The position numbers and the translations under genes were made by a program. A DNA stretch of 64,000 nt from a virus: IMG/VR virus record IMGVR_UViG_3300042673_002246. One strand, written 5' to 3'. Of this stretch, positions 1 through 64,000 are shown one piece after another. How positions within the stretch are numbered: position 1 is the first letter of the stretch; every line of letters starts with the position of its first letter. The notes under the pieces are model-generated. The model saw nothing but the letters and a program-made list of their open reading frames with translations, did no database searches and had not been told where the DNA came from.

Positions 1-362
1 TCACAGCCTCTGTAGAAAAAATCTACGAGGGTGGAAAGTCTCGCCCAACAGTTCTGTGTGCTCCTTCTGAAATAGGTGACATCACCTTGACAGCCCACTA
101 CGACGACGATAACGTCGCAGCCGATACGGCTGCAGGTATTGCGGCAAAGATTCAGACGCTGCGCAAGTATGTCGGTGTTGCTTACTACAACATTACGGTA
201 TCTACTTACGACTGCGACATCAAGGACCCAACAAACGACCGCTACTACTACGATGCGCTGTTGGTTGGTATTACGGAGCCAGAGGGCGACTCGTCCTCGG
301 GTGCTCCAGCTACCTTTGCTTTGACTTTCGCAATCTCAGACGTAACGTCAACATCTCGCTAA
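1..362 (+). CDS. Tail tube protein (T4 gp19-like, contractile tail), 5'-truncated
   Basis: The frame is open from nt 3 (TASVEKIYEGGKSRPTVLCAPSEIGDITLTAHYD...). The EKIYEGG...GDITLT pattern and the position before chaperone and tape measure fit a tube protein. Confidence 0.7.
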   Translation, partial: TASVEKIYEGGKSRPTVLCAPSEIGDITLTAHYDDDNVAADTAAGIAAKIQTLRKYVGVAYYNITVSTYDCDIKDPTNDRYYYDALLVGITEPEGDSSSGAPATFALTFAISDVTSTSR

Positions 363-410
363 ATTTGCTAGTTGCGCCACGAGGCGCACTGGTGTGATAG
401 TTTCTCATAC

Positions 411-962
411 ATGAGCGACAACACACTTTACACATCAGACGAAAACGAGCCAGCACGCAAGAAGGCAACAAAGGATGCTCAGTCATCCGGCCTTGTGCAG
501 ACCAAGGAAGAGTCACAACTAGAGCGTCTTCGCGCTGTGGTGAAGAAGAAGGTTGAACGTTCCTACGTTCTTATCCCTGTTCCGGAACGACCTGGCGTGA
601 GCATCAAAGTGAGCCCAAATATCACGCAAAGCCAAATGAAGAATTGGCGCAAAAATGCAGGTGAAGATTCGCGCAACGGTCTCGATGCAACAAAGTTTGC
701 TTGCTTGGTTATCGGTCACACCGCAACCGGAATCTTTATTGACGACGAAGAGGTGTTTGACGAAAATGGCAATTTCTTGAATTTCGCACATCCGATAATT
801 CTCGAAATGACAGAGGCAGCACGCCCTGTTCCAGACGCAGTTCGTGCGATGTTTGGCGTTGACCCACACGTGGAGTCTGCAGCACTTGCAATTCTTGATG
901 CCGCTGGATATTCGGATACGGTCGCAGCAGTGGACCCTACGAAGGAGTCTTCAGCGAATTAG
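411..962 (+). CDS. Tail assembly chaperone (G-like)
   Basis: Lies between tube and tape measure. ATG 411 (MSDNTLY) is preferred over the 372 start because a TGnTAGTTT element ends 7 nt upstream. Confidence 0.7.
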   Translation: MSDNTLYTSDENEPARKKATKDAQSSGLVQTKEESQLERLRAVVKKKVERSYVLIPVPERPGVSIKVSPNITQSQMKNWRKNAGEDSRNGLDATKFACLVIGHTATGIFIDDEEVFDENGNFLNFAHPIILEMTEAARPVPDAVRAMFGVDPHVESAALAILDAAGYSDTVAAVDPTKESSAN

Positions 963-1132
963 TTGAAGATTCCGCAATAAAGTCAGCAGCTCGACTCGGT
1001 GAGCTGTTCCACACAAATCCGCTAGACCTATTGGCTGTAGAGGATGTTGACTGGTTGATGCTTTTGGCCTGTGCTAAAGTTATATCTAACGACCGCGAAG
1101 AGCAAGAGCGTAAGTCGAAGACTCAGAGGTAG
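932..1132 (+). CDS. Tail assembly chaperone C-terminal extension (GT-like, -1 frame, no own start)
   Basis: The -1 frame is open across the G stop: GPYEGVFSELVEDSAIKSAARLGELFHTNPLDLLAVEDVDWLMLLACAKVISNDREEQERKSKTQR*. It is not in the ORF track. Confidence 0.6.
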   Translation, partial: GPYEGVFSELVEDSAIKSAARLGELFHTNPLDLLAVEDVDWLMLLACAKVISNDREEQERKSKTQR

Positions 1133-1207
1133 TACGGGAAACCCCAGAAACCCCATAGCTCGGCAGTTCCTTACACTCACGTGACTTAAAACTCACCTGG
1201 AGCAGTA

Positions 1208-4200
1208 ATGGCCGACGAGACAGTCAATATAAAAATAAAGATTGATGCGAAGACTCGTGAACTTCGCAAGGTCATGGCTGAGCTTGGCGCGCTCAAGAAG
1301 ATGGAGCGCCGTTTTGCTAGCGGTAGAACCATTGAAAACTACGCCCAATCCACCACCCGAAGTATTTCAGGTATGGCGTCAAAGTGGAAACGCAGTTTCG
1401 ATGAAATAGATGCTGCTACCAAGATGACTGGAAAGTTTCTTGGTGGCTTCTTGAAGCTCGCCATTAAGAGCGTAATTATAGAAATGGCGCTACTTTCAGC
1501 AACAATGATTGGAGTTCACGCACTCTTCAAGGCTGGTCAATTCTTGGTCAAGGCGTACCAAGGAGCTATGCAGTTTTTAGCTGGTGGGGCTGCCGCAGCT
1601 GCGATGGCAATAGGAACAGTTGCTGCAGCAATACGTGAGCAGCAGGCAGCAATGTTTGCATATAGAGGAAAGGGAGCAAAAGAGTTCGGTTCATCCATGA
1701 ATCAAACGAGAATGGCAATGCGAAACCTTCAATCAGATGTTTCGCTTGCAGGACTTGGTGTCGATTCGCTGAACAAGGCATTTGGCGTTATGTCTAAGAC
1801 CATGAATATGGCGCAGATAAATGCGAGCAATAAAACAATCCGAGCTTTGATGGATTTTGGTTCAGCAGGACAGGACCCAGCAAAAGCTGTTGAACAAGTT
1901 GCCGCAGTAGTCGCTGCTCTCTCTGACCAGAAAAAGGGAATCGGCGAGGTAATGGCCGAAGCAAAAAAACTCGGTCCAGAAATGCAAAAAGCACTGAAAG
2001 ATGCGAATATTAAAACGAAAGACCAGTTTAAAGAGCTTTTATTTTCTGGAAAGCTTGCTGAAAAAGGAGGTGTTGCTGGACAGTTTGAAGCAGTAAACAA
2101 CACACTCATCGGACAACTTAAAGCATATTTCGGAGTAATCCGTAGCGAATTTGCAGACTTCGGCGACCAGTTCCTTGAGCCAACCAAAAAAGCATTTGAA
2201 GAAGTATTTGGGATTATACGAAGAGACCTTGCTCGAGCAAGCGCAGCAATTGCCGGAGGTCCTGGATTCGATTCATTTACCGGTGGTTTTGTAACGGCAA
2301 TAGACAAGCTGTCCAACTGGATGGTCACGATGTTGCGGGAGTATTTACCAAAAGCACAAGGAATGTTTGAAAGAATGGGCAATTGGTTTTCTAACTTCCG
2401 CCGTGGTTGGAACTTGCTTCTCGATAAGCTACGACCTCTCATAGATGGCGCTAGAGTTTTGTACAAAGCGTGGGACCCAATCTGGGAAGCCATTAAGCGT
2501 GGCGCAGACAACCTTACTCTTTTCAGAGAATTGCTTATCAAGAATGAAGACAGTGTTGCCGAATTTGGGCAGCGCATAGGCGACTTGATTGACAGCTTGG
2601 CTAAATATTTCATGAACATGAAAAAAATGTTTGCTGACATGGCTCCTTTTATAAACGACCTTCTCGCCGGAGTAAAAATGATGTTCGACCTTTTGTCGAA
2701 AATGCAAACTCTCGGTGCTGGAAATGGTCTTGCGTCCGCCCTTGCGCCTCTATTTGGTTTTGCTATAGCGGCACGAGGAATGAAGAGCGTTAAGGGCATG
2801 ATGATGCCTGGCGTCGGCGCAATGAGTACCCAGCAAATGAACGTAACAGCAGGAACAGTAAATGTTGGAAGTGCTGCACTTACAGGACCAACTGGCCCTT
2901 CGGAAATGTCAAGACTCGCCAGCGGAGGAAGGGCTGCAGCTGTCAGTGGTTCGCCGGAAGCAAAAAAGGGTCTCGCCTCAGGACTGGCTACTGCTGGTAT
3001 GGCATCGAAAGCTGGAGGTTCACCGAAAGAATTTCCAGGAGCTGGCTCCATTACTCCATCCACCGGATTCTTTCAGGCCCTTGGCATAGGGTATCGAGAG
3101 CCAACCAATAACGGGATGGCAGCAGCAACAGCCCGAAGGATTGAGGGATACGCACGGCGTCGCGATGCTGCGCTCGGGTTTACAACTGGCCCTGGCATTG
3201 GTTCGCGAATTGGTGCATCAATCATGGCACGCACTAGGGACTATGCATCAGCAGCAGCAATGACCCCGGCAGAAAGGGGTGGTCTCAGCGCATCAGAATA
3301 TGCCGCTGGCGGAGTTGGTGGTGGCGCTACATACGGAGAAGCAATGCGCAACTCAATGACGAGGGCCGGAGCGCATGTTCGTTATGGGGCACTTGCAGGA
3401 GCCGATAGGGCTCAACTATTTGCGCGAAGAGTTGGTACTGCTGCTTCACGCGGCATGGACTACATGAGACAGGCTGCATATGACCCAAATCTAAAAAATG
3501 CTGACGGACAAACCGTGGGTGGATATGTAAACCTCCAGGAACAAAGAAATGCCATACGAGCAAACCGAGATTCAGCAATCGATGCACGCGGCGGAAAATT
3601 TCTCGCAAGGCAAGCAGAAAATATACGTGCCATGCGACAGAATTTACGCTTAGAAAGAAACATGACAAAATTCGGTGCAGCGCAGCAGAAATTCGGTAAG
3701 AGCTTCGGTGGTCGAATGGGTACTGCGATGGGGCTTGGAATGGCCAGCCAGTATGCGCCAGAAGAAATGCGTGGAGCAATGGCGCTCGGCGCAACCGTAT
3801 CGCAGCTTGACCCGCGACTTGGTATCGCGGTAGCTGGTATAGGTGGCGCCATGACTGCTCGTGGCGGACTCAAAGGCGGCCTTGCTGGAGCAGCTGGCGG
3901 AGCAGCGCTCGGCGCGCAGTTCGGAGGAGCATACGGAGCACTGGCTGGTGCGGTAATCGGAGGAGTATTTGGCGTAATCAAAGGCAGCATAAATAAAGGT
4001 GCTTATGAAATGAAGCAAGCCAGAGAAGTAGCTCGTGAAAGTATCAGGCAAATATTTTCCGGCATTGCAACTGCTGCTGGAACACAATTTGAAAGAAATA
4101 AAAGAACATACGAAGCTGGCGGCATGTTAAGCGGTGGCGGTGCGTTCGGCGATGTCGCCAAAGATTTTGTTTCCAGGAGGATGCGTGCAGCCACGGGAAT

Positions 4201-5920
4201 ACTCGCAATCTCAAGAACACAAAAACAAAAGGATTTGTATGGGAAGGGTGGCGGTCAAAAAACAATTGAAGAAGTCTTTCAGGAAGTATATGCAAATCAA
4301 GAGAAGCTAGGAATCAGCATTCCAAAAAGCAAATACGAAGAAATAATGGGCAAGGGCAAATCCGGCAGAGATAAGCGTGCATATGGGTTTTTGAATGAAC
4401 TTGGTTTTTCAGGTGTACAAGACGATAATCCATTTTTTCCAGATGACTACAGCAGTATGGAAAATGCAAGCATTGATGCAAAATTTCTTGCAAAAATGCA
4501 AGGATTTAAAGACATAGACAAGCAGGGCGACCTGCGCATGCAGTACCTTACAAAAATCACTGGAAAAAGCGGTGCGGAATTAGAAATTCTTGCAAAAAAT
4601 CTTGGTGTAAACATATACGACCCGACGGTTAAATTCAATGAATTGTTAAAAGCGCTTGGCGAGAATGTTGTGAAAACAGCGCAAGAACTCAAAAATGCAT
4701 TTGTTGATTTGTTCCTTGCAGCTGGAGATATATTTAGAAAACGTCGTGAAGGAAGAGAGTCCATACTTGCAATAAATTCTTCATCTCGAGGCCTTCGAGA
4801 CACGCTTGTTTCAGGAGGCTTGAGTGATACAGAAAAAACTGTTGCCGTAGAAGGTTATTTTGAAAATTATTTCCAGCAGATATTGGCCTCAACCGGTGGA
4901 GACCCTGTCGAAGCTTATCTTGCCACAGTTGGTTCATTTGGTACAGAAGGACAGGGCGTATATGCGCCTGGTCAGGTATTCGAGGGACAATATGGGGCCA
5001 TTAATCCAAGCTACCAAACTGGAATACAAGAAGTTAAAAAAGGAATAGGAAATCAATACGGTGGTCAATTGCAGGCCATGCTTGGAGAATTAGGTTTTAA
5101 CACTGACGCAAATATGGCTTCTCGACTAATCAGCGGTTTGAGCGACCAGGATATGACGAAGTTCTTGAATCTAACAAATAGGGGTGCGCTATTTACTGGA
5201 GATAAAGGCGACTATACAGACGAGGACATAAGAAACATTCTATCGACGGTTGGTCTTGGTGGACTAGCGCTTGAACGGACACCAGAAGAAGCACTTAATG
5301 AAATTGCCAACAAGACTGCCGACTTAGCTACGGCATCAGAAGGACTGAAGTCCGCAGTTGAAGAATTCAATGGATACCTAGATGGATTCTTTGAAAACAT
5401 GCAGGATAAACCAGAGTGGTGGTCAAAGTCTGCAATGGCTGAAATTATGAACCAGGACACCACAACTCCGCGTGGTGATACAACTTCAAGCAGGCTTTCG
5501 CAGACAATGGCCCGTCACGCAGCAATGGACAGCCAACTAACTGGCAAACGAAACGTAACATCCGCCTACAGAACAGTCGGACTTGGCTCAATCAATTCAG
5601 ACCATGTAACCGGAAGAGCGTATGACCTTACTGGCCAAAACCTTGGCGCATACTCGCGTCTTGTTCACGAAAACGGCGGGTTTGCAGAGTTCCACGGAAC
5701 GCAAGCAAATCGACACCTACATGTAGTCCCAGCTAGAGCTGGAGACACTTCATCTCCCATGGCGCCTATGGGGATGTCAACAATGACAGCAGGTAGTGGT
5801 GGAAGCACAAACTACTTCAACATCGAGATTAATGGAGCAACGCAGTCACCAGAGGCAATCGCAAACATGGTGATGGCAAAGATTGCTGAAAAAGAAAGAA
5901 ACGCCAGGGAGCGTAGCTAA
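1208..5920 (+). CDS. Tape measure protein with C-terminal M15-like zinc peptidase domain
   Basis: 1570 aa, Ala/Gly-rich helical sequence, follows the chaperone. The C-terminus has SAYR...SDHVTGRAYD...HLHV (H-x6-D plus HxH). Confidence 0.85.
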   Translation: MADETVNIKIKIDAKTRELRKVMAELGALKKMERRFASGRTIENYAQSTTRSISGMASKWKRSFDEIDAATKMTGKFLGGFLKLAIKSVIIEMALLSATMIGVHALFKAGQFLVKAYQGAMQFLAGGAAAAAMAIGTVAAAIREQQAAMFAYRGKGAKEFGSSMNQTRMAMRNLQSDVSLAGLGVDSLNKAFGVMSKTMNMAQINASNKTIRALMDFGSAGQDPAKAVEQVAAVVAALSDQKKGIGEVMAEAKKLGPEMQKALKDANIKTKDQFKELLFSGKLAEKGGVAGQFEAVNNTLIGQLKAYFGVIRSEFADFGDQFLEPTKKAFEEVFGIIRRDLARASAAIAGGPGFDSFTGGFVTAIDKLSNWMVTMLREYLPKAQGMFERMGNWFSNFRRGWNLLLDKLRPLIDGARVLYKAWDPIWEAIKRGADNLTLFRELLIKNEDSVAEFGQRIGDLIDSLAKYFMNMKKMFADMAPFINDLLAGVKMMFDLLSKMQTLGAGNGLASALAPLFGFAIAARGMKSVKGMMMPGVGAMSTQQMNVTAGTVNVGSAALTGPTGPSEMSRLASGGRAAAVSGSPEAKKGLASGLATAGMASKAGGSPKEFPGAGSITPSTGFFQALGIGYREPTNNGMAAATARRIEGYARRRDAALGFTTGPGIGSRIGASIMARTRDYASAAAMTPAERGGLSASEYAAGGVGGGATYGEAMRNSMTRAGAHVRYGALAGADRAQLFARRVGTAASRGMDYMRQAAYDPNLKNADGQTVGGYVNLQEQRNAIRANRDSAIDARGGKFLARQAENIRAMRQNLRLERNMTKFGAAQQKFGKSFGGRMGTAMGLGMASQYAPEEMRGAMALGATVSQLDPRLGIAVAGIGGAMTARGGLKGGLAGAAGGAALGAQFGGAYGALAGAVIGGVFGVIKGSINKGAYEMKQAREVARESIRQIFSGIATAAGTQFERNKRTYEAGGMLSGGGAFGDVAKDFVSRRMRAATGILAISRTQKQKDLYGKGGGQKTIEEVFQEVYANQEKLGISIPKSKYEEIMGKGKSGRDKRAYGFLNELGFSGVQDDNPFFPDDYSSMENASIDAKFLAKMQGFKDIDKQGDLRMQYLTKITGKSGAELEILAKNLGVNIYDPTVKFNELLKALGENVVKTAQELKNAFVDLFLAAGDIFRKRREGRESILAINSSSRGLRDTLVSGGLSDTEKTVAVEGYFENYFQQILASTGGDPVEAYLATVGSFGTEGQGVYAPGQVFEGQYGAINPSYQTGIQEVKKGIGNQYGGQLQAMLGELGFNTDANMASRLISGLSDQDMTKFLNLTNRGALFTGDKGDYTDEDIRNILSTVGLGGLALERTPEEALNEIANKTADLATASEGLKSAVEEFNGYLDGFFENMQDKPEWWSKSAMAEIMNQDTTTPRGDTTSSRLSQTMARHAAMDSQLTGKRNVTSAYRTVGLGSINSDHVTGRAYDLTGQNLGAYSRLVHENGGFAEFHGTQANRHLHVVPARAGDTSSPMAPMGMSTMTAGSGGSTNYFNIEINGATQSPEAIANMVMAKIAEKERNARERS

Positions 5921-7455
5921 TGGCCTCAACCGGAACAATCAGACTCTTTACTATTGGGTATACGGCTTCAGATTCGTTAAGCCTATTTAAGAACTACCCA
6001 CTTAAAAGAAAGTATATTCAAGTCGAAAATACGTCAACACCTGTTTTCCCGGAATCGTATTCTCTCGTGTCTGCGCAAAAATACTGGTTTCCATTTGCTG
6101 AAGTAACACCATCTGACGAAGAATACATAACATATACAAACGGGGATGAATATACATTTAGTGAACCAGACTTTCAACGGACCCCAGAGAATTCAGCAAA
6201 TCCGAATAAGAATAAAGTAAATGACTATTCTGTCGGAGCAAGAATAGTTTTTGGAAACGAAGTCTACGAGGCAGTAAATTACAAATTCAACTGGTCAGAC
6301 ACTGAGTTTGACTATTCAAAAAATCCATATCTTTCTGATTCCATTTATAAATGGAAAAAACTCAGCGACTCATCTAACACTTGGATACAGTATTGGTATC
6401 ATCCACAGTTAAAAAGATTCTTCCCATTGGCCAACACAAACGCGCTTCAGTCATTGCCGGACGTTGGGGACTTTGACGCATCAAAATGGTCATCTTTTAT
6501 AGGTGACTCAGCAGACTTGAATTTGACGAATTTTACTAATTCGCAGATAAAAGAACTCGTGTCTGGTGGGCTATCTCTTCTTGCAGCTAAAACGATAGTA
6601 CTTGATGCTGATACACGAATTTCTAAAATATATAGCGGAACGATTGCCATGGATACGTTGCGCAAAACCGGAGCAATACAGAACTACGAAAATGGATTAA
6701 GCACAAGTGGAACAACGGTTGTGGTATCTAAATCAACCGGTGGCTCAGAAGGGGAGGGTGGTGACTACTCATACTCCCTAGACCAGCCCCAGATGGTGCA
6801 GTTTTACAATAATCCAGATGGTTCAACAGCCCCAAGACCAGCACGTTTTGTTTTCGATTATCGCCCAAATAACGTTTCATATTCAAACATTGGCGCTGAA
6901 TGGACCGAGATTCCGCGAGTAAATAATACGCCTTTTGTTGACTTCAAGAACTTCAAACTAATGAAGATTAGTTTCGAATTTTTGGTTGGCGACAACAACA
7001 ACATCTTCACCTCATGTGACGAAAAATTACGTGAACTTCGTACTATGGCCATGCGGCCAGAACCTGTCATATTTTTAGGTTTTGACTCAATGTTCACCGA
7101 GCAACTCACCTACCCAACTTGGACCGGTGGAAGTGGAATCGTTTTTGCAATTGTCGATATGTCAATTACTTCTGTTCAGCGAACAAGGTCAAGTAATGAT
7201 TCTGTATTTAGCCAGACACCAACAGGTGAAATAAACAGAGCAACAGTAAATATGTCAATTTTAGAATTGCCTCTAGAAACGCCGCTTATAGCAGTACTTC
7301 CAAAAATTACTCCAAGTACTTCAACTCCCGGAGGAACAACCAACAATCCAGATGACTTATGCACTCAGATATTCACTAAAAATCCAGGAATACCAGCGAA
7401 TATTCGCGCAAAAATGCTGTCTACTGCTGGATGCCCTGGAATCCCAACTAAATAA
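5920..7455 (+). CDS. Baseplate/tube-initiator-like tail protein
   Basis: Coupled to the tape measure (TAATG). The C-half (FDYRPNNVSYS...WTEIPRVNNTP...ISFEFLV) resembles tube-initiator domains. Confidence 0.55.
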   Translation: MASTGTIRLFTIGYTASDSLSLFKNYPLKRKYIQVENTSTPVFPESYSLVSAQKYWFPFAEVTPSDEEYITYTNGDEYTFSEPDFQRTPENSANPNKNKVNDYSVGARIVFGNEVYEAVNYKFNWSDTEFDYSKNPYLSDSIYKWKKLSDSSNTWIQYWYHPQLKRFFPLANTNALQSLPDVGDFDASKWSSFIGDSADLNLTNFTNSQIKELVSGGLSLLAAKTIVLDADTRISKIYSGTIAMDTLRKTGAIQNYENGLSTSGTTVVVSKSTGGSEGEGGDYSYSLDQPQMVQFYNNPDGSTAPRPARFVFDYRPNNVSYSNIGAEWTEIPRVNNTPFVDFKNFKLMKISFEFLVGDNNNIFTSCDEKLRELRTMAMRPEPVIFLGFDSMFTEQLTYPTWTGGSGIVFAIVDMSITSVQRTRSSNDSVFSQTPTGEINRATVNMSILELPLETPLIAVLPKITPSTSTPGGTTNNPDDLCTQIFTKNPGIPANIRAKMLSTAGCPGIPTK

Positions 7456-7464
7456 TGAGAACGA

Positions 7465-9204
7465 ATGGCTGCTGACCTAACAACATTTGCTGGATGGCGC
7501 TACTCCCGTCAGTATAGGGGGCCATACCAGGGGAAGATTCTTATTGCCGACCTGTCAAACACGTCATCAAATGGTTATGCGGACATTTCAAAACTTGTTA
7601 CAAGTGTGAATGTTAGCTATTCGATGGATATGGCCTCTCAGTTGAGCTTTGAGCTGGTGGACCCAGAGCTACGCATGTCAGGACAAAATTTTTTCACTCT
7701 GGGCAGGGACATAATATATGAAACGCAAACACTTGGACGCATAGATGACGGGTCGGGAAGTGCTGCGCTCGTTAAACAGTTGTTTGAGATTTCCAAGGTG
7801 ACAGTATCCCAGGGCCCTGGCAGTAGTCCTACTTTTAGTATTGATTGCTACTCCAAGGCGATACAGCAAATGAAGAGAGATAAACGACCCGACACAATCA
7901 AAGGGCAAGGAACGGATTTCGTTAGGCGTGCAGCTGCAAAATACGGTTTAAAGTTTTACGGACAAGAAACAACAAAGAAGCAAAATATAACAAAAGCTTC
8001 TGGAGAAAAACAAGCAGAATCATTGTGGGATGTAATTACCCGTCTTGCTGGAGATGCAAAATTTGTTTGTTTTGAAACTGATGGATATTTAATATTTGCA
8101 TCAGAACAATTTCTTCTTCATAAATGGGGCACCAACGCAAGACAGGTACCGAAGTTTACTGTTGACAAAACAACTGGCCAAAAGAAACAAACTGGTAAAA
8201 AAACGCAACGATGGATACCCCTTCAGTATCCTAATCAAAGTACGCCTCAATTTCAGTATCTTGGTACACCAGGGTATTTTAAGTTGACACAATACCCAAG
8301 CATCACGAAGTCTGACAATGACCCGTATGCCGCAGATGGCTCCTGTGTTGTTGAGAGAACCAACGGAACGCAGATTCGACCAGGCATGACGGCGTATGTT
8401 GGCAACGTTCCGAACATGTCGGGTTTTTATATAATCGAATCTGTTTCATTTGACGAGATGTCTTCAGAGCCAGTAAGCGTCTCTTTTAGAACGCCGCAGC
8501 GTGATGAAGAAAAGAATAAACCAAAACTTCTGCCAATTGGCGTCACGTATCAACAAACATACGTTCCGTTTGCTGGGACACAGACCACTCCAGTAACTGT
8601 GGTCCAATCTGCAAAAAACGCAACAGGGAAAAAGATTACTTCAGAATCACTGGATGCACGCTTACTCCCGATACCTGACCAATCAAACCAATTGCGTTAC
8701 CCAAGAATGCAGTATGCAAACCTGACCATTACCTACCCAATGCTCAAGGGGGCAATAGCACAAGGCGGAGCAGGCCAAGCAAGCACAAATGATGCCGATT
8801 CAGTTCTATATACAGGCAACATAAATCTTTTCTCGCGTCCAGTTCTTCCATCAGGGTCTGATGCTCTGACAATATTTTCAATTACATACGAGTTTGAATT
8901 CGGAAGTGAATGGAGGGCAGTATTGCTCCCGGCCATATATACACAGGGTGGCGTGGCCGTACTAAAGAGCAGCGCAGAAGTAATAGCTAAATATAACGCT
9001 GACGGGGGATATCTTGGAACAGCAAAATACCTTGCTGTTGTTCGTGGTGAAACTAAGCAAAAAGCTATCTTGAATGCTCGTGATTATGCATATTTACTAT
9101 CCAAACAGCAGTCTCTGATACTAGATAAGCGTTTTCCTGAATACTCTGGGTCACGTGGTTCTATTCCAAATACGGCAGGCGATTCGACATCGCTATGGGT
9201 CTAG
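7465..9204 (+). CDS. Baseplate hub protein (gpD/gp27-like)
   Basis: Position in the operon and motifs SQLSFELVDP, ESLWDVITRLA, IRPGMT, GFYIIESV. Confidence 0.65.
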   Translation: MAADLTTFAGWRYSRQYRGPYQGKILIADLSNTSSNGYADISKLVTSVNVSYSMDMASQLSFELVDPELRMSGQNFFTLGRDIIYETQTLGRIDDGSGSAALVKQLFEISKVTVSQGPGSSPTFSIDCYSKAIQQMKRDKRPDTIKGQGTDFVRRAAAKYGLKFYGQETTKKQNITKASGEKQAESLWDVITRLAGDAKFVCFETDGYLIFASEQFLLHKWGTNARQVPKFTVDKTTGQKKQTGKKTQRWIPLQYPNQSTPQFQYLGTPGYFKLTQYPSITKSDNDPYAADGSCVVERTNGTQIRPGMTAYVGNVPNMSGFYIIESVSFDEMSSEPVSVSFRTPQRDEEKNKPKLLPIGVTYQQTYVPFAGTQTTPVTVVQSAKNATGKKITSESLDARLLPIPDQSNQLRYPRMQYANLTITYPMLKGAIAQGGAGQASTNDADSVLYTGNINLFSRPVLPSGSDALTIFSITYEFEFGSEWRAVLLPAIYTQGGVAVLKSSAEVIAKYNADGGYLGTAKYLAVVRGETKQKAILNARDYAYLLSKQQSLILDKRFPEYSGSRGSIPNTAGDSTSLWV

Positions 9205-9215
9205 GAGGATAAGCA

Positions 9216-9596
9216 ATGGCTCGTAATAGACCGGACATCGTTGATAATCAAAAAGCATCATCGCACCCGCTTAAGGCTGGTCGGATATTCACAGCAAATG
9301 TAACGGCAGTCAATAGTTCTGGGCAAATTAGTGTTTCCATTCCTGCTATTGGTTCAACATACGGTCCGATTACTCCAATTGGAACAACAACTCTTAACAA
9401 ATACTCAGTTGGAGATGTAGTGAAATGTTCATTCACGGATGAGTTCTTTAATGAAATAATGGTTTATGGGTCTGCAAAAATAAAAGCCGACGTTTATGCC
9501 TCAAAAGTTCTTTTTGAGCAATTGCAGGCAACCGTTAGCGCTCTTCAGACGCAAGTGGCAAATCTTCAAAGTCAACTTAATTCGCATAGTCATTAG
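9216..9596 (+). CDS. Baseplate spike-like protein (OB-fold plus coiled coil)
   Basis: After the hub and before gp25-like gene; AGGAGG RBS; coiled-coil C-terminus ending HSH. Confidence 0.5.
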   Translation: MARNRPDIVDNQKASSHPLKAGRIFTANVTAVNSSGQISVSIPAIGSTYGPITPIGTTTLNKYSVGDVVKCSFTDEFFNEIMVYGSAKIKADVYASKVLFEQLQATVSALQTQVANLQSQLNSHSH

Positions 9597-9607
9597 GAGG
9601 TGAAAAG

Positions 9608-9913
9608 ATGGACATGATTCAATTCCCGGTTCAATTTGATTCGACTGGTTTTAAAAAGCTAAGAGACGGAACAACTGACTATTATGCACAATTGCTTTCA
9701 ATTATTATTCTTACAGAACCAATGACCCATCCATTCACTCCAGCTTTTGGTGCTAACGACCCTGCGTTTAGGACTGTAGATAAAGGGCTATTTGTTTTAA
9801 ATGCGTCGAGGTATGTTCCAGAAATAAGAATAACCAATTTATCAACAACATCAAACGAAGGAAACACTGGTAAAACCAAAGTTTCTTTCGCTTTTGAAAT
9901 ACAAAGCTCGTAG
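9608..9913 (+). CDS. Baseplate wedge gp25/gpW-like
   Basis: 101 aa with P-x-FG and YVPEIRI motifs; immediately before baseplate J. Confidence 0.7.
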   Translation: MDMIQFPVQFDSTGFKKLRDGTTDYYAQLLSIIILTEPMTHPFTPAFGANDPAFRTVDKGLFVLNASRYVPEIRITNLSTTSNEGNTGKTKVSFAFEIQSS

Positions 9914-9920
9914 GTTTAAA

Positions 9921-11384
9921 ATGCCAGCAGATTTTTCAGAATACGTCAACCTCACAATTTTTGACAAGGAACCAGGCGACATTTATCGCGACTCGATTGA
10001 GTTGGCTCGACTCAGCTTGCCTGAATTCAATCTCCGTACTGGTTCTCCAGAAGACGCGATTTTTCAGGCAATGGCATATGTAAGTGCGTTGAATATTGCT
10101 GCAATAAACAGACTTCCAAATAGGCTTATGGCAGGAATTGTGGGAATGCTCGGATTTATTCGCCAGGAGGCTATTCCAGCAGAGATTGATGTCACCATCA
10201 CGCTCAACACATATGATGGCGGAACAATACCTGCTGGAACGGTTTTCAGCTTTGAAGCGTTGTTTGAAGATGAATTACAGGAATTTCCATTTCAGACAAC
10301 ATCTGCACTGGAACTGGAACCGACTGATTTGGAGATATCTGTAGATTATCCGAGCGCATCAGCAACCATTGTGTGTTTAACGCCAGGAATTATTCCACCA
10401 ATAGATGATGGAGCTCAGTTAAAAATACTTTCTTCTGGAACACAAATCCAAACAGTAACGGTTAGAACGCCTTCAAATTTTGCAAATGGAATTAACTCAG
10501 ACTCAGATACAGACTACCTATCACGAGCTACAACTTATTTGCGTTCTCTTACTTCGTCCCTCACAAGAGCAACACAAGTCGACTCATATGTTCTTTCTGA
10601 ATACCCAGACGTTATAAGTCGTGTCAAAACATATGACTTGACTAATGGCGATGATACAAGCGGCGACATAACTGTAAAAAGACAAGCCGGAGTCATAAAA
10701 ACATTCTTGGATAATAACCTGGCAACAATTCAGACAGCAGCACCACACCTATTCATAACTGGTGACACAATTGAATTAGAGGTTTTTGACCCTTCGGTAA
10801 GTGCAACATTTAATGGCTTGCATGAAATAACTGCTACCGGTTCAGATACGGTTAATTTCGTCAAAGTAGCAACAAACTCAGCAAGCACCACAGTTACTGC
10901 TTCTGCTTACGCTGGTCAGGATGTGTCTGGTTTCGTAACTGTTTTTGGATATGGCCTAAACACTTATTTAACATCAATTGAAAAAACAAACGTTGTTGCT
11001 GACATTCGCGCAAAATCAGTTGCTGGATTAACTTTTGAAATGTTAGACCCAGAAATTTGCACATTAGAAATTTCTGGAGAAGTTGTGATAAGTGAATCGT
11101 ATGATGCTGCATCCGTGGAGGGTGCCGTACTTAATGCGTTGGTCGACTTCATAAGTCCGGCAAAATATCCATACACCCAAGATAGAGTGAGACAGACACA
11201 GCTAATATCACTTATAAGCAATGTCCCTGGTGTGGTTTTTGTTGAATCACTCACGCTCTCTCCAACTGGTTCCGGTTGGTTGCCACAACTGGGCAACGAC
11301 TTGCTATTTCATAAAAAAGGCTCATTGCCAATAATTGCAGTTGAAGACATTGACCTTACGTTTACGGTATTGGAAATAAGTTAA
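9921..11384 (+). CDS. Baseplate J-like protein
   Basis: Motifs GTIPAGTVF, NGINSDSDTDYLSR, ISNVPGVVFV. Start placed at ATG 9921 (MPADF). Confidence 0.8.
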   Translation: MPADFSEYVNLTIFDKEPGDIYRDSIELARLSLPEFNLRTGSPEDAIFQAMAYVSALNIAAINRLPNRLMAGIVGMLGFIRQEAIPAEIDVTITLNTYDGGTIPAGTVFSFEALFEDELQEFPFQTTSALELEPTDLEISVDYPSASATIVCLTPGIIPPIDDGAQLKILSSGTQIQTVTVRTPSNFANGINSDSDTDYLSRATTYLRSLTSSLTRATQVDSYVLSEYPDVISRVKTYDLTNGDDTSGDITVKRQAGVIKTFLDNNLATIQTAAPHLFITGDTIELEVFDPSVSATFNGLHEITATGSDTVNFVKVATNSASTTVTASAYAGQDVSGFVTVFGYGLNTYLTSIEKTNVVADIRAKSVAGLTFEMLDPEICTLEISGEVVISESYDAASVEGAVLNALVDFISPAKYPYTQDRVRQTQLISLISNVPGVVFVESLTLSPTGSGWLPQLGNDLLFHKKGSLPIIAVEDIDLTFTVLEIS

Positions 11385-11386
11385 CA

Positions 11387-12598
11387 ATGGCTACAACACG
11401 TAACCTTTTGCCATACGATAGTGCGCTGCTTCGAGTAAATGATAGTGGACAAATTGTTGAACTCGGCGCATATTCAAACGATTGGGAATCAACTAACTCG
11501 GAATTAACAATAGTTTCAACTAACTTTTTGGTTGATACTCGTTACGTTCTGCAATTAAACCCATCATCTACTGGTGAAATATTAGTAACACTAGAAGATG
11601 TTCCATTATATCTCGAAGACAATGGACGAATTCTTTCCTTTAATATGCGAATCAAAGCGCTGTCTTCTGTCGATTTATCAACAATGATTTATCTTGATGG
11701 TTCATCAACTGGAATTGAAGGAAATATTCAGTCATTTAGCAGCGGTGAATACAACGCTATTCAGTCAAATAGAATAACCGTTCCGGATGATTCAGAGCTT
11801 CACACCTTAAGTGTAAGAATATCTATCACTGGACATAATGCGTCAAACATATGGTTGACATGTCCACACCTAATTCACGACCTGGATTTCTACTCTAATG
11901 ATTTCGTATCTGGAATACGAAATTTTCTACCTGATTTTTACTGGGAACTTGACTCATCTCAGTCATATCCGACTTATCCTTTTTTTAGACTTATTGACGT
12001 GCTTACATCTGCTGCTGGTGACACAAAATCTGAATACGAAGAGATGTACGGTCTTGAGGCCGAAGAGCTGGTAACACAGGACGAGGGAATTCTCAGTTGG
12101 GTTCAGAGTTCGCTTGTTTCTCCATCAGCGGCTCGAGACGCGTATTTGAGTTGGCTGGCTCAATTCAATGGGGAAAGAATCCATCGTAACTTTCAGTTAT
12201 CTGATGGGACTCTTTATTTCAATAACGCCGGTCTTCAGCGAGACTTTGTGGAGTGGCAGCTCTATGGGAGCCATTATGGAAGAGGTGCTGGGACAAGACA
12301 TGCAATGATTGAATCTGCAAAACAGATGACAATCAGGACAAAAGATGGAGAGGCTTCCACACAGTCTGTTTCGTTGACGCCATATTTCGGTGGAGACCCT
12401 TTTGCGATTCGCATTCAGACGCTAACAAACGAAACAATTGATGCAAATGTCGGTGAATCAAGCGATGCCATACTCCAATCAGTGAATATGGCTAGACCTA
12501 TGGGATACGTGGTTACTCACCAAACTATTGACGAATTCTTCTTAACACTTGATGACGTCACGTATGGTTTGCTTGATGGAAGCATCTCGTTCGGGTGA
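11387..12598 (+). CDS. Baseplate wedge / tail protein I-like
   Basis: Follows J; motifs FLPDFY, YLSWLAQFNG, GAGT, RPMG. Confidence 0.6.
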   Translation: MATTRNLLPYDSALLRVNDSGQIVELGAYSNDWESTNSELTIVSTNFLVDTRYVLQLNPSSTGEILVTLEDVPLYLEDNGRILSFNMRIKALSSVDLSTMIYLDGSSTGIEGNIQSFSSGEYNAIQSNRITVPDDSELHTLSVRISITGHNASNIWLTCPHLIHDLDFYSNDFVSGIRNFLPDFYWELDSSQSYPTYPFFRLIDVLTSAAGDTKSEYEEMYGLEAEELVTQDEGILSWVQSSLVSPSAARDAYLSWLAQFNGERIHRNFQLSDGTLYFNNAGLQRDFVEWQLYGSHYGRGAGTRHAMIESAKQMTIRTKDGEASTQSVSLTPYFGGDPFAIRIQTLTNETIDANVGESSDAILQSVNMARPMGYVVTHQTIDEFFLTLDDVTYGLLDGSISFG

Positions 12599-12651
12599 CC
12601 AGTATGAAACATAATGCTAAAATAAAACACAATAATTTAGGAGATTTCTAA

Positions 12652-13674
12652 ATGGCCGGTACAGGTGTAAGACTATTTCTATCTGGTGATACTGCATATG
12701 CAGCAGACATAAACACGTATCTCATGGACCAGGTGGTTGCGCGTTTCGCGACCACAGCAGCGCGCGATGCGGCGTTTGGCGACGGAATTCCCGTATCCCA
12801 AGGAGGAAGCGGCAAGCCAGCGCTGTCCGAAGGCCGCATTTGTTATATCGATGAATTGAACTTAATTCAATATTACAACGGCGCTTCGTGGCAGGACTCA
12901 GCGCAATTTACGGTTGGAGATGGTGCAATCACCACGCAAAAGCTAGCTGCCAACTCTGTAACATCTGACAAAATTGCCCCAGGCACGGTAATAGCAGCAG
13001 ATATTGCTGCTGGGACAATTACCGCAACAGAACTAGCAGATGGTGCTGTTACATCAGGAAAGATTCTTGACGGAACGATTGTCAACGCTGATATAAACAC
13101 TTCGGCGGCAATTGCATACAGCAAGTTGAACCTAGCAACATCTATCGTTAATGCTGATATAAATGCTTCTGCTGCGATAGATAAAACCAAAATATCTGGA
13201 ACAGCTGTGACCCTGGCTGACACTGGAGTGATTACCAGTGCGATGATTGAAAACGATTCGATTGTCAATGCCGACATCAAGAGTAACGCAGCAATTGCTT
13301 ATAGCAAATTGAGTCTGTCTGGTTCGATTACGACAACAGATTTAGCTACTGGTGCAGCTCGCTCTGGGTTTAGGTCACCGATTGTTGCTCAGCAAGGTGC
13401 GACACACACAATTGCGGCTTCCGATGTTGGTGGTTTAGTGGTGCTTTCGTCTTGTACTTCGGTTGTCATACCAACCTCTGATGCAACATTTACAGTTGGG
13501 GACAGAATAGATTTTCTTCAAACAGGCACACAAGTAGTTACATTTAGCGCCACATCCCCACAAACCGTTGGCGGGTTTGACGCTCAATTAAAACTTGGAG
13601 GACAGTTCGCAGTTGCAACACTTGTAAAGTATGCAGCAAATACATGGGTTCTAGTTGGAAATATAACGAGTTAA
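12652..13674 (+). CDS. Tail fibre protein with shared C-terminal domain (cassette 1 fibre)
   Basis: Actinophage-type N-terminus (AADINTYLMDQ...FATTAARD), IxxADI repeats, C-terminus ATLVKYAANTWVLVGN. Confidence 0.7.
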   Translation: MAGTGVRLFLSGDTAYAADINTYLMDQVVARFATTAARDAAFGDGIPVSQGGSGKPALSEGRICYIDELNLIQYYNGASWQDSAQFTVGDGAITTQKLAANSVTSDKIAPGTVIAADIAAGTITATELADGAVTSGKILDGTIVNADINTSAAIAYSKLNLATSIVNADINASAAIDKTKISGTAVTLADTGVITSAMIENDSIVNADIKSNAAIAYSKLSLSGSITTTDLATGAARSGFRSPIVAQQGATHTIAASDVGGLVVLSSCTSVVIPTSDATFTVGDRIDFLQTGTQVVTFSATSPQTVGGFDAQLKLGGQFAVATLVKYAANTWVLVGNITS

Positions 13675-13675
13675 C

Positions 13676-14776
13676 ATGATTCCTGGAATAGTTGAGGCAG
13701 GTGGGGGCAGAATCCTCCCAACAACGTCTGACGATTTTAATCGCGCAAACAGCACAGACATTACTGCTGCTGGAAAAAAATGGACAGAGACAAGTGGTGA
13801 CTGGGCAATCACCAGTAACCAACTGACCACCTCAACCGCCGCAGCTAGCTACCCGATAGCCACATTGCGAACTAATACAAAAAACGCAACAGTTAAAGTT
13901 GACAGAGCAAACGGGGATGGATGGGGTGCTGCATTCTGGGTGGTGGACCAAAACAACTGGTTTGCCGCCAACACGGAGATGACGCAATCAAGTGTTCAAA
14001 ACCCTGCTACTAGCGGCAGCTATGAACAGCAAACATTTACCGGAAACACGTGTAGCGGTGGGAAAATATATAACGGCGACAGTTCGTTCCCCCCGTTTGG
14101 TGGAACTTGCTACGACGTAGTTTGTATTAGTTACTCTGGGGGAACACCTGCAACGTATGAATATCGAACACCATCAGGACTGTCTTGCTATCAGGATGGA
14201 ATCCATTGTGGTGGTGGTTATGTTCTCTATGGCTATCAAGCCGGAGACGAATACCTCTGCGGTGGAACGTGTTGCTGCTCACTCGTAATGACAGACCCAG
14301 GAACGCCAGGGACATGCAATGAATATCAAATTCAAAACTGTTGTATATATCTTGATGCAACTGACCCTGGTTGCCCTGGTGCCTGCAATGGACAAAGCCC
14401 AAGACCGCAGTACACGACCACGACGGTATACTACACAAATCCTGAAACAAGAACCTGGACATACTCGCAAAAAGCAATAATAAGAAAAGCCGTTGCTGGA
14501 ACGGTTTCGATTGTTGCAAATACGAACACAGTCACATCTACCGAGACGGTTGCCGCGGCTGGGGCTGCTGGTAACCCAACAAGACCAACTTCACTAACCG
14601 TAACACTAGTCGGTGAAAGTATATCAATTTCAGCACCAGGGGCAGCAGGCGGAACAATAACAGGAAGCCATACCGCAACGGGGGCCAATAGAGGCAAAAA
14701 ACATGGCGTTTCTATTGCTCCAGCGACAGTCTCTCAGTCAAATGCTGTCGACAACTTTGTGTATACTAAACCGTAA
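13676..14776 (+). CDS. Putative fibre tip protein, beta-sandwich with Cys-rich insertion
   Basis: Starts MIPG; SDDFNRAN...DNF frame; 14 Cys concentrated in the central ~120 aa. Confidence 0.55.
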   Translation: MIPGIVEAGGGRILPTTSDDFNRANSTDITAAGKKWTETSGDWAITSNQLTTSTAAASYPIATLRTNTKNATVKVDRANGDGWGAAFWVVDQNNWFAANTEMTQSSVQNPATSGSYEQQTFTGNTCSGGKIYNGDSSFPPFGGTCYDVVCISYSGGTPATYEYRTPSGLSCYQDGIHCGGGYVLYGYQAGDEYLCGGTCCCSLVMTDPGTPGTCNEYQIQNCCIYLDATDPGCPGACNGQSPRPQYTTTTVYYTNPETRTWTYSQKAIIRKAVAGTVSIVANTNTVTSTETVAAAGAAGNPTRPTSLTVTLVGESISISAPGAAGGTITGSHTATGANRGKKHGVSIAPATVSQSNAVDNFVYTKP

Positions 14777-14934
14777 TGAGCGACACAGCAGTTAATTACG
14801 GGGAAGAGCGATTGAAGATATGCTTGGGGTGCCCGCGTTTATTCAGGCCGACAATGACCTGTAAGGAATGTGGTTGCTTCATGAAAGTAAAAACGAGACT
14901 TAAAACGGCAAAGTGCCCAATAGGAAAGTGGTAA
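14776..14934 (+). CDS. Small CxxC...CxxCGC...CPxxKW protein (DUF6171-like), 52 aa
   Basis: Manually translated: MSDTAVNYGEERLKICLGCPRLFRPTMTCKECGCFMKVKTRLKTAKCPIGKW. TAATG overlap with the upstream gene; paralogue at 38589-38816. Confidence 0.85.
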   Translation: MSDTAVNYGEERLKICLGCPRLFRPTMTCKECGCFMKVKTRLKTAKCPIGKW

Positions 14935-14938
14935 AAAC

Positions 14939-15271
14939 ATGGCTTTTACAATAATCACAACAACAAATGGTCCAGTGGTTAAGAGTGGTACGAATCACTA
15001 CACGCTCCACGATATTGCTGCATGTATTGATATTGCTGAAACAAACGCAACTTTTGTTGACGAAATGGGCACTCACATTGCCAATGAGTTGATGGCCGCA
15101 GCCACGGAATGGACGGAAGCATTTGTCGGCGGACTGCAACCATCACAGAACAAAGTTGTTTACTACATGAACTCTGGGGCGCATTTCAAAATGTTTGTCC
15201 AGCAGTATGATATGTACAAGCGGAACATGGAAAATCCACCGCCTGCGAGCGCCTCGGTTGTCGTTGAGTAA
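14939..15271 (+). CDS. Hypothetical protein
   Basis: 110-aa ORF tightly packed in the operon. Confidence 0.6.
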   Translation: MAFTIITTTNGPVVKSGTNHYTLHDIAACIDIAETNATFVDEMGTHIANELMAAATEWTEAFVGGLQPSQNKVVYYMNSGAHFKMFVQQYDMYKRNMENPPPASASVVVE

Positions 15272-16319
15272 AGCAGTCCAATTTCCTCCATTTTTTGGGA
15301 GCACGCCAAAAATTGGTAAATCAGAAGTACTAGAAATTGATTCAATTAATGACGTTCATCTTGGCGGCGGTGTTGTCTGTTTCAGAAATGCATTTAATCC
15401 GAACAAAGAACTCATTATGCCATGGGCTGACAGAAATGCACAGCTGGCGCATGAGCAAAGATGGAAATATCACACCGACAGCTCCGGTCAGAAATATGCG
15501 GTAAACGAGGACGGCAATAAATTCTCAATTGAACAGATAGAGGAAGTTCCAATTCGTGTTCTTCAGCCGGTACAGCAAGGCACCGAGCCGGAAGTTGTTG
15601 AGATATTCCAGAACTGGGAAGACCAAATTTATAAGTGCTTAATTAAGTACATTCACAGATTCCCATTTGCTCTCGGAACAATATGGTGGAGGAGCAGGGG
15701 GCACCTTCTGCGATACGACGAGGGTGATTATTTGGGAATCCATAACGATAATGACTCAAACTATAGGGCCACAAACGGTGAAAGATTTGTCCCCAAGGGG
15801 CAGGTGCAGATGCGTCAAGTTGTTGCCGTAATGGCATACATCAATGACTGCGTATCGAGCACATCCGAATTGGATGGAACAAACTACATAGGCGGGGAGT
15901 TGTTTTTTCCATACCTTGATATTGAGCACCAAGCAAAATCCGGAGATATAGTAATTTTTCCTTGCAACTTTATGGCCACCCATGGCGTCCACACTGTTAC
16001 GCATGGGAAACGATACGGGTATCTAGAGTTCTTTTCACAAGGTTCATCACATGATGACGTCTTAATAAATGTGTCGGAGCCAGATGCTGTTGATGACTGG
16101 TGTCGTCCGCATTGGATTGACTCCCTGTATGACGATTACTCCCTCTATGCAAAACACTCAGATTACGGTCAATCGGATTTTGATGAAGCAAGAACAAATC
16201 CTGTTTATCAGAATCGGGCGCTTGAGGGGGAAAACGGTTTATCTCGGCCGTATTACGCGAGCGATGTAATAAAAGAAACAGAAAACAGGGGTAAAGTTTA
16301 CCCCGACCAACTTATATAA
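15264..16319 (+). CDS. 2OG-Fe(II) oxygenase (P4H-like)
   Basis: HNDND...GGELFFP...HGVHTVTHGKRY. Start uncertain (TTG 15264 vs ORF-track 15195). Confidence 0.85.
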   Translation: MSKAVQFPPFFGSTPKIGKSEVLEIDSINDVHLGGGVVCFRNAFNPNKELIMPWADRNAQLAHEQRWKYHTDSSGQKYAVNEDGNKFSIEQIEEVPIRVLQPVQQGTEPEVVEIFQNWEDQIYKCLIKYIHRFPFALGTIWWRSRGHLLRYDEGDYLGIHNDNDSNYRATNGERFVPKGQVQMRQVVAVMAYINDCVSSTSELDGTNYIGGELFFPYLDIEHQAKSGDIVIFPCNFMATHGVHTVTHGKRYGYLEFFSQGSSHDDVLINVSEPDAVDDWCRPHWIDSLYDDYSLYAKHSDYGQSDFDEARTNPVYQNRALEGENGLSRPYYASDVIKETENRGKVYPDQLI

Positions 16320-16340
16320 GCAGTCCCTGAAGCACCATAT

Positions 16341-17171
16341 TCATCTCGGTTCCTGCCAAGATGGATAGTCACCTCTTGGCTTATCAAGTGAATTGTTCAT
16401 TGTTAAGTGTTTTCCAAAAGTATTGATTCCATGTATGAATCCCAAATGCTCTGGAAATTTTAAATCGATGCATATGTCTCTCAGTTTTCCGTCGCGAATC
16501 TGTTCCCAAATATAAACCATCGTTTCAGAGCCAGTTCTTCCATCCACGTAGAATTTTTCTGCTATTAGGTTTAGCATTTCATCTTCCCATTTGGGATTTT
16601 TTGGTGTTATTTTGTCTTGAAACAGATGCTCTTTTGGCGGCGACATACTGCCAGACGCAATGAGCCGATTTACGTATTTTGCTGGAGCGGCAGATACGTG
16701 GACATCAAAAAGCCCGCCCGACAACAATGCCGCTGCTTCCCGTGCTGATGGTCCTGAAAGAATCATGAGTCGATGCTTTTTATCAGTTAAAGCTTCATCT
16801 TCAATGGGGTACCCCCTAATTGCTCCCTCACAGTAGTTATCTGTTAGGCCAGAAACGATGGTCCTCCACTGGTGTTCTTCCTCGTCTCCATTCAAAGAAT
16901 TTAAGTCAATATACAAACCTTTGTATTTGTTTATTAATACATTTCTTGGTGTTTCCATGGCTGCATCATTTGTGCCTATGCAGATAATCGCCCCACACTC
17001 ATCAGCAAGCTTCTCCAAAGTGAATAAATTATTTATTCCGCAATCCGATGCTCTGTGTATAGTCTCCATTGACCTATCCATCGATGCGAAAAATACAGAA
17101 TGTCCTGCTAATTGCAATGACTTTGCGATTGTTGCACCCATTTTCCCGGGAGAATTAATTCCAATTTTCAT
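16341..17171 (-). CDS. NAD(P)-binding Rossmann oxidoreductase (6PGD/3-hydroxyacid dehydrogenase-like N-terminus)
   Basis: MKIGINSPGKMGATIA...YIDLNS. Confidence 0.65.
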   Translation of the reverse strand: MKIGINSPGKMGATIAKSLQLAGHSVFFASMDRSMETIHRASDCGINNLFTLEKLADECGAIICIGTNDAAMETPRNVLINKYKGLYIDLNSLNGDEEEHQWRTIVSGLTDNYCEGAIRGYPIEDEALTDKKHRLMILSGPSAREAAALLSGGLFDVHVSAAPAKYVNRLIASGSMSPPKEHLFQDKITPKNPKWEDEMLNLIAEKFYVDGRTGSETMVYIWEQIRDGKLRDICIDLKFPEHLGFIHGINTFGKHLTMNNSLDKPRGDYPSWQEPR

Positions 17172-17180
17172 TGATACGCC

Positions 17181-17957
17181 TCACTTTATTGGACCAACAG
17201 GAACAAACTGTTGGACCGAATTTGCTGAATGACTAGTAATAAAATCAAGATGATACGAAAAGTTCTGCAATTCTTGTCTTTTATGTTCTGCCGGTGGGCT
17301 TATATCGAGAACGCCGTGGCAGAACCAGGAAAGATAAGCAAATCTCTCTCCCGTTTCTATTGGTGTTATCTCATGGCAACCAGAAAAGTTAGAAGGGTAC
17401 ACAACGATTGAACCAAACTTGGGGAATACGGTTATGCCCCATGGGCGGAAACTTAGATTTCCACCTGTGTATTTATCGTTTAGGAAAATGCTACACGTAA
17501 GAGTATTTGCTATTGGTGCCAATGAGATTGGAGTCAAACCATCATCTGCGTATGGGAGATTTGCGTCGGAATGTGGTCCTATCATTTGTCCCGGAAGATA
17601 CCTAATTACATGACCCCTGGTCCGCCATTTTACGGCACCTGCGGCAGATGGGAATATCTCCAAGTACTTACTGACACAGTTGGTTCCGGAGTCCTCCAAA
17701 TCGCTCAAGGTTTGAAAATCTTTTTTTTCTATTCCCAAATGATTTACATTTAAGTATCTATGTGGGGCAATCTTTGCTTGTTCTAAATTGTGGTTATACC
17801 CACCAGAATTTTTTAAATTCTCATTACCCAAATTTGAGTAACCCTCATGGTTGGTGGACAGGAGGAGGTTTTCAAGATACTTATCGACATCTTGTTGTGT
17901 TGACTTTATTGCATTGTCAAACTGAACAATTCCATTTCCTAGATGCGTTATGTTCAT
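17181..17957 (-). CDS. 2OG-Fe(II) oxygenase (P4H-like)
   Basis: HSDAN...YTGGNLSF...HEITPIETGERF. Confidence 0.85.
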   Translation of the reverse strand: MNITHLGNGIVQFDNAIKSTQQDVDKYLENLLLSTNHEGYSNLGNENLKNSGGYNHNLEQAKIAPHRYLNVNHLGIEKKDFQTLSDLEDSGTNCVSKYLEIFPSAAGAVKWRTRGHVIRYLPGQMIGPHSDANLPYADDGLTPISLAPIANTLTCSIFLNDKYTGGNLSFRPWGITVFPKFGSIVVYPSNFSGCHEITPIETGERFAYLSWFCHGVLDISPPAEHKRQELQNFSYHLDFITSHSANSVQQFVPVGPIK

Positions 17958-18865
17958 TAAAAACCGTCCGAAACCAGAGACATGGCATAGAAGTGTTTAT
18001 CTGGCCCACAATTTTGTATGTATTCTCTAAAGTCTTTGCGCAAGTTGGGTAGGTAAACGTTTGTAGAAACCTTTGCAATTTCTGGTTCCTTAACAGGGTC
18101 TGCGATGTGCTCGTGATATTCGCTATTTGGGCTTCCGTGTGAATACCAACCCAAATATGAATATCTCTCCCCCCTGGAAACTGGAAGCACTTCATGTGAT
18201 GCTATGTAATTTGATGGGAACATTAGTATGTCCCCCTTTCGTGGTTTGTAATTTATATTTAGTTCGTTAAAGAAATGGTGTCCTCCAGCAAATGAATTTA
18301 CAGCATCATCGCCAGATTCATCGCAATCGTTAATGTAGACAATGCAGGATAGTGTATTTCTTGTTGCTAGCTGGTCGGATGGGTGTTCGTATCCATAGAC
18401 GTAGTCGGCGCTTGTGTCTGAATGGACGCCAAGGTATTGGCGATTACCCACAACTCCAGATGGTGGAGATGAATACCTAACGATATGCCCCTTAACCTTC
18501 CACCAAATATTTTTGTAAGAAAGGGGATATCTGAGCATGTATTTGAGCAAATACCTATCTTTCGAGTCCTCCCAAAACTCAAGCATTTCCCTAAACTTAT
18601 CTGAACATTGCTGATGGGCGGACGAACACCTACTTGGCATCGATGCAAATGTGTCGTAATCAAAAATGTAGCCGCTCATATTTACTAGCGCTTTTTCGCC
18701 AGTTTCGGGATGAATTGTTTCGGTGTACATAGCGGAGGCGTCTCTGTCGACAAGCTCCCTACAGGAATTAATAGCAAATTCCCAGTCAAAGTCGATAGCC
18801 GACGGAAACAGACAAACACCAGCACCAAGTTCCATCATTTCTACGTCATTAAACTTATTAACCAT
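17957..18865 (-). CDS. 2OG-Fe(II) oxygenase (P4H-like)
   Basis: HSDTS...FAGGHHFF...HEVLPVSRGERY. Start probably ATG 18865. Confidence 0.85.
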   Translation of the reverse strand: MVNKFNDVEMMELGAGVCLFPSAIDFDWEFAINSCRELVDRDASAMYTETIHPETGEKALVNMSGYIFDYDTFASMPSRCSSAHQQCSDKFREMLEFWEDSKDRYLLKYMLRYPLSYKNIWWKVKGHIVRYSSPPSGVVGNRQYLGVHSDTSADYVYGYEHPSDQLATRNTLSCIVYINDCDESGDDAVNSFAGGHHFFNELNINYKPRKGDILMFPSNYIASHEVLPVSRGERYSYLGWYSHGSPNSEYHEHIADPVKEPEIAKVSTNVYLPNLRKDFREYIQNCGPDKHFYAMSLVSDGF

Positions 18866-19691
18866 GGTCATTGCTCCGAGACCTGTGCGCTGCTGCTCTT
18901 GCTGGTGGCATTCCGGAATACTTGCCGTTGATGTATTCATCATAGTCTTCAGTGATTGAGCTCAACCAAACTTGTCCACCTGTGTCTGAAATCTCCAACT
19001 GTGGGTTTATCCCTTTTTCTTGAGATTCTGAGCCCTGGGCAAACCAGGCAAGGTACGTGAGTCTTTCTCCACTTGTGATAGTGGATATCTCATGGGCGGC
19101 TACGTAATTAGCCGGAAACAAAAGTATGTTTCCTTTTTGCGGTTTGATTGCAACGTCTGCATACGGAAATAACATTTCACCGCCACAAAACGCTCCTGGC
19201 GCTGGGGTTTCCGACCAGTCGTTAATGAAAACTATTGCACTCAGAACGTTTCTAGTTGCGTGTTCCTTGCTGGGCATTTTTCCATATCTGTAGTTCACAT
19301 CATTATCCGAATGAAGCCCCAGTGAACCACCGGTTGAATAAGAGAGGATATGTCCAGAAGTTCTCCACCACAGGCAGCTAAGGATTGCTGGAAACATTTC
19401 AATGTACTGCAAAAGACAGGAATATATCGCTGGCTCAAATTCGTTGTATATTTCGCTACCCAACCCTTGTAGTCTGAGTGGAGCTTTTGCCATGTCCTGC
19501 AGGCTATAAATAAAACCGCCCTGATTTAGCGCGTGGATTGGATTTCCGTTTTCATCTAGGACAACGGTAAAATTTTCTTCTATTGCCTTTTGCTTCAACT
19601 TCTCTATCTTGTCTGAAAATTTACTGAATTCGATGTTCGCAGCGGCCACAAACTCGATTATTCCATGACCATGATTTATCACGGAGCTCAT
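18858..19691 (-). CDS. 2OG-Fe(II) oxygenase (P4H-like)
   Basis: HSDND...GGEMLFP...HEISTITSGERL. Confidence 0.85.
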   Translation of the reverse strand: MSSVINHGHGIIEFVAAANIEFSKFSDKIEKLKQKAIEENFTVVLDENGNPIHALNQGGFIYSLQDMAKAPLRLQGLGSEIYNEFEPAIYSCLLQYIEMFPAILSCLWWRTSGHILSYSTGGSLGLHSDNDVNYRYGKMPSKEHATRNVLSAIVFINDWSETPAPGAFCGGEMLFPYADVAIKPQKGNILLFPANYVAAHEISTITSGERLTYLAWFAQGSESQEKGINPQLEISDTGGQVWLSSITEDYDEYINGKYSGMPPARAAAHRSRSNDHG

Positions 19692-20302
19692 AGCAGGGAC
19701 CTTATGGCTTGTTTTATTGAATTATCCTCCCCGAATAAAGCCTGCTCCGATATCGGTGATTCCGCCCAATTAAATCGACCAACATAAACGCCTTCTCGTG
19801 ATGTTAAGAATTTTTCCCAATTGTTCGGAACCCTCATTGCAACTTCCCCCGCTCTATTTCTTCCAGCAGCCGCAGCGGCACTCAAGTCGGCCATGCTGTC
19901 GTTAAAATTTCTTATTAGCTCTCCATTTAGGAATGAGTAAACGTCATGCCTATTTTGCCCGTTAACGTCTATTTTTTCTGCTATCGGAAATGTAACGTAG
20001 GGATAATTTTTTTTTATATTTTCAAAAATTTCCAAATTGTCGCCATTCTCCATGTTCCCAAATTGGTTGCATGGGTAACCGACGACGCTAAAACCGCTAT
20101 CACAAAATTCTTCATGAAGTTTTTGCAATTCCCAAAAATTTTTAGCTGTTCTTGCATAAGACCATAGACGACTGCACTTTGGCGAGTATCCGGTCTTTGA
20201 TACAACGTTTACATGGAGGAGCACTTTACCCCTTAACTGTCCAAGCAAATTTGGACAGCCATCCAAAGAGCTTATTTCTATATCAAAAATCGATTTACTC
20301 AT
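19688..20302 (-). CDS. Glutathione peroxidase-like protein (atypical active site)
   Basis: GKVLLHVNVVSKTG, GYPCNQFG, KIDVNG, NWEKFL. Start MSKSIFD at 20302. Confidence 0.85.
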   Translation of the reverse strand: MSKSIFDIEISSLDGCPNLLGQLRGKVLLHVNVVSKTGYSPKCSRLWSYARTAKNFWELQKLHEEFCDSGFSVVGYPCNQFGNMENGDNLEIFENIKKNYPYVTFPIAEKIDVNGQNRHDVYSFLNGELIRNFNDSMADLSAAAAAGRNRAGEVAMRVPNNWEKFLTSREGVYVGRFNWAESPISEQALFGEDNSIKQAIRSLL

Positions 20303-20594
20303 CCTCTGACACCGTACATGAGATTTTGGTATTAAGAAATTCACCTATTCTTAGAAAACCGCTTCCAGATTCCGTATCAATATCGATTTGTACCGTCGTA
20401 ATAATTGGTGCCTCTAGTTCAAATCTGCTACTTATACTCTTTCCGTTATTGCCGATGACCACATTTTCTCCAGGCACCACGTGGGTTCCCCTGCTATGGT
20501 TGATTGCAATTGAGCCATCTTCGGAAAGAGTTAATCTGCAAACTTCTTCCCCAAATGGTGTATCAACGGAGATATCCCAAGACCCCAAAATCAT
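20295..20594 (-). CDS. Hypothetical protein
   Basis: 99 aa, GSWDISVDTPFG, within the operon. Confidence 0.6.
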   Translation of the reverse strand: MILGSWDISVDTPFGEEVCRLTLSEDGSIAINHSRGTHVVPGENVVIGNNGKSISSRFELEAPIITTVQIDIDTESGSGFLRIGEFLNTKISCTVSEDE

Positions 20595-20601
20595 GGCATC
20601 G

Positions 20602-21210
20602 TTACTGTGAATTGCGGCCTCTTGCCCAAGGACTCATGTCCGGGTATACCGTTGTATTTGGAATTCTTGGGTGGAGGTTAAAGCTTACGCAAACTCTAGG
20701 TTTGTCTTCATTGTGTCTTTCTGTCTGATGGGGAACAAATGAGTTGAAAAATACAATCTTCCCTGTTTCTGGTTCTATTTTTGTAACCATGTTGTATGCG
20801 TTCATGGCTTCTCCGTAAAGGCAAAGTCGGCATCCTGGACCAACAGCATCGATGTAAATAACACCAGACCAGTACTCGCTTGGAAAAAGATGCGCATTCG
20901 AACTATGTCTATGGTAAGGAGTTGATTGTCCTTTTTCTAAAATTCCACACCATATGTCTGCAAGGACAACGTCGCCAAGTACTTCGTTGGCCCTATGCTC
21001 AATCATGTCACGCAAACCCTGACACTCTTTTGTGTTTGGCAGAACGTAATCAACCCCACTCTGCACGTCAACAAATTCTTTTGCATCTGGGAAATCTGGA
21101 TGTATTCTAGATTCCAAAATTTGAGACGCTATTACCGAATAATCAATTCCTTTAATGAATGATTCATGGGCTCTGATTGGAACTAACCAAATCCAGCCAT
21201 TGTTATTCAT
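20602..21210 (-). CDS. Putative 2OG-Fe(II) oxygenase (TIGR02466-like)
   Basis: HRHS...SGVIYI...FFNSFVPHQT...RVCVSFN. Confidence 0.8.
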   Translation of the reverse strand: MNNNGWIWLVPIRAHESFIKGIDYSVIASQILESRIHPDFPDAKEFVDVQSGVDYVLPNTKECQGLRDMIEHRANEVLGDVVLADIWCGILEKGQSTPYHRHSSNAHLFPSEYWSGVIYIDAVGPGCRLCLYGEAMNAYNMVTKIEPETGKIVFFNSFVPHQTERHNEDKPRVCVSFNLHPRIPNTTVYPDMSPWARGRNSQ

Positions 21211-21874
21211 GCGCAAAATCTCCTGTTGCTAGCCCCATTGGGGGAACATCTTTTGTCCATACATTAATGACCATTACTTGCCTTAGTCTAGACCCTGCTG
21301 GTGTCGTGTTATGTACCACATGGCCGGAATCAAATACTACGAGCCTGTTCCCCTTGTACCTAATCCTCTCTCTTTCATTTGGTGGAGAAGACGCGTATGC
21401 GGCAAGTACAGATGGCTCCAAGGCCAACGTTGAGCCATCCTCCAACCTTGAGTTGTGGATTTCGAGAAAGCCACCGTCATCATTATCGCATCCATACCAA
21501 ACACAGCCAATCCGCGGTCCGTAAAACGTACCTGTCAACAGATATGCAAATGTATCCTCATCTACATGCTCCCCTATGAACTGACCTGGTTCGAATGTCC
21601 TGGTCCAGTATTCGAAACCAATGACCTCTTCAATCGGAAAAGGTAATCTCTTTTTCCAGATTTCTTTTATAACTAAATGCTTGAGGCTTCTTGGTTGGCT
21701 TTTCCCCCATCCATCCCAAAACATATAGGACGATAGCTCCTTGGAATCCCCGTGATACGAGTTGAGACTTGTCGCTATTTGTTGACCATCTTCATATTTC
21801 GACGCGAAAAAAGTTTCATCGCGCAAGACTTGTTCGTACAATTCTGCCGGAACGCAGTTATCTTCAACGAACAT
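21203..21874 (-). CDS. 2OG-Fe(II) oxygenase
   Basis: FEYWTR, HVDED, GGFLEI, NRLVVFD..H...R. Confidence 0.8.
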   Translation of the reverse strand: MFVEDNCVPAELYEQVLRDETFFASKYEDGQQIATSLNSYHGDSKELSSYMFWDGWGKSQPRSLKHLVIKEIWKKRLPFPIEEVIGFEYWTRTFEPGQFIGEHVDEDTFAYLLTGTFYGPRIGCVWYGCDNDDGGFLEIHNSRLEDGSTLALEPSVLAAYASSPPNERERIRYKGNRLVVFDSGHVVHNTTPAGSRLRQVMVINVWTKDVPPMGLATGDFAHE

Positions 21875-21877
21875 AAT

Positions 21878-22594
21878 TTATAAAAACTTTTCATTCGGAA
21901 ATTTACTTCTGAGGTAAGCAAGGTCAAAGTCGAACATCAAAACAAGACGTCTTGATGTACCATCATGTCTTACCGAGTGCTCAAACGGCGGGCCATCCTT
22001 GAAAGCAAGAATCTTGCCTTCTTCCCAACTTTTTGTTTCGTCGCCTACGGTTATTCTACAGTCCTTATCGTTTATTAGGCACAGGTGACTTCTCATTAGT
22101 TGGTCAGAACCAAAATGCGGATTTACTACCGCCCCAGGATGCATTATGCTGAACATTCCGCCAGAACATTGGTTGCTGTCAGCGAACTCAGCAACTATCG
22201 AGTTAAACGTTTTGAATTGTTTCCTAACGTGCTCTAGGTGTGTTTCTAGATTGGCTTTTGTTTTCCACCTCAGTATTTTTTTTACCATTTCCGTATTTGC
22301 CCACTGCTTGGGGTCACTTGCTGGTGGAGTTCCGGCAACCGCTACGTCCCAGGAGCCTGTATAAAGCTTTCGCCTATCCCCTTCCGGCAAGTCTGATTGT
22401 GGATTTTCGTACCTTGCGTGAGAGAGGGTAACATTTGGGGCAGGCAGAGAAACCTTGTTATCGGAGTATGGGTGTTGAGTGTTTTCGTAAACGATGTACT
22501 CGTCACGTATCTTTTCCCAGTTTTTCTCAATCTGCACACACACGGGCAAGGACCTGATTAATTCATCCCAGAACCTTGGCTGCAAGTCACTCAT
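21878..22594 (-). CDS. Aspartyl/asparaginyl beta-hydroxylase family protein
   Basis: FSIMHPGAVVNPHFG, RSHLCL, WEEGKILAF, HSVRH, RLVLMFD. Confidence 0.85.
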   Translation of the reverse strand: MSDLQPRFWDELIRSLPVCVQIEKNWEKIRDEYIVYENTQHPYSDNKVSLPAPNVTLSHARYENPQSDLPEGDRRKLYTGSWDVAVAGTPPASDPKQWANTEMVKKILRWKTKANLETHLEHVRKQFKTFNSIVAEFADSNQCSGGMFSIMHPGAVVNPHFGSDQLMRSHLCLINDKDCRITVGDETKSWEEGKILAFKDGPPFEHSVRHDGTSRRLVLMFDFDLAYLRSKFPNEKFL

Positions 22595-22630
22595 TTTTTG
22601 ATACTAACACGTTTCACGTGCTTAAAGATT

Positions 22631-23356
22631 TTAATTTTTAATGAAAACCGTTTGTCCGTATCCGTTGGCCAGGTGGTATGTGTGCCCGTCGCTGTTTTTA
22701 AGAATTTCATGCATGCTTGAATATGGGTGAATATGAAAGTCTTCCCTGTAAAGCTTCGTATTGTGATTGGACATGCCAATCAGTAGAACACCACCAGGAT
22801 TCAGTGATTCAACCAAATCTTTAACAAGTTTGTCATTGCCCACAAGAGACCAACCCCAGCAAATGGCCATGTCAAATGTGTTTTCAGATATTTCATTTGG
22901 CTCGACGACGCAGTATTCGTTAAGCTCATTGATGCCCGGGCCAGGTAATTCTAGTTCCCCGGCAATATGCTCCAAAAAGAACAATGAGTGATTATTCACA
23001 AAACACAAGTCTGTGTCTGGAAATTTTGCTTTATACATACTCCAAAGTAGTATTTCTGCATCGACGAATAACAAGGAATTTGGCTTCTTTGTCATTAGAA
23101 CTTGTTCTTGAGCGATGTATTCAGCTTCGATTATCGCTGCCCATTCTGGTTCCATTCCCTTAATGAGTTCATAAATCCAGTATGTGTTCAGTCCTGCTAC
23201 AGCAACATTTCTCTTGTCAAGATTGATTGATGAAAGCCAGCTTGATACCGCGCTTCCTGCATCGCTCATCAACTGAGCAAAATCAATATTGTTGCTAAAT
23301 TGGGTCTTTGATGACTGCTGCGTCACCAGAGCGCTCCTAATTGCAAAATTATCCAT
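22631..23356 (-). CDS. Divergent SAM-methyltransferase-like protein
   Basis: FDMAIC...LVESLNPGGVLLI; motif I is not obvious. Confidence 0.5.
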   Translation of the reverse strand: MDNFAIRSALVTQQSSKTQFSNNIDFAQLMSDAGSAVSSWLSSINLDKRNVAVAGLNTYWIYELIKGMEPEWAAIIEAEYIAQEQVLMTKKPNSLLFVDAEILLWSMYKAKFPDTDLCFVNNHSLFFLEHIAGELELPGPGINELNEYCVVEPNEISENTFDMAICWGWSLVGNDKLVKDLVESLNPGGVLLIGMSNHNTKLYREDFHIHPYSSMHEILKNSDGHTYHLANGYGQTVFIKN

Positions 23357-23657
23357 TTTGGATTACCGCCAATACAACTTGTCTCTGGAACCAGAGATGC
23401 CTTGCCCTATTTGTTAGTAGAAAATTTCTTTTACGCGTTAAGTCGTAGTATGGTTTTCCCTGTTGGTTAAATGTCGAACTGCTCATGTGAAATGACTGTC
23501 TCAGACTAAAAAAAATGTCGTCGAACTCGACTTCGGATATTTGATTGAACTCCATACCGGCTATGTACATTATCTTTGCGAGTTCGCGCTCTATTTCCTG
23601 CAAGTGCGAAGCAGCATCGAAGAGAGGCTCTTCACCGTGTTGTCTAGTCTGTTTCAT
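23349..23657 (-). CDS. Hypothetical protein
   Basis: 102-aa ORF overlapping its neighbours. Confidence 0.6.
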   Translation of the reverse strand: MKQTRQHGEEPLFDAASHLQEIERELAKIMYIAGMEFNQISEVEFDDIFFSLRQSFHMSSSTFNQQGKPYYDLTRKRNFLLTNRARHLWFQRQVVLAVIQNG

Positions 23658-23952
23658 CTGTAAATTCCTCGGTCCAGTCGTCGTTTATATCAATCGGGTC
23701 TTGTCCAAATTGGGACATTGGGTCATTCCCCTGTAGGCGCTCACAAAATAATGCAGCGCCGTCCGGAAGAACGAAAGAAAAAGTTTTTGGGTTCCAGTGC
23801 AAAACATTTTCTGTTCTATCTGGATTGTCCATTGGGTTGGTTATGTCTGGTTCTGATTTTGACTGCTCAGGACAGATGTTGTATTGCCCTGTAGCGATGG
23901 CAGCGTCCACCAGCGGAACATTCCTTTTGATTGGCGGTAAATTCAGCTCCAC
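23644..23952 (-). CDS. Hypothetical protein
   Basis: 102-aa acidic ORF within the operon. Confidence 0.55.
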   Translation of the reverse strand: MELNLPPIKRNVPLVDAAIATGQYNICPEQSKSEPDITNPMDNPDRTENVLHWNPKTFSFVLPDGAALFCERLQGNDPMSQFGQDPIDINDDWTEEFTDETD

Positions 23953-23962
23953 AATGAAACCA

Positions 23963-24178
23963 CTACGAGAGTCGCTGCAGAGACTCTATTTGTCTAATCA
24001 GATTGTTGAAAGACTTGTATCTTGTTGCGTCTGATTCTGGAGTCTCTGGGTTTTCAAAATTCTCATCAAGTGTTTCTGGATTGACGCCAAGAGAAAGGGC
24101 AAGTACGTATATCGAGTATTCAAGATATTGCTTTGCTTCTTGTCGTGCTTGTTGTTTTTGTTCATCCGAAAGCGCCAT
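23963..24178 (-). CDS. Small helical protein (paralogue family)
   Basis: 71 aa, LGVNPETL motif, GGAG RBS. Confidence 0.65.
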   Translation of the reverse strand: MALSDEQKQQARQEAKQYLEYSIYVLALSLGVNPETLDENFENPETPESDATRYKSFNNLIRQIESLQRLS

Positions 24179-24190
24179 GTTGATTTTCTC

Positions 24191-24436
24191 CTATTTAAGT
24201 GTGTCCATTGTCAGATTCGATGCTTGTCTAAAGTGGCCGACTTGGCGCAATAACTTTTCTTTGCGAGTTGGTCTATCAGAATCACGAACATTAAGGTTTT
24301 CCATAACTTCATCTTCGGATATCTCAAGAGGGTCTATGGCGCTCAGAAGCAATGTATGAATCTGGGCGTTAATCAGCTGCTGATGCAGTCTAAACCCAGC
24401 AGCAATCTTTGCCTGTTTGCTAATCCCAAATTGCAT
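24191..24436 (-). CDS. Small helical protein (paralogue family)
   Basis: 81 aa, AIDPLEI motif. Confidence 0.55.
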   Translation of the reverse strand: MQFGISKQAKIAAGFRLHQQLINAQIHTLLLSAIDPLEISEDEVMENLNVRDSDRPTRKEKLLRQVGHFRQASNLTMDTLK

Positions 24437-24442
24437 TTTTGC

Positions 24443-24667
24443 CTACGAGTTAAGTTCATTCAGCTTGCGCTTAATCAGTTTTACTGCATTTATTGACTCA
24501 TTGAGGATTGGGACCTCGAAATTGTGCTCAGCCTCAAGAATAAATGTGTCTGGGTCTATTCCGTGCCCAATCAGTCTTTCAAACAACACCTTTTCGGCGT
24601 CCCTAAGGCTGCGCTCAAATATCCCGCGCTTCTCGTTATTTGTCAATTGAGACGAAAATTCCATCAC
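24443..24667 (-). CDS. Small helical protein (paralogue family)
   Basis: 74 aa, HGIDPDTF motif. Confidence 0.65.
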   Translation of the reverse strand: MMEFSSQLTNNEKRGIFERSLRDAEKVLFERLIGHGIDPDTFILEAEHNFEVPILNESINAVKLIKRKLNELNS

Positions 24668-24707
24668 CTATCTCCGATTGTGTTGTTTGCTTTGAATCAT
24701 ACCACCA

Positions 24708-25415
24708 TTATACTATGGGCTCCGAAAGTGCTGGCAGCCCAGCAAATGTTGGGCCTATTTGATTTCCGTCCGCGTCAAGACCTGTCTTAATGCCCTTTGT
24801 CCAAGTCCATGGGCGTTCGATATTGTTCTGCGACTTGAGTTGACCATATTTTGACCTTGCCTCCACCAGCTCCTTATCGTCCCATAGTGTCACTACCTCG
24901 AATTCTGCGTCTTTAATGATTTGAGGCGAGTAGATGTTAAAAAAACACAAAGGCGAACCGGCTGGGAAAACTACTTCCTGATTTTCTTTTGTTATCTTCC
25001 AGTTCATTTGAACTTCGTCAGGCCACCACCACGAAGGAATCGTTGCTGACAGCCCGACAGCGCCGTCTATAAAGTAATTTGGAGAGCCCGAAATCCAAGT
25101 CTCATACCCTGGCTCGGTGTTTATAATCCATCCCATGTGTAGGGAAATGGTTCCTATTATTGATGATGTGGCTTGCTTTCTGCCGCTTTTAGTAAATTCG
25201 CCTGCAAGTATTTCGGGGGGAGTGTTTCCGCCGGACCATTTAATTACAAGGTCCTCCTCCATCTGCACTTCCCATCCCATTACATTCGCCACGGAGACTG
25301 GCATGCATTGATAAGCGTGTTTTTTATGTGTCTCGTCCATCCAGTCTCTCTTTAATCTTGACTGAACTATCCGAGGTGGATTTGGGTCTGTTCTTTTTAA
25401 AACTATCTTGCTCAT
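24708..25415 (-). CDS. DUF6065-like protein
   Basis: RDWMDET...HAYQCMP...AN..GW, GSPNYF, MNWKIT. Confidence 0.7.
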   Translation of the reverse strand: MSKIVLKRTDPNPPRIVQSRLKRDWMDETHKKHAYQCMPVSVANVMGWEVQMEEDLVIKWSGGNTPPEILAGEFTKSGRKQATSSIIGTISLHMGWIINTEPGYETWISGSPNYFIDGAVGLSATIPSWWWPDEVQMNWKITKENQEVVFPAGSPLCFFNIYSPQIIKDAEFEVVTLWDDKELVEARSKYGQLKSQNNIERPWTWTKGIKTGLDADGNQIGPTFAGLPALSEPIV

Positions 25416-26131
25416 TTCTTTACCGACATATCAATACTTGTTCCAGACGAAACCCCAGCCCCATATGTTGCCTTTGAGCCGTCAATATTCTCCCCGTAGC
25501 CATGTTTGTGAGTTCTGTCGTTGTAGTCAAACATGGTCACTGCCGCATACTTTGTTCCAGAAACAACAGGTCGCGACGCGTGGGCATACGTAAACGTAGA
25601 TGGGAACATTACGTTGTCCCCAGCGGCAAACTTCACGTTTAGGTCAAGATATGGGAACCAAAGCTCACCCCCCTCGTAGTCGTCATTTATGTATATGACT
25701 GACGAAACTGTACAGTTATAAGAAAATCCATGGTCTGTGTGAACGTTGAAGTGCTGACCAGGCTTATATCGCACATAATTTATGGCTTCACGATAATCCA
25801 TTTTGATGTTAAATCTTTGCTGATAGTCGTTAAGACATGCCGTTAATATTTCAACGGTATCTTCGTATACTGAGCGAAGTCCGGAAAATTCTTGTGGCAA
25901 GTTTGCTATATGGGCATCTCCCAATTTACAATCAACGCAGTCTCTGTATTCTGGCATTTTTTGTTGGTCGCCAACGAGTGCATCCATCCACATATACGGC
26001 GCGGTTTCACTGGACCCAATCGCCTCTTCAATTCTCTCCGGTATGTTCAATTCCCGTGGGAGCGCATTGCGATAGACGATTATTGCCAATCTCGGGTCTC
26101 CAATAAACTCAACCTCGATATTTCTTACCAT
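25412..26131 (-). CDS. 2OG-Fe(II) oxygenase (P4H-like)
   Basis: HTDHG...NDDYEGGELWFP...HASRPVVSGTKY. Confidence 0.9.
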   Translation of the reverse strand: MVRNIEVEFIGDPRLAIIVYRNALPRELNIPERIEEAIGSSETAPYMWMDALVGDQQKMPEYRDCVDCKLGDAHIANLPQEFSGLRSVYEDTVEILTACLNDYQQRFNIKMDYREAINYVRYKPGQHFNVHTDHGFSYNCTVSSVIYINDDYEGGELWFPYLDLNVKFAAGDNVMFPSTFTYAHASRPVVSGTKYAAVTMFDYNDRTHKHGYGENIDGSKATYGAGVSSGTSIDMSVKK

Positions 26132-26663
26132 ATTGGTTGCTCCTTTTTTGTTTATGTTTCATAGAAAACCACATTGGGCATGCCCACCTATCCCCTCCGT
26201 ATACATTATCTACATAATGAGCAAATTCAATACCGCCACCATAAATTACAACCCGGCCTGGGGATGGCTTCACGGTATTGCCCGTATCGGCAAAAACAAG
26301 TTCCCCCCCATTGAATTCTTGGTTCAAATACAGAACCGCAGACACATCAAAGTCCTCACACCCAAGCTTTGGTGAGCCATCCAAATTCTGCCTGTCTGCG
26401 TGCAGTGTTGGGACATGAAGTCCAGATTTGCTGACAAAAATTCCGGGCATTCTATGCTCAAGTTCAATGTCATATTTTTTCTCTGCGGCTGCCATGACAA
26501 CCCATGATGCAAATATCAATGACTCGGCGGCTTCAAAATCTTCTGTCAGTAGTCTGTCAATTCCAATACTTTCGCCAATTTTTACTGCCGCCGACAATAT
26601 TTTGGAAATAGTCGTATCTTCAAAAAGCGAATCTATGATATGTACTTTGTCTACTCTATTCAT
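26109..26663 (-). CDS. 2OG-Fe(II) oxygenase (P4H-like)
   Basis: HADRQ...FNGGELVF...HYVDNVYGGDRW. Start likely ATG 26663. Confidence 0.85.
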   Translation of the reverse strand: MNRVDKVHIIDSLFEDTTISKILSAAVKIGESIGIDRLLTEDFEAAESLIFASWVVMAAAEKKYDIELEHRMPGIFVSKSGLHVPTLHADRQNLDGSPKLGCEDFDVSAVLYLNQEFNGGELVFADTGNTVKPSPGRVVIYGGGIEFAHYVDNVYGGDRWACPMWFSMKHKQKRSNQYGKKYRG

Positions 26664-27291
26664 CCACAACAGTATAGAACGATGGGGTCGTATATCTCTC
26701 CCCAGATTCAACCATGCTTACCCCGTGTAAGTACCCAACATCACCAGGATGTATCACTGCCAAGCCGGGTTTTGGTCTAACGGTAATCCCGTGCTGTGGG
26801 TAATACAAATCGCCACCCTCAAAGTCGTCATTGTAATAGAACAATGAATTGATGTCGTAATCCGTGAAGGCGTTTGGTCTTCCGTCATTTAGTTGCTTAT
26901 CGGCATGGGGGCGCTGCTCTATGCCTGCCCGCCATTTCATTATCACCGGAGGGCGCACTGAAACAGAAACCTGAAAAAGCTCTTCGATGAGGTTCTTCAT
27001 TTTGTAGATGTATTTATCAACAATTTCATAAACCTCCGAGTTCAGCTCCTTTAAAATTTCAGAACTGCACTGCCTGTCGTTCCAGTATTCTGCGTTATAC
27101 AAACATGTTCCATCTTCCGCATAAACGCTTTCGGCTGTGTTGTTCCATTTATTTATTGTTGGGCAAAATTTCTGAACTAAGAGCAAGTCTTCTAGTTCGA
27201 TAAAATTTTCAATTATGTGGATGTTCTCTGGTCCGCTGCCAAAATGCCCGGGTTTTATCTTCCAGGGTGAATCGATATCAATCATTTCCAT
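26656..27291 (-). CDS. 2OG-Fe(II) oxygenase (P4H-like)
   Basis: HADKQ...NDDFEGGDLYYP...HGVSMVESGERY. Confidence 0.9.
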   Translation of the reverse strand: MEMIDIDSPWKIKPGHFGSGPENIHIIENFIELEDLLLVQKFCPTINKWNNTAESVYAEDGTCLYNAEYWNDRQCSSEILKELNSEVYEIVDKYIYKMKNLIEELFQVSVSVRPPVIMKWRAGIEQRPHADKQLNDGRPNAFTDYDINSLFYYNDDFEGGDLYYPQHGITVRPKPGLAVIHPGDVGYLHGVSMVESGERYTTPSFYTVVDE

Positions 27292-28066
27292 GTGATTTCC
27301 TTTGGGACGTTATATGTTCATACAACATAACATCCAATTTGCTTCTTTCAAGTATTTCCTTTTTTTGTGACGGGCTCGGTTTTATTCCAGCTCGGACCGA
27401 TGAGTTCATTTTTTCTAAACCCAACCCTACAAATTCAACATTGAATTTATCCTTAAATTGATAAGTCAAATATTTTTCTACGGCCATTCGCTCGTTCATT
27501 TCAAAAATTGTAATGTCTTTAATTCTGTCTATTAGTTCTTTTTCTCCAGTAGGTAAATCGGACTCGACAAACCATGCACCATTAGGCTGAATACTAACCC
27601 CTGGTGATTCATCCCCAACATCTAAGACTGCATTGATTTCAACCATCCTGCACGTAAGCATCTTGGTTTGCAAATTTCCGTCAGATGAAAACAATTTACA
27701 TCCAAAAATTGTTTCGTATTTTCCGTCTAAGAACTTGTCAAGAATTTCGTTTGTAAATTCCCTTCGGGACGACATGGCCCTGTATGCAGCAATGCTGACA
27801 AAATGGTCTACCGGCTCCCTTATAACGGAGAACGTCTCCAGGCTGCTGTCGTTGTGTAAAATTGGATTGATTGCAAAATGACCACTAATTGTGGGCCATT
27901 CGCTCATTGTTATGTGATTATATGAAAATTCAAAAATCCCAGGGGTTTGGTTTTCGTATTTATCAAGACCCTTTTTGTATCTATCCAGTTCAAACGATTT
28001 ATGTATTGCGTAAAGTATTCCGGTCCCAGATGTGCGCGGTATATGCAGATGATAAAGATTACCCAT
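27278..28066 (-). CDS. Sulfotransferase family protein
   Basis: HLHIPRTSGT (5'-PSB loop) and IREPVDHFVS (3'-PB). Confidence 0.75.
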   Translation of the reverse strand: MGNLYHLHIPRTSGTGILYAIHKSFELDRYKKGLDKYENQTPGIFEFSYNHITMSEWPTISGHFAINPILHNDSSLETFSVIREPVDHFVSIAAYRAMSSRREFTNEILDKFLDGKYETIFGCKLFSSDGNLQTKMLTCRMVEINAVLDVGDESPGVSIQPNGAWFVESDLPTGEKELIDRIKDITIFEMNERMAVEKYLTYQFKDKFNVEFVGLGLEKMNSSVRAGIKPSPSQKKEILERSKLDVMLYEHITSQRKSHGND

Positions 28067-28643
28067 TTTGGGCCATCTCTATTAATTTCCTGTGTTTTTC
28101 TGGAACCCAGAAGTGGGGAGATGTATATCTAACTCCTTCTATCACTTGCCTTACGCCATGGAGGTAATAACTGCTGGATGGAAAAAATATCAAAGAACCC
28201 TCTTTTGGTTTTAGTTCAAGTCCGTGTTGCGGAAAATATATTTCCCCACCTGTGTAATTCTGATTTATATAAATTACGGAACCGTAATCAACTATGTATG
28301 TTCCGTTTGGCGTGCCGTCTAGGTCTTCGCCATCCGCGTGAAGACCTTGACTCTCCCCAGAGTCCCATCTTCGTATGCCCGGTCTTGCTGTCTCTAGGAT
28401 TCTCCCAAATTTAAACTCAATCATTTTCTTTACGTCATCAACGTATGATTGCATTATTTCATAGAGTTCGGGGTTATCCTTCTGCATTTTTTTGTATGTG
28501 GATATCTTGTCATTACCGCCCTTTGACCATGACTCCCACTCATTGATTGAATAGCAATAGCGATATGCAAGTTCGACGTGTTCGGGCGTCATAAAATTTT
28601 CTACTACAACTATGTTTGATTTGTCGGCAGCTGCAGCTCTCAT
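28059..28643 (-). CDS. 2OG-Fe(II) oxygenase (P4H-like)
   Basis: HADGE...YTGGEIYFP...HGVRQVIEGVRY. Confidence 0.9.
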   Translation of the reverse strand: MRAAAADKSNIVVVENFMTPEHVELAYRYCYSINEWESWSKGGNDKISTYKKMQKDNPELYEIMQSYVDDVKKMIEFKFGRILETARPGIRRWDSGESQGLHADGEDLDGTPNGTYIVDYGSVIYINQNYTGGEIYFPQHGLELKPKEGSLIFFPSSSYYLHGVRQVIEGVRYTSPHFWVPEKHRKLIEMAQNG

Positions 28644-28653
28644 GGCTACAACC

Positions 28654-29589
28654 TTATCTATTTTGCAAAAACTCGTCTATATCAGCGCTTATGAGCTGCA
28701 ACGAAAAATCTATGCCTTTTCTCTGGGTGATATTTGGCCAAGCGGTACCAGTTTTTGAGTACGAGATGTGGCCAGGTTCTTCTACGTGTTCAGTTTTTGG
28801 CTTGTAGTAACGACGTCCATTTTCATCGTATCTTTCTTCAAGCCATGGAAACATTTCTCCGTCTGGATTTCTCTCCCCAAGCAAAAATCCATTTGCATAA
28901 CGCTTGATTCTTGTTCCAGTTCTATCGATAAGGAACTTTTCAAAATTGCCTCGGAGAGGATAAAACCCACGTTTTCCTGTATCAACTTTTGCGTAACCAT
29001 CTGGTGTTAGCTCATTCGAGAAAGACCAAGGTATTTCCTCATAATGGTATGGCACTCCGTTTGGTTGGAGGTCTGCTTTGTATGCTCCAGTTAAGTACCA
29101 CCACAGGTCGTGCTGTTCTTGCATTTTAATTTTTCCTGGAACAAAATTCTCATCGTAGGTATGTTTATCAAATCTTCCATTTGTTAATTCAGAAAATTGA
29201 TACGTAACACCAAAATTCTCTTTCGCGTACTGTTCAGACAATTGGCCCGGCGTGATATCTAGTTCATTTTTATCCAAGTACGCCTGGAGACCTTCTTGAA
29301 ATTCGGGATATCCGTGGCAAACAAAATCATCAACAACAACCGCAAGAATATCAAAATCATCTTCGTTTTTGTATTTTTGATTTAATTCTTCGATTACGGA
29401 GTGTTGTGGAATATTCCCACATCCAGCCGACACATTAAAAATAAGAGTAACTTTTCCCTTGCGGTTTTTTAGTATGTCTGATGATTTTCCATCAGCTGAC
29501 GACAAATTAATGTCATATATGGAAAACGGAAGAACCGTGTCACTCCAATCATTTTCCGCAATTGGCGCTTCTTGTATTTCGCAGTCCAT
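28654..29589 (-). CDS. Glutathione peroxidase-like protein
   Basis: GKVTLIFNVSAGCGN, GNFEKFLIDRTG. Start overlaps the TGA of the PPFF gene. Confidence 0.8.
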   Translation of the reverse strand: MDCEIQEAPIAENDWSDTVLPFSIYDINLSSADGKSSDILKNRKGKVTLIFNVSAGCGNIPQHSVIEELNQKYKNEDDFDILAVVVDDFVCHGYPEFQEGLQAYLDKNELDITPGQLSEQYAKENFGVTYQFSELTNGRFDKHTYDENFVPGKIKMQEQHDLWWYLTGAYKADLQPNGVPYHYEEIPWSFSNELTPDGYAKVDTGKRGFYPLRGNFEKFLIDRTGTRIKRYANGFLLGERNPDGEMFPWLEERYDENGRRYYKPKTEHVEEPGHISYSKTGTAWPNITQRKGIDFSLQLISADIDEFLQNR

Positions 29590-30833
29590 CACTTAAACCC
29601 TGGTGGGAAAAACGGCGGGAAGAAAGGTGGGAAAAATGGCGGGAAGAAAGGTGGGAAGAACGGTGGAAAGAAAGGCGGGAAAAATGGCGGGAAAAATGGA
29701 GGAAAGTATGGAGGGAAATATGGAGGGAAATATGGAGGAGCTACCGGGCTTACTGAACCAGACGAAGCAGAGGTCTGGAATCCGTAGCTATTGGTTGCTC
29801 TTACGGTGAATGTATAGGCAGTACCGTTGGTGAGACCTGTAACGGTAATAGGAGAAGTTCCAGAGGCCTGAACGTTTCCTGGCGATGAAATTGCAGTGAA
29901 TGTTGTGGAACCAGTTCCCGCAGCTCCTGCAGTAAATGAGACAGTCACTTGAGCGTTTCCTGCAGCACCAGATACCCCAGTTGGTGCACCCGGCCTGTTT
30001 CCTGCCGTCACCGAGTTTGACGCAGCAGAAGTTGCTGAACCATACACAGAAGATGCGGTAACGGTAAATGTATATGCTTGACCTGCGGTTAAACCCGTAG
30101 CCCTAATTGGGCTTGTTCCGGTAAAGGTCAATGCCCCAGGACTCGTTGTTACTGTGTATGTGGGAGAACCAGTTCCAGTCGCGCCTGGTGTGAATGGAAC
30201 ATCAATCGCCCTATCTACGTTTTGAACAATTACAGCGGTGCCTATTGCTGGGGCAGTTGGTTTGTTCCCGGCAACTACTGAGTTTGATGCAGCAGAAGTT
30301 GCTGCACCGAACAAGTTTGATGCGGTAACAGTAAATGTGTAAGAGGTTCCAGCAGTTAGGCCAGTCACTCTAATAGGACTGGAGCCAGTTGCGGTAATTC
30401 CTTCCGGCGAAGATGTTGCCGTAAACGTTGTCGCTCCAGTACCAGCTGCACCAGCCGTATAAGCAACGTCTATAGCTCTATCTGTGTTTGCAACGATTGA
30501 TGCAGTTCCGATTGTAGGAGCACCTGGGTTTTGGCCGATTGCAACAGATGATGTGGAAACAGAATCTGATGGAACGCCATAATTTGTTGTTGCAACAAGA
30601 GAGAATGTATAGCTCGTACCAGCAGTAAGACCAGTTACTGTTATTGGCGAACTTGAGGCGGAGGCGCTAATGCTTCCCGGGTTTGATGTAGCGGTATAGG
30701 TTATTGCATCTTTACCTATATACTCAGACGGCGTAAAAGATATTGAAGCCACAGTGCCCACGCCGGTATTCGTCGCTGTGACGTTAGTTGGCGTAGTTGG
30801 CTTTTTCCCACCACTGTCTTTTATTGCTTCCAT
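29589..30833 (-). CDS. Fibronectin type III repeat virion protein with C-terminal (PPYF)3(PPFF)8 tail (cassette 2 tip)
   Basis: Four FN3-like repeats (SPI.VTGLT.G..YTF.V.A.N) followed by the Pro/Phe tetrapeptide repeat. Confidence 0.8.
   Translation of the reverse strand: MEAIKDSGGKKPTTPTNVTATNTGVGTVASISFTPSEYIGKDAITYTATSNPGSISASASSSPITVTGLTAGTSYTFSLVATTNYGVPSDSVSTSSVAIGQNPGAPTIGTASIVANTDRAIDVAYTAGAAGTGATTFTATSSPEGITATGSSPIRVTGLTAGTSYTFTVTASNLFGAATSAASNSVVAGNKPTAPAIGTAVIVQNVDRAIDVPFTPGATGTGSPTYTVTTSPGALTFTGTSPIRATGLTAGQAYTFTVTASSVYGSATSAASNSVTAGNRPGAPTGVSGAAGNAQVTVSFTAGAAGTGSTTFTAISSPGNVQASGTSPITVTGLTNGTAYTFTVRATNSYGFQTSASSGSVSPVAPPYFPPYFPPYFPPFFPPFFPPFFPPFFPPFFPPFFPPFFPPFFPPGFK
29601..29738 (-). 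repeat. 12-bp coding tandem repeat encoding (PPYF)3(PPFF)8PP
   Basis: The units differ at synonymous positions (cca/ccg/cct/ccc, ttt/ttc). Confidence 0.95.
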
Positions 30834-30836
30834 GGT

Positions 30837-31613
30837 TTATGCCGAAAGGTCTCCGATGAGCACCCAGGTGTCAGCTGCTCTTTTTATCAGCGTAGCACCT
30901 GACCACTGCGCTCGCATTTTGCGTCCAGGTGTTGCGTTAATGGTCACCCCTGAACCCTGCGTAACAGTGCACTGACCTGCCCCTGTTTGAATAACCGTGA
31001 TATGCGTTCCAGTTGCAAAAAACACCGATGAATCAGGGGGGACTGTCAAGGTATTAGCTGTGGCAACGTTCATCTCGATAATCTTATTTCTATCCGAAAG
31101 AACAAGCGTGTAGCTAGCCGCCTGAGCGTTTGTCAATGGTTCTGCTAACTTATTCCTTCCTATACCAGCGTCGGATGAAATGTCACCATCGACTATTGTG
31201 CCGTCTTCAATCATGTACGAAGTAATGACCGCTTGGTCGGTTAGAACAACCGCTGTTCCAGCAATTTTTTCTGGGTTGATTTCTGCGCCGTTGGCAATAT
31301 GAGTATCGCTAATAGCGTCATCAATAATCGTCAGTGAACCTGTGTGGAACAATTGCACGTCTCCGGATATGGCGGTTGAAGTAGCAACACCGGATGAGTT
31401 ATACATAACAATCTTGCCAGGGTCACTATCTACAAGTCTGTTGAGAGGGACGGAATCCTCGGTTAGAGACGAACCAGCAACAGCGCCCGAAGAAAACATT
31501 GCTGATGGGATTGTTACAAGAACCCAACCAGAACCGTTGAAGGTCCAGGTCTTACCCGAACTTACGTGAAGGTCGCCTGATTGTGCACCTGATGGAAAGT
31601 CAATTGCTGGCAT
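30837..31613 (-). CDS. Fibre/adaptor protein with shared C-terminal domain (cassette 2 fibre)
   Basis: Starts MPAIDFPS (ATG 31613); ends RAQWSGATLIKRAADTWVLIGDL. Confidence 0.7.
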   Translation of the reverse strand: MPAIDFPSGAQSGDLHVSSGKTWTFNGSGWVLVTIPSAMFSSGAVAGSSLTEDSVPLNRLVDSDPGKIVMYNSSGVATSTAISGDVQLFHTGSLTIIDDAISDTHIANGAEINPEKIAGTAVVLTDQAVITSYMIEDGTIVDGDISSDAGIGRNKLAEPLTNAQAASYTLVLSDRNKIIEMNVATANTLTVPPDSSVFFATGTHITVIQTGAGQCTVTQGSGVTINATPGRKMRAQWSGATLIKRAADTWVLIGDLSA

Positions 31614-31615
31614 GT

Positions 31616-34381
31616 TTAGGCCTGTGCTTCCGTCCAAGATAGACGGGCAAACACGGTTGCTGATGCCGAACCGATGTTTCTAGCAACAATATGCAGCGTG
31701 TCTGGTCCGTCTGGATATATACCTGTTGTTGTTGATGTCGTACCGCCACCAAGAACAGAGTTGCCAAGGTCACGAACGTCCTCAAGGCTAATCTGAACAC
31801 CACCAATACCACCAGTGAAGAAACCGCCAGTAACTTCACCACCGCTCACTTGAGCATCAACTGCGGAATAATCTGCAATTTGAGCCAAGCTCGAGGTAAC
31901 TGTGGTCGGTTTTGACCATGTTCTTGAAACGGTCGGAACTCCGTTGAGAATCGCCGTGATTAGAAGGTTTGACGTACTTGAAGTTGTCGTTACGTCCAGG
32001 TTGCGGAGTACGAGTTGCATTCTGTTCACCAGCTCACGCTCACCGAAAGCAGCCGATGTTCCATTATCTGCCGACGGTGACACACGTATAGCCAATAGTG
32101 CTTTTGTTGCGCCAGACGCAATCGCGATACCGGTTGTCTGGCCATATGTAAACACGAGCGATTTGTCGTCATCGAATCTTCCGTCCATAATCGCTGAGGT
32201 TCCCCAGTGAGAAATGGAAGGAGCATAAGTTGGGAATGCCAACTCAACGCCCACTGGATTTGATGCTGAGTATGTGAATGCAAGTGCCGCATTTGTACCC
32301 ATCGGAATTGCGCTTACTGTTGGGTTCGCGCCAGTTACTGCCGCGCTCAGTTTGATATTGTTTCCAGAAATTTGCTGAATAAACGTACCATCAGGCACGT
32401 CTGTTCCAGTAACTCTCTGACCAACTTGTAATCCGGAGTTGGAGGCCACTGTTCCGTCGTTGGCTCCAGCCGCAATTGTTATGGCAAGGGAAGCGTTTCC
32501 TGTTTGCTGTCTTGTTAGACCAGTGAACGTTGTAGCAGTCTTTCCTGTGTAGTTAATAAATTCATAACCAGTTGCCGTATTGAATACACACAATGTGCCG
32601 GCACTTGGAAATCCAGTCGTACTGCCAACATTCATGGTCGTTGTTTCAGAATCGGATAATGTTCCGGTTAGCTGAGTGTGTGGTGGCTGACTAAGACTTT
32701 CGTATCTTGCTGGAAGGTTTCCAGAGCGCATATACGCTTCAGCGTTTGTATTGTTATTAACTATTTTATGGGCGTACGTTACTTTTCCGTCTTTTGCCCG
32801 CATTCCCCAGCGAATAAAACCAGCACCATACCACGAATAGTCAATGTAGAACATCTGCATTCTTGAAAGGTCAACGTTGTAGCCGGAAGCTCCCGTTCCG
32901 TCGAACTTGTCTAGATTCCATTCAGCTTGTGGATACTTTGTGTCCACTGTTTTGGAAACTGAAACCATGGTTGAAGTAGAACCACGCCATGCTGGGCTAA
33001 TTGTCATCGATGTATTGCTTGCAATATCTGTAACCCTGTATGACATGCCTCGAGCAACGATGTAATCTCCGATTTCTAGCTGTCCTGCATATCTCGTTGG
33101 GAACGCTGCGTTTGTTTGAGTCACGGTGCATGAGCCATTTGTGAATGATGACTTACCAGAAATCTGGAATGTTGATGAACGTTTTACGGCCCACAACGTT
33201 TGCCCGTCAAATTCAAAGAACACTCCGTTTTGGTCGTCAAACAAACCAATTCTGTTTACGTTTCCATACCAACCTGCAACGGTAATGTAATAAGGACCAG
33301 AAGCAAGAACGTTCGTTCCAGTCGAAGTTGCTGGAGTATACGTAAATGTATTGTACCCAGTAATCGTATAAACGGTTGTTGTACCGTTAAAGATTGCCTC
33401 ATTGGCGCCAAAAATAGTTATTGTCGAGCCTGGGTAGAGGTTGTGCTTCTCTTTGGTTTGCACAGTTACCAAGTTTGTTGATGAGTTGTAGTTGAGTTGG
33501 TCCAGCTGAAGGTCTGGTTTAAGGAGCGTTCCAGATGACATCTGGATTCCCTTTCCTGACTGATAACGGAAGTAACGACGTGTTTGACGTGTGGCTAGTT
33601 CGTAGTTTGAAGTTCCATTATTTGAGAAGATAACTCCACCATCAAAAGGTCTGTGCAGGAAGTTGCCCGATGGAGCCACATATACAGATGCCGACGATGC
33701 AGTCAATGTTCCAGTTGGAGCAACTGGTGCATGATAAACAAACTGTGTTGAGCTTATAATTCTTGAAACAAAGTTCGCACCGTTTGGAGGATTTGAGCCA
33801 GATGTTGTAATTCCTGTTACAGCAACTTCGTTGCCTATCGAAAGACCATGCGGGATTGTTGTTGTCACCGTAACAGCTGTTCCAGAATATGAAACAGTTG
33901 GAGCTCCACCAATTTTTGCGTTTGTAAAAATAACACCAGTAAAAATTGCAGTTTTGTTTGCATCAAGAATTGATGTCAGTGCTCCAGTATTGACAGCTTT
34001 ACCTGTATAGGTAAATGACGTGTTGGTGGTTACAGACTCAATAAGGTAGGCACCGTTAGCAATTGATAGCTGCGTATCTCTGACGGTAATTGGTGTCCCA
34101 ACAGCAAGTCCGGTTGTGTCGGTGAGTGAAACGGTAACTGTTCTCGACGATGTATTCATCGTAATCGCAGTAATTGTTGTTACCGGACTTGACGAGTCAT
34201 AAATAAACGGGCGCGCACCTACTGTCGTTAGGTTTTCCCACTTTGAAATTTGAGTTCCGTATTCAAAGTCGGTGTCAATCAGTGACTGTGGCTGGGATAC
34301 GCGGAGCTTCTGTACTGGGTCGTACAGCACTTCCTCTGGAGTAATCGGCGTCAAGCCAGGAGGTATTTGATTAAGACCCAT
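31616..34381 (-). CDS. Large virion structural/fibre protein
   Basis: 921 aa, Thr/Ser/Gly-rich beta sequence; LRVSQPQSLIDTDFEYG, HGLSIG, YSWYGAG. Confidence 0.6.
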   Translation of the reverse strand: MGLNQIPPGLTPITPEEVLYDPVQKLRVSQPQSLIDTDFEYGTQISKWENLTTVGARPFIYDSSSPVTTITAITMNTSSRTVTVSLTDTTGLAVGTPITVRDTQLSIANGAYLIESVTTNTSFTYTGKAVNTGALTSILDANKTAIFTGVIFTNAKIGGAPTVSYSGTAVTVTTTIPHGLSIGNEVAVTGITTSGSNPPNGANFVSRIISSTQFVYHAPVAPTGTLTASSASVYVAPSGNFLHRPFDGGVIFSNNGTSNYELATRQTRRYFRYQSGKGIQMSSGTLLKPDLQLDQLNYNSSTNLVTVQTKEKHNLYPGSTITIFGANEAIFNGTTTVYTITGYNTFTYTPATSTGTNVLASGPYYITVAGWYGNVNRIGLFDDQNGVFFEFDGQTLWAVKRSSTFQISGKSSFTNGSCTVTQTNAAFPTRYAGQLEIGDYIVARGMSYRVTDIASNTSMTISPAWRGSTSTMVSVSKTVDTKYPQAEWNLDKFDGTGASGYNVDLSRMQMFYIDYSWYGAGFIRWGMRAKDGKVTYAHKIVNNNTNAEAYMRSGNLPARYESLSQPPHTQLTGTLSDSETTTMNVGSTTGFPSAGTLCVFNTATGYEFINYTGKTATTFTGLTRQQTGNASLAITIAAGANDGTVASNSGLQVGQRVTGTDVPDGTFIQQISGNNIKLSAAVTGANPTVSAIPMGTNAALAFTYSASNPVGVELAFPTYAPSISHWGTSAIMDGRFDDDKSLVFTYGQTTGIAIASGATKALLAIRVSPSADNGTSAAFGERELVNRMQLVLRNLDVTTTSSTSNLLITAILNGVPTVSRTWSKPTTVTSSLAQIADYSAVDAQVSGGEVTGGFFTGGIGGVQISLEDVRDLGNSVLGGGTTSTTTGIYPDGPDTLHIVARNIGSASATVFARLSWTEAQA

Positions 34382-34692
34382 TACGCTATCTCCATCCCGC
34401 TGATGTGAAATTTAATATCAGTTGAGTTTGCATTTCCAGTAATTGTGTCGCCAGCCGCAAGAACCTGCTTTAGGTCAAGCGAAATAACCGAATTTCCTGG
34501 TATCTCCAAGGTTGGAACAAGAGGAATTCCGTCGAGATTGAGCGAGTATGTTCCTCCAGCTACGGCGTTATTGGCCACAACAACATTAGTTACTACAGTG
34601 GTCGTCAGGGACGGCACGGTATAAAGCGTTGTCGCCGGGGTAGTGTAAACAGTTGCAGCGCCCCTGAATAGGACCTTAGCTGTATTAGCCAT
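34381..34692 (-). CDS. Small virion protein
   Basis: 103 aa, TTLYTVPS...ISGMEI; coupled to the next gene. Confidence 0.6.
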   Translation of the reverse strand: MANTAKVLFRGAATVYTTPATTLYTVPSLTTTVVTNVVVANNAVAGGTYSLNLDGIPLVPTLEIPGNSVISLDLKQVLAAGDTITGNANSTDIKFHISGMEIA

Positions 34693-34708
34693 TTATTGCT
34701 CCAGTCAT

Positions 34709-37700
34709 TTAGAACGCTCCCATGATAGACGCTACGTTGACGTCGTCGGTGCTAGTCGAGCGAGATACAAGCACCCATGAACCGTTGTAATACACAAATA
34801 CTTCGTTTGTCGTGTTTTTAAACCAGAACTGTCCGTTGGCCGGATTTTCTGGAGAGCTAGACCCAATGACTGCACCAATTCCAGAAGCACCAATTTCAAT
34901 CCAGTAGGAATCGTAATAAACAAACGTTATGGCCGAGTCCGTCTCAAACCAGAAGTCTCCATCGTCTGGGGCTGCTGGAGGGGTAGTCCCCAGCGTCATT
35001 TTTGCGCCCTGGTCAATTATTTTATAGGTGCTTCCATCTCTGGTGGATTCCCATCTATCCAGCGTTTCGTTCCATCTAATTTCAACGCTTGCGCTTGAAC
35101 CTCTGTCAATTTTTATTGCTCCGTTAAGAGTTGGAGCGCCAACCGTGCCAGCATTAAGAACAATCTCGCCGCTGGCAACATTTAGGGATGCTTGATTAGT
35201 TACTTCCTGGTTTGTTGCAAAAAGGTTAGTTACGACAAGTGTGTCGAATTGCACGGATGCACTAGTACCGACAGCTTGTCCAATGGAAATTGTTGGAGTG
35301 GCAGATTCCCCAGAGTTGTCCGTAATCGTTATACCTGTTCCAGCAACCAGATTGGCTACATAGTTGCCAGTTGTGTCGGTTCCCATTACTACGGAGTTTG
35401 GTTGAATCGCTGTCGACATTGTCACATTGCCAAGGTCGGTGAAAGTCACCGAACCAGAAACATCGCCAGAAAGCGTCAGAATTGGCGATACACCAGTAAT
35501 AACTGGGCTAGTTAAAGTTTTGTTTGTTAACGTATCCGTGGTATCAGTACCGACAAGAGTCGTTGTTGCATCTGGGAAAGATATAACCCTGTCTGCTGTT
35601 GGGTTTGCAAATGTGATTACTGTTTCAAATTCGTCTGGCGTTGAGCCTTCAAAAGTAATGCCTCCGCCAAATTTGACTTCCGGGCTTCCAGACGAGATTG
35701 ACGAAGAAGGGGTTTCGACGGGTGTGTATCTGAACTGATACGCAGACGAGACTTGGGCAACAGTAAAGCTGCCGTTGTAGCCTTCTTGTGTCGCTCCAGA
35801 AACCGTAATCCTTGCTCCGACATAAAGGCCGTGCTCGGAAAGAGTATTCACGGTGGCAAGATTGGTTCCAGCGTTATAGGTAAGGTTTCCGTTGACGGTT
35901 AGGTTTGTATTGCCTATTGAAAGGCCAGCAAACTGTGGTGAATCTCCAGAGCCAACAGATTGACCAATACTTATAGTTGGTGTTCCTGCTTCCTGTGCGA
36001 CGCCGTTTGTCAGCGACACGCCAGTTCCGGCTATAACCGAGGCAACATAGTTTCCGCTCGTATCGGTATTGAGGTCAACCAAATCAGGGACCCAGGCTGT
36101 CCCATTGTATTTCAGGAATTGATTAGCAGTTGGCGTTGGTGCAGTGACGTCCGAAAGGCCGTCTATACCATGATTGGATATTGAAGAAACTGTTGCGGCG
36201 TTTCCGGATATGCTTCCGTCCACAGAGCCAGTCACATTTCCAATCAAATTTCCAGTTACGTTTCCTAAAACGTTTCCTGTTACGTTTCCAAGAAGGTTTC
36301 CGCTAACGCTTCCAGTAACATCTCCTATGACATTTCCGGTTAGGTTTCCTGTCACGTCTCCGACATGCAAACCAGTAGACTGTCCGGCCAGTGTTCCGAT
36401 AACATCTCCGGTTAATGTTCCATAGAACCCACCACTAGCACTACCGTCTAACGCCCCAAAAACCGTTCCTGTTAAATCACCAACAACATTTCCGGTATGT
36501 GTGCCGATTAGATTTCCGTGAAATTCGGAGGCATATATATTGTTATTGGCGGTTATATCTTCAAAGAAAATCGGATTAAGCAAATCTGCTTTATCGTTTA
36601 TTTGTTCTTGAATATTTGCGCTCGCGCTACTGAGGTAATCGAGCTGGAGTTTGGTCGTTGTTAATTCAAATAGCTTGTTCAGGTCTGACGTCGTTGCTTG
36701 GAGGCCTGTTATGTCTTCGACTCCAAGACTTATGCTTGCTGAACCATCAAACAGTTTTGTTCCAATAAACACTGGCTGGGTAATTGAATTTGCCTGTTCG
36801 GCAATCCCATTTAAATAGCCAGTAATTCCTGCAAAAACAACGCTTGCGCTTGGTGCGACATCCTGACCAATTGAAAGCTGATTTCCAAATTTTGTAATAC
36901 CAGTTCCTGCGAGAATTGGTGCTGTTCCGGAAAATTGTGTAAATGATATTGCGTCTGTTCCAATGACATGTTCGCCATCGGTTCCGGTGCCAGAAGTAAA
37001 TACAAGAAATCCTTGATTTGCATTTGCCGAACCAGTCGAGACGTATAATGCGTCTCCTGCGTGTGGAGTTGCGAAATGAGTACTACCATCAAAGTCATCA
37101 GAACGAGTAAGCACCCACGGAACGGAGACGCTTCCCTGAGTTGTTACATCGTAAACTCCGTTATGGACAGCGTTTGCTTGATTTTTTACAAGAATTCTAT
37201 TTCCAGTTGAAGCATTAGTTCCATCCACGACAAGTCGCGCATTTGCTCCAGCAGTTAGAGTTGCCCCAATTCCATCAATGCTGTTGTCATAGGTCGGGTT
37301 GTTTGGCAAAGCTGCATCAGTGGCAAGTGTGGCAAATTCATGCCAGTTAATTGACGCTGCTATTCCGTCAACATAGGCTTTTGTTGCGACATGTTTATCA
37401 TCGACTGGCAGGTTGTTAATTGTTGCTTGAGCAAATGTTGGTGAAGCAGTTGTTGCAACGCTCTGGGGGATTGAAATTGTTGGCGTCGAACCAGAACCTG
37501 AGTTTCCGGTTATTGTTAGGCCTGTGCCAGCAACAAGGGACTGAACATATGATGTGCTGTCTAGTGAACCGTAAAAATAATCAAGCTCAGTCCAAGAACT
37601 AGTCCCATCACCAAGCTTTATCTTGCCAGTGTCGGACTCTAGGCCTATTTCTCCAGCGGAGAGTACTGGGTCAACCGATGTCCATGTAGCTGCGAGGTCA

Positions 37701-37729
37701 CGACGGAAAAGTATCTTTTTATACGCCAT
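34709..37729 (-). CDS. Tail fibre protein with Mtd_N/hyaluronidase-like N-terminus and G-x-[VL]-x-G repeats
   Basis: RRDLAATWTSVDPVLSAGEIGLESDTGKIKLGDG; ATKAYVD; GNVTGNL repeats; DTTGNYV modules. Confidence 0.75.
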   Translation of the reverse strand: MAYKKILFRRDLAATWTSVDPVLSAGEIGLESDTGKIKLGDGTSSWTELDYFYGSLDSTSYVQSLVAGTGLTITGNSGSGSTPTISIPQSVATTASPTFAQATINNLPVDDKHVATKAYVDGIAASINWHEFATLATDAALPNNPTYDNSIDGIGATLTAGANARLVVDGTNASTGNRILVKNQANAVHNGVYDVTTQGSVSVPWVLTRSDDFDGSTHFATPHAGDALYVSTGSANANQGFLVFTSGTGTDGEHVIGTDAISFTQFSGTAPILAGTGITKFGNQLSIGQDVAPSASVVFAGITGYLNGIAEQANSITQPVFIGTKLFDGSASISLGVEDITGLQATTSDLNKLFELTTTKLQLDYLSSASANIQEQINDKADLLNPIFFEDITANNNIYASEFHGNLIGTHTGNVVGDLTGTVFGALDGSASGGFYGTLTGDVIGTLAGQSTGLHVGDVTGNLTGNVIGDVTGSVSGNLLGNVTGNVLGNVTGNLIGNVTGSVDGSISGNAATVSSISNHGIDGLSDVTAPTPTANQFLKYNGTAWVPDLVDLNTDTSGNYVASVIAGTGVSLTNGVAQEAGTPTISIGQSVGSGDSPQFAGLSIGNTNLTVNGNLTYNAGTNLATVNTLSEHGLYVGARITVSGATQEGYNGSFTVAQVSSAYQFRYTPVETPSSSISSGSPEVKFGGGITFEGSTPDEFETVITFANPTADRVISFPDATTTLVGTDTTDTLTNKTLTSPVITGVSPILTLSGDVSGSVTFTDLGNVTMSTAIQPNSVVMGTDTTGNYVANLVAGTGITITDNSGESATPTISIGQAVGTSASVQFDTLVVTNLFATNQEVTNQASLNVASGEIVLNAGTVGAPTLNGAIKIDRGSSASVEIRWNETLDRWESTRDGSTYKIIDQGAKMTLGTTPPAAPDDGDFWFETDSAITFVYYDSYWIEIGASGIGAVIGSSSPENPANGQFWFKNTTNEVFVYYNGSWVLVSRSTSTDDVNVASIMGAF

Positions 37730-37911
37730 TAAGCATCGCCTCCGTCAGCAACCTGTGAATCGCTTGCCTCGTCAATTTCAATATTGGCAAATCCACCGTC
37801 AATTATTGCAGATTTAAATCTTTGCCAACGGAACCCGTTCCAGCTCCAGGATTTACCTGCAACAGAAAATTCGTCATTTATTGACGGTGATGAAGGGAAT
37901 ACGATTGGCAT
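37729..37911 (-). CDS. Small virion protein (FP...W.WNG..W module)
   Basis: Resembles the N-terminus of 30837-31613; TAATG coupling. Confidence 0.65.
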   Translation of the reverse strand: MPIVFPSSPSINDEFSVAGKSWSWNGFRWQRFKSAIIDGGFANIEIDEASDSQVADGGDA

Positions 37912-37973
37912 ACGGCCAATTATCTCACAAGACGGTCTTTAATCGGCTCTAATCTGTTTTTTTCGCTAGCTTT

Positions 37974-38561
37974 TTACCACCAGTTGGCGATTGAGTACTT
38001 GATGCCACTGATTACTGGTTTTGCCTCATGCCTGAATGGTGCTCCAGATGGAAAAATTACAACATCCCCTGCTACTGGCTGATATGTGAAATTTAAATCC
38101 TGAAAATACAGTTCGCCACCTTCGTAATTGTCGTTTAGGTATGCAACTGCAGAGGCGTAGCGTCTGGTTTTTTCACCATCATCAAGGTGAGATACATAAT
38201 GCTCACCAATTGCATATTTTAGTATTTGGTATCCATTTGTGGATTGGAACTTGATTGAAAGACCAAATTTTGCCGCAAAGTTTTGGACACAAGGAAGGAT
38301 GTATTCGTGAATTTTATTCGCCAGCATAACCTCTGCCGACGACTCGTCTCCCCTTTGAGTTGGCGTTGGAGTGAACATCAATTGGTTTGTTCTTACTTCA
38401 GAAACAAATACCTTCCCCTCGGTGTCAATTACTGTCGATTTAGTCCAATCGCCTCGGCTGTCTTTCGAGATGCTTAACAGCTCAGAGGCTTCTATTATCT
38501 CAGAGGGGTTGATAATTACATTTCTGTAAACACATACGCCATTCACATTGATGTACTTCAT
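37974..38561 (-). CDS. 2OG-Fe(II) oxygenase (P4H-like)
   Basis: HLDDG...NDNYEGGELYF...HEAKPVISGIKY. Confidence 0.9.
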   Translation of the reverse strand: MKYINVNGVCVYRNVIINPSEIIEASELLSISKDSRGDWTKSTVIDTEGKVFVSEVRTNQLMFTPTPTQRGDESSAEVMLANKIHEYILPCVQNFAAKFGLSIKFQSTNGYQILKYAIGEHYVSHLDDGEKTRRYASAVAYLNDNYEGGELYFQDLNFTYQPVAGDVVIFPSGAPFRHEAKPVISGIKYSIANWW

Positions 38562-38588
38562 TGCAAAACCCTTACATTCTGGTTGGGG

Positions 38589-38816
38589 CTACCACTTTTG
38601 CAAGGGGCACGTTGCTTCTTGTATCTTCACCTTTAACTTCATGAAGCATCCGCATTCTCTACACTGGCTGGTGACCGCAAGCAGGCTTGGACATTCTCGG
38701 CAAATCGAAAATCTTCTTTCTGCCTCTTCATCTGTGGTTTTTTCTATGTTTGGGTTAACAACATCCCACGGGCGTGTATCTCCAAGTTTTTTCTTCCACT
38801 CTTGATAGGCAGACAT
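38589..38816 (-). CDS. Small CxxC...CxxCGC...CPxxKW protein (DUF6171-like)
   Basis: ICRECP...CRECGCFMKLK...CPLQKW. Confidence 0.85.
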   Translation of the reverse strand: MSAYQEWKKKLGDTRPWDVVNPNIEKTTDEEAERRFSICRECPSLLAVTSQCRECGCFMKLKVKIQEATCPLQKW

Positions 38817-38817
38817 C

Positions 38818-39348
38818 TTACGGCTCTACTGTAAAATCTTTTTCAACCGTATAAAAAACATTGCTCAAGTGGGTCAGGAACCCTGCTCCAGCTTCGTTTA
38901 CTGGAACATCTAACACCAATGGGACAGTCAGCGCAGCACGTTCCGCTCTAGGCATGGCTCTAAATTCTTCCACTGTGTATCCGTACGCATGAGCTTCTTC
39001 GTTAATGAATTTCTCTTCGATGCGAAGAGCCACCTGAGTTGCAATTCCCTTCCCTCTGTGGTCTGGATGAACCAGCATCAAAAGAGGATGACGAACGCCT
39101 GCGTCGTCAACGTATCTAGCAACCACGCAAAGAAGCAGGCCGTCTCCGTCTTGTCTGTAGAGCGTGAAATAAACATCTCTAGGATTATCGTCGCCAAAAA
39201 CAGATGGAATTTTTGTTGGTTCAATAAAATCCCTATACCCAGGAATACCAAATTCACCGAATTTGTTTTCCCAATTAAACCAACCTTGGAATGTGTATTC
39301 TGGCTCTGTTGGTTCTCTTGGTGTCCAGATTTCTTCAGCGTTGCTCAT
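38818..39348 (-). CDS. GNAT-family acetyltransferase-like protein
   Basis: VHPDHRGKGIAT acetyl-CoA motif A. Confidence 0.7.
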   Translation of the reverse strand: MSNAEEIWTPREPTEPEYTFQGWFNWENKFGEFGIPGYRDFIEPTKIPSVFGDDNPRDVYFTLYRQDGDGLLLCVVARYVDDAGVRHPLLMLVHPDHRGKGIATQVALRIEEKFINEEAHAYGYTVEEFRAMPRAERAALTVPLVLDVPVNEAGAGFLTHLSNVFYTVEKDFTVEP

Positions 39349-39384
39349 GATTAAATCCTACTGCATTCCTGATTGTTTGTTCGA

Positions 39385-40356
39385 CTAACAACAAATTGGG
39401 CCAAGTTTAGGGTCTATAAAGCATCCACCGCAGCATATTCCGCAATCAGGAGGAGGAGCAGGAGGCGGCGAAGGAGGCGGCGAAGGAGGCGGCGAAGGAG
39501 GCGGCGAAGGAGCTGGTGGTGTCACATAACCGCAAACGCCGTTTCTATAAGCTCCGTTGTAGCCACCCTCACCAGGGCAAGCTCCTCCACCACAAGTTCC
39601 GTATATGTAGTACTCGTAGCTCATTGTTCCGTCGCATGTCCAACCAAAACCGGCTGGGTCTAAATGTGAAAACTGACCGTATTGTCTTCTTGCTACACCA
39701 TCGCACGAGCATGGCGGAGGAGGTGGTGGCCCTGGGACCACTGGTGTTGCTCCACTTGAAACAGCTGACCTTGTACTCTGACCAGTAGCGTTGACTGCAA
39801 TAACTGTAAAATAGTATGCGGTTCCATTGCTTAATCCAGTAACGGTATAAGACGTGGATGTCGAACCAGTGTTTACAGAGTTTGACCAACTTTGAATAGC
39901 AGCAGATGATGTTGACCAGTAAACAATATAACTAGTAATAGCTGCACCGTTATTTGCTGGTTCGCTCCACGATACAGTTACTTGACCATTACCAGCAGAA
40001 ACAGTTGGTTGAGCTGGGGCAGTTGGAACTCCTGCAACAAGTGATGAAGATGAAGTTACAGCAGATAAAGATTCAACAGAAGACTGAGACTCAATTGTGA
40101 CTGCTGAAAACGTGTAGCTAACGCCATTGCTTAATCCAGTCAGAGACATGGACCCAGACGTTCCACTTGTGGCTTCAGAAACAGAACTTACACCAGTATT
40201 TGAAGTAACCCTGAATTTAACTGACCCAGATTTACCTTTGTAACCAGTGTGATTGACGACTATGTCGCTTGCACCTCCCAGGGCGTTTGGTACAACAGAT
40301 ATCGAGTCTGGTGGGTCAATAAACTTTCCACCACTGGCTTGATTGCCCGGAATCAC
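39385..40356 (-). CDS. FN3 virion protein with Pro/Cys-rich C-terminus (cassette 3 tip)
   Basis: Starts MIPG; two FN3-like domains; PPPPPP, (SPPP)4 and 12 Cys. Confidence 0.75.
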   Translation of the reverse strand: MIPGNQASGGKFIDPPDSISVVPNALGGASDIVVNHTGYKGKSGSVKFRVTSNTGVSSVSEATSGTSGSMSLTGLSNGVSYTFSAVTIESQSSVESLSAVTSSSSLVAGVPTAPAQPTVSAGNGQVTVSWSEPANNGAAITSYIVYWSTSSAAIQSWSNSVNTGSTSTSYTVTGLSNGTAYYFTVIAVNATGQSTRSAVSSGATPVVPGPPPPPPCSCDGVARRQYGQFSHLDPAGFGWTCDGTMSYEYYIYGTCGGGACPGEGGYNGAYRNGVCGYVTPPAPSPPPSPPPSPPPSPPPAPPPDCGICCGGCFIDPKLGPICC

Positions 40357-43300
40357 GATGCCGCCAAGTCACCTATAACAAACCACTCGTTTGCATTTTC
40401 TGTTTTGACTATTGTGCATGAAGAGTATCTTGCTCTTAGGAAAAGACCAGGAGTTGCCAAGAGCGTTACTCCAGCGCCTGCAAGAATTCTTGTCTTACCA
40501 GTTCCGCGCTGAACAATGGTGATGCTCGTACCAGTCACAAAAGCAACACTCGAAGCCGGTGGAACGGTCAGGTCATTGGCGGAGCTTGAATCCATAATGA
40601 TGATTGTTTCGGCAGCATCACCAGCAGCAAGTGTGTAGTTGCCGGCCTTTGCACTGAGTGTTTGAATACCCGTTGTTGAAACTGAGGCAGTAGAACCTTC
40701 GCCCTGTGTGTGGGAGATGGAAATTCCATTTCCAGCAGACACGTTGAGCATGTAGTTGCCAGTTGTATCTGTTCCAAGTTCAATACCGTTTGCCTTAATG
40801 GTAAATGGACCATCGCTGTAATCAAATTTACTGCCGTCGTACTGGATTATTCCTGGAGCGGTTGTGCTGGCCAAGCGATGCGTAGCAGCAGTTTTACCTG
40901 TTACTCGACCATAGGAATCGACTTCAACTCCCGTGAATATCATGCTGGCAGAATTGTTATCTTGGAAAGAATTGGATACTGATACGGTTGCAAGGTCGAT
41001 GTCGTCTGTGCTTACTACAATTCTTGAAGAATCAGCGGTTCCAATATTCAGTGCCGTTCCACTGAACGCCATTCCGTTACCCGCCATAACAACCTGTGCA
41101 GCATTGAATGCAGTGTATGTGATGTTGTCAGTTCCAATAACAATTGGACTTGTTGAACTGTTATTTATAAAACCATACCCAGCATTGGTATTGCCACCCA
41201 TAACAAAGCAGAAGTCTCCAGAAGCCATTTCTCCAGATATGCTATTGTCAGCATCTGTTGCTCTTGTTATTACCCAAGGAGCACTTGCGCTGCCGACTGC
41301 CGTAATAGTGTAGATACCATTTTGTTTTGAGTCAGTCTGCGATTTAACAAGAATTCTGCTTCCAACAACTACCGAGGCTCCATCAATAGTACCAATTGAA
41401 CCATTTGTTGCTTTTGTTAGAGTTGCACCAACGCCAGCAGTTCCGTTGTTGTATGTTCCAGCGAGGTTACCACTTGTTGCAGCAACCACTGATGCATGGA
41501 AGTTAATACCTGACGCGGCATTATCTACATACTGTTTTGTTGCTGCTTGAAGTGCTAAAGATGGGTCTGCGGCGAGTGTGACTGTTCCTGTTGCGGTAAC
41601 GTTTGAAAATGTGACAGAAGCAGAAGTGCCTACATCCTGTCCGATTGCAATGGTTGCGTTTGAACCTTCACCTGGAGTATGCGTGATTGTTACGCCAGTG
41701 CCCTGGGTAATGTCGGACATATAGTTTCCAACAGTGTCTGTTCCAAGGTTGATTGCGTCGTTGACCCATAGGGCTGAGGCGCTGTTGTACCGCAAGAATT
41801 GACCGTCGGTCACACCGTTGATTTTTACGTTGTGGAGTTCTTCAAGTTCGTATCCGTTTTGGCACTTGACATACATAATGCCGTTTCCATTGTTCGCCCT
41901 AGTGACAACACCAATAAAAACTAAGTGGTTTGGAGCGGTTGGTTTTGTTGTTGTAAAAGTTCCAGCCGTTGAGCCAAGCCAAAGAACATCGCCTGATGCA
42001 TAGGAGCCAAGAGACAGACCACTCACATATCCAAGTGTTGTTACTGCTACATCTGAACCTGCCGCCCCACCAACTGCAACAACTCCGACAGTTTTTGATG
42101 AAGTCGCTTCAGAGGAATTGGATGCTCTCTTTACAGAAGCCCTATCTCCAGCAGCCCCAAATAGATAAACTACTTCGCCGATACTCAAAGCATTTGCTTC
42201 AGCGTTCCTTGCATATGTAACAGTCGGGGCATACTCATTAACCCAGTTTGTTCCGTTGTAGGTTAATGACTGATGATTTAACGGGCTTGTGATTACAACA
42301 TCTGAAATTTCATCAAGGCTCACACCAGAGTTAACAACGCTTGCGCTGATGGTTATGTCTGTAGTTCCGTTAAAAGAAGCAGAACCGCTTAAGTCTCCAG
42401 CGAGCGAGATGGTTCGTGCGGTTTCTAACGCGCTTGCAGTAGACGCATTCCCAGTAACATCTCCTACGAGGTCTGCTGTTACATTTGCAAAAGTCACTGA
42501 AGCGGAAGTGCCAACAGCCTGTCCAATAGCAACCGTTGGACTTGAGCCTTCACCAGGAGTATGCGTTACCGTGACACCAGTGCCTGCGGTTAGGTCGTTT
42601 ACATAGTTGCCAGTTGTATCAACACCCAGGGCGATGCTGTTCGGCTGAAGCGTTGTTGAGATATTTACGCTTGCAGAACCATCGAACATGACCGAGCCAG
42701 AAACATCTCCACTCAATGCGATTATGTGGGAACCAAACAAATTTGAAACAGTGTCGTTGTACCAGTCAAGGCCGTCAAATGCTAAAACATCGCCAGCGTT
42801 TGCGTTGTCAATGTATACATTGTCCAGTTCTTCAACTGTTAGGAATTCTGGTGTGAGCGTTACCTGAATCCACGAACCTGAGTAATATGTATAAAGTTCA
42901 AGTTCGCTTGAGTTATACCAAAAGTCGCCGACTCTTATCTCGTCAGTAGGTTCCGTGTCAGAGACTGTAATGAAGTGGATTGTTTCGTTAATCCAAGCAG
43001 AAGCAGAGTTCTTGTAAACAAGGAAATCACCCTCTTCTACGTTGTTAATTGTTACATCACCAATGTCATTGAGGCTGTTGATTGTTGGTATTGACGCCCA
43101 CTCAACTCCAGCAGATGCTGAGCTACTTGCTTTTAGGAAGTAGCCTTCTGCTCCAACACCCAAACGAAGAAGATTGGTTCCATCAGTAACGAGCAAGTCG
43201 CCTTTGGTGGTGAGTTTGCTTACAAGTTCGTTTGCTTCGTCTGCGTCATTGGCGGTGAATACTGGGTAAATAACCGAACCAATTGGGTGCTCGGATGCGG

Positions 43301-43532
43301 TGGTGTCGTCTTGGGCTCTTGTCAGGGTTAGGGTTGAGCCAGAAATCGTTGCCAAACACTTTTCTTCATATATCGAAGATGGTCGGATTACTACGTAAAA
43401 CGGGATGCCAGCAATGGATGGCCATCCAGTTGTTGCCGCAATGTCAACAGTTGTGCCAACGTTCGTCAGCAGCGTTGTTGTCGTCGTGTTGCGCGCTGCA
43501 CCCGAATATTGTTTGCGTGTAAATGCTGCCAT
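40353..43532 (-). CDS. Long tail fibre protein with shared C-terminal domain (cassette 3 fibre)
   Basis: 1059 aa; DTTGNY modules, ATKQYVD; ends RARYSSCTIVKTENANEWFVIGDL. Confidence 0.75.
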   Translation of the reverse strand: MAAFTRKQYSGAARNTTTTTLLTNVGTTVDIAATTGWPSIAGIPFYVVIRPSSIYEEKCLATISGSTLTLTRAQDDTTASEHPIGSVIYPVFTANDADEANELVSKLTTKGDLLVTDGTNLLRLGVGAEGYFLKASSSASAGVEWASIPTINSLNDIGDVTINNVEEGDFLVYKNSASAWINETIHFITVSDTEPTDEIRVGDFWYNSSELELYTYYSGSWIQVTLTPEFLTVEELDNVYIDNANAGDVLAFDGLDWYNDTVSNLFGSHIIALSGDVSGSVMFDGSASVNISTTLQPNSIALGVDTTGNYVNDLTAGTGVTVTHTPGEGSSPTVAIGQAVGTSASVTFANVTADLVGDVTGNASTASALETARTISLAGDLSGSASFNGTTDITISASVVNSGVSLDEISDVVITSPLNHQSLTYNGTNWVNEYAPTVTYARNAEANALSIGEVVYLFGAAGDRASVKRASNSSEATSSKTVGVVAVGGAAGSDVAVTTLGYVSGLSLGSYASGDVLWLGSTAGTFTTTKPTAPNHLVFIGVVTRANNGNGIMYVKCQNGYELEELHNVKINGVTDGQFLRYNSASALWVNDAINLGTDTVGNYMSDITQGTGVTITHTPGEGSNATIAIGQDVGTSASVTFSNVTATGTVTLAADPSLALQAATKQYVDNAASGINFHASVVAATSGNLAGTYNNGTAGVGATLTKATNGSIGTIDGASVVVGSRILVKSQTDSKQNGIYTITAVGSASAPWVITRATDADNSISGEMASGDFCFVMGGNTNAGYGFINNSSTSPIVIGTDNITYTAFNAAQVVMAGNGMAFSGTALNIGTADSSRIVVSTDDIDLATVSVSNSFQDNNSASMIFTGVEVDSYGRVTGKTAATHRLASTTAPGIIQYDGSKFDYSDGPFTIKANGIELGTDTTGNYMLNVSAGNGISISHTQGEGSTASVSTTGIQTLSAKAGNYTLAAGDAAETIIIMDSSSANDLTVPPASSVAFVTGTSITIVQRGTGKTRILAGAGVTLLATPGLFLRARYSSCTIVKTENANEWFVIGDLAAS

Positions 43533-43555
43533 GATTACTCCTAGTTTACTTCATC

Positions 43556-46279
43556 TCAACTAATGAGAGCCTGAATACCCCAGTATCCAGCTGTAATTCC
43601 CTGGATTGGGTCTGTGTCATAACTTGCTGTTTCGCTTGAATGGCCTGTTCCACTCGCGGTTCTTGGTGCGGTGTGCAATCCAACTGCAGTGTCTCCTGCG
43701 GTTGCTCCACCTTGACCAGTTGCAGTAAGCGGTGTTGTTATTAATTGCGTTACTGATTGAGAACTCTGACCACTTGCTGATGCGGTTCTAATAATCGTTA
43801 GCAATTGAGCTAATGATGATGAACCAGTTCCATTTCCACTTGCGCCTCTTGGTGCAGTATGCAAACCGTTCGCTTCATCGCCAGCCGCGGCCCCACCAAA
43901 TGCTGTTGCCTGACGGAGATTGCTGTGAAGACTTGAGGCAAATGAACCGCTTGTTCCGGAACCATTTGCATTTCGGAGATGTGAATGCAACCCAACTGCT
44001 TCGTCGCCAGCTGTTGCAGAACCAGTACCCAAAGCTGTCCTGAGGTTTGAGTACAAGATGGTGTTGTTTGAATTTCCAAAACCAGAACCAGAAGCGGTTC
44101 TGATAAATGTTGTGACGATTGATGTCGCCGAATCTCCAGTTCCATTTCCATCTGCTGTTCTTGGTGCAATATGAAGACCATTTGCTGTATCGCCTGCAGT
44201 CGCACCGCCAGAAGCAGTTGCTGAACGAAGATTGCTTTGTAGAGTCGCATTGCTTGAACCGCTTATTCCATTGCCGGTTGCAGTTCTTGGTGCTGTATGC
44301 AGGCCAACTGCAGTATCTCCAGCTGTGGCAGAACCAGAACCAGTAGCAGCTCTTGGTGCAACGTGTAGACCAGTTGCTGTTTGACTTGATGTTCCAACAG
44401 ATACAGATGTTCTATAAAGAATCTTGAATTCATTCGTGCTCTCCGTGCCAGAGCCAGAACCAGTTGCGTTTCTTGGAGCTGTGTGCAGGCCAACTGCTTC
44501 GTCTCCAGCTGTCGCTCCACCTGATGCACTTGCGGAACGAAGATTGGTATAAAGGATTGAGGCACTAGAGCCACCAGTCCCTTCGCCAGTTGCCGTTCGA
44601 GGTGCGGTGTGCAATCCAATGGCTTCATCGCCAGCTGTTGCCGAACCAGAACCTTGAGCAGTTCTAATATTCGAATATAGAACCGAGTTGTTGGATGAAC
44701 CAAGTCCAGAACCGTTTGCAGTACGAATGAAAGTAGTGATAATTGAAGTCGATGAATCACCAGAGCCAGAACCGTCTGCAGTTCTTGGTGCAATATGTAG
44801 TCCGTCTGAACTTTCAAAACTCTGACCAGAAGCATTCGCTGTTCTAACAGGAGTCTTAATTGAAGACGAAGTTGAAGAGCCATCACCATCTCCGCTTGCG
44901 GTTCGGATTGAGGTATGAAGGATGAGTGCTTCATCGTTGGCGGTCGCACCACCGTCTCCGTATGCAGTTCTCAGTTTTCCGTACCTGAAAGATGCAAGCG
45001 AGTCAGAGACCCCTGATGCAGAACCGGTTCTATGAACAGTTCGCAATTCACTAGATGTTGACGAACCGACACCATTGGCAGATGCAGTTCTGAAGAATGT
45101 TGCTCTTTCTTCAGATACAGATGAACCTGCCCCATCAGCAGTTGCTGCTCTTGGTGCAGTGTGCAGTCCTGTCGCCGTATCTCCGGCAGTAGCCGAACCA
45201 GAACCATATGCCGTTCTGAGATTTGAATGAACAATTGCGTTATTTGACGAACCAGTTCCAGAAGCAGATGCTGTTCTGAGATGGGTGAACAGTTGAGAAA
45301 CTGATGAATCTCCATCACCAGAACCGCTTGCTGTTCTTGGTGATGTGTGTAGACCATCTGAAGACTCAGATGACTGTCCTGCAGCAGAAGCTGTTCTAAC
45401 AGGTGTCTTGAACGAAGATGAATTTTCAGAACCGCTTCCAGAAGCACTTGCGGTTCTAAGGCTTGAATGAAGAATTAGGGCAGTGTCACCTGCGGTTGCA
45501 GAACCTGAACCTTGAGCGGTTCTAAGGTTTGAGTAGAGAATTGAGTTGTTAGATGTTCCAGAACCACTAGCTGAAGCAGTCCGGAGATGGGTATGTAGGG
45601 CGAGAACAAGCGAGTCGCCATTTCCTGAACCAGTAACACTTCTTGGGGAAATAATGAGTCGTATTGCAGACTCGTTTGACTGGCCGGATGCGCTTGCCGT
45701 TCTTGGCGAGGTGTGTAGACCAATAGCGGTTGAATTGCTCGTTGCGGAACCAGTTGCGGAAACAACGGATGTTCTAACTCTGGTTGAAGATTCGCTTGAT
45801 GTCCCAGACCCAGATGCGCTTCTTGGCGCGGTGTGTAGGCCAATTGCCGAATCTCCAGGCGTGGCACCACCACTAGCAGTTGCAGACCTAAGGAACGTAA
45901 TGACTTCGCTAAGGTTGGACGAGGAGCCCGTTGCACTTCCAGATGCCGTTCTTGGTGAGGTATGCAAGCCGTCGGCAGTGCTATCTCCATTCGCAGAAGC
46001 AGACGCTTGACGTGGTGCAGTGTGAAGTCCAATCGCTTGGTCCCCAGCTGTTGCGGAGCCAGAACCAGTTGCGCCACGTGGTGATACATGGAGCGAGATG
46101 ACTGTATGACTGGATATGCCAGACGCTGACGCAGTCCGTATTGCCGTATGAAGTTGGGATACGGAAGAAGAACCACTGCCAGCAGCGGAGGCATTCTCCG
46201 ATACTGTTTTAAATCCTACATAGAACGACGAGGTCCCTCGGAATGGTTCCGAGAAACCAATTATCTCTTGTTCATCCAT
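43556..46279 (-). CDS. Repeat-rich virion fibre-like protein (about 40 repeats of 21-23 aa)
   Basis: GLHTAPRTASGSGSATAGD-type repeats along almost the whole length. Confidence 0.7.
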   Translation of the reverse strand: MDEQEIIGFSEPFRGTSSFYVGFKTVSENASAAGSGSSSVSQLHTAIRTASASGISSHTVISLHVSPRGATGSGSATAGDQAIGLHTAPRQASASANGDSTADGLHTSPRTASGSATGSSSNLSEVITFLRSATASGGATPGDSAIGLHTAPRSASGSGTSSESSTRVRTSVVSATGSATSNSTAIGLHTSPRTASASGQSNESAIRLIISPRSVTGSGNGDSLVLALHTHLRTASASGSGTSNNSILYSNLRTAQGSGSATAGDTALILHSSLRTASASGSGSENSSSFKTPVRTASAAGQSSESSDGLHTSPRTASGSGDGDSSVSQLFTHLRTASASGTGSSNNAIVHSNLRTAYGSGSATAGDTATGLHTAPRAATADGAGSSVSEERATFFRTASANGVGSSTSSELRTVHRTGSASGVSDSLASFRYGKLRTAYGDGGATANDEALILHTSIRTASGDGDGSSTSSSIKTPVRTANASGQSFESSDGLHIAPRTADGSGSGDSSTSIITTFIRTANGSGLGSSNNSVLYSNIRTAQGSGSATAGDEAIGLHTAPRTATGEGTGGSSASILYTNLRSASASGGATAGDEAVGLHTAPRNATGSGSGTESTNEFKILYRTSVSVGTSSQTATGLHVAPRAATGSGSATAGDTAVGLHTAPRTATGNGISGSSNATLQSNLRSATASGGATAGDTANGLHIAPRTADGNGTGDSATSIVTTFIRTASGSGFGNSNNTILYSNLRTALGTGSATAGDEAVGLHSHLRNANGSGTSGSFASSLHSNLRQATAFGGAAAGDEANGLHTAPRGASGNGTGSSSLAQLLTIIRTASASGQSSQSVTQLITTPLTATGQGGATAGDTAVGLHTAPRTASGTGHSSETASYDTDPIQGITAGYWGIQALIS

Positions 46280-46300
46280 GAGGGGTTACTCCCCTCTGGC

Positions 46301-46669
46301 TTACTCGAGTGTCAGCGTAAGGGAAGTGATTTCGAACGTGTCGCCAGCAGTAACTGAAGCGTTCGCAGAAAGAGCACCGTACCAGAGGCAGTTACCAGCA
46401 GTTGAGTTATCCCACAGCGACCAGTGCGAGTATGTCTCTGTAGCAGCAACGAGCGTCCACTCAACAGTTGCAGTTGATGTCTTTGAGCCACCAGAAGCGG
46501 CACCAAAAGAAACTGCCTTGCGTGTTGTCTCGGTTGCTGGGTTGCCAGTTCCGTTTTCGCCTGGGTCTCCAAGATGAAGCTTGAGATAAGTAGCAGAAGC
46601 CGAGTATGCAGAACCCGAACCGTCCAAGGTATCGAGTAGCTCGTTTTCTAGGAAGTTTGAAATTGTCAT
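46301..46669 (-). CDS. Virion structural protein (minor tail-like)
   Basis: SNFLENELLD...YLKLHLGDPGE...GDTF. Confidence 0.65.
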   Translation of the reverse strand: MTISNFLENELLDTLDGSGSAYSASATYLKLHLGDPGENGTGNPATETTRKAVSFGAASGGSKTSTATVEWTLVAATETYSHWSLWDNSTAGNCLWYGALSANASVTAGDTFEITSLTLTLE

Positions 46670-46725
46670 GTGATTGATACCTTTTTGCTAGGGACCGGTT
46701 AATACCGCTTGCTACAAGAATACAC

Positions 46726-47163
46726 CTAAGGGGTGAACTCTATTTGAACTGATAGGTCGGCCCCTGGATTTAATGACCCTATTTGGTCAATGTCAACTGT
46801 TAAATAATCACCAGTCGTCAATTCCGTAACGTTTGGTGTTGAAGTTGAGACGAGAGTTTGTCCTGCAAAAATTTTTGGCCTGCTTGCCTGGGTAGTGAAT
46901 ATTGTCGTTCCGTTTTTGTTCACGTCTATCACTAGGTCAGACCCGGTCGGTGCGGTACCAACCGAAGCTCTTACGTTCCCGATTGTTATTGGGCCAGGAA
47001 TGTAAAATTTTGCTCTTCCCGTCCCGGTGCTCAATGTTCCCGGAACAGTGAATACCTGAACTTGATACGTAAACTGTTGAACACCGGGTGCGCGTGTCGT
47101 GGTAACAAGAACTCGGTTTGGGATTTCAGTTGTGATTACTTGGACTACGTTTTCGCCTGTCAT
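46726..47163 (-). CDS. Virion structural protein
   Basis: VGTAPTGSDLVIDVNKNGTTIF...GDYLTVDIDQIGS. Confidence 0.6.
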   Translation of the reverse strand: MTGENVVQVITTEIPNRVLVTTTRAPGVQQFTYQVQVFTVPGTLSTGTGRAKFYIPGPITIGNVRASVGTAPTGSDLVIDVNKNGTTIFTTQASRPKIFAGQTLVSTSTPNVTELTTGDYLTVDIDQIGSLNPGADLSVQIEFTP

Positions 47164-47570
47164 CGCGTCACCTCTTGTGAAAGAATGAAGTCGCCCTGCA
47201 GTATTCTGTCTATTTCGTTTGTTGGCGAGATTATTTCAATGTCGTAAACACCAGACATGGTTATTGCTCGGGTGTCCTCGGCCCTTATAAAAAGGGTTAT
47301 CGTTCCATCCTCCGGGTCTGGGTTGCCGAGCGTAATTCTATTTGTAGCAAGATTCTGGGTCGTCAGTTCTGTAATTGTTGTTGCCGACTCCATATATCTT
47401 CTGACTTGCATTCTTGCGGTATACCCGGTGAGGTCCCACGGAAGAAACTCTGGGCACACCTCAGCTCCGCCGCAGCCATTGGCGTAGTCAGGATTTGTGT
47501 ACTGCAGCGTCAATTGAAGGTCAAAAGTTGACCCTTGCTGACAAGTGATGTTGTATCTTCCCGCGACCAT
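47160..47570 (-). CDS. Virion structural protein (BppU-like Ig fold)
   Basis: YNITCQQGSTF, DLTGYTARMQVR, GVYDIEI, RILQG; GGAGAAAG RBS before ATG 47570. Confidence 0.65.
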   Translation of the reverse strand: MVAGRYNITCQQGSTFDLQLTLQYTNPDYANGCGGAEVCPEFLPWDLTGYTARMQVRRYMESATTITELTTQNLATNRITLGNPDPEDGTITLFIRAEDTRAITMSGVYDIEIISPTNEIDRILQGDFILSQEVTR

Positions 47571-47643
47571 TGACACGGCTTTCTCCAATCATTGACCTAC
47601 AAGATTGTAGATGAGAACACGCCGGGCTGGTCGGCAATCCGCC

Positions 47644-47862
47644 TTACAAAACTGAAGCGGAGTCCTTATTTGGCCCAACCTTCTTGAGACCCATGCTCAT
47701 CGCGACCGACAAGGCAACGGCAACAACGCCAACTTTTAGGTTTGAAGCATTAACTAGCCCGTCAAAATCTGCTCCGGTGGCCAGCCATGAGCCAAGGTAA
47801 CCCTGGGCAAATGTTCTTGCTGCTCTCTCAACAACGTCTTTCATGAATGCTTGATTCATCAT
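47644..47862 (-). CDS. Holin (r1t-like)
   Basis: VERAARTFAQ motif and two hydrophobic segments. Confidence 0.7.
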   Translation of the reverse strand: MMNQAFMKDVVERAARTFAQGYLGSWLATGADFDGLVNASNLKVGVVAVALSVAMSMGLKKVGPNKDSASVL

Positions 47863-47979
47863 GTTCTCCCATTTTTGAATAGATGACACAACAATAATAT
47901 CACATGTATTTTTTTATTCGCCGTGAACCAATTACTGCTCTCGCTGCGCTATTTATAAATTAGTATCTTTAAAACGCCT

Positions 47980-49071
47980 ATGAAAAAACCACAAAAACCA
48001 ACAATCGCATTTCTTACCCATGACTGGTCGTGGGGAACGAACCCACTACAACCAAATGGGTGTGCTTGGTATAGGTGTAAGTTGCCTGCGGATGAATTGA
48101 ATAAGCGTGGCTGGTTTTCTTCTGTTGGATTCCCAGGTTTCACAACACAGCGTGGTTTCGGAATGCTTGTCGAAGGAGATAAAGCAGTTCACGGTTGGGA
48201 CATTATAGTTTTTAAATTATTGATGCAACAAGAAGTACTAGATGCCATGCCACTTGCCCGTGCGATGGGTCAAAAAATCGTAGTTGATGTTGACGATTGG
48301 TTTGATGGGTTGTCTGAATCAAATAGGGCTTTTGAGGCAACACATCCAGATAAAAATCCAAAATCAAATCGCGAAATATATTCTAAAATAATTCTTTCTG
48401 CTGACGCCGTAATCACATCAACGCCATTCTTGTTCGACTACTACGCAAAACAACGAGATAATGTTTTTCTCGTCCGAAACGGGATAGACCTGCCTAGGTG
48501 GCAAAAAAAACAATTTCGCTCGAATAAAAAAACAAAAGTTGGCTGGGTTGGAGCTACGCATTGGCGCTCAAACGACCTAGAGCAATTATCTCCATTTCTT
48601 GGACAATACCTAGAGATAAGAAATCTTGGATTTCATCACTCCGGACACAGCACCACTGCGCCACAGGCAAACCATATGTTTGGCATTCCTGATTCAATTA
48701 CGAAAATGTCGCCAATGGTTCCAATTCTTTCGTACCCATCACTTTTTCAACACATTGACATTGGGCTGATACCGCTGAACAACATCTCTTTCAATCATGC
48801 AAAATCTTTTATTAAGGGACTGGAATATGCTGCAGCTGGTGTGCCTTTTGTTTCATCCTATTCGCCTGAATATGAGCTCCTTGCCAACCAGGGGATAGGA
48901 CGGGTTGCTCGTTCAACGTCTGAATGGGTTTATCATTTAGATGAGCTCCTCGACGCAAGAATGAGAAAAGATGAAATCGACGAAAATTACGAACTTCTTA
49001 AAGATTTCACCATGGATAAGCGTGGTGACGACTGGGATGCAACGTTTCGCGTAATATTGGAGAAGATATGA
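47980..49071 (+). CDS. Glycosyltransferase (GT-B, GT4-like)
   Basis: VDVDD, ADAVITST, VGWVG, DIGLIPL...KSFIKGLEYAAAGVP. Confidence 0.85.
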   Translation: MKKPQKPTIAFLTHDWSWGTNPLQPNGCAWYRCKLPADELNKRGWFSSVGFPGFTTQRGFGMLVEGDKAVHGWDIIVFKLLMQQEVLDAMPLARAMGQKIVVDVDDWFDGLSESNRAFEATHPDKNPKSNREIYSKIILSADAVITSTPFLFDYYAKQRDNVFLVRNGIDLPRWQKKQFRSNKKTKVGWVGATHWRSNDLEQLSPFLGQYLEIRNLGFHHSGHSTTAPQANHMFGIPDSITKMSPMVPILSYPSLFQHIDIGLIPLNNISFNHAKSFIKGLEYAAAGVPFVSSYSPEYELLANQGIGRVARSTSEWVYHLDELLDARMRKDEIDENYELLKDFTMDKRGDDWDATFRVILEKI

Positions 49072-49886
49072 GTACGACAGAATTCCTTGAACAGCAGTAC
49101 GCAGAACTAACCGTTCCGGCACCAGAACCAGGCCCAGCTGACTGGAATGACAACGGCTTCGTGATTAAAAAAGGACTTCTTCCAGAAGAACTAATGGAAC
49201 GCTACGAAGCTTGCTGGATTGAAAACAACGCAGAATACGTAGACGGTCAATTCTCAATGACTCGACCTGGAGGTTGGCCAGACTGCACGCCATACAGAAG
49301 ACACCCAGAGGTAATGGAAATCCTTACGTTCAAGGGAATTAACGACACAATGGAAGAGCTCATTGGCGAACCGGCGGCCGTTCACCTTAACCTGACTGGA
49401 TGGGTTACAACAACAAGAAACTGGCATCAAGATACATACCTAAATCCAGAACATGTAGGAGATTTTTATGTTGCAATATGGATTGCGCTTGAAACAATCA
49501 ATCCAGATTCTGGTCCGTTTCAACTAATACCTGGCTCACACAGGTGGCCTACGGTAACACGGGAAAAAATTCTCCAGGTACTTCCGCCGGAAAAACGAGA
49601 TTATCGATGGCCTACATACAGCGAAGAAATTCTTACCCCTATATTTACTCATCAAATTGAAAAGCGTAATGCTGAAGTTTTAACATACCTGCCAGAACGC
49701 GGTGACGTTTTATTTTGGCATGGACGACTTCTTCACAGGGGTTCTTTACCAAACCAAACGGGAATGATTAGAAAATCACTTATTGCCCATTATTCCGGAA
49801 TTAATCATAGAAGTGACATGCCAAAAGCAGAGCGCCACGGAGATGGTTGGTACTTCCCAATCGATGGCGGAAATGTAGGACGATAA
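49068..49886 (+). CDS. Phytanoyl-CoA dioxygenase (PhyH)-family 2OG-Fe(II) oxygenase
   Basis: WHQD, WIALE, GPFQLIPGSH, GDVLFWHGRLLHRG. Confidence 0.9.
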   Translation: MSTTEFLEQQYAELTVPAPEPGPADWNDNGFVIKKGLLPEELMERYEACWIENNAEYVDGQFSMTRPGGWPDCTPYRRHPEVMEILTFKGINDTMEELIGEPAAVHLNLTGWVTTTRNWHQDTYLNPEHVGDFYVAIWIALETINPDSGPFQLIPGSHRWPTVTREKILQVLPPEKRDYRWPTYSEEILTPIFTHQIEKRNAEVLTYLPERGDVLFWHGRLLHRGSLPNQTGMIRKSLIAHYSGINHRSDMPKAERHGDGWYFPIDGGNVGR

Positions 49887-50461
49887 TGAATTTACTTAAT
49901 GCCGGCTGTGGAACTCATTACGCAAAAGGATGGGTCAATACCGATACATGGGTTACTGAGGACACGCGACCAGACGTTCGTGTTGAGCCCGGCAAACCCT
50001 ATCCATTTGACGACAATTATTTTGACGCAGTATTTCTTGGGCATGTGCTTGAGCACATTCCATGGAAAGAAGTGCCTGCATTCGTTTCCGATATGAAACG
50101 AATAGCAAAACCTGGAGCACAGTTCCTTATTTGTGGACCAGACGTCAGACGAACAATCAAGCGATGGGCTCAGGGACAAGAGCCATGGGAAATGGTCTTG
50201 TCAGTCATGGAGCACCTTGATGTTGAAGATACGCATGTTCCCGGCCTTGAGTGGTGGGATGGTGCGCACCACCACTGGAACTGTCATCACGACAGAGTTT
50301 GGAAACTCTTACATCAGGCTGGATTTACTGAAATGCAAGACGTTTTTGACGTCATACCCAAAGACCCATCTGGCAGCAGCTGGATGAACGATGGTATCAA
50401 GTGGCCAGTTGTTGGTCATTGGCATTGGCACTTCGCAATTATGTGCACAAACAACAAATGA
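49886..50461 (+). CDS. SAM-dependent methyltransferase (type 11)
   Basis: LNAGCG, PFDDNYFD, HVLEH. Confidence 0.85.
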   Translation: MNLLNAGCGTHYAKGWVNTDTWVTEDTRPDVRVEPGKPYPFDDNYFDAVFLGHVLEHIPWKEVPAFVSDMKRIAKPGAQFLICGPDVRRTIKRWAQGQEPWEMVLSVMEHLDVEDTHVPGLEWWDGAHHHWNCHHDRVWKLLHQAGFTEMQDVFDVIPKDPSGSSWMNDGIKWPVVGHWHWHFAIMCTNNK

Positions 50462-50554
50462 CGCAAGTTGCTTTTATTTAAATTGATTTAATAAATTATA
50501 TTTAGCACACTCCAAAAAAATGCTAGAATTAGTGGTATTTTTTTGGAGGTGTAG

Positions 50555-53500
50555 GTGTTCAGAAGGCGTAACCGTGTAAACAAACCTGCTCTTGTGATGG
50601 CAGTTCCGTCAGTATTTTTTCTGCTTATCTCGATTTTTGGTTTTTCCGTGCCCGCTGGGGCGACATTCACCACAAATACTCAAATATCCAATGGACAAGC
50701 CTTCCTTCAAGGAGAGTATGCCGAAGTTGGCGTACGAGCCAACGGAGCCTTTGGCTCAACGAGCGTTCCTTCGGGTTTCCACGCAAACCCAACAAACTGC
50801 CTCGGATTCCGAGTTGACCGTGAAATGGACGGCTGGGGTGAAACAACGGATGACGGAGACTACTTCTGTCCAGGCTCACCTTTTGAGGGCTGGCAAATGA
50901 AGGTTGCTGGGAGTATTGGCAAAAACGACCACGGTCAAACACTTATCGCAGGTGCGGTTTCTGACATTCAAGACTCTGGCTCGTCTCAATGCGTTTCTTG
51001 GATTAGTGCCAGCCCATTCAACGGCGTAAGTGTTTCGCAAAGGTACTGCGTTCCAACGGCAGGGCAAGCGCTTCATACGGACGTGACTCTTACCAACACA
51101 ACCGAGTCCGCAATTAGTGATGTGTATTTTGGTCGAGGCTTTGACCCAGACAACGCAACTGGCTCTGGCTCTATGACTTGTGCTGGTGGAACCGTGAGTA
51201 CATCAATGTTCCAGTCTTGCAACGGTGTAACTGGTCAAGGAACAGAAGCACAAGCAACAGCAAGGTGGGGAAATAACGCATTTATTGCTCTTCAGTCATT
51301 TGACGCTCGTGCTCGTGTTGCTAGACAAACTGGTGGATTTTCTTCCCCAGACCCTGCTGACATTTGGAACGCTGGAAACACACTTGCAACTAGCGGAACA
51401 TATCTTGGCAATGTTGGAGAAATGTATGCCGACGCAGGAATATACGTTGCCCTGAATGTTCCAACACTTGGAGCTGGCTCTTCAACTTCGTTCCGCATTA
51501 GCTATGTTCTTTCGGCTGATGGAAACAATGCCCCAGTTCTTGGCTCTCCGGTTGTAAGCGGTATTGGCCAGACTTCTGCGACTATTGCTTCAACAGTTAA
51601 CCCAAAGGGTTTCTCTACCACAGCAGAATTGGTCTACTCAACTGACCCGGACTTTGGAACTTCTAGCACAATATCAATGGGGACTTTTACTGGTTCAGAT
51701 GAAGTAGCTATTGATGCAGAGATTACTGGTCTTGACCCAAGCGAAACCTACTACGCAAAGATTGTTGCAACTAATGAAACTGGAACAACAGAGTCTGCTG
51801 TATTTGACTTTGAAACCCTTGCAGCTACTGCGCCAATAGTTTCATCAGAGGAACCAACTGTCACAGTTGATGACGGTCCTGTGACGCTGTCCGGAACGCT
51901 AAACCCCAATGGATTTAGTTCTACAGCTGTATTTCAATACAGCACGACGGCTGACTTCTCTGGAACTGTCGTTGACATTCCGGTCTCTGGAACTTTTACT
52001 GGCACATCTCTTTCAACCGTATCAACAGTTGTTGAAGGCTTGACTGGTTCAACCACCTACTACTTCAGACTAAAAGTCACTAATGCTTCAGGCTCGGCAT
52101 ATGGCTCAACTCTTTCTTTTGTTCCTGCCGACATTCCTGCCCCCACTGCTGCTTACCTGAATCCAGTTACAAACCTGACGGCTGTTGCAAACGCAGACGG
52201 AAGTGTTGACCTTGATTGGGATGCATCGGCGGCAAGCAATACCGCCATCTATGGTTACTCGGTTAGTTTTTATGACCTAACCGTGATTGGTGGAGCCACG
52301 TCAGGAGGCTGGGGAGTTTGGACTAATCAAGGAACCAACTACTCGTTAAGCACTGGGATGTTTTCTGGAAGTAATCCTGTCACGACTGGATATGGACCAG
52401 TTCGTTTCGGTATCAAAGCGGGAAATCAGAGTTGTTTCTCCAACGAAGGAGTGGGTCCGTGCGTGTACGGACCAGAAGTGACTGTTGATGCAACTGTTCT
52501 TGACCCGACTCCAGTAACTACTACTACTACTACTACTACAACTACGACCAGTACGACTGTCGCTCCTGTCGTCGTGACTCCCCCATACGGTACAACAGTG
52601 CCACTCCCGCAATACCCAGAGCCTGAAACAGAATCCACAACGGTGCCGCTTCCCGTAGAAACAGAACCTGGAATCGAATTGCCGACAGAGACAATTCCAG
52701 AATATTCAGAACCAATTGGAATAGACCCAACAGAAACCGAAACGGTAGTAATAATAATTCCACCAGATGATTATACCGTCACAGACATAGAAGACAACGA
52801 GCCAATCACGACGGTCATACTGGACAATATTCTTGAAGATACGTTCACTACCGATATTGACGCTGACGAGGTTGGCACTGTTCTTGACACACTTCTTGGC
52901 GCAGAACTTACCGACACTCAGTTTGACAATGTCCTAGAAGCCGTGTTTACCGAAGATGTTTCGGCAGATGTATTCACCGAAGCACTGACGACGATGCTGG
53001 ATGCAGACATCACTAGCGCACAGTTGACGGCAGTTTTGGATTCAGCGTTCTCAGAAGATACTTCTGCTGAGAATATGGTGTCGGCTTTGGTGTCAATCTT
53101 TGATGGTCCGCTTAGTTCTGGCGACCTAGACACAGTTATGGCAGCCGTATTTGACGAAGATATATCGGTTGCGGACACTATGACCGTACTTGGAGACTTG
53201 CTTGAAACAAACCTAAGCGCGTCAGAAACAGAAGCAATCTTTGACAGCGTGTTTGACAGTGACCTTTCCGACGCAGAAACCATTGACCTCATCGTTGATG
53301 TGTTGGAGGAAGAACTCACCTCAGAGTTGTTGAACACTGTTCTTGGTGCGGTCTTTGACGAAGAAGTAAGCAACGAGGTTTTGATTGAAACCTTCACCGC
53401 AGTCTTGGGTAATGAACTAGACGCTGAGTCTGTTGGTGTAATCGTGGATGTGTTGGAATCTGACACGATTTCAAGCGAGCAGGTCGGACAAGTCGTCACG

Positions 53501-54193
53501 TTGGTAATTGAGCAAGAGGGTGGCATTGAGTCAGGACAAGCAACCGAACTTGCAACTAGCGCCAAGGTTCTCGAAAGCATTGACGGCGAACAAGCAGCCT
53601 CAGTGTTTAACGCAATCGTTGTTGCCGAAGTTTCCGAAGAAGCGGGTGCTGCAATTTCAGAAGCACTCACCGAGGCGCCAACCGATGTTAAGGAATCATT
53701 TGAAGAAGAAATCAACGTATTCGCCGGAGTGTTTGATACGTATACCGCATTGGGTTCTTCTATAGATGTTGGTACAAGAAGAAGCGTAATTGCGGTAAAC
53801 TTGGTGACCAGTACTGTGGCTCTAGCCGCTGCTGCTGGTGGAATACCAACCCCAGGCTCTAGTCCATCTAGCCCATCTGGCCCAAGACAAGACGTTGCGG
53901 TCCGCAGGGAGGACGAAGAAGCCGAGGAAGGTGGAGCAATCGAGGGCGAAGGTCCTGAATGGATTAAGAGAATATCTATTTACAAATACGAAGATGGAGT
54001 AAGAGTTATGGACTGGAAGAATTTCACTAAGAAATTTGTTTACGGAGTGATGGGCTCTGGATTCACTCTTGCTGGGGCAGTGGTGATGTACTTCACATTG
54101 TCCGGGTTTACCCAGCAGGTAGCGCTATGGGGTACGTCAATCGCATTTGCTTGCGCGATGTACCTCCACATGAAAGAGCCAGATGGGGAATAA
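50555..54193 (+). CDS. Giant secreted, C-terminally membrane-anchored surface protein (FN3, Thr-rich linker, acidic 17-aa repeats)
   Basis: Basic plus hydrophobic signal peptide ending AGA; FN3-like units; poly-Thr; two C-terminal hydrophobic helices. Confidence 0.7.
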   Translation: MFRRRNRVNKPALVMAVPSVFFLLISIFGFSVPAGATFTTNTQISNGQAFLQGEYAEVGVRANGAFGSTSVPSGFHANPTNCLGFRVDREMDGWGETTDDGDYFCPGSPFEGWQMKVAGSIGKNDHGQTLIAGAVSDIQDSGSSQCVSWISASPFNGVSVSQRYCVPTAGQALHTDVTLTNTTESAISDVYFGRGFDPDNATGSGSMTCAGGTVSTSMFQSCNGVTGQGTEAQATARWGNNAFIALQSFDARARVARQTGGFSSPDPADIWNAGNTLATSGTYLGNVGEMYADAGIYVALNVPTLGAGSSTSFRISYVLSADGNNAPVLGSPVVSGIGQTSATIASTVNPKGFSTTAELVYSTDPDFGTSSTISMGTFTGSDEVAIDAEITGLDPSETYYAKIVATNETGTTESAVFDFETLAATAPIVSSEEPTVTVDDGPVTLSGTLNPNGFSSTAVFQYSTTADFSGTVVDIPVSGTFTGTSLSTVSTVVEGLTGSTTYYFRLKVTNASGSAYGSTLSFVPADIPAPTAAYLNPVTNLTAVANADGSVDLDWDASAASNTAIYGYSVSFYDLTVIGGATSGGWGVWTNQGTNYSLSTGMFSGSNPVTTGYGPVRFGIKAGNQSCFSNEGVGPCVYGPEVTVDATVLDPTPVTTTTTTTTTTTSTTVAPVVVTPPYGTTVPLPQYPEPETESTTVPLPVETEPGIELPTETIPEYSEPIGIDPTETETVVIIIPPDDYTVTDIEDNEPITTVILDNILEDTFTTDIDADEVGTVLDTLLGAELTDTQFDNVLEAVFTEDVSADVFTEALTTMLDADITSAQLTAVLDSAFSEDTSAENMVSALVSIFDGPLSSGDLDTVMAAVFDEDISVADTMTVLGDLLETNLSASETEAIFDSVFDSDLSDAETIDLIVDVLEEELTSELLNTVLGAVFDEEVSNEVLIETFTAVLGNELDAESVGVIVDVLESDTISSEQVGQVVTLVIEQEGGIESGQATELATSAKVLESIDGEQAASVFNAIVVAEVSEEAGAAISEALTEAPTDVKESFEEEINVFAGVFDTYTALGSSIDVGTRRSVIAVNLVTSTVALAAAAGGIPTPGSSPSSPSGPRQDVAVRREDEEAEEGGAIEGEGPEWIKRISIYKYEDGVRVMDWKNFTKKFVYGVMGSGFTLAGAVVMYFTLSGFTQQVALWGTSIAFACAMYLHMKEPDGE

Positions 54194-54289
54194 GTACTCA
54201 ATTTAGTAACTTATTATTATCCAACTTTTGTTGTAAAATCTTTTAGCGTTCTTTAGCGCTCTCAGTTATTTGCACGAAAAGAGTTGACA

Positions 54290-55051
54290 ATGAGCAAGCT
54301 TGCATGGGATTACATCGTCCCCGTAGTTCTTCCAAAAGACCTTAAAGGCATCGAACCAGGAAAGCTCCCTGCCAATCTTTTAAGAGCTGTCCCAGGCGGT
54401 GGGAAAATGCATTGGATTGCTGCATCCGCATGGACGGCAATGGTTGAGAAAGCAAAAGCTGAAGGTGTTGAACTAAAACCGACTTCCAGCGGCGATACAT
54501 ATAGAGATTACGAGAGCCAAAAAAAAGGATTTCTCACCAGATACCAGCTTGAGCCAGTAGCCGGTACCAGCACAAAAACATTTGAGGGGAAGACTTGGTA
54601 TCTCAAGAAGGGTATGGCGATGCTTGCCACGCCGGGTAAATCGCAGCATAACCTCGGCTTGGCCGTTGACGTTCATTCAGCATCAGAACCAAAGCGCCTC
54701 AACTGGCTTATTGCAAATGTTAAAGAGTTTGGTTTCTCATGGGAAGTGGTTCCATCAGAGCCATGGCACCTTCGATATGTCAACGGCGACAATGTTCCGG
54801 CATCTGTAAAAGCATGGATGGACGCAAACGGAGTAGTTGCTCCAGCAGGTGGTGCTCCAGCCCCAGCATCTGGTAGCAACGACATAAGCAAGCTCCAAGA
54901 AGCACTTAAGGCTAAGGGTTTCTATAAGGGCGCAATCAACGGGCAAAAAGATGCCGCAACCGACGAAGCAATTAAGGCGTTTAAAATTGCCAACAATCTT
55001 GCAGCTGACTCGGTAGCTGGTCCAAAAGTAAAAGAACTTCTCGGCCTTTAA
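54290..55051 (+). CDS. Endolysin: M15B/VanY-like peptidase plus peptidoglycan-binding domain
   Basis: YR...SQHNLGLAVD...EPWH; C-terminus LQEALKAKGFY...AIKAFK...DSVAGP. Confidence 0.85.
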   Translation: MSKLAWDYIVPVVLPKDLKGIEPGKLPANLLRAVPGGGKMHWIAASAWTAMVEKAKAEGVELKPTSSGDTYRDYESQKKGFLTRYQLEPVAGTSTKTFEGKTWYLKKGMAMLATPGKSQHNLGLAVDVHSASEPKRLNWLIANVKEFGFSWEVVPSEPWHLRYVNGDNVPASVKAWMDANGVVAPAGGAPAPASGSNDISKLQEALKAKGFYKGAINGQKDAATDEAIKAFKIANNLAADSVAGPKVKELLGL

Positions 55052-55067
55052 CAACAATCGAGGGACT

Positions 55068-55319
55068 ATGCAACAAGCAATTCTTCCAGCAATAATCACA
55101 GGGTGTTTCGGAATTCTTATTGCCCTTGTGCAAAAGGGCAGAAAAGAAAACACACGCGACCACGGAATTGTCGCCGAACGCCTAGAAGCACTGCGTGAAG
55201 ATATTCACGATATTGATTTAGATATAGCTGTAATTGAAGCAAAAATAGATGGCCATATCAACGACCATGCCGTTGGTTTGGTTAGCGAGATACGACACAA
55301 GAAAAAGAGCAAGGTATGA
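55068..55319 (+). CDS. Lysis-cassette membrane protein (1 TM plus coiled coil)
   Basis: Follows the endolysin; N-terminal hydrophobic helix. Confidence 0.6.
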   Translation: MQQAILPAIITGCFGILIALVQKGRKENTRDHGIVAERLEALREDIHDIDLDIAVIEAKIDGHINDHAVGLVSEIRHKKKSKV

Positions 55320-55606
55320 ATAACTTAAAGCACATCGTGCTTAGAATTCTTGCTGTTTTTGCATCAAATGCTCTTGGCGTCATCGGAGCTGGTGCAATTG
55401 CTGGAATCCCACTGTGGAAAGCATGCTTTGTTGCCGGCATAGGCGGCGTAGCAACTGTTGTGGAAAGACTCGCTCGTGCATATATGGATGACGGTAAACT
55501 CTCTGTTGCAGAAATAGACGGAGCCTTCAGCCAGGCCAGACAAGAGGTCGAGGCAAAAGCGGAAGAGGCATCTGCGACTAAGAAAGAAAAATCAGCAACT
55601 GCATAA
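55316..55606 (+). CDS. Putative holin
   Basis: Two hydrophobic segments, charged C-terminus, ATGA coupling. Confidence 0.6.
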   Translation: MNNLKHIVLRILAVFASNALGVIGAGAIAGIPLWKACFVAGIGGVATVVERLARAYMDDGKLSVAEIDGAFSQARQEVEAKAEEASATKKEKSATA

Positions 55607-55710
55607 TTTGCTGCAACTAAATACCTACACCTATTTGACATTTTGCTGTGATAACTTTTTGTTGTCCCACCGCGCCCAAGGTCGAACCACAATTTTGAAA
55701 TTTATCCGAA

Positions 55711-56073
55711 ATGCCCGCACCTAAAGAGATAGAACAACTATGGCACTGTGATGGCCACGAACTTCTTCTTAGGATAAACCGTGCTGAACTCGAAATACTC
55801 TCCATCTTCTGTCCACATGAGGAAAAAGATGGGCCATGCAAGAATCGGAAAGGCGAGTGCATAGTCTCAACACACATCACCAGATACGGGATGGACTGCA
55901 ATGGTGGCGTATCTCCGGCAATGGAGAAGCTATCTCTCTGCTGGACGCTTATAGGAGATGTAGATGATATCGATTCTTCACAGCTGTGGTTTATGCCGAC
56001 ATCCGACGATGTGTTTCAAGCATGGATTATTGCGAACAACGAAGACGAAGAAACTACTGAGAGCGATACTTAG
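55711..56073 (+). CDS. Hypothetical protein
   Basis: 120-aa Cys-containing ORF. Confidence 0.6.
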   Translation: MPAPKEIEQLWHCDGHELLLRINRAELEILSIFCPHEEKDGPCKNRKGECIVSTHITRYGMDCNGGVSPAMEKLSLCWTLIGDVDDIDSSQLWFMPTSDDVFQAWIIANNEDEETTESDT

Positions 56074-56518
56074 ATTTTTGACTTGCTCGTCTATTTTTAA
56101 TTAATCTCATCCTGTTTTCGACAGCAATAAGTATTTCTTCTTCTTCGTCATACTTGTCCATGCTGTCTGATTTTGCAATATTTGATATCTGCTTATTTGT
56201 ATTAGCTACATACCTTTTGCCAAGAAATCTTTCTTTTTGACCGCGGTAAACAGCGGCTGATTTAAAAATCTGCTCAATTCCATTTTCTGTTATGAGCCAC
56301 TCATCCTCTGATGCCCGGGATATGTAGCCATTTTTCTCCAAAGACTTTAATTGCTCTTTAGCGCGAGAGATTCCAGTTTCATGGAACACACCCCGAAGGC
56401 ATTCTTTTAATTGAATTGCGCTAAATGACCGTCCGTAAGACTTCATCATTTTTGCGAAGCAAAGGGTGTTGTACCCAGCTGAGTTGTAAACGACTAATCC
56501 TTTTGTTGAGCCTGGCAT
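56054..56518 (-). CDS. Winged-helix-like protein
   Basis: LKSLEKNGYI...WLITENG. Confidence 0.55.
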   Translation of the reverse strand: MPGSTKGLVVYNSAGYNTLCFAKMMKSYGRSFSAIQLKECLRGVFHETGISRAKEQLKSLEKNGYISRASEDEWLITENGIEQIFKSAAVYRGQKERFLGKRYVANTNKQISNIAKSDSMDKYDEEEEILIAVENRMRLIKNRRASQKSKYRSQ

Positions 56519-56532
56519 GAGCTGGAAGCGTA

Positions 56533-56982
56533 TTAGAAGGGTTCTTGTTCTACAACTTCATCTTCGTTTTTTTCTTGCGTTGAGTACATCGATTCAATCG
56601 CATTGGCAAAATGTCGTATATCAGGTTGCTCAAGAACGAGATTTTGGTTAACCCGATAAATATTTTGGCGATTGACTTTTGTCTTTGTAATTAGACCAGC
56701 ATTAATCAGCTGCTTAACTGTTTTGTCAATCATGGTTTCGCTTAAATCTAAGTATACAGAAATTGCGCGAATAGTCATAGTCGGGTCTTCAATTATCGCA
56801 ATCAACACACGTCCAGGTGTTGATAGAAGACCTATGTCAGAATCACGATGGTAACGCAAAACCTTCTTGCTGTCTAATGCGCGAAGTATTTTCTCAAGCG
56901 TTTCTTCCGTCGACTCCCCAGGTCTCGCATCGATAACTTCTTCCAAAGCTTTTTTAATGTCTTCAGTTTTTTGTGCCCTCAT
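56533..56982 (-). CDS. MarR-like winged HTH regulator
   Basis: PTMTIRAISVYLDLSETMIDKTVKQLINAGLI. Confidence 0.75.
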   Translation of the reverse strand: MRAQKTEDIKKALEEVIDARPGESTEETLEKILRALDSKKVLRYHRDSDIGLLSTPGRVLIAIIEDPTMTIRAISVYLDLSETMIDKTVKQLINAGLITKTKVNRQNIYRVNQNLVLEQPDIRHFANAIESMYSTQEKNEDEVVEQEPF

Positions 56983-57101
56983 GACATGTCACCCGCTCCC
57001 CACGTCCATGGTGTACTATCAATTGGGGTCACGACAGAGGTCACACCACAATTCACAGTCGGTAAACGATTCATACCAAGAGAGAGTAGCAGGTGGGGAT
57101 A

Positions 57102-57371
57102 ATGCTAAAAGATGCATTGAATTCGCTAAAGGCGACGCAGGGTAAACAACAGCTATGTAAGTTGGGAAGATTGGTCACTGACCTCGAAGACGATGAATCA
57201 CAGCTTCTTATTGACATCCTGCGTAGCGACGTGTCCACAATGAATTTAGTTCGGACACTGAAGTCAGAAGGCATATCGCTAAGTCGAGAATTTCTCGGAG
57301 AGAAAAGAAATTGCTTCAAAGATGACGATGAAGCACGGACATGCTGCATAGCAGAGAGGCTAAAGAAATGA
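57102..57371 (+). CDS. Hypothetical protein
   Basis: Coupled to the phosphoesterase gene (ATGA). Confidence 0.6.
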   Translation: MLKDALNSLKATQGKQQLCKLGRLVTDLEDDESQLLIDILRSDVSTMNLVRTLKSEGISLSREFLGEKRNCFKDDDEARTCCIAERLKK

Positions 57372-58585
57372 CCACAAAGAAAAAGCCAACATCAAAACTG
57401 GGTGAAAAATTAAAAGCCGTCAAGGTGGCCCAGCAAAAAGAAGATGCTAGCGCCAAGGCTCTCGGTGATATCGCAGCGATGCTCAAGGCCAAAAACATCG
57501 ACCCGTCCGAAATTGGGACTATTAACAAAGTGTCGTTGTATCAGACGGTAACAAAGAACGAATTGGGCGAGACGGAAGTCCATAATTTGCAAGCAATTCA
57601 GTTCAGCCCCACTTGGGACCAGGGGCCACAGTGGCCACTAATTGAACAAGGCCCCAAGATACAACTACAAAAGTCAACGACAAAAGTCACCCGTCCGAAA
57701 GGCTGGGAAGAGGCTGTCATCGTACCTGATATACAAATCGGCTTTTACCGTAAATCATTGGATTCTATGGACCTGGAACCAATCCACGACGAGCAGGCAA
57801 TAGCAGTAGCCTTGAAACTGATTGAAGACATCCAGCCAAATCAAGTGGTGATGGTCGGAGACAACTTAGACTTTGCAGAATTCGGCAAATTTTTGACTGC
57901 TGCTCCGTTTAAGCAACTAGTTCAGGCAGCTATCGACAGGGCAACAATGCTTTGTGCCCAAATTAGGTCAGCTGCACCAAATGCAAAAATCTCGTGGATT
58001 GCCGGCAACCACGAAGCCAGAATGGCGAGATATGTCCAAACCAACGCCGAAGCCGCCTTCGGAATCACTAGAGGCAAACTCAATGACGAATTGAGGGATA
58101 ACTGGCCAGCCATGTCGGTTCCATACCTTTGTCGAATGGACGAGTTCGGGGTTGACTATATTCCTGGATACCCAGAGTCCTATGTCAGCCTGAATGAAAA
58201 CCTGATGGTTATCCACGGACACAAGGTTACGTCCAATGGTTCAACGACCAGTAAGTACCTAAATGACGCCCATGTGTCGGTGATATACGGACATATCCAC
58301 AGGACAGAGTATGCCTTCCGCACTCGTCTGTCCAAGAATGGTCCAAGAACCATCATGGCGGCAAGTCCTGGCTGTCTCTGCAGGATAGACGGCGCAGTTC
58401 CTTCCACGAAATCTGGCGCAGATGAATTCGGACGTCCTATGCTCATGGGAGCAGAGAACTGGCAACAGGGAATGGCAGTAGTCCAGTACCAGCCGCCAGG
58501 GGTAGGCAACGAATGGTTCAACTACGAGCCAATGTGGATTTATAACGGACGAGGATTCTTCCGAGGCAAGGAGTACAGCGCATGA
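57368..58585 (+). CDS. Calcineurin-like metallophosphoesterase
   Basis: PDIQ, GDNLD, GNHE, HGH, GHIH. Confidence 0.85.
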   Translation: MTTKKKPTSKLGEKLKAVKVAQQKEDASAKALGDIAAMLKAKNIDPSEIGTINKVSLYQTVTKNELGETEVHNLQAIQFSPTWDQGPQWPLIEQGPKIQLQKSTTKVTRPKGWEEAVIVPDIQIGFYRKSLDSMDLEPIHDEQAIAVALKLIEDIQPNQVVMVGDNLDFAEFGKFLTAAPFKQLVQAAIDRATMLCAQIRSAAPNAKISWIAGNHEARMARYVQTNAEAAFGITRGKLNDELRDNWPAMSVPYLCRMDEFGVDYIPGYPESYVSLNENLMVIHGHKVTSNGSTTSKYLNDAHVSVIYGHIHRTEYAFRTRLSKNGPRTIMAASPGCLCRIDGAVPSTKSGADEFGRPMLMGAENWQQGMAVVQYQPPGVGNEWFNYEPMWIYNGRGFFRGKEYSA

Positions 58586-58827
58586 GTTCAAACGACCTTC
58601 CGCAAGAGTGGAGCGACTATTCAAAAGAAAACCTCCTCGAGGACATGGAACTTCTGAGGAAACAAGGTTTGATTGAAGTAGTAGGGATAAATAGTGACGG
58701 TGATTGGCTGTACGCCCTCACCGAATCAACAAGAAAGTTAATTGACGAAAACAAGTCAGACGACCCTTGGGCTGTGATATCACAACTACTCATCGATGAA
58801 CTACCGAATAGAGACGATATCAGTTGA
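58582..58827 (+). CDS. Hypothetical protein (winged-helix-like)
   Basis: LRKQGLIEV...YALTE; coupled on both sides. Confidence 0.55.
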   Translation: MSSNDLPQEWSDYSKENLLEDMELLRKQGLIEVVGINSDGDWLYALTESTRKLIDENKSDDPWAVISQLLIDELPNRDDIS

Positions 58828-59450
58828 CAACAATAATCGGCATTCAGGGAGATGGGTTCTGTATAGCGACCGCTGATTCGCGTATCGCTGAGACCGATGC
58901 CGAGTCAAATTTGATTTCGCAAATTGTCGGTCTAAAAGAGAACAACAGCAAATTAGGGATTAACGGTAAGTACATACTCGGCGCTGCCGGCGACCTGCGG
59001 GCAATAAATATCCTGCATCATGCATTCAGCCCACCAACTCCGCCCCCAAATCTCAAAGGCAAGAAGCTTGACCATTTTGTTACAGTTAAATTTATCCCAA
59101 GCTTGAGAGAATGCTTCGAAGCACAGGGATATGCCTCACCCGACAACGATTCAAAACAACATATCGCCGAACACGCTTCAACGATATTCATGGCTGTCAA
59201 TGGACAGATTTACATCATTGACGGTGACTACTCATGGATTTCAGACTCCAGTGGGATGTTTGCCATCGGAAGCGGCGCTCAGTACGCACTCGGAGCGATG
59301 TTCGCCATGCAACCGAAAGGCAAGATGACTGTTGGTGCAGCGCGAAAGCTTGCACTAAAAGCAATCGCCGCATCTGCCAAGTTCGACCCCTATACCGGTG
59401 CTCCGTACCATACGTTTTCACAGGGATTAGATAAAACCACTGACCGCTAG
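58824..59450 (+). CDS. Proteasome beta/HslV-like Ntn peptidase
   Basis: (M)TTIIG...ADSR...K...AIGSGAQYALG...D.YTG. Confidence 0.8.
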   Translation: MTTIIGIQGDGFCIATADSRIAETDAESNLISQIVGLKENNSKLGINGKYILGAAGDLRAINILHHAFSPPTPPPNLKGKKLDHFVTVKFIPSLRECFEAQGYASPDNDSKQHIAEHASTIFMAVNGQIYIIDGDYSWISDSSGMFAIGSGAQYALGAMFAMQPKGKMTVGAARKLALKAIAASAKFDPYTGAPYHTFSQGLDKTTDR

Positions 59451-59600
59451 TTACTTCTGGATAAATTTATCCTGACTCAGATGACTAGATAAGTCCATTT
59501 AGGACAAGAAAGAAAGCGCCGCTTTTTCCTTTCACGGATTACAAAGGCCGCGTAATCCCCTAGGACCGCATAACGCAATCCGTTATGCCTAGAGACTAGA

Positions 59601-59668
59601 TAGGGGTAAGGCAGAGCAATGGGGTGCCAGTAGGGGCAAGGCATAGTTGCAGGGGGGGTAAGGCATAG
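59601..59668 (+). repeat. Three direct repeats GGGGYAAGGCAKAG upstream of whiB
   Basis: taggggtaaggcagag (59601), taggggcaaggcatag (59631), gggggtaaggcatag (59654). Confidence 0.75.
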
Positions 59669-59771
59669 TACGAACCAAAACCAACATCCACTTGACCACC
59701 ACCTACCAGCAATTACCTAGTAGTAATTATCCAAAGAGATAAGAAATTCATCTTTTCTCTGAGGAGATTTT

Positions 59772-60122
59772 GTGACAAGCAAGAAAGAAATATCCAAACA
59801 AAAATTACCCAATAAAAATACCCAACCATTTTCAGAGATAGCTATACCTGCGAAAGATTGGTTTCAACTGGCAGCCTGTAGGGGAAAGACCGAACTAATG
59901 TTTCCCAAACAACATAAGGATATTACTTACATTGCACAGGCAAGAACCATCTGTAGGGCGTGCCCGGTTCGAGACAAGTGTTTAGAGTACGCACTTGAGT
60001 TTCCACCTGCTGATATGCACGGTGTTTGGGCAGGACTAACGAGCAGACAGCTTGCAGCAGAACAGAGAAGAAGAAAGATAAAGCCAACACGGCCAACGCT
60101 TGCACAGATGTGGGGAAATTAA
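59772..60122 (+). CDS. whiB: WhiB-family Fe-S transcription factor
   Basis: AAC...ICRACPVRDKC...HGVWAG plus basic tail; GAGGAG RBS. Confidence 0.92.
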   Translation: MTSKKEISKQKLPNKNTQPFSEIAIPAKDWFQLAACRGKTELMFPKQHKDITYIAQARTICRACPVRDKCLEYALEFPPADMHGVWAGLTSRQLAAEQRRRKIKPTRPTLAQMWGN

Positions 60123-60124
60123 AT

Positions 60125-60230
60125 GTCCACCCGGGCACCTCACTTGAGGAGGGGTCATGCACCCGACGCAAGGAGTCGTCGGTAGACGATGGCATAACCA
60201 CCAAGCGAGTTAATTCCGGCCCGAGTGGAC
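60125..60230 (-). ncRNA. Candidate structured small RNA (about 106 nt)
   Basis: 12-bp closing stem and three internal hairpins; TGCTAGGTT element 6 nt upstream. Confidence 0.5.
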
Positions 60231-60341
60231 GAGAGTAACCTAGCACAGCAGATGGCCGGCATCTAATAAAAGGCGAAAAAAGACCAAAAATCCTGCGCCG
60301 GCGGTCCTAAAAATTTTTTTTCGAAATTTTGTAATTACAAA

Positions 60342-60686
60342 TTACATAATGCGCAAGTTGCAAGTCTCACAAAATTGCCACTCATTTAATTGGGTAATTT
60401 TTTGCAGGCAATCTTTTTTGCCGCACGGCTTTAGTAATTGTTCCCCGCGCACGTACGCCAACACTTGCTCTTCCACTGTTGGTATTGAGAATTGCGCAGA
60501 GCCAGGAGCAGGGAATCCCTTTTGGTTGCGTACGAATTCATAGAGTGCATAGATGCACAATTGATTTACAGATATTCCCTGTTTAGTTGCGTACTCAACT
60601 ATCTCGTTTTTCACCCGGCCTTTTAGTCGGATGTTCAGCGTTACATAGCTGTCGAGATGTTTAGTCTTTTTGCTTTTAGCGCCCAT
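60342..60686 (-). CDS. Ribbon-helix-helix plus Zn-ribbon protein
   Basis: VTLNIRL...GISVNQLC; C-terminal C..C / CxxC. Confidence 0.7.
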   Translation of the reverse strand: MGAKSKKTKHLDSYVTLNIRLKGRVKNEIVEYATKQGISVNQLCIYALYEFVRNQKGFPAPGSAQFSIPTVEEQVLAYVRGEQLLKPCGKKDCLQKITQLNEWQFCETCNLRIM

Positions 60687-60843
60687 CTCGCTCGACCAAC
60701 GACTCTATGTACGCAGTCAAGCTCAAGTCGACGGCGCCGGCCTGATGCATGAGTTTTTCTTTAAATTCTTTTGTGACGCGCAATGTCAGCGTCACTACTG
60801 GCTTCGTTGGTATAAGAGCTGGTCTGCCTGGGTTTCTCTTCAC
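60676..60843 (-). CDS. Ribbon-helix-helix protein, 55 aa (not in ORF track)
   Basis: Manually translated: MKRNPGRPALIPTKPVVTLTLRVTKEFKEKLMHQAGAVDLSLTAYIESLVERDGR. Confidence 0.75.
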   Translation of the reverse strand: MKRNPGRPALIPTKPVVTLTLRVTKEFKEKLMHQAGAVDLSLTAYIESLVERDGR

Positions 60844-60990
60844 AAACCAGAAGCTAGCCCAGGACGACAGACCTCATTGCAACTACTAGCGAGACAACAA
60901 TAAATATCTTCAGCAGGAAAGCAATCCTGGAATACATTACAGCATAAATAAAAAGACTAGAAAAAAATAGGTAAATTATTGTTGGGGTAT

Positions 60991-61473
60991 TCATTTACTA
61001 CTATCCAATTCAGGAACTGAGTACCGGTCCATATCTAGTTCATTGACGATTCGTTCATATGTACGACAGAATGCTTCTCTGTCTGAATTGGTGTGCATTC
61101 CCCAGGCAGCGTCTCCCAGTGCCCTTACTGTAGAGCGGAGGGCGTCTGACATCTCAACTGGGTTACCTACACCAGAATTGACGTTAGAAATTACGGTAAG
61201 GAATTTACCCCAAGCAACAAGGGGGTCATCGAATGAGGTCATTTTTGTACGCCTATTTATTGTGGCACGGCGTATCTCGCCAGGCCTGGGCATGAACTGG
61301 GCACTGACCGCAATCTGGAGGAAAGCCTTCTTTGTCTCGTCGTACTCCAGGTCATGGAGTAAATCGTGCCAGGACGAATACAGGGTCATTAGTCTGTCTT
61401 CTGCCGAGGGGAGTGTTTGGTTGTAGGTGGCATAGGCCTGCTCTACCAATTGAACTAATTCGGTTTTAGTCAC
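60991..61473 (-). CDS. Replicative helicase loader/inhibitor-like protein (SPP1 G39P-like)
   Basis: WHDLLHDLEY...FMPRPGEIRR; follows a replication-initiator-like gene. Confidence 0.6.
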   Translation of the reverse strand: MTKTELVQLVEQAYATYNQTLPSAEDRLMTLYSSWHDLLHDLEYDETKKAFLQIAVSAQFMPRPGEIRRATINRRTKMTSFDDPLVAWGKFLTVISNVNSGVGNPVEMSDALRSTVRALGDAAWGMHTNSDREAFCRTYERIVNELDMDRYSVPELDSSK

Positions 61474-61565
61474 TCGTCATCCTCTTCTTCATTGCAGCGT
61501 AGGGGTCGGGTAATCCTATCCATCTCACAGTCGCATGGGGGTTTGCTCTTGCCGGCAATAATCAT
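61470..61565 (-). CDS. 31-aa microprotein
   Basis: MIIAGKSKPPCDCEMDRITRPLRCNEEEDDE; ATGA overlap upstream and GTGA overlap downstream. Confidence 0.55.
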   Translation of the reverse strand: MIIAGKSKPPCDCEMDRITRPLRCNEEEDDE

Positions 61566-61960
61566 TTATCCCCACTTATCCATTTATCTCGAGCTGTGTT
61601 GCCTGTCTTTTCTTCCAGCTTCCTTAGGAACATCTCGACGTGCTGTGCATCAATGAAGATGTTATGGATGTCGTTGTACTTCTTCCCGTTGGGGTTCTTG
61701 CCCATATGCCAATCAGAGACAAGGCATCCGTCTATAGCGTCCTTGCAGGACTTGATTCCGTAGTTCTTGATAGCCCATCCAATTCTTGCCGCGCGTTTGG
61801 CGTCCAGGACTGCAGCTCTTTTGGAATGGCGTTCTTTCCAATAGTCGAAAACTATTTTCTTTGCATCTTCAGAAATTGTTTCCGCCGCCGTGCGTTGGTC
61901 TTTGGTGTGCTGATTCGGACCGCGCTTCTTCTTCTCTCTGGGGAAGAGCTCATCAACCAT
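61562..61960 (-). CDS. Phage replication initiator C-terminal-domain-like protein
   Basis: VFDYWKE...AIDGC...WHMGKN..GKKYNDI..IF. Confidence 0.55.
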   Translation of the reverse strand: MVDELFPREKKKRGPNQHTKDQRTAAETISEDAKKIVFDYWKERHSKRAAVLDAKRAARIGWAIKNYGIKSCKDAIDGCLVSDWHMGKNPNGKKYNDIHNIFIDAQHVEMFLRKLEEKTGNTARDKWISGDK

Positions 61961-61966
61961 AGACAC

Positions 61967-61995
61967 ATCCTATCGTTGCTTTCCGCCACCGTCAA
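61967..61995 (-). promoter_or_regulatory. Sigma70/SigA-type promoter, leaderless transcript
   Basis: TTGACG-N17-TAGGAT, then 6 nt, then ATG 61960. Confidence 0.65.
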
Positions 61996-62149
61996 TACTT
62001 ATCGACACAGAAATGGTACAAACAGGAAAAAAAATTTTGCTTAATTTTCAATTGAGTAAAACTAAATTTCGTAAATGAAAACACTCTAAAGATTGGATTA
62101 ATCCAAAACTATTCTTACTTTCAACCAAGGAATAAATCCTTGAATGAAT

Positions 62150-62175
62150 AAAGAAGAACCCCTCCTTTGGAGGGG
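62150..62175 (-). terminator. Rho-independent terminator
   Basis: 7-bp GC-rich stem followed by a U-rich tract on the minus strand. Confidence 0.6.
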
Positions 62176-62314
62176 GTGTGGGGGAACCTTTGAAATTTTG
62201 CCAACTTTCGTGGGGGCGTGGCCGGCTAAGCCTTTTGTTTCCAAAAGGTTTTCAGGGCATGTAGGTTTTCCCACGTAATGTGTCGACACGTTGGACCGAC
62301 CTATTGGTCGATGG
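62150..62314 (-). ncRNA. Candidate small RNA (about 165 nt) with promoter and intrinsic terminator
   Basis: Promoter at 62321-62349; hairpins including CCTTTTG-GAAA-CAAAAGG; terminator CCCCTCC-AAA-GGAGGGG-TTCTTCTTT. Confidence 0.55.
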
Positions 62315-62320
62315 CGGTTC

Positions 62321-62349
62321 AAGCTAGCAGAGTCTTCCACCACCGTCAA
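62321..62349 (-). promoter_or_regulatory. Sigma70/SigA-type promoter with extended -10
   Basis: TTGACG-N17-TAGCTT preceded by TG; shares TTGACGGTGGYGGAA with the promoter at 61967-61995. Confidence 0.65.
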
Positions 62350-62443
62350 CCACCCAGGGCAAATTCTTTTCAGAATCTTTTCAGTTTTTTTATTTCTTGA
62401 AATATTTACATGGAGTCTTTAAAAATCGTGCTATGTTAGCGGG

Positions 62444-62546
62444 GCTCCTTCCGGAGTTACCCCCTTTCACCGGAATGGAGTTAACCCCAGGGTTGAGTCT
62501 TTCTGTTTTCTGGTAGGTGGTGACGGAAGTTGACTCCCCTGGGGTT
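62444..62546 (+). ncRNA. Candidate two-hairpin small RNA (about 103 nt)
   Basis: TGCTATGTT (62429-62437) plus 6 nt; two long stems whose G-U pairs favour the + strand. Confidence 0.5.
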
Positions 62547-62572
62547 TCCTTTAACCCGGAGAGCTCGAGCGG

Positions 62573-63022
62573 CTATTCGTCAGATTCTGGCTTTTTCCAC
62601 ATCCCTGAGTTAGGTCCGCCTAACTCTCTGTCCTGGAATGACCAACCAATCAATCCCCATGGGCCTGGCTTCTTTTTGCGTTTGGCCATCTTTTCTTCGA
62701 GAATGTGGGTAATGTCGATATCGAAGTCTGTCCTTCGATTATTGGTCGGGTGGTTCCATCGAGACTTCATCTGTTCGTACGCAATCTTTTGGGAAAGCTC
62801 ATGCAGCTCCATGCCATCGGGCGTCTTATTTCTTTCTTTTTCTAGCCTCCACGAGTCGAGCTCAGTGATGAGAGTTTTGGCCGCCTGGTCCAGCATCGCG
62901 TTCATTTTTTCCTCAGCTTCGTAATAGCGCTTTATGTCCCTTCGTCGCCGAAGCGTGCGCGAATCAAAAAACCACAAAATTGCAAAAACCAGATGCAGGC
63001 CCAGAGATACGTAAACGTTCAT
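62573..63022 (-). CDS. Hypothetical membrane-anchored protein
   Basis: N-terminal hydrophobic helix followed by a coiled coil. Confidence 0.6.
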   Translation of the reverse strand: MNVYVSLGLHLVFAILWFFDSRTLRRRRDIKRYYEAEEKMNAMLDQAAKTLITELDSWRLEKERNKTPDGMELHELSQKIAYEQMKSRWNHPTNNRRTDFDIDITHILEEKMAKRKKKPGPWGLIGWSFQDRELGGPNSGMWKKPESDE

Positions 63023-63204
63023 GAATTTTCCTCATTTTCTTCTTTTTCTTCAGCCGGCAGCCGGCCGCCAGATTCTTTTAAAATCTTATCTTTTTTGATT
63101 TCGCCCTCGAGCCACAACGCGTCCGCCTCGAGCTCAGCTTTCATTTCGATGATGTCTTCGCATTCGATGTCAGACATTCCAGAAAAGTTAAATTTTCCCA
63201 TCAT
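63019..63204 (-). CDS. Hypothetical protein
   Basis: 61-aa acidic ORF, overlaps both neighbours. Confidence 0.5.
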   Translation of the reverse strand: MMGKFNFSGMSDIECEDIIEMKAELEADALWLEGEIKKDKILKESGGRLPAEEKEENEENS

Positions 63205-63418
63205 CCCCCCAGTGCCAGGCGCTCCCGATTACGGCCAAAGTATTTTGATTAATAATATCCCCGCAGCGGTAACACACGTACGACTCTTCGTCCCAGCCGC
63301 TGCCGATTTCTGGTTCTAACATTTCGCCTTTTTCGTTACATGGATAAAAGCCGTCGGCCCCTGGATTGTTCCCACAATCACAGACCCACCAATCAATGGC
63401 TGCTTCTTTTATCGCCAT
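63188..63418 (-). CDS. Small Cys-containing hypothetical protein
   Basis: MAIKEAAIDWWVCDCGN...CYRCG; TAATG coupling and GGAGG RBS. Confidence 0.65.
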   Translation of the reverse strand: MAIKEAAIDWWVCDCGNNPGADGFYPCNEKGEMLEPEIGSGWDEESYVCYRCGDIINQNTLAVIGSAWHWGDDGKI

Positions 63419-63828
63419 TATGCATCCTCCTTGGGTACATATTTGTTTTTCTTTTTTTCGTATAAATACTCGGTCATTGTCAGCTTTGCGATGAGTCCCC
63501 AGTCGCCATCTTTTAGTACATTTTTCAATGCGCGCATGAGGCCTGCTTTCCATTTGGACCGCTGCCCACCATTTAGATAACGAGATAGTAATCTTCCTGA
63601 AGACATTTCTGGATAGAGAACATTGCGCCAGTTGAGTGGGCACTCTTTAAAATTTGATGATTTAAGCATGTGTCCAACGCGCTTTTCCAGGCAGCCAATG
63701 CAAAGCATCCCGCCGCGCTTATGCATGCCAGCTCGTTTCCAGATGGCGTCCGTAGACATGTAGTACTCATTAATTTCAACTGTGTCTACACCGCAGTCAA
63801 CACAGAGCGCACCTTTATCGGTTGGCAT
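63418..63828 (-). CDS. Zn-finger-like hypothetical protein
   Basis: CVDCG...LCIGCLEKR. Confidence 0.65.
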   Translation of the reverse strand: MPTDKGALCVDCGVDTVEINEYYMSTDAIWKRAGMHKRGGMLCIGCLEKRVGHMLKSSNFKECPLNWRNVLYPEMSSGRLLSRYLNGGQRSKWKAGLMRALKNVLKDGDWGLIAKLTMTEYLYEKKKNKYVPKEDA

Positions 63829-64000
63829 AGTACTCCCGCTCTGCGTCGGAGTCTTTTCGGTAGTACTCGTACATAGCTCTGGTTGAATCGTGTTCGCCCC
63901 AGTTCTCGTACTCGATTCGAGACCGTTCCTGTCTGTCTCGTTTCTTGTTAGCGCGACGCTTGCCAGCTGAGTAGATAATTGCTGCGCGTATCAGGCCCAT
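63815..64000 (-). CDS. Hypothetical protein
   Basis: 61-aa ORF at the window edge; may extend upstream. Confidence 0.45.
   Translation of the reverse strand: MGLIRAAIIYSAGKRRANKKRDRQERSRIEYENWGEHDSTRAMYEYYRKDSDAEREYYANR

Follow-up and report, generated by a model that had tools for sequence, protein, structure and literature searches.

A predicted structured non-coding RNA gene with an invariant, widespread 3' module upstream of the replication genes of uncultured phages

The stretch of DNA analyzed here (64,000 nucleotides in full, referred to as the window) is part of an uncultured phage and corresponds to IMG/VR record G001 (153,913 bp, ~154 kb; 99% identical across the region). Its minus strand carries a replication-initiator-like gene, called rep below (61562–61966), whose product matches phrog_16167, a replication initiation protein, in the PHROG collection (E = 7.5e-14), and a gene related to helicase-loader families (60991–61473). 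A WhiB family gene (PF02467, E = 2.5e-15) is a neighbor, and genes for a proteasome-like peptidase and a metallophosphoesterase also lie near the RNA unit that is the subject of this study. Comparison of the DNA between 61500 and 63100 with 50,697 deposited phage genomes gave no match. The related uncultured phages described below apparently come from freshwater samples. The WhiB gene, the leaderless starts and the TGn extension of the -10 elements are all in keeping with an actinobacterial host, and the phage probably infects Actinobacteria.

A first-pass annotation, made from the sequence alone, had placed a promoter-to-terminator non-coding unit of about 165 nt just upstream of the replication genes, a position that we found to be the same in related phages. 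On the minus strand, a -35 hexamer TTGACG (62349–62344), which belongs to a recurrent phage motif GACGGTGGTGGAAGA (part 62333–62349), is followed after a 17-nt spacer by an extended -10 element consisting of TGc and TAGCTT (62321–62329), so that the annotated promoter TTGACG-N17-(TG)TAGCTT is indeed present at 62349–62321. Its elements are those of a sigma-70/sigma-A promoter (-35 TTGACN, spacer of 16–18 nt, -10 TAnnnT with a TGn extension) and are kept in all six subfamilies of the element. This promoter was absent from the promoter-scan list, since only three of the six positions of TAGCTT agree with TATAAT. From these signals, transcription would start near 62314 and run to about 62150, giving a predicted minus-strand transcript of ~165 nt, the length that had been proposed.

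Downstream of the promoter, the minus strand contains a series of structural elements. Hairpin 1, AUCGACC-AAUA-GGUCGGU (62295–62312), appears in the minimum free energy (MFE) structure and is followed by a palindrome read from the sequence, GUGUCGACAC (62280–62289), that is constant within subfamily A. The segment GUGGGAAAACCUAC (GUGGG-AAAA-CCUAC, 62261–62274) can form, as judged from pair probabilities, either the 5' side of a long-range stem whose partner lies in the 3' motif, or a local GUGGG/CCUAC hairpin. Hairpin 3, CCUUUUG-GAAA-CAAAAGG, has a GNRA loop (62231–62248) and is marked by covariation, and hairpin 4, GCCGGC/GUUGGC, encloses a C-rich loop CACGCCCCCACGAAA (62200–62226, sequence read). 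Hairpins 1, 3 and 4 all lie where the annotation had drawn them. They are followed by a 27-mer, AAAGGUUCCCCCACACCCCCUCCAAAG (62165–62191), which is identical across subfamilies and is composed of the 3' arm of the long-range stem and a C-rich, CCUCC-containing tail. The unit ends in a terminator-like hairpin, CCCCUCC-AAA-GGAGGGG, and a U-rich run, UUCUUCUUUAUU (62147–62175; stem-loop 62175–62159). With a 7-bp stem containing six G-C pairs, followed by UUCUUCUUUA, this hairpin has the form of an intrinsic terminator, as annotated, and it was the first site in the list of the terminator scan. Its pair probabilities are 0.92–1.0, its 5' half belongs to the conserved 3' motif, and subfamilies D and F have a weak terminator or lack it.

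The unit is flanked on both sides by further signals. Between the terminator and the rep promoter lies an AT-rich spacer of ~150 bp (62010–62146; GC 0.22–0.30 in the composition profile), a possible unwinding region. On the other side, a plus-strand extended -10 element, TGCTATGTT (62429–62437; G001 143421–143429, offset 80,992), stands back-to-back with the promoter of the minus-strand RNA and would belong to a second candidate RNA; the terminator scan found a terminator-like site on the plus strand at 62579–62591. Predicted pairing of the RNA unit with this divergent candidate RNA was no better than with shuffles.

The promoter scan identified the rep promoter as a second copy of the motif on the minus strand (61958–61995), reading TTGACG, 17 nt, TAGGAT, 6 nt and an ATG at 61960, that is, a leaderless start. 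The same geometry (TTGACG, 17 nt, TAGGAT or TAGAAT, exactly 6 nt, ATG or GTG) is found in four lineages with differing sequences. Since the -10 element is located exactly 6 nt before the start codon, a leaderless rep mRNA is indicated, and this geometry speaks for the promoter assignment as well as for a separate transcript of rep. A longer word, GACGGTGG(T/C/A)GGAA(G/A), contains the -35 hexamer and occurs seven times in G001, always on the minus strand and within the last 11 kb, as compared with zero occurrences of a control pattern. Two copies are in the window, at the RNA promoter and at the rep promoter (61995–61967), and the related loci contribute 55 distinct contexts or copies. The other copies abut a start codon or lie 1–146 nt from real start codons. 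We dropped the reading of the word as a plain ribosome site because of this range of distances, and its reading as a plain -35 element because several copies abut a start codon; the word may be a regulator site. A repeated, oriented word over a -35 element recalls the operator and stoperators of Cluster A mycobacteriophages (PMC9283540). Three side observations concern the same sequences. A word related to the palindrome GUGUCGACAC, namely TGTGTCGATAAGT, lies just upstream of the rep promoter. An oriented stoperator-like word, ACTAGATAAGT, has been described in the same genome, and the related TCGATAAGT is located immediately upstream of the rep -35 element. The word GTGGNGGAA / TTCCNCCAC, shared between the promoter motif and the 27-mer, is an unexplained coincidence. 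Specific complementarity of GACGGTGGTGGAAGA to the 27-mer was rejected, as the energy of -11.2 kcal/mol equals the mean of shuffled sequences.

A search with the rep protein retrieved 11 loci with 66–99% protein identity, and exact-word scans with the 3' end located the element in 16 IMG/VR contigs and 14 metagenome contigs. Exact-word scans return identical copies only and are thus subject to ascertainment bias; the 27-mer is also identical in three lineages recovered via the rep protein alone (L007, L009 and L010-12). The elements fall into six subfamilies: A (the window, L306 and L013), B (L015 and L016/L025), C (L019, L026, L319, L313 and L023), D (L017), E (L014) and F (L308/L315). The 5' halves cannot be aligned between these subfamilies, and the 27-mer AAAGGTTCCCCCACACCCCCTCCAAAG is identical in all six. 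The extended -10 element was found in every one of the 13 elements examined from the six subfamilies, with TGnTAnnnT preceding the 3' motif by 106–169 nt; subfamily C has its -35 and -10 elements displaced jointly with their spacing unchanged. Identity of the neighboring loader-like protein to that of the window is 59% in L025, 44% in L023 and 29% in both L315 and L017, while the 27-mer is identical throughout. All six subfamilies have the element immediately ahead of the replication module, and on the strand of that module. The gene downstream of it varies between lineages, and in the L016/L025 lineage the initiator gene is 2.5 kb away on the other strand, with the RNA gene kept beside the loader-like gene.

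The annotation had proposed RNA folding as a check, and the result was in its favor. A 181-nt stretch folds at -55.2 kcal/mol, as compared with -42.3 ± 3.7 kcal/mol for 200 dinucleotide shuffles (z = -3.44), none of which was as stable. The folding model favors a long-range stem in which GUGGG..AACCU pairs with AGGUU..CCCAC of the 3' end and which encloses hairpins 3 and 4; pair probabilities are 0.96–0.99 for G41–G45/C133–C137 and A48–C51/G127–U130. The annotation had drawn the GTGGG-AAAA-CCTAC segment as a local hairpin. The sequence is present, and in the natural variant L013 the lowest-energy fold does contain the local GUGGG/CCUAC hairpin, whereas the fold of the window's RNA prefers the long-range stem; two conformations of this segment are therefore possible according to the model. 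Hairpin 4 is formed only in part in the MFE structure of the window's RNA, and C-rich stretches occur at the matching place in subfamilies B and C.

Substitutions among relatives are consistent with selection on the stems. Three variants of hairpin 1 show two compensatory pairs, one one-sided change and one break. For hairpin 3, the window, L306 and L013 show three compensatory pairs and one one-sided change, CCUUUUG/CAAAAGG being replaced by CUUUCUG/CAGAAGG and CUUCUCG/CGGGAGG. The totals are five compensatory pairs in subfamily A and at least nine in subfamily B (double changes in a long 5' hairpin), to be read as qualitative evidence from three to five sequences per subfamily, with no formal statistics. 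Several of the variant pairs are G-U and would turn into A-C mismatches if read from the other strand, and the selected strand is therefore that of the promoter and terminator.

We also considered a protein product. The window contains an 83-aa ORF (62098–62349) that begins at the TTG of the -35 hexamer, and on the opposite strand GGAGGGGGU-GUG resembles a ribosome site with a start codon (GGAGG and a GTG-initiated ORF), so that open frames are available on both strands. Comparison of frames between relatives led us to drop the coding reading for both. In L013, a 2-nt and a 1-nt indel shift the frame of the 83-aa ORF relative to the window. The 27-mer is read in three different frames across subfamilies A, B and D (KVPPHPLQ, KGSPTPPPK and RFPHTPSK), and the motif shows no variation at any third-codon position. 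The 83-aa ORF had no PHROG match, and the opposite-strand ORF is not conserved, the peptides past the motif being unrelated between subfamilies. The first-pass annotation had seen no credible ORF in the unit, and a conserved coding signal in the 62098–62349 ORF, which would have spoken against its proposal, was not found. A small protein gene at this site is extremely improbable.

The 3' module extends far beyond the phages. Among the matches listed, a 20-mer of it, GGTTCCCCCACACCCCCTCC, is present in bacterial genome contigs at more than 120 stretches, the carriers in these matches including many Gaiellaceae, other Actinomycetota bins, Desulfarculaceae, Oscillospiraceae and Planctomycetota. 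One Desulfarculaceae bin holds 26 copies of the 19-nt search pattern GTTCCCCCACNCCCCCTCC, and the module is also present in giant-virus bins. In the bacterial copies, GGUUCCCCCAC pairs with an arm G(U)GGGGGAACC located upstream of it and is followed by ACCCCCUCC; this is the architecture of the long-range stem and tail of the phage RNA. The general form of the module is a stem of the GGGGGAACC/GGUUCCCCC type, 1–6 nt and a tail CCCCCUCC. Among GGGGAAC...GTTCCCC hairpins in viral contigs, 50 of 112 have the C-rich tail on exactly one side. Of 82 bacterial copies compared with the nearest gene upstream, 73 share its orientation (73:9), which fits an element acting as RNA downstream of genes. Some bacterial copies lie exactly from stop codon to start codon between adjacent genes, and some have short direct repeats on their flanks. 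A search of Rfam with 19 loci carrying the 3' motif returned tRNAs only.

The sequence of the module offers a structural lead. UUCCCCC-ACA-CCCCCU is a pyrimidine mirror repeat, its tail runs parallel to the GGGGGAA arm, and in Desulfarculaceae copies the mirror symmetry continues into the adjoining purine tract. A Y.R-Y triplex (C+.G-C / U.A-U) needs a third strand that is parallel to the purine arm. A triple helix of the 3' module is a lead suggested by sequence and not a finding, and a full triplex cannot form in the window because the 5' arm there, GUGGGAAAACC, has only three G. Several other identities were tried and rejected. The 20-mer is not an attP site or tRNA end, since its bacterial copies are hairpin repeats and not tRNA genes, and mimicry of a CRISPR repeat is contradicted by loci with a single copy or with repeats whose 'spacers' are conserved. 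Helix 45 of E. coli 16S rRNA contains GGGGAACC. However, the 16S rRNA genes of two motif-carrying genomes read CGGAAGG/GCGGAAGC at this place, and mimicry of the 16S rRNA 3' domain at the sequence level was rejected because CCUCC(UUU) alone is held in common.

The unit had no match in Rfam 15, either at the gathering score over the whole window or at E ≤ 10 over 61900–62700, and the covariance model of the 6C sRNA (RF01066) gave no match even at E ≤ 10. Nevertheless, some known RNAs resemble it in part. The actinobacterial 6C sRNA (RF01066; B11 of M. tuberculosis) pairs through its C-rich loops with G-rich ribosome sites of panD and dnaB, the latter being the mRNA of the mycobacterial replicative helicase, and represses without a chaperone (PMC6486639). 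The phage RNA shares with 6C a small size, a high degree of structure, an actinobacterial setting and several runs of at least five C, and the link to DNA replication is suggestive. It differs in its length (~165 nt versus ~60–100 nt), its architecture, the location of its C runs, which are partly in stems, and its being phage-encoded. Two hairpin loops, each exposing six or more C, characterize 6C; in the predicted fold of the phage RNA, one C-rich loop, CACGCCCCCACGAAA, is exposed and the two C5 runs of the 27-mer are paired. Cluster A mycobacteriophages (L5, D29 and StarStuff) produce an abundant, stable and toxic early non-coding RNA from Pleft (PMC5712189). Likewise, the present unit would be an actinophage non-coding RNA transcribed at the head of the early/replication region from an early promoter whose -35 element overlaps a repeated asymmetric motif. 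The Cluster A region, however, spans ~500 bp at the genome end, and expression and toxicity have been demonstrated for its RNA, whereas the present unit is a predicted gene.

Two further groups of elements resemble the 3' module. Cuckoo / alpha-r14 sRNAs of Alphaproteobacteria are multi-copy RNAs that present a C-rich, anti-Shine-Dalgarno-like motif, CCUCCUCCC, in hairpin loops. A C-rich motif of this kind beside hairpins in multiple copies is comparable to the hairpin-plus-CCCCCUCC bacterial copies described above, but the Cuckoo motif is in loops and confined to one bacterial class, whereas the present module carries it as a 3' tail and has no Rfam match. As dispersed, multi-copy, intergenic palindromes, the bacterial copies also resemble REP/BIME elements and MITEs. 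REP elements, however, are species-specific, whereas the 20-mer is identical across phyla and viruses and has an asymmetric tail and a strong orientation bias; in the phages, unlike REP elements and MITEs, the module is a single copy inside an RNA gene.

What the evidence supports best is that the locus forms a conserved gene of its own, whose product is a structured non-coding RNA and which, judging from its promoter, would be co-regulated with the replication genes. Promoter, terminator, folding, covariation, synteny and conservation, with no coding signal, support a non-coding unit and favor an sRNA, and its independence from rep is indicated by the leaderless promoter of rep itself. Of the three functions that the annotation had offered (sRNA, attenuator or replication-primer RNA), the sRNA fits best, and the attenuator is disfavored by the leaderless rep promoter of four lineages. 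Two features went unnoticed in that annotation, namely the wide distribution of the 3' end and the repeated phage motif around the -35 element. By analogy with 6C, we tentatively propose, at somewhat less than an even chance, an independent early sRNA whose C-rich segments resemble an anti-Shine-Dalgarno sequence and would pair with G-rich ribosome-binding regions. Host RNA polymerase would transcribe it from the sigma-A-type promoter, whose -35 motif is common to the promoter of the adjacent replication gene, and the transcript would end at the intrinsic terminator after ~165 nt. The RNA would consist of a lineage-specific 5' half of hairpins and the invariant 3' module (3' arm GGUUCCCCCAC, tail ACCCCCUCC). 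Its pairing segments would be the hairpin-4 loop CGCCCCCAC (CCCCCAC), the CCCCCAC of the 3' arm if the local hairpin forms, and the CCUCC-containing tail. Binding of these segments to G-rich ribosome sites on mRNAs would block translation without a chaperone, as in 6C. Host mRNAs whose ribosome sites are G-rich, possibly including the replicative helicase mRNA, are candidate targets, as are the phage's own early leaders with GACGGUGGUGGAAG. Transcription of the RNA, its action in trans and its targets are thus predictions.

Four observations keep our confidence in this mechanism below an even chance: the C runs are paired, complementarity is at chance level, no target is found in the window, and the module is widespread. 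In the predicted fold of the window's RNA, both C5 runs of the 27-mer are paired, and the hairpin-4 loop alone is clearly exposed. The 27-mer pairs with the GACGGUGGUGGAAG motif at -11.2 kcal/mol, no better than shuffled G-rich 18-mers do, and nothing convincing emerged as a target among the start regions within the window. GGTGGNGGAA has a variable position, which is T, C or A depending on the lineage, against a constant 27-mer; hence there is no co-variation with this candidate target. Complete conservation of 27 nt exceeds what a C-rich seed needs, and the finding of the 20-mer in bacteria that are unrelated, as well as in bins of giant viruses, suggests that something besides phage-specific targets constrains it. 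The invariance and cross-phylum spread suggest a further constraint, for example a conserved protein partner or a special fold.

Two alternatives tie the unit to replication more directly. One is an origin-linked transcript, in which transcription into the AT-rich block would either switch on a phage origin or provide a primer. The unit does lie immediately upstream of initiator and helicase-loader-like genes in all subfamilies, shares its promoter type with rep, and has a terminator that abuts the ~150-bp block (GC 0.22–0.30), which contains small inverted repeats. However, we found no iterons or initiator-box arrays by that block, the RNA stops short of it, and a C-rich RNA is unlike the kinds known for persistent primer hybrids. 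In addition, L016/L025 retains the RNA gene with its initiator 2.5 kb away on the other strand, and the module occurs in bacterial intergenic repeats unrelated to origins, so that we regard an origin function as quite unlikely. A cis-acting leader, attenuator or processive-antitermination signal that governs read-through into the replication operon would account for the order of promoter, structured RNA, terminator and replication genes on one strand, which is like pR-nutR-tR1-O-P of lambda, and for the two alternative partners of the GUGGG segment and the terminator half within the conserved motif. Given that rep has its own leaderless promoter in four lineages, ~150 bp past the terminator, a simple attenuator is unlikely. 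The unit lies outside the rep 5' leader, the alternative antiterminator pairing is not conserved across subfamilies, Rfam yields no aptamer and no riboswitch or leader family, and the downstream gene varies by lineage; the chance of a cis-acting role is accordingly small, and we consider it very unlikely.

The other two alternatives start from the 3' module itself. It is possible, although not probable, that the module represents a so far undescribed RNA motif, common to different phyla and to viruses, with a triple helix or an anti-Shine-Dalgarno-like strand beside a helix, and that the phage early regulatory RNA is built around it. We consider it unlikely that the module is a site for a widely conserved RNA-binding or processing protein (a decoy or handle), a structure protecting the 3' end (possibly a C+.G-C triple helix) or a mobile selfish hairpin, with the 5' hairpins as a scaffold. 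A role of this kind would fit the exact 20-mer at more than 120 bacterial loci of several phyla (among the matches listed) and in giant-virus bins, the bacterial copies that always combine hairpin and tail, the one-sided tail of 50 of the 112 viral hairpins, the 73:9 orientation bias relative to the upstream gene, and the mirror repeat with its tail parallel to the GGGGGAA arm, as well as an invariance over 27 nt beyond the requirement of a seed. Against it, we know of no partner protein for the module; a triplex is disfavored by the G-poor 5' arm of the window, and the single conserved position in phages gives no sign of mobility.

The C-rich regulatory sRNA remains the preferred reading of the unit, which belongs to a new family of phage RNAs whose general kind is known, with a 3' module from a widespread, undescribed hairpin-plus-C-tail motif. 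The regulatory RNAs of actinobacterial phages are almost unexplored, and this unit is a well-delimited, conserved candidate that heads the replication module and is common to a large group of uncultured phages. The identical hairpin-plus-tail motif of 20–27 nt in phages, giant-virus bins and several bacterial phyla, with no match in Rfam, points to a conserved partner or an undescribed structure. If the RNA is 6C-like, the phage would redirect translation early in infection by means of a host-style C-rich RNA, possibly acting on host replication functions.

The putative promoter and start of rep, the replication-initiator-like gene, lie at 61958-61995 on the minus strand of the window, and the same arrangement occurs at the related loci L007, L009 and L306. 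In four lineages of differing sequence, exactly 6 nt separate the end of the -10 element (TAGGAT or TAGAAT) from the ATG or GTG. By its sequence, the replication-initiator gene is arranged for a predicted leaderless mRNA.

An oriented word of 13-15 nt, GACGGTGG(T/C/A)GGAA(G/A), is found on the minus strand at 61967-61995 and at 62333-62349. The 154-kb phage G001 carries seven copies, which are confined to one strand and to its final 11 kb (G001 142974-153753), and the relatives provide 55 contexts (loci L001-L028 and L306-L320), with seven copies inside 2.4 kb in L014. The central base is T, C or A and never G. Some promoters take their -35 element from this word, while other copies adjoin start codons; the word may be a regulator site, a promoter element or a translation-initiation element.

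Directly 5' of the rep -35 element lies TGTGTCGATAAGT (61997-62009), which is similar both to the palindrome GTGTCGACAC within the candidate RNA (62279-62291) and to the ACTAGATAAGT word of the same phage genome. Two AT-rich blocks (GC 0.22-0.30), at 62010-62160 and 62370-62430, lie on either side of the RNA gene. The former, which is situated between the RNA gene terminator and the rep promoter and contains small inverted repeats, is a possible unwinding element. A second candidate RNA, at 62429-62595 on the plus strand, is positioned back-to-back with the RNA gene promoter. Its extended -10 element reads TGCTATGTT, and the candidate contains two long hairpins with a loop rich in C. Its terminator-like site (62579-62591) shares sequence with the 3' end of the gene at 62573-63022. 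Within this region, GCCCCGCTAACATAGCACGA is kept in subfamilies A (the window, L306 and L013) and B (L015 and L016/L025).

Contigs assigned to giant-virus bins also carry the hairpin-plus-tail unit, which is found there between tRNA genes and as tandem arrays with units of 92-106 nt (L163 3143-3216 and other GVMAG loci; L249 3698-4011). On the opposite strand, many GVMAG copies read AAGGAGGGGGU-AUG-GGGGAACC, which resembles a ribosome site followed by a start codon, and the unit may be oriented either way in these contigs. In Desulfarculaceae, the module belongs to a multi-part, REP-like composite element (L030, L033, L039, L046, L097, L108, L116, L146 and others), with 26 copies in the bin G004. 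Its parts run in the order purine-rich tract, perfect 19-bp hairpin with the module, ACCCCCUCC, purine tract and second G+C-rich hairpin. The purine tract after ACCCCCUCC forms a mirror repeat with the inner 3' arm (CAAAGAA with AAGAAAC, for example), and the second hairpin varies in sequence among copies with its pairing retained.

Bins of Gaiellaceae and other Actinomycetota contain an intergenic element of ~150 nt with two hairpin-plus-C5-tail modules (L029-L148, e.g., L066, L044 and L101), flanked by co-oriented genes at fixed distances. At 19 loci, the conserved 20-mer is preceded by the upstream stop codon at a distance of 83-95 nt and followed by the downstream start at 20-31 nt. Twelve loci have an exact 7-nt direct repeat, (A/G)TGAxCG, whose left copy constitutes the stop and whose right copy constitutes the start, and nine of these have an inverted copy between the two. 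The element resembles an insertion at sites of ATGA stop/start overlap, one that would have kept both genes intact.
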